Below the pieces are notes generated by a model. It was not told the origin of the DNA and ran no database searches. It saw only the letters and a program-made list of their open reading frames with translations. A stretch of DNA of 6,084 nt from a virus (Duplodnaviria; Heunggongvirae; Uroviricota; Caudoviricetes), in the IMG/VR virus record IMGVR_UViG_2703718769_000003; one strand, 5' to 3'. The translations under genes and the position numbers were made by a program. This document shows, one piece after another, positions 1 through 6,084 of this stretch (positions are counted from its first letter, which is position 1; every line of letters begins with the position of its first letter).

Positions 1-21
1 ACGGATCTCAGTATGTTTCAT
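1..21 (-). CDS. U: Tail tube terminator protein, lambda U-like; 5' end only (first 7 codons), continues beyond the window start
   Basis: Minus-strand ATG at 19-21 overlaps the Z stop (ATGA arrangement). The codons read M-K-H-T-E-I-R, matching the N-terminus of lambda gpU (MKHTEL...) as I recall it. Position directly downstream of Z matches lambda gene order. Confidence 0.6.
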
Positions 22-551
22 CGTTTTATCGCAATCCTCAGTTGTTGTTTCAGCGCGTATGCCAGTTCTCCGGGCAGGCGTTCACGCCGGATACGGTCAA
101 CGTTTTCATCAAACGCCTGTTTCAGTGGGGCCGCCATCGGGATTTTCACCACATCAATGGGGTAACGGTTTTTCCCGGCAACACGCTGCATGACATGCCA
201 GCGACCATTTTTTAATCGCTGAATAAATGCCCGCTGATACCGATGCTGACCAGCTTTAAGTATGCTGTTCGGACGACGGCCCAGCATCCTGATCCCCAGC
301 TTAATCACAGGGAGATCACCGCGGTTAACGATAATTCTGGCATTCGGATTTCTGACCGTCGCCCGTTTCAGTCTGGACCGTTCCTTTACCAGTTTCCGGC
401 TCACCCTGGTCTCCCGGGCAACCTGTGATGAAGACTGATTAATCGCCGTTGTGGCAACGCGGTTAATAGCCATTGCTGAAGCCGCCGGAATGGCGTTTTT
501 ACGAACCCGGCTCAGATTTTCAATCGCCTGATCAAGCCCTTTTATCGCCAT
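18..551 (-). CDS. Z: Tail completion protein, lambda Z-like (177 aa)
   Basis: ORF track 18..551 (-). N-terminus MAIKGLDQAIENLSR...AAMAINRVA...SQVARET...LVKER.RLKRATV.NP.ARI.VNRGDLPVIKLG and C-terminus FIQ.LKNGRWHVMQRVAGKNRYPIDVVKIPMA...RIRRERLP.EL.YAL...LR..IKR closely match recalled lambda gpZ. ATG at 549-551 with AGGGTGA Shine-Dalgarno about 5 nt upstream. About 15 aa shorter than lambda Z (192 aa), apparently through a central deletion. Confidence 0.9.
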   Translation of the reverse strand: MAIKGLDQAIENLSRVRKNAIPAASAMAINRVATTAINQSSSQVARETRVSRKLVKERSRLKRATVRNPNARIIVNRGDLPVIKLGIRMLGRRPNSILKAGQHRYQRAFIQRLKNGRWHVMQRVAGKNRYPIDVVKIPMAAPLKQAFDENVDRIRRERLPGELAYALKQQLRIAIKR

Positions 552-565
552 AATTCACCCTGCGT

Positions 566-919
566 TTATCGTCGCCGGTTAACTGCGGGGGGTTGCCCAC
601 GGTTGAGCCAGAGATAGCAACTGCCCCCGTCATCCGGAGAAACACGATCCACCCAGAATGTCTCACCATTAATGGTCAGCGTGTCACCACGCCGCACAGC
701 ACGAACCGTATCCGTCCGCACAAATAATGACGGGCAGCTTCCTTCAATACGGACCCCGCTACCGGCAAACCCCAGCGACTCCGGATCGTCAAAAACCCCC
801 TGAACTTCGCTGCCACACTGTGCCCCCGAGGTGAACTGCGCACAGAGTCCCATCACTTCAATAATCGTGCTGTCCACCCCGGCAAGGGCAGCATCAAAGG
901 CATTCTGAAAATCACGCAT
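566..919 (-). CDS. FII: Head-tail joining / head completion protein, lambda FII-like (117 aa)
   Basis: ORF track 566..919 (-). Same length as lambda gpFII (117 aa) with extensive recalled identity (GVFDDPE, GVR.EGS.PSLFVRTD.VR..RRGDTLTI, FWVDRVSPDDGGSC.LWL.RG.PPAVNRRR). Start ATG 917-919 overlaps the FI stop (912-914) by 8 nt. Confidence 0.92.
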   Translation of the reverse strand: MRDFQNAFDAALAGVDSTIIEVMGLCAQFTSGAQCGSEVQGVFDDPESLGFAGSGVRIEGSCPSLFVRTDTVRAVRRGDTLTINGETFWVDRVSPDDGGSCYLWLNRGQPPAVNRRR

Positions 920-1295
920 GCTCAGCCGTTCCGTGCTGTATCATGGCTGTCGCCAGTGGTGACGGCACCAGAACACGCATGCCCCGGTACGTCAGTTCAA
1001 CGGGACGGCCTGTCTCCGGGCAATACCCCATCACATGCAGGCATTTCCGCACACGGACCGCTTTAACATCATCCGTAGCATCAGTGTTGTACAACTGCTC
1101 ACCATCGTCTGTGTGATTTTGCTCTGACCAGCTCTCATCACCAGGCATAATGCCCTCCCGGGAAGCAGCAAGCTCCTCTTCCCACTCAGACACACGTTGC
1201 GCAATATCCGCAGCACTCCCCGACATATCCGCCTCGCGCCCCAGCAGGCCAGCCAGTTGACGAAGACGATTCAGATTTTCTTCTTTTGTTGCCAT
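912..1295 (-). CDS. FI: DNA packaging / head assembly protein, lambda FI-like (about 127 aa from the ATG at 1293-1295)
   Basis: ORF track gives 912..1343 from an upstream GTG. I place the start at the ATG at 1293-1295 (MATKEENLNRLRQLAGLLGRE...), which aligns with the recalled lambda gpFI N-terminus (MTKDELIARLRSLGEQL...), has a GGGGG Shine-Dalgarno 5-6 nt upstream, and lies downstream of the terminator-like hairpin. An acidic central region (EWEEELAA...DDGEQ...DATDD) is also FI-like. The C-terminal third is less similar to lambda as I recall it. Confidence 0.75.
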   Translation of the reverse strand: MATKEENLNRLRQLAGLLGREADMSGSAADIAQRVSEWEEELAASREGIMPGDESWSEQNHTDDGEQLYNTDATDDVKAVRVRKCLHVMGYCPETGRPVELTYRGMRVLVPSPLATAMIQHGTAEHA

Positions 1296-1308
1296 ATCAG
1301 CCCCCTGT

Positions 1309-1340
1309 GAAAAAAGACACGGGGGCATTTCGCCCCCGCT
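1309..1340 (-). terminator. Intrinsic-terminator-like hairpin between E and FI: 7-bp GC stem (CGGGGGC / GCCCCCG), 5-nt loop (GAAAT), then a UCUUUUUU tract on the transcribed (minus) strand
   Basis: Read directly from the sequence. Plus strand 1321-1339 is cgggggcatttcgcccccg, a perfect inverted repeat. The minus-strand RNA would be CGGGGGC-GAAAU-GCCCCCG followed 2 nt later by UCUUUUUU (plus strand 1311-1318 aaaaaaga). It lies between the E stop (1347-1349) and the FI start (1293-1295). Confidence 0.6.
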
Positions 1341-1346
1341 CACGGA

Positions 1347-2375
1347 TTATTTCACCTGCACCACCACAAACTCATCCGGATCCGGCAGCACCATCAGCGG
1401 TGCGGACTGCGTCATGGTAAATTCACGGGCCGGATCGCCCACGGTCAGCCAGTGTTTCGGGTAACGGGAAGAAGCCACCACACCTTCGGACAACGCCTGC
1501 GCATCCTGAATGGCACCGTAACAACGGATCCCATCTGCAGCCGTATTTCCCAGCACCAGCGTGCCCTCCGGCAGATAACGTTTTTCGGTACCGTCCTCTG
1601 CCACATAAGACGTTTTCGCCACCACAATGGCCAGATCGCCGTAATACCCTTTGAAAGACACCACCGCCCCCAGGTCTTTCACTGCCGTTTCGAGTTGTGA
1701 ATTTGAGCCGCGACGGGTATCCAGTTTTTCGCGGAAAAGCTTAAAGCCATTCAGCAGACGCCAGACAGTACCGTCCATAATGGCAATATTCACAAGACCG
1801 CTGGCCTGATCGCAGTAAAGGTCAATATCATGCGTCGGATCAAACGTATCACGGTCCTGCTCAGACCATTTTTTACCGTCGGCCTGCTCAATGTTATTTC
1901 CTTCAGAGCGTCCAAAATCCACCTCGACAGTATCAAACTGATCCCCTTCCATGGTGTATTTGCCATACAGCACGGCATTCACCGCCTGCATTTCTTCCAC
2001 CTGGACAATGGCGTGCTCTTCCTGTTTGAGGTTATCAGTGATGATACGCAGACGACGGTAGGCCGGGTCGTTCAGCTGAGCCGGATCTTCACCGGGAAGA
2101 CGCTCAACCGCCTGCTGGTAATTAAATTCGTGTTTCGGCTTGACGTAGCCCGGACGCAACACGCGGGTTTCACCACCGCGATGACGCAGCACTTTTCCTT
2201 CAACGACCGGGGAGACATAGGCCGCCACCGGCGTTTTTCCGGTAATTTTGTCCAGCATCACCTCTTCGGTGTGGAAATTCACCGTACGGCGGAAAAACAG
2301 TTCCAGAAACAGCGCTCGAAATTTCACTTTTTGTTCGGTATAACCGAGTAACTGGCGGGTCGTAAACAATCCCAT
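1347..2375 (-). CDS. E: Major capsid protein, lambda E-like (342 aa)
   Basis: ORF track 1347..2375 (-). Nearly the same length as lambda gpE (341 aa) with long recalled identical stretches (PGYVKPKHE, LDTRRGSNS.LETAVKDLG, YPK.W.T.GDPAREFTM.QSAPLM.L.DPDEF). ATG at 2373-2375 with AAAGGAA Shine-Dalgarno-like sequence upstream. Confidence 0.95.
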   Translation of the reverse strand: MGLFTTRQLLGYTEQKVKFRALFLELFFRRTVNFHTEEVMLDKITGKTPVAAYVSPVVEGKVLRHRGGETRVLRPGYVKPKHEFNYQQAVERLPGEDPAQLNDPAYRRLRIITDNLKQEEHAIVQVEEMQAVNAVLYGKYTMEGDQFDTVEVDFGRSEGNNIEQADGKKWSEQDRDTFDPTHDIDLYCDQASGLVNIAIMDGTVWRLLNGFKLFREKLDTRRGSNSQLETAVKDLGAVVSFKGYYGDLAIVVAKTSYVAEDGTEKRYLPEGTLVLGNTAADGIRCYGAIQDAQALSEGVVASSRYPKHWLTVGDPAREFTMTQSAPLMVLPDPDEFVVVQVK

Positions 2376-2404
2376 AAATCAGTTCCTTTCATTCAGAAAT
2401 CAGT

Positions 2405-2424
2405 CAGGCCACCGCGGTGGCCTG
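2405..2424. other. Perfect 20-nt palindrome CAGGCCACCGCGGTGGCCTG in the D-E intergenic region; potential RNA hairpin in the late transcript or a protein-binding site
   Basis: Read directly from the sequence at 2405-2424; it is self-complementary over all 20 nt and sits in the 57-nt gap between the D stop (2433-2435) and the E start (2373-2375). No U-tract follows on the transcribed strand, so it is not a canonical intrinsic terminator. Confidence 0.5.
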
Positions 2425-2432
2425 ATAACGTG

Positions 2433-2780
2433 TTACGGCAGCGCCGCGTGACTAAGGGCACTGCCGGCAAAGGCGTTGGCCTTTTTGTGTTCATCCACAC
2501 TCTCAGGCCAGTGAATTGCCTCTGTCGCAAAGGTCCCCGACTTGTAATACGTCAGTACCGTCTCTGTACCTTCAAGCGGCAGTACCAGTATGCCAACCGC
2601 ACCACCGGCTTTCTGTCCGTCCCAGACCACCAGTTTCCCGCTGGCCTCATCCAGCATCAGGGGCGTCAGAGCCGGTGTTGCAGAAGAAATCCCGCTGCTG
2701 CCAGTGGCGGTATGAGCCAGATCATTACCGGCAAAAATACGTACTTCCGCACGCTGTTCAGTGATGGTTTTCGTTACCAT
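2433..2780 (-). CDS. D: Head decoration protein, lambda D-like (115 aa)
   Basis: ORF track 2433..2780 (-). Size close to lambda gpD (110 aa) with recalled motifs (AHTATG..G.S...PA.TPLMLD, KLV.WDG...G.AVGIL, YKSGTF, WPE...E.KK..AFAG.A.S). ATG at 2778-2780. Confidence 0.9.
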   Translation of the reverse strand: MVTKTITEQRAEVRIFAGNDLAHTATGSSGISSATPALTPLMLDEASGKLVVWDGQKAGGAVGILVLPLEGTETVLTYYKSGTFATEAIHWPESVDEHKKANAFAGSALSHAALP

Positions 2781-2816
2781 ATTGTAAAAACCTCATATTG
2801 ATGGTCAGCACTGACT

Positions 2817-3419
2817 TCATGGCATGGCCATGAGCATTTTCACGTCCGCATCACCGTCTGCTGACGTCTGTGACACGCCCCCATGTACCGCTGCCGGTGA
2901 ATGGTTCGCCATGATGCGTTCAAACAGGGCGGTTGTGGATGCAGAGATAGGCTCTGCCTTACCTGATCCCGCAGCCAGCACAGCCCGGGCATTCTCCACG
3001 GTCATGCCCGGGCAGGCAGCCAGCTGTTCAGCCTGCGCCTCAGCCCCTTTTGCCTCATCCAGGGCCATGATCTGATCACGGAGTGAGGGGCCGGTATCTG
3101 CCTGTGGTGAAGCAGCCAGGATAGGGCTGGCTTTTTCCACCGTCATCTCCGGCATCGCCGCCAGCGTTGCCGCCAGTTGTTCACGACCTTTAGCCTCTTC
3201 ACACGCCATAATGCGATCGGCTTCACTCTGCGAGGATGCCACCGGTTGCTGTGGTGCTGCCGCGGACAGAATCGCCCGGGCCTGTTCAACGCTCATGCCC
3301 TGTTGTCCTGCCAGCATCGTGGCAAGCTGTTCACGTCCTTTCGCTTCCTGACATGTCAGGATCCCCATCACTCTCTGGTTCTCCTGCGCGGCGGCTTCCG
3401 TTGCAGTTAATTGCGGCAT
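2817..3419 (-). CDS. Nu3: Nu3-like scaffolding protein, translated from an in-frame internal start within C (about 200 aa, sharing the C-terminus of C)
   Basis: In-frame ATG at 3417-3419 (residue M302 of C; MPQLTATEAAAQ...) is preceded on the minus strand by AGAGGAGG with a 4-nt spacer, a near-consensus Shine-Dalgarno embedded in coding sequence. The predicted ~200-aa product matches the size and nested C/Nu3 arrangement of lambda. An alternative in-frame ATG at 3630-3632 (M231, MQQRIDAAHRMF) has only a weak Shine-Dalgarno. Confidence 0.6.
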   Translation of the reverse strand: MPQLTATEAAAQENQRVMGILTCQEAKGREQLATMLAGQQGMSVEQARAILSAAAPQQPVASSQSEADRIMACEEAKGREQLAATLAAMPEMTVEKASPILAASPQADTGPSLRDQIMALDEAKGAEAQAEQLAACPGMTVENARAVLAAGSGKAEPISASTTALFERIMANHSPAAVHGGVSQTSADGDADVKMLMAMP

Positions 3420-4322
3420 AGTGCCTCCTCTGGCATTACTGTTCAGCGCCGTGGCCATCACACTGATGGCATCCGACGCATTGATTAATTCATCCGCCAG
3501 CCCGGCCTCAATACCGGACTGACCTTCAAAAACGGCGGCCTCTGTTCCCGTGACGGCATCCACAGACAGACCGGTATACATCGCCACTTTTTCGGCAAAC
3601 ATCCGGTGTGCCGCATCAATCCGCTGCTGCATGTCCTGGCGAACTTCTGCCGGCAACGCTTCAAACTGATTGCCATCCACCTTATGCGCCCCGGCGTAAA
3701 TCAGCGTGATATCCACACCGGCCTGCGCCAGATGACCGGCATAGCTGACATGGCTCATCATCACGCCAATGGAGCCGATACGGGATGTCTGGGTAACCAG
3801 CCGTCGGGAGCAGGCCGACGCCAGCAGCATGGCTGCAGAACAGGCCGTGTCATTGCACAGTGCCCAGACCGGCTTCTGCTGACGGAGGCGGTAAATCATG
3901 TCAGCGCAGTCAAACGCGCCGGCGGCCTGCCCGCCCGGACTGTCAATGTCCAGCAGTACGCCACGCACCTGGCTATCCGCCATTGCCTGCTGAAGACAGG
4001 CGACAATGCCGTCATAGCCTGTCATTCCGGAAAAGGGCCGCAGCCCCCCCAGCCGGTGCACCAGCGTGCCTGTCACCGGCAGTACAGCAATGCCGTTCAC
4101 CACCCGGTAAACACGGGCCGGTCGTTTTCCTCCGGCCATGTACTCGTCCGTTTCAGCCAGCATTCCGGGAGCATCAAGCTGTACCTGCTGTTGTGGTACC
4201 GAAAGACTTGCTGCCCCCATCTCGCGCCCGAGCGCGCAAAAGAAAACCCGCGCATAGGCGGGCTCCAGAAGCAGCGGTTCATTGAATGCTGCGGCAATAA
4301 TGTGTGAAAGATTACGTCTCAC
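2817..4322 (-). CDS. C: Prohead (head maturation) protease, lambda C-like, with an S49/ClpP-fold protease domain in the N-terminal ~300 aa and a repeat-containing scaffold-like C-terminal region (501 aa ORF; likely GTG start at 4320-4322)
   Basis: ORF track 2817..4322 (-). N-terminus RNL.HI...AFNEPL.LEPAYARVFFCAL and the central block GVLLDIDSPGG.AAGAFDCADMIYRLRQ.KPVWAL.ND.ACSAAMLLASACSRRLVTQTSRIGSIGVMM.H...LIYAG.HKVDGN match recalled lambda gpC. The start overlaps the B stop (4312-4314) by 11 nt, with an AGAGGAGA Shine-Dalgarno about 10 nt upstream of the GTG. Longer than lambda C (439 aa) because of the repeat expansion in the C-terminal region. Confidence 0.88.
   Translation of the reverse strand: MRRNLSHIIAAAFNEPLLLEPAYARVFFCALGREMGAASLSVPQQQVQLDAPGMLAETDEYMAGGKRPARVYRVVNGIAVLPVTGTLVHRLGGLRPFSGMTGYDGIVACLQQAMADSQVRGVLLDIDSPGGQAAGAFDCADMIYRLRQQKPVWALCNDTACSAAMLLASACSRRLVTQTSRIGSIGVMMSHVSYAGHLAQAGVDITLIYAGAHKVDGNQFEALPAEVRQDMQQRIDAAHRMFAEKVAMYTGLSVDAVTGTEAAVFEGQSGIEAGLADELINASDAISVMATALNSNARGGTMPQLTATEAAAQENQRVMGILTCQEAKGREQLATMLAGQQGMSVEQARAILSAAAPQQPVASSQSEADRIMACEEAKGREQLAATLAAMPEMTVEKASPILAASPQADTGPSLRDQIMALDEAKGAEAQAEQLAACPGMTVENARAVLAAGSGKAEPISASTTALFERIMANHSPAAVHGGVSQTSADGDADVKMLMAMP
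2970..3380 (-). repeat. Three diverged in-frame tandem repeats of about 150 nt (50-51 aa) within the scaffold region of C/Nu3, each encoding a motif like IM..xEAKGREQLA..LA..PGMTVE.AR.ILAA
   Basis: Protein-level copies at about residues 318-352, 370-404 and 417-451 of C. At DNA level the core (c/t)tgttca recurs at 3024-3030, 3177-3183 and 3327-3333 (spacing 153 and 150 nt) with similar flanks (gtcatgcccgggcaggcagccagctgttca / cgccgccagttgttcacg / gtggcaagctgttcacg). Confidence 0.7.
3420..3431 (-). promoter_or_regulatory. Internal ribosome-binding site (AGAGGAGG) within the C coding sequence, positioned for Nu3 initiation
   Basis: Plus strand 3420-3431 agtgcctcctct is the reverse complement of AGAGGAGGCACT, immediately 5' of the in-frame ATG at 3417-3419 on the minus strand. 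Confidence 0.6.
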
Positions 4323-5904
4323 GTGGTGTTGTCTCCTCTTCCGGCCTGCGGCTCTCCGCTATCTGCTGCTGATACGCCTGTGCTATCCACACCGGACGTG
4401 AGAGTCCGGCCTTTTCCCGCTCTGCGGATTCCCTGACCTGCTGGCGGAAAATGTCCTGATAATCCTCACCCATCAGCGCCAGCTCTTTCTCATACGTGCT
4501 CAGTCCGGAATCAATACGCATCACCGATTCCTGGACTTCCTTGAGCCCGTCAATGGCCATTCTTCCGGCACCAATCCACTCGGCCCGTGACCAGGCTGAA
4601 CGCGCCTGATAAAAATCAAAACGCGCCCGTGGCGGACGAATAATCCCCCGAAGAAGTGCCTCTTCCAGCCAGCAGGAAAACATCTGCGTGGCCAGCCGGG
4701 ACGCAATAAATTTTCGTCGTCCCATAAAATAGCGCCACGACTCATTGGCGGAGGCGCGGGCACTTGAATAACTGACCTTCGAGTAATCACGGGACAACTG
4801 TTCGTAGGAAACGCCAAGACCGGCGGCGATATACCGCAGCAGCGCCTGTTCAAGCGCCGAAAATCCATTGTCTGAATCCTGCGCGGTCTGCAGTTTCAGA
4901 TCATCCCCGGGGAAAAGGTGCGGAATTTTGACACCACCCAGCGTCACGCTATTCGTGTCATACCAGGTGGAGAACTTCTCCAGAATATTAATAAGCGGAT
5001 TATCCTTCTGCCCCTGCGGCGCACCGGCGATATATTCAAAGGCCTTTTCGGTATCAAGTTCACTTTCAATCGTCGCTGCATACATCGCCCTCACTATGGC
5101 CGACTGAAGCTGTGTTGCCTGCAGGGAATCGAGCATCTTCAGCCGTTCCATGACGCTGTAAAACTGATTAGCCCCACGGGTCTGCCCGTCCTCCACCGGC
5201 TCGAAAATATGCAGCATGGCCGGGCGCCCGGTGGGAAGTTCACGCGGGATCCGTTCCCATCGTCCACTACCAGAGAACGGAAAATCATCCTCACAGATAT
5301 GGTACGCGACGGCACGGCCATATCGATCGACCTCCACACCGGCCCGCAGAAAACGGTTCCCCATACCGTGTCCAGGCGTGTCCACCCGTTTCGGACTCAC
5401 GGCTTTAAAACGCGTACGGAATAACTGCGTGGTTTCCGTATCCCAGACCGGCTGCACAAAGATTTCGCCGTTAAACGCATGAACGCCCACACCTTCACGG
5501 ATAAATTCCGTAAACGTGCGTTTCCCTTCCACGTCGATCTCGCCAGACATCCCTTCTGCGTATTCCGACCAGGCCGCCTCCACCTCATCGACAAAACTTT
5601 TTGCCGCAGTCTCCCGCATCCCCAGCCAGCGCCAGTTCGGACGGTAGCTGATCAGAAACATATGCCCGACAATATGATCCTTATGCAGGGCCACCGCATT
5701 AGCCGCTATCCCGTTATTGCGTACCAGATCATCTGCACGGGCATTCCCCAGACGCAACGCGGGCAGCAGGGCCGCATCGGCACTCTGCGCCGGTGGCAAC
5801 CACTCCGCCATTTGCCCGCCAAATCCTGCACCGCCCCCGTGGTAGCTGAGGCTCTCCCGAAGCGGAACGCCGTTCACATCAATCAGGACAGGCGTTCGTT
5901 TCAT
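4312..5904 (-). CDS. B: Portal protein, lambda B-like (530 aa)
   Basis: ORF track 4312..5904 (-). Size close to lambda gpB (533 aa) with long recalled identities (YHGGG.GFGGQ, DAALLP, GNARADDLVRNNG.AANA, FEPVEDGQTRGAN.FYSVME..KMLD.LQ.TQLQSAIV.AMYAATIESELDT, LLRYIAAGLGVSYEQLSR.Y, GRMAIDGLKEVQE.VM.I..GLSTYEKE). ATG at 5902-5904 follows 2 nt after the upstream ORF's TGA (5909-5911), with a GGGAGTGAGG Shine-Dalgarno-like sequence overlapping the upstream gene's end. Confidence 0.95.
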   Translation of the reverse strand: MKRTPVLIDVNGVPLRESLSYHGGGAGFGGQMAEWLPPAQSADAALLPALRLGNARADDLVRNNGIAANAVALHKDHIVGHMFLISYRPNWRWLGMRETAAKSFVDEVEAAWSEYAEGMSGEIDVEGKRTFTEFIREGVGVHAFNGEIFVQPVWDTETTQLFRTRFKAVSPKRVDTPGHGMGNRFLRAGVEVDRYGRAVAYHICEDDFPFSGSGRWERIPRELPTGRPAMLHIFEPVEDGQTRGANQFYSVMERLKMLDSLQATQLQSAIVRAMYAATIESELDTEKAFEYIAGAPQGQKDNPLINILEKFSTWYDTNSVTLGGVKIPHLFPGDDLKLQTAQDSDNGFSALEQALLRYIAAGLGVSYEQLSRDYSKVSYSSARASANESWRYFMGRRKFIASRLATQMFSCWLEEALLRGIIRPPRARFDFYQARSAWSRAEWIGAGRMAIDGLKEVQESVMRIDSGLSTYEKELALMGEDYQDIFRQQVRESAEREKAGLSRPVWIAQAYQQQIAESRRPEEETTPRET

Positions 5905-5908
5905 AACC

Positions 5909-6084
5909 TCACTCCCAGCGGACGACGGCGACGTCGGGTTGTCCCCAGTACACGCCCCGCTGATTGCGGGTTTTTGGCATGGTGATCACCGGCTTGCCAT
6001 AAACAGATGCACCTTTTACCGGCAGCACCCGGAAAACACCGTGTTTTTTTGACCTCTGATAAACGATTTCGCCATCGATCCCCC
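5909..6084 (-). CDS. 3' end of an upstream ORF in the position of lambda W (head-tail joining) or the C-terminus of the terminase large subunit; product unassigned
   Basis: Minus-strand frame is open for all 58 codons to the window edge (...GEIVYQRSKKHGVFRVLPVKGASVYGKPVITMPKTRNQRGVYWGQPDVAVVRWE*), ending at TGA 5909-5911 just 4 nt before the B start. It is missing from the ORF track, presumably because its start lies beyond the window. It does not resemble lambda gpW as I recall it. Confidence 0.4.
   Translation of the reverse strand, partial: GIDGEIVYQRSKKHGVFRVLPVKGASVYGKPVITMPKTRNQRGVYWGQPDVAVVRWE

What the first reader, a model, noticed from the sequence alone, without database searches (positions are those of the whole stretch)
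1309..1340. Intrinsic-terminator-like hairpin between the major capsid gene E and FI
On the transcribed strand a perfect 7-bp GC stem (CGGGGGC-GAAAU-GCCCCCG) is followed 2 nt later by UCUUUUUU, the canonical Rho-independent terminator architecture. It lies in the ~50-nt gap right after the E stop and before the FI ribosome-binding site. Within a long late operon this could be a partial terminator or 3'-end stabiliser that lets the major capsid protein message exceed that of FI/FII/Z, or one normally read through by antiterminated polymerase. I do not recall a described terminator at this position in lambda.
Basis: seen in the sequence. Interest (0 to 1): 0.55.

Follow-up and report, generated by a model that had tools for sequence, protein, structure and literature searches.

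The report
Terminator-like hairpin after the capsid gene
A real, conserved terminator-shaped RNA hairpin sits just after the major capsid gene of a phage-21-like E. coli prophage; it is an unannotated example of a known, poorly understood kind of element, so it is fairly ordinary.

Summary
On the minus (transcribed) strand, CGGGGGC-GAAAU-GCCCCCG lies 8 nt after the capsid-gene stop. It extends to a 10-bp bulged stem (1341-1316, dG -16.5 kcal/mol) that directly abuts U6 (1315-1310), 4 nt before the FI ribosome-binding site.

The window is not lambda itself. It is a phage-21-type head module (93-95% identical), present in 1561 of 5426 complete E. coli genomes.

The element is identical in phage 21. 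In 160 close relatives every stem change keeps pairing: G-U wobbles plus one G-C to A-U compensatory change.

Across 294 loci with this capsid family (85 distinct downstream regions, 29 sequence classes), 67 of 85 carry a hairpin plus U-tract here. None of 425 control windows does. Lambda has an unrelated hairpin at the same spot, and a second hairpin precedes the capsid gene.

The curated phage 21 record annotates other terminators inside the late operon but not this one.

Function is inferred. Q-loaded polymerase should read through. The hairpin then most likely caps and stabilises the capsid message. Partial attenuation, or stopping polymerase that lacks Q, remain live rivals.

It is a new member of a known kind, of modest interest.

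The parts
1347..2375 (-). Major capsid protein gene (lambda E / phage 21 gene 7 homologue, PF03864), 342 aa, stop UAA at 1349-1347
   Evidence: ORF list. 93-95% nucleotide identity to phage 21 and PhiR12 records annotated as major capsid protein. Pfam PF03864 on homologues.
1316..1341 (-). RNA hairpin GAGCGGGGGC-GAAAU-GCCCCCGU(G)UC. 5' arm 1341-1332, loop 1331-1327, 3' arm 1326-1316 with bulged G1318. The 7-bp GC core is 1338-1332 paired with 1326-1320.
   Evidence: dG -16.5 kcal/mol and discriminant d = 21. 100% of 138 alignment cells paired; one compensatory G-C to A-U change.
1310..1315 (-). U6 tract directly 3' of the extended stem. Expected RNA 3' ends at about 1307-1312 if a polymerase terminates here.
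   Evidence: Nearly invariant in 160 close relatives.
1301..1305 (-). Shine-Dalgarno (GGGGG; GGAGG or GAGGG in relatives) of the FI homologue, 4 nt after the U tract
   Evidence: A ribosome-binding site is annotated at the equivalent position in phage 21.
912..1295 (-). FI-type DNA-packaging protein gene (phage 21 ORF1 / gpFI homologue), AUG at 1295-1293
   Evidence: The PGAP name 'gpFI: DNA-packaging protein FI' lies under 100% identical E. coli matches. Phage 21 annotation.
2404..2425 (-). Second hairpin UCAGGCCAC-CGCG-GUGGCCUGA in the 57-nt gap between the decoration gene (D/shp, 2433-2780) and the capsid gene. Its U tract is weak here (CUGAUUUCUG). It brackets the capsid gene together with the E-FI hairpin.
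   Evidence: Counterparts with strong U7 tracts occur in lambda-type phages.

Best explanation
**What it is.** An intrinsic-terminator-type RNA element: a GC-rich hairpin directly followed by a U tract. It is encoded at the 3' end of the major capsid cistron, inside the long Q-antiterminated late operon of a phage-21-like prophage.

**How it most likely works.**
- During lytic growth, Q-loaded RNA polymerase reads through it. This follows from two facts: the essential genes FI, FII, Z and the tail genes lie downstream with no promoter of their own, and Q forms a nozzle on the RNA exit channel that prevents terminator hairpins from forming.
- Once the RNA has left the polymerase, the hairpin folds in the message.
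- Inferred, not shown: endonuclease cleavage in or beyond the single-stranded U-rich tract then leaves an upstream capsid message ending in hairpin plus short U tail, the same end as a terminated transcript.
- That end blocks 3'-to-5' exonucleases. The capsid message would therefore outlive the FI-to-tail portion.
- The sister hairpin in the D-E gap would do the same for the decoration-protein cistron.
- As a physical by-product, any polymerase that lacks Q should terminate here.
For: **Shown**
- Architecture and position.
- Identical in phage 21.
- Pairing is kept in all 14 distinct variants of about 160 close relatives. All seven single-side stem changes give G-U wobbles. There is one compensatory G-C to A-U change, with a G-U intermediate also observed.
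- Position is conserved while sequence is not. Of 85 distinct downstream regions (29 sequence classes, 41-100% capsid identity), 67 score as hairpin plus U tail within about 3-30 nt of the stop. None of 425 control windows does.
- Lambda has AUGGCCC-UUCG-GGGCCAU-UGUUUCUCU at the same place.
- The only two gaps longer than 40 nt in the window flank the capsid gene, and each holds a hairpin.
- On the whole phage 21 + strand my scan gives 9 hits. Five are curated terminators, and this element ranks 4th.

**From the literature**
- Q21 and Q-lambda form an exit-channel nozzle that precludes terminator hairpins (10.1101/651190 and PMC9388147, found).
- Terminators inside late operons are recognised in P22-like phages, and their roles are stated to be unknown (PMC8022706).

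**Inferred**
- Hairpins act as exonuclease barriers, and U-rich single strands are endonuclease targets. This is established E. coli mRNA-decay knowledge, recalled and not tested here.
Against: - No RNA 3'-end, coverage or half-life data for any phage of this group could be accessed, so the post-transcriptional role is pure inference.
- An exonuclease barrier does not need a U tract. Yet U tracts abut the stem in most classes (21 of 29 classes have at least 4 U in the first 5 nt). That is the signature expected if real termination is selected.
- From memory, classic work on lambda (Sampson et al. 1988) attributes late-protein ratios mainly to translation initiation, which leaves little for mRNA stability to explain.
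- Some clades keep the hairpin without a U tract, and three distant loci have no gap at all, so the element is not indispensable.
Confidence: 0.4

Rival explanations
1. Partial attenuator in lytic growth. Q antitermination is not complete, so a fraction of late-operon polymerases stop here (and at the D-E, I-J and J-distal hairpins). This gives a stepwise fall in mRNA after the most-needed head proteins, as with T7 T-phi after gene 10.
For: - Canonical hairpin directly followed by U6; d = 21, similar to curated phage 21 terminators.
- U tracts abut the stem in most sequence classes.
- Weak terminators tune phage transcription units (PMC9163698).
- The phage L authors list partial termination as one possible role (PMC8022706).
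Against: - The Q nozzle sterically blocks terminator hairpin formation, so residual termination may be negligible.
- The element matches only half of the bubble-edge motif reported as necessary for strong termination: -10 C and -2 A are present, -11 G and -1 U are absent (preprint 10.64898/2026.05.29.728758).
- The stop codon lies only 5 nt from the stem, so a terminating ribosome should mask the 5' arm.
Confidence: 0.25
2. Insulator against polymerase that lacks Q. The element is a full terminator for any transcription not started at the late promoter and loaded with Q, such as spurious internal promoters or read-in during lysogeny or early infection. It would keep downstream head-completion and tail genes silent until Q acts.
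For: - Terminator architecture.
- This junction is carried as a prophage in 1561 of 5426 complete E. coli genomes, so most of its evolutionary time is spent in lysogeny.
- The phage L authors list stopping spurious transcription that lacks antitermination as a possible role (PMC8022706).
Against: - It does not explain why such elements sit specifically on both sides of the capsid gene rather than at the operon's entry.
- No sense-strand promoter-like site was found upstream within the window.
- Untranslated spurious transcripts would in any case be subject to Rho.
Confidence: 0.2
3. Translation-initiation module for FI. The hairpin locks up the 3' end of the capsid coding RNA so that it cannot pair with the FI ribosome-binding site. 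The U tract just upstream of the Shine-Dalgarno acts as an unstructured enhancer that binds ribosomal protein S1.
For: - The U tract ends 4 nt before the FI Shine-Dalgarno.
- In most classes the next start codon lies 6-31 nt after the hairpin.
- In lambda the D-E U-rich tract runs into the E start region.
Against: - The U tract always abuts the stem rather than keeping a fixed distance to the Shine-Dalgarno.
- The predicted outer helix that could occlude the Shine-Dalgarno is not conserved: the U-to-G variant at 1342 is uncompensated in many loci.
- FI is not a high-demand protein.
Confidence: 0.08
4. No selected function. The element is a chance palindrome, or a relic carried along at a mosaic joint.
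For: The folding z-score of the 51-nt gap alone is modest (-2.3). The window comes from a prophage that appears defective.
Against: - 67 of 85 observed regions against 0 of 425 controls.
- Pairing-preserving substitutions only.
- Independent, non-homologous hairpins at the same position in 26 of 29 sequence classes.
- The mosaic breakpoint relative to phage 21 lies inside FI (window 932-1174), not at the hairpin.
Confidence: 0.03

Closest known systems
Intrinsic terminators annotated inside the phage 21 / lambda late operon (I-J gap, J-distal, and tR' at the operon start)
   Same: Same operon, same strand and same architecture: a GC hairpin plus U tract in an intercistronic gap. All must be read through by Q-loaded polymerase. 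Scores are comparable: E-FI 21.0, against I-J 19.3, J-distal 48.6 and tR' 29.3.
   Different: Those are annotated in the curated record OL657228; this one is not. This one sits at the 3' end of the most highly expressed head gene and is paired with a second hairpin upstream of that gene.
Predicted terminator at the end of the procapsid gene module inside the late operon of P22-like phage L (PMC8022706)
   Same: A terminator-like element after the head-shell genes, inside a single-promoter, antiterminated late operon. The authors say such terminators are not unique to phage L and that their roles are not known.
   Different: A different capsid gene family and a different phage group. That case is a single-genome prediction, without the cross-family positional survey made here.
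T7 T-phi, the terminator immediately after major capsid gene 10
   Same: A terminator directly after the major capsid gene, with essential genes downstream that depend on read-through (PMC6938266).
   Different: It acts on T7 RNA polymerase, with no Q-type antitermination. Its partial efficiency is experimentally established (recalled), whereas nothing has been measured for this element.
Intercistronic mRNA-stabilising hairpins (for example REP elements in malE-malF; recalled from memory)
   Same: A stable stem-loop after the highly expressed upstream cistron of an operon, proposed to block 3' exonucleases and give differential expression.
   Different: REP elements are a repeated sequence family and lack an abutting U tract. 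This hairpin is single-copy in the window, has a terminator-type U tract, and matches no Rfam family.

Membership tests
Intrinsic (Rho-independent) terminator | GC-rich stem-loop (about 5-14 bp, loop 3-8 nt) on the transcribed strand | tested here: met
   10-bp stem with one bulge (7-bp all-G/C core), 5-nt loop, dG -16.5 kcal/mol.
Intrinsic (Rho-independent) terminator | U-rich tract immediately 3' of the stem | tested here: met
   U6 (1315-1310) abuts the extended stem. Tail score 4.2 and discriminant d = 21. The formula was recalled from d'Aubenton-Carafa 1990 and benchmarked on phage 21, where 5 of 9 hits are curated terminators.
Intrinsic (Rho-independent) terminator | Bubble-edge dinucleotides: GC at -11/-10 and RU at -2/-1 (HUB model, 2026 preprint) | tested here: inconclusive
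   Best phasing gives UC-UUUUUUC-AC. The -10 C and -2 A match; the -11 G and -1 U do not (sequence; rule). This suggests intermediate rather than strong efficiency.
Intrinsic (Rho-independent) terminator | Transcripts actually end at the U tract, in vitro or in vivo | not testable with these tools
   No 3'-end data were accessible. Sakai Term-seq (GSE143631) is mentioned in PMC7547250. The lambda mRNA-seq paper (Liu et al. 2013) is not held.
mRNA 3'-end stabiliser (exonuclease barrier) | Stable hairpin at the 3' side of the protected cistron, conserved as structure rather than as sequence | tested here: met
   26 of 29 sequence classes have a GC hairpin 3-30 nt after the capsid stop. Within the phage 21 type, all cells pair and one pair shows a compensatory change.
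mRNA 3'-end stabiliser (exonuclease barrier) | The upstream segment accumulates or decays more slowly, dependent on the hairpin | not testable with these tools
   Needs rifampicin-chase RNA measurements and hairpin mutants.
Any curated RNA family (Rfam 15) | Covariance-model match | tested here: not met
   Nothing at the hairpin even at E <= 10. Only four chance-level hits elsewhere in 1200-2500.
RNase III processing site | About 20 bp or more of near-continuous double-stranded RNA (established knowledge) | tested here: not met
   The stem is only 10 bp.

The most novel reading that the evidence does not exclude
In phages with the lambda-E-type capsid gene, the decoration and capsid cistrons are bracketed by terminator-shaped hairpins. 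Together these would form a conserved post-transcriptional cassette: Q-loaded polymerase reads through, the transcript is then cut at the U tracts, and a hyper-stable D/E message results. That would set capsid-protein stoichiometry independently of transcription, a general design rule for antiterminated late operons that has not been described.
Probability: 0.2. Interest if true: 0.55.

Novelty: new member of a known kind. Interest (0 to 1): 0.33.

Why it matters
- Terminator-like hairpins inside antiterminated late operons have been noted before, but their purpose is explicitly stated to be unknown (PMC8022706).
- This element is a clean, very common example. It occurs in 29% of complete E. 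coli genomes and is identical in the well-studied phage 21.
- The survey shows that the position after, and usually also before, the capsid gene is kept across many unrelated hairpin sequences.
- That makes a small long-standing question directly testable in a model system: do these elements attenuate, insulate or stabilise?
- It also flags a feature missing from the curated annotations of phage 21 and lambda.
- It does not change any current concept.

Tried and rejected
- **Rfam:** a permissive search of 1200-2500 found nothing at the hairpin.
- **Literature:** eight full-text searches found no description of a terminator at the E-FI or D-E junction of lambda or phage 21. The key papers are not held: Liu et al. 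2013, Casjens and Hendrix 2015, Sampson et al. 1988. A prior description in older literature (Sanger 1982, Lambda II, Smith and Feiss 1993) therefore cannot be excluded.
- **Uninformative papers:** Osterhout 2007 (microarray study of lambda induction) and the lambda CRISPRi paper say nothing about this junction.
- **Shine-Dalgarno-occluding outer helix:** the helix suggested by the 51-nt fold was rejected, because the 1342 U-to-G variant is common and uncompensated.
- **Stop-codon read-through:** database 'E+FI fusion' proteins (P0005, P0103) were checked. They are deletions that join the end of E to the interior of FI.
- **Best-hairpin energy alone:** this proved a poor discriminator, since 64% of control windows reach -9 kcal/mol. 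The hairpin-plus-U-tail score was used instead.
- **Mosaic-joint relic:** rejected, because the breakpoint relative to phage 21 lies inside FI.

Full report
**What the window is.** All genes lie on the minus strand: portal B 4312-5904, protease/scaffold C-Nu3 2817-4322, decoration D/shp 2433-2780, major capsid E 1347-2375, FI homologue 912-1295, FII 566-919, Z 18-551. The window is 95% identical to Escherichia phages PhiR12_x and 93% to phage 21 (Jouyvirus). It matches lambda itself only weakly and only in places. The E-FI junction occurs in 1561 of 5426 complete E. coli genomes.

**The observation.** The minus strand reads UAA-UCCGU-GAG-CGGGGGC-GAAAU-GCCCCCG-UG-UCUUUUUU-CACA-GGGGG-CUGAU-AUG.

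G1339-U1319 pairs, then after a bulged G1318, A1340-U1317 and G1341-C1316 pair. The result is a 10-bp stem (1341-1316, dG -16.5 kcal/mol) that directly abuts U6 at 1315-1310.

Evidence that this is more than chance:
- It is the top hit of the simple terminator scan (12 found; 5.5 +/- 2.3 in shuffles).
- The 51-nt gap folds with z = -2.3, which is modest on its own.
- I used a hairpin-energy plus U-tail discriminant, with the formula recalled from d'Aubenton-Carafa 1990. To benchmark it I scanned the whole + strand of phage 21. That gave 9 hits, and 5 are the terminators curated in OL657228, including tR' and the nin-region terminator.
- The E-FI element scores 21.0 and ranks 4th in that scan. 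The four remaining hits are this element and three lower-scoring sites (d 1.8-10.4) inside coding sequence.
- On the sense strand of the window itself only two sites score above 0.

**Conservation among close relatives.** The element is identical in phage 21. About 160 loci of the 21 type give 14 distinct variants of the stop-to-start gap (21 when more downstream sequence is included).
- Every stem cell pairs (138 of 138).
- All seven single-side stem changes give G-U wobbles.
- One pair changes G-C to A-U in two variants, and the G-U intermediate is also seen.
- Loop bases and the Shine-Dalgarno vary more freely.
- The U tract is nearly invariant.

This is modest but consistent evidence that the structure is under constraint.

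**Conservation of position without sequence.** I collected 294 loci encoding this capsid family (PF03864) from viral contigs and species-representative genomes.
- They give 85 distinct downstream regions in 29 sequence classes, spanning 41-100% capsid identity.
- 67 of 85 regions carry a hairpin plus U tail scoring above 0 within about 3-30 nt of the stop. None of 425 control windows from the same loci does.
- 26 of 29 classes have a GC-rich hairpin there.
- 17 of 29 classes have a positive median score.
- 21 of 29 classes have at least 4 U in the first five bases after the stem.
- The stems are unrelated to one another. Examples: CGGGGGC, GGCCC-GUAA-GGGCC, GGCGGGA-UAU-UCCCGCC, CGGCGGG-GAAA-CCCGCCG, UGGCGAGC..., GCCGC-UGUCU-GCGGC, UGGGGC-CUAGU-GCCCCA.
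- Lambda and its kin carry (A)UGGCCC-UUCG-GGGCCA(U) followed by UUGUUUCUCU.
- Exceptions are three distant loci where the next gene starts right at the stop, and a few clades that keep the hairpin but have no U tract.

**A second hairpin.** The gap before the capsid gene (D-E) also holds a hairpin.
- In the window it is UCAGGCCAC-CGCG-GUGGCCUGA (2425-2404) with a weak U tract.
- In lambda-type phages it is GCCGC-loop-GCGGC-U7-AC. This is invariant in form but has varied loops and stem extensions.
- That form almost perfectly matches the GC(U)7RU motif recently proposed as defining strong terminators.

The capsid gene is thus bracketed by hairpins. These two gaps are the only intercistronic spaces longer than 40 nt in the window.

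**What is already annotated or described.**
- The curated phage 21 record annotates intrinsic terminators inside the late operon at the I-J gap and after J, plus tR'. It annotates nothing at E-FI or D-E. The older phage 21 record and the lambda record annotate none there either.
- Rfam has no matching family.
- The phage L genome paper states that a predicted terminator lies at the end of the procapsid module inside the late operon. It adds that such terminators are not unique and that their roles are unknown. It suggests partial termination, or stopping transcription that lacks antitermination (PMC8022706).
- T7 has its only T7-polymerase terminator right after its major capsid gene (PMC6938266).
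- I found no paper describing this particular element, but several key lambda papers are not in the library.

**Mechanism.** Shown: the architecture, the position and the conservation. Everything below is inferred.

Unmodified E. coli polymerase should terminate here with some efficiency. The match to the bubble-edge motif is only half (-10 C and -2 A), which suggests intermediate strength.

Q-loaded polymerase must read through. The essential genes downstream have no promoter of their own. Both Q21 and Q-lambda build a nozzle on the RNA exit channel that prevents terminator hairpins from forming (10.1101/651190, PMC9388147).

My preferred reading (0.4) is that the selected role is in the RNA. 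After read-through the hairpin folds. Cleavage in or beyond the U-rich single strand leaves a capsid message capped by the hairpin and protected from 3' exonucleases. It therefore outlasts the FI-to-tail message.

Rivals:
- Residual termination that steps down transcription after the capsid gene (0.25).
- Insulation against polymerases that lack Q (0.2).
- A role in FI translation initiation (0.08).
- No function (0.03).

The close abutment of the U tracts to the stems argues that real termination matters to some degree, and this is the main point against my preferred reading. A terminating ribosome at the UAA, 5 nt from the stem, would also mask the 5' arm; I cannot assess its effect.

**Verdict.** The feature is real, conserved and unannotated, but it belongs to a recognised class of element. 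It is a new member of a known kind. Its interest is modest: it offers a convenient, widespread test case for an acknowledged open question about terminators inside antiterminated late operons.

Noticed in passing
window 2404-2425 (minus strand); lambda J02459 6101-6114: A second hairpin lies in the D-E gap, so the capsid gene is bracketed by hairpins. In lambda-type phages it is GCCGC-loop-GCGGC-U7-AC, a near-perfect strong-terminator motif. Overall, 43 of 83 distinct upstream regions score as hairpin plus U tail.
   Followed up: yes
window about 5949-5951 (junction): Relative to phage 21 the window lacks 533 bp (L001 6485-7017). That removes the 3' part of the terminase large-subunit gene A and most of head-completion gene W. 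The prophage that supplied the window is therefore probably defective.
   Followed up: partly
window 4247-4262 (minus strand): A hairpin CCCGCCUAUGCGCGGG followed by UUUUCUUUUG lies inside gene C, about 50 nt after the portal (B) stop codon. It is conserved at the same place in lambda (4487-4502) and phage 21 (4466-4481), with d about 10-13. This could simply reflect protein-coding conservation.
   Followed up: no
window 1293-1349 (minus strand): The capsid stop codon and the FI start codon are in the same reading frame, 54 nt apart, with no other in-frame stop. Read-through of the UAA would therefore fuse E to FI. Database proteins that look like E+FI fusions (P0005, P0103) are instead deletions joining the end of E to the interior of FI.
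   Followed up: partly
window 1-1174: There is a mosaic boundary relative to phage 21. Positions 1174-5951 are 95% identical, 1-932 (Z, FII) only 78%, and 933-1173 (the rest of FI) does not align. The breakpoint lies inside FI, not at the hairpin.
   Followed up: no
window about 2958-3352 (by offset from M81255 annotation): The old phage 21 record annotates three 'Tri box' repeats of unknown function inside the scaffold (Nu3/gene 6) coding region. They were not examined here.
   Followed up: no

What the first reader, a model, noticed from the sequence alone, without database searches (positions are those of the whole stretch)
3417..3431. Near-consensus Shine-Dalgarno embedded in the protease gene marks a likely Nu3-type internal translation start
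Inside the C coding frame, AGAGGAGG sits 4 nt upstream of the in-frame ATG at 3417-3419 (M302). A consensus ribosome-binding site inside a gene is unlikely by chance and matches the lambda arrangement in which the scaffold Nu3 is made from an internal in-frame start in C. The predicted product is about 200 aa and would contain all three scaffold repeats. A second in-frame ATG (3630-3632, M231) lies nearer where I recall the lambda Nu3 start aligning but has a weak ribosome-binding site, so which start is used is uncertain.
Basis: partly seen in the sequence, partly recalled or inferred. Interest (0 to 1): 0.55.

Follow-up and report, generated by a model that had tools for sequence, protein, structure and literature searches.

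The report
Nested scaffold gene start in protease gene
The ribosome-binding site and ATG inside this prophage's head-protease gene are real and almost certainly start a separate 200-residue scaffolding protein, but the same nested gene has been annotated in the near-identical phage 21 since 1993, so the finding is correct and already known.

Summary
On the minus strand, AGAGGAGG (3431-3424), a 4-nt spacer and an in-frame ATG (3419-3417, codon 302 of the 501-aa C-like gene) open a 200-aa product that shares C's C-terminus and holds all three repeats.

The window is an E. coli prophage head operon about 96.5% identical to phage 21. Phage 21 records already annotate "gene 6 / scaffolding protein" with an RBS at exactly this codon.

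The bare motif is not beyond chance (4 found, 2.3 expected). The support comes from other evidence:
- It is the strongest anti-SD pairing of 364 candidate starts on the strand.
- It lies 9 residues past the S49 protease domain.
- The Met and the SD are conserved down to about 33% identity, while the surrounding linker varies freely.
- The SD-forming GGA is the only Gly codon identical in seven diverged lineages.
- In 84 non-redundant fused homologs, the best internal start falls at this junction in 46 (7.9 expected).

M231 is rejected: no SD, inside the protease fold, not a conserved Met. Lambda also has AGGAGG-N4-ATG at 5342, which aligns with M302.

The parts
3424..3431 (-). Shine-Dalgarno AGAGGAGG (core AGGAGG at 3424-3429) for the nested start. 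It is encoded by the Arg298-Gly299-Gly300 codons AGA GGA GGC of the long ORF.
   Evidence: Sequence read. It has the strongest anti-SD duplex (-12.0 kcal/mol) of 364 start-codon contexts on the strand. GGA at Gly299 is the only one of 20 invariant Gly columns with the same codon in 7 diverged lineages. Phage 21 annotates an RBS at the same place.
3417..3419 (-). Internal in-frame ATG (Met302 of the C-like ORF), the predicted initiation codon of the scaffold protein. A 4-nt spacer, CACT, lies at 3420-3423.
   Evidence: A Met is present within 2 residues of this column in every homolog examined, in an otherwise hypervariable linker. It is the same codon as phage 21 gene 6.
2817..3419 (-). Nested ORF: a 200-aa acidic scaffold protein (phage 21 gp6 / lambda Nu3 homolog) that shares its C-terminus with the protease. 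The stop codon is at 2817-2819.
   Evidence: BLASTP against the lambda 131-aa product gives 55% identity over the repeat, E = 3e-18, with three separate matches. PHROG 8399 'head scaffolding protein' matches at E = 3.6e-35.
2817..4322 (-). Long ORF: a 501-aa lambda-C-like prohead protease fused to the scaffold region, with a GTG start.
   Evidence: 96% aa identity to phage 21 gp5 and 58% to lambda C.
4332..4340 (-). SD AAGAGGAGA of the long ORF, 9 nt upstream of its GTG start (4320-4322). That start overlaps the portal gene's last codons and stop (4312-4322).
3444..3887 (-). Peptidase S49 domain (residues 146-293). SppA structural homologs align over residues 77-290. The domain ends 9 residues before Met302.
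   Evidence: Pfam PF01343, E = 1.4e-35. PDB SppA chains 3rst and 4kwb.
3249..3352 (-). Scaffold repeat 1 ('Tri1 box' of phage 21).
   Evidence: Coordinates mapped from the M81255.1 annotation. Protein repeats are 47-61% identical to one another and to lambda's single copy.
3102..3212 (-). Scaffold repeat 2 ('Tri box').
2958..3071 (-). Scaffold repeat 3 ('Tri3 box').
3630..3632 (-).
   Evidence: SD energy is -2.8 kcal/mol. It lies inside the S49 domain. Its column is M/L/F/Y/I in homologs.

Best explanation
The site is the translation start of a nested scaffolding-protein gene, the counterpart of phage 21 gene 6 and lambda Nu3, inside the prohead protease gene of a phage-21-like E. coli prophage.

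Ribosomes that start at the GTG at 4322 make the 501-aa protease-scaffold fusion. Ribosomes that bind the AGGAGG at 3429-3424 and start at the ATG at 3419 make only the C-terminal 200 aa. That product begins 9 residues after the S49 protease fold and consists of a short linker, three roughly 45-aa repeats and an acidic tail.

Because the two proteins share a C-terminus, the protease carries the same capsid- and scaffold-interacting region as the scaffold, so it would be co-assembled into the procapsid. The stronger SD and the ATG (against GTG for the long ORF) would give an excess of scaffold over protease.

What is shown here: the sequence anatomy, homology, position at the domain boundary, and evolutionary conservation of the SD and ATG at the RNA level. 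What is inferred from established lambda biology and not tested here: that the site is used, the protein ratio, and the assembly role.
For: 1. Identity with prior annotation. The window's C gene is 96.5% identical to phage 21. Both phage 21 records annotate an RBS and a nested CDS beginning at codon 302 of gene 5. N15 gene 6 begins at the homologous codon 311 and is described as an 'internal in-frame translational start within gene 5'.
2. Strength. The anti-SD duplex of -12.0 kcal/mol ranks 1 of 364 candidate starts on the strand and exceeds all real gene starts in the window, which range from -3.9 to -9.4.
3. Position. The site is 9 residues after the S49/SppA homology ends.
4. Conservation in near and mid-range relatives. 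GGAGG-N4-ATG is kept in 67 loci at 94-97% identity and in clades at 64-67% identity. Lambda and phi80 keep it too. Meanwhile the preceding residues vary (NAR/NVR/HDT/NSK/KTK/NTT/NKT/RLS/TLGG).
5. Constraint at the RNA level. Where Gly-Gly is absent, the SD is encoded by Gln-Glu or Glu-Glu codons instead (L075, PspYZU01, RcMcLean). Of 20 invariant Gly columns in 7 lineages with near-saturated synonymous sites, only Gly299 keeps one codon. That codon is GGA, the rarest Gly codon in the window's genes (27 of 145).
6. Family-wide test. In 84 non-redundant (<80% identity) fused homologs from diverse bacteria, the best internal in-frame start lies within -5..+30 aa of the S49 end in 46, against 7.9 expected (binomial P about 2e-25). 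81 of the 84 have a start codon there, and 77 of those are ATG.
7. Split versions. In 14 of the 17 homologs whose protease ORF stops at the junction, the scan found a separate downstream ORF of at least 170 aa near the stop (within 70 nt downstream, or overlapping the ORF end), and most carry an SD.
8. Homology of the product. The nested product matches the lambda Nu3 region and PHROG 'head scaffolding protein'.
Against: There are no expression data of any kind for this window or, as far as I could retrieve, for phage 21 gp6; its RBS is labelled 'putative'.

The bare motif is not rarer than chance in this G+C-rich window. The Arg-Gly-Gly peptide alone gives a mean of -8.0 kcal/mol, so codon choice contributes only P = 0.028.

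The 4-nt spacer is at the short end of the usual range. Predicted mRNA accessibility of the site is only at the 82nd percentile of positions in the gene, no better than some real starts.

The reference lambda records put nu3 elsewhere, at 5132. I could not retrieve the primary literature that fixes the lambda Nu3 N-terminus.
Confidence: 0.9

Rival explanations
1. The scaffold protein starts at Met231 (3632-3630), the position close to where lambda's nu3 is annotated in GenBank and RefSeq. That would give a 271-aa product including the last roughly 60 residues of the protease domain.
For: Lambda records J02459 and NC_001416 annotate nu3 at 5132 (Met239), which aligns 4 residues downstream of window Met231. 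HK630 and phage 434 copy this start.
Against: There is no SD before Met231 (-2.8 kcal/mol). The residue lies inside the S49 fold. The Met231 and lambda-Met239 columns are M/L/F/Y/I/C/V across homologs, and the window itself has Ile at the lambda-Met239 column. Lambda's own 5132 site has only a weak GGGAG 11 nt away (-6.9), against AGGAGG at 5342 (-10.8). The phage 434 record that keeps 5131 carries a note beginning 'real Nu3 start ...'. Lambda-type records disagree among themselves, and one annotates a 233-aa version.
Confidence: 0.03
2. There is no internal initiation. The SD-like string is a by-product of a Gly-Gly linker (or a translational pause site at a domain boundary), and the scaffold region acts only as part of full-length C, or is released from it by proteolysis as in P2 gpO.
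For: The peptide Arg-Gly-Gly by itself yields a fairly SD-like RNA (mean -8.0 kcal/mol in synonymous permutations). GGAGG-N3-9-ATG occurs at chance frequency in the window. Other phage groups do fuse protease and scaffold without a nested start (my own knowledge of P2 gpO; not tested here).
Against: The constraint is on the RNA and not on the peptide. The GGA codon is fixed in 7 lineages while the other 19 invariant Gly codons drift. Gly-Gly is replaced by Gln-Glu or Glu-Glu codons that still spell an SD. An in-frame ATG accompanies the SD at the right distance in 77 of 84 non-redundant homologs. In split homologs a separate gene starts at the same junction. A pause site would need neither the ATG nor the fixed spacing.
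Confidence: 0.06

Closest known systems
Phage 21 gene 5 / gene 6 (M81255.1, 'Bacteriophage 21 head gene operon'; OL657228.1)
   Same: 96.5% nucleotide and 96% protein identity. Same 501-aa long ORF, same nested start at codon 302 with the same AGAGGAGGCACTATG, same 200-aa product and the same three 'Tri' repeats.
   Different: There are about 18 amino-acid differences across the long ORF, for example Ala297 here against Val in phage 21, just upstream of the SD. The window is a prophage variant found in E. coli chromosomes. The neighbouring ORF1 is mosaic relative to phage 21.
Lambda C / Nu3
   Same: S49 protease followed by a scaffold region, with a GTG start for C. AGGAGG-N4-ATG sits at the aligned Met (lambda M309, coordinate 5342). 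Gene order is portal-C/Nu3-D-E. Overall identity is 58%, and 55% over the repeat.
   Different: Lambda has one repeat copy and a 131-aa junction product (13.4 kDa), against three copies and 200 aa here. Lambda's database nu3 start is 5132 (201 aa), which has no counterpart here.
N15 gene 5 / gene 6 (and phi80 gene 5)
   Same: N15 gene 6 is explicitly annotated as an internal in-frame start at the homologous junction codon (311). phi80 has GGAGGAACTATG at the same codon.
   Different: The product is 137 aa with a single repeat. phi80's record does not annotate the nested gene at all.
Herpesvirus UL26 / UL26.5 (protease and nested scaffold sharing a C-terminus)
   Same: It works alike: a shorter, more abundant scaffold protein shares its C-terminus with a protease-scaffold fusion, which targets the protease into the procapsid (established knowledge; not tested here).
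   Different: The protease fold is unrelated (assemblin, not S49). In herpesviruses the nested product comes from a separate promoter and mRNA, not from an internal Shine-Dalgarno site. This is not a family member.

Membership tests
Lambda C/Nu3-type (phage 21 gp5/gp6-type) nested protease-scaffold gene pair | The N-terminal part of the long ORF is an S49 (SppA-like) serine protease domain. | tested here: met
   PF01343, E = 1.4e-35, residues 146-293. SppA PDB chains align to residues 77-290.
Lambda C/Nu3-type (phage 21 gp5/gp6-type) nested protease-scaffold gene pair | An in-frame internal start codon with its own Shine-Dalgarno, downstream of the protease domain, giving a product that shares the long ORF's C-terminus. 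| tested here: met
   AGAGGAGG-CACT-ATG at 3431-3417, codon 302, 9 residues past the domain, -12.0 kcal/mol.
Lambda C/Nu3-type (phage 21 gp5/gp6-type) nested protease-scaffold gene pair | The nested product is homologous to Nu3 / gp6. | tested here: met
   96% identity to phage 21 gp5/gp6. 55% identity, E = 3e-18, to lambda's junction product. PHROG 8399 'head scaffolding protein', E = 3.6e-35.
Lambda C/Nu3-type (phage 21 gp5/gp6-type) nested protease-scaffold gene pair | Gene order is portal, protease/scaffold, decoration protein, major capsid protein. | tested here: met
   Phage_portal_2, Peptidase_S49, HDPD and Phage_cap_E on consecutive minus-strand ORFs.
Lambda C/Nu3-type (phage 21 gp5/gp6-type) nested protease-scaffold gene pair | The internal start is conserved at the protease/scaffold junction across the family. 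| tested here: met
   In 46 of 84 non-redundant homologs the best internal start is at the junction (7.9 expected), and 77 of 84 have an ATG there.
Lambda C/Nu3-type (phage 21 gp5/gp6-type) nested protease-scaffold gene pair | A separate polypeptide is actually made from the internal start. | not testable with these tools
   This needs N-terminal sequencing, mass spectrometry or initiation-site ribosome profiling.
Lambda C/Nu3-type (phage 21 gp5/gp6-type) nested protease-scaffold gene pair | The product acts as a procapsid scaffold and is removed by the protease. | not testable with these tools
   Inferred from lambda genetics and biochemistry (Ray & Murialdo 1975 and Medina et al. 2010, as cited in PMC3224144 and PMC10695390).
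Nested start at the lambda GenBank nu3 position (Met239-equivalent, inside the S49 fold) | A Met with an RBS at the column of lambda Met239, or at nearby Met231. | tested here: not met
   The window has Ile235 at the lambda-Met239 column. Met231 has no SD (-2.8 kcal/mol). Neither column is a conserved Met.
Protease-scaffold fusions without nested initiation (P2 gpO-like) | No internal RBS or start at the protease/scaffold boundary. | tested here: not met
   A strong, conserved SD plus ATG is present at the boundary.

The most novel reading that the evidence does not exclude
The junction start (protease domain end + about 10 residues, SD + ATG) is an ancestral and nearly universal feature of S49 protease-scaffold genes across Proteobacteria. 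On this reading the reference lambda annotation of nu3 (5132, 201 aa) is misplaced, and the real product is the 131-aa, 13.4-kDa protein starting at 5342. RefSeq would then be omitting this essential nested gene systematically: in every listed RefSeq row for this junction, which occurs in 1,867 of 5,426 complete E. coli genomes, only 'S49 family peptidase' is annotated. Specialists appear to know this already (the N15 annotation and the 'real Nu3 start' note in the phage 434 record), so it would be a correction to databases, not a discovery.
Probability: 0.75. Interest if true: 0.3.

Novelty: already known. Interest (0 to 1): 0.15.

Why it matters
For this window it matters little biologically. 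It confirms a textbook arrangement: a scaffold gene nested in frame within the prohead protease gene, in a very common E. coli prophage head module. The same start has been in GenBank for phage 21 since 1993.

The practical value is for annotation.
- Automated pipelines label this locus only as 'S49 family peptidase' and miss an essential structural gene.
- Lambda-type records disagree on the nested start. Three different starts are annotated.
- The comparative data here point consistently to the junction Met, which in lambda is 5342 and not 5132.
- The rule 'SD + ATG within about 20 residues after the S49 domain' held in most of the 84 diverse homologs and could be used to annotate scaffold genes automatically.

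Tried and rejected
1. Literature on the experimentally determined N-terminus of lambda Nu3 or phage 21 gp6. Nine full-text searches and several look-ups by id gave nothing that states the start. Medina 2010 and 2011, the lambda ribosome-profiling paper and the Casjens-Hendrix review are not held. My recollection that the Catalano laboratory describes gpNu3 as about 13.4 kDa matches the computed 13,394 Da of the 5342 product. That remains unverified memory and is not used as evidence.
2. Bare motif statistics. GGAGG-N3-9-ATG is not enriched in the window, so I rejected it as an argument.
3. mRNA accessibility of the RBS. The site is at the 82nd percentile, M231 is at the 55th, and real starts range from the 74th to the 99th. 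This is too weak to discriminate.
4. PDB. No solved structure contains a Nu3-like chain that would show a construct boundary.
5. Exact-sequence look-up. The window's own 200-aa and 271-aa products are not in the protein collection. The phage 21 200-aa and lambda 131-aa products are.
6. I did not run structure prediction or the large protein-database searches. The domain boundary was already fixed by Pfam and SppA homology, and the answer would not have changed.
7. The other in-frame GGAGG...ATG, in ORF1 (1146-1158), is not conserved in phage 21 and is treated as chance.
8. The CII-box pattern next to the start occurs at chance frequency.
Full report
**What the window is.** All long ORFs lie on the minus strand and form a lambda-type head operon.
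- Portal: 5904-4312, Phage_portal_2.
- A 501-aa ORF: 4322-2817, GTG start, Peptidase_S49 at residues 146-293.
- Decoration protein: 2780-2433, HDPD.
- Major capsid protein: 2375-1347, Phage_cap_E.
- Three more ORFs follow, read here as head-completion and tail genes (not family-scanned).

The 501-aa gene is 96.5% identical in DNA to phage 21 (M81255.1, OL657228.1) and to many 'lambda-like' E. coli phages. A 261-nt stretch around the finding occurs in 1,867 of 5,426 complete E. coli genomes, in some at 100% identity. In all 12 rows listed it is annotated only as 'S49 family peptidase'. The window is therefore a phage-21-type prophage head module.

**The observation.** On the minus strand the sequence reads gcc-AGA-GGA-GGC-ACT-ATG-CCG-CAA. 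AGAGGAGG is at 3431-3424 and the spacer CACT at 3423-3420. The ATG is at 3419-3417, in frame as codon 302. The product is 200 aa, 20.5 kDa, pI 4.65, and contains the three roughly 45-aa repeats. The second ATG (3632-3630) is codon 231. Every coordinate and number in the finding is correct.

**Is it more than chance?** The motif alone is not. GGAGG-N3-9-ATG occurs four times in the window against 2.26 expected, and 36 of 200 shuffles reach four. The peptide Arg-Gly-Gly makes the RNA SD-like whatever the codons, with a mean of -8.0 kcal/mol. The observed -12.0 is reached in 2.8% of synonymous permutations. Other measures are more telling.
- The site has the strongest predicted pairing with the 16S 3' end of all 364 ATG/GTG/TTG codons on the strand. 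It is stronger than every real gene start in the window, which range from -3.9 to -9.4. M231 scores -2.8.
- It lies 9 residues after the end of the S49/SppA homology, at the boundary between protease and scaffold region. M231 lies inside the protease fold.

**Prior annotation.** Both phage 21 records annotate a 'putative' RBS and a nested CDS ('gene 6', 'scaffolding protein') starting at codon 302 of gene 5. The sequence there is identical, AGAGGAGGCACTATG, and the three 'Tri boxes' are annotated too. N15 annotates gene 6 as an 'internal in-frame translational start within gene 5 (assigned by similarity with lambda)' at codon 311. That codon is the homologous junction Met.

GenBank and RefSeq lambda place nu3 at 5132 (Met239, 201 aa). 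However, lambda also has ctcTCAGGAGGGCGAATG at 5342 (Met309). That is AGGAGG with a 4-nt spacer, in an invariant alignment column with window Met302. The 5132 site has only a GGGAG 11 nt upstream (-6.9 against -10.8).

The Met231 and lambda-Met239 columns are ordinary hydrophobic positions (M/L/F/Y/I/C/V) in homologs. Lambda-type records are inconsistent.
- 5132 is used in most.
- Lambda imm21 annotates a 233-aa version.
- The phage 434 record keeps 5131 but carries a note starting 'real Nu3 start ...', cut off in the output.
- PHROGs contains both a 131-position 'head scaffolding protein' family and a 201-position 'capsid assembly protein' family.
- The 131-aa lambda product is called as a gene on 165 contigs.

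I could not retrieve the primary papers that fix the Nu3 N-terminus. The computed mass of the 5342 product, 13,394 Da, agrees with my unverified recollection of the published size of gpNu3.

**Comparative evidence that the RNA signal is under selection.**
- Among 80 IMG/VR loci plus lambda, GGAGG-N4-ATG is retained in all 67 loci at 94-97% identity, with two SD variants (AGAGGAGG and ACAGGAGG). It is also retained in clades at 64-67% identity (AAAGGAGG, ACAGGAGG). The residues just upstream vary freely.
- One clade (L075/L082) instead has AGGAGA-N5-ATG two codons upstream.
- In phi80, Gifsy-1, Alteromonas P24, Pseudomonas PspYZU01 and Rhodobacter RcMcLean (down to about 33% identity), the best internal in-frame start is always 7-13 residues after the S49 end. 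Where Gly-Gly is missing, Gln-Glu or Glu-Glu codons supply the purine run.
- Seven lineages have third-position identity at conserved four-fold codons of 0.35-0.47 between the main lineages (0.63-0.64 within the L072-L074 clade). Across them, 20 Gly columns are invariant, and only Gly299 keeps the same codon in all seven. That codon is GGA, the rarest Gly codon in these genes.
- I mapped the S49 domain end in 226 loci from viral and bacterial contigs, which reduced to 101 at <80% identity. Of those, 84 have a C-terminal extension of at least 60 aa.
- In 46 of the 84, the best-scoring internal in-frame start of the whole gene falls within -5..+30 residues of the domain end, and 45 fall within 0-19. 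The expected number is 7.9 (binomial P about 2e-25).
- 81 of the 84 have a start codon in that window. 77 of those are ATG, and 63 have a duplex of -6 kcal/mol or better.
- In the 17 homologs whose protease ORF stops at the junction, the scan found a separate downstream ORF of at least 170 aa in 14, starting within 70 nt of the stop (or overlapping the ORF end) and usually preceded by an SD. The internal RBS of the fused genes therefore occupies the position of an ordinary gene start.

**Mechanism.** These steps are inferred from lambda biology as cited in PMC3224144 and PMC10695390 and from general knowledge.
- Two initiation sites on one reading frame give a low-abundance protease-scaffold fusion (GTG start, overlapping the portal gene's end).
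- They also give a higher-abundance scaffold (ATG with the strongest SD in the operon).
- The shared C-terminal region lets the protease co-assemble with scaffold and capsid protein into the procapsid, where it later degrades the scaffold.
- The herpesvirus UL26/UL26.5 pair follows the same logic by a different route.

**Rivals.**
- A start at M231 is very unlikely (0.03).
- 'No internal initiation; the SD is a by-product of the linker peptide or a pause site' is unlikely (0.06). The constraint is on codons and not residues, the ATG and spacing are co-conserved, and split homologs start a gene at the same point.

**Verdict.** The novelty class is 'already known'. The only added value is the comparative demonstration that the junction start is family-wide, and that lambda's database nu3 start is probably misplaced.

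Noticed in passing
L003 (lambda NC_001416) 2433 against 2643, i.e. lambda 5132 against 5342: The reference lambda records annotate nu3 at 5132 (201 aa; weak SD, inside the S49 fold, non-conserved Met). The conserved AGGAGG-N4-ATG is at 5342 (131 aa, 13.4 kDa). Lambda imm21 annotates a third start (233 aa), and the phage 434 record carries a truncated note 'real Nu3 start ...'.
   Followed up: partly
window 3300-3560 and 1,867 E. coli genomes: This junction occurs in 2,917 places in 1,867 of 5,426 complete E. coli genomes. In the 12 RefSeq rows shown it is annotated only as 'S49 family peptidase', so the nested scaffold gene goes unannotated by the automated pipeline there.
   Followed up: partly
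window 3401-3414, + strand: TTGCAGTTAATTGC, a perfect TTGC-N6-TTGC CII-box pattern, lies on the strand antisense to the C gene, 2 nt from the internal ATG. The phage 21 record OL657228 annotates it as a CII binding site by pattern match. The degenerate pattern occurs twice in the window against 1.2 expected, so it is probably chance.
   Followed up: partly
window 1146-1158, minus strand (inside ORF 912-1295): A second in-frame internal GGAGGG-N4-ATG (-10.8 kcal/mol) sits at codon 50 of the ORF1 / FI-position gene. It is not conserved in phage 21. Phage 21's ORF1 also diverges completely from the window's after about residue 40, so this gene is mosaic.
   Followed up: partly
window 2817-3419; L003, L085, L075, L076: The nested scaffold product varies in length and repeat number within one head-gene family: 131 aa in lambda (one repeat, aligned), 200 aa in the window and phage 21 (three repeats), 137 aa in phi80 and N15, 197-206 aa in the Gifsy-1-like clades, and 236 aa in the L075 clade. 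Repeat copy number outside lambda, phage 21 and the window was not counted.
   Followed up: no
window 4312-4322, minus strand: The C-like gene starts with GTG (as in lambda), and its first codons overlap the last 11 nt of the portal gene including its TAA stop. This is consistent with translational coupling and low expression of the long form.
   Followed up: no
L122, L125, L127, L128, L142, L148, L152, L171 and others: In 17 non-redundant homologs the protease ORF stops 0-6 residues (occasionally up to 25) after the S49 domain. A separate ORF of at least 170 aa, highly charged and with a conserved N-terminal 'FAHL' motif in most, starts near the stop in 14 of them. This is a split version of the protease-scaffold arrangement. 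Its homology to Nu3 was not tested.
   Followed up: no
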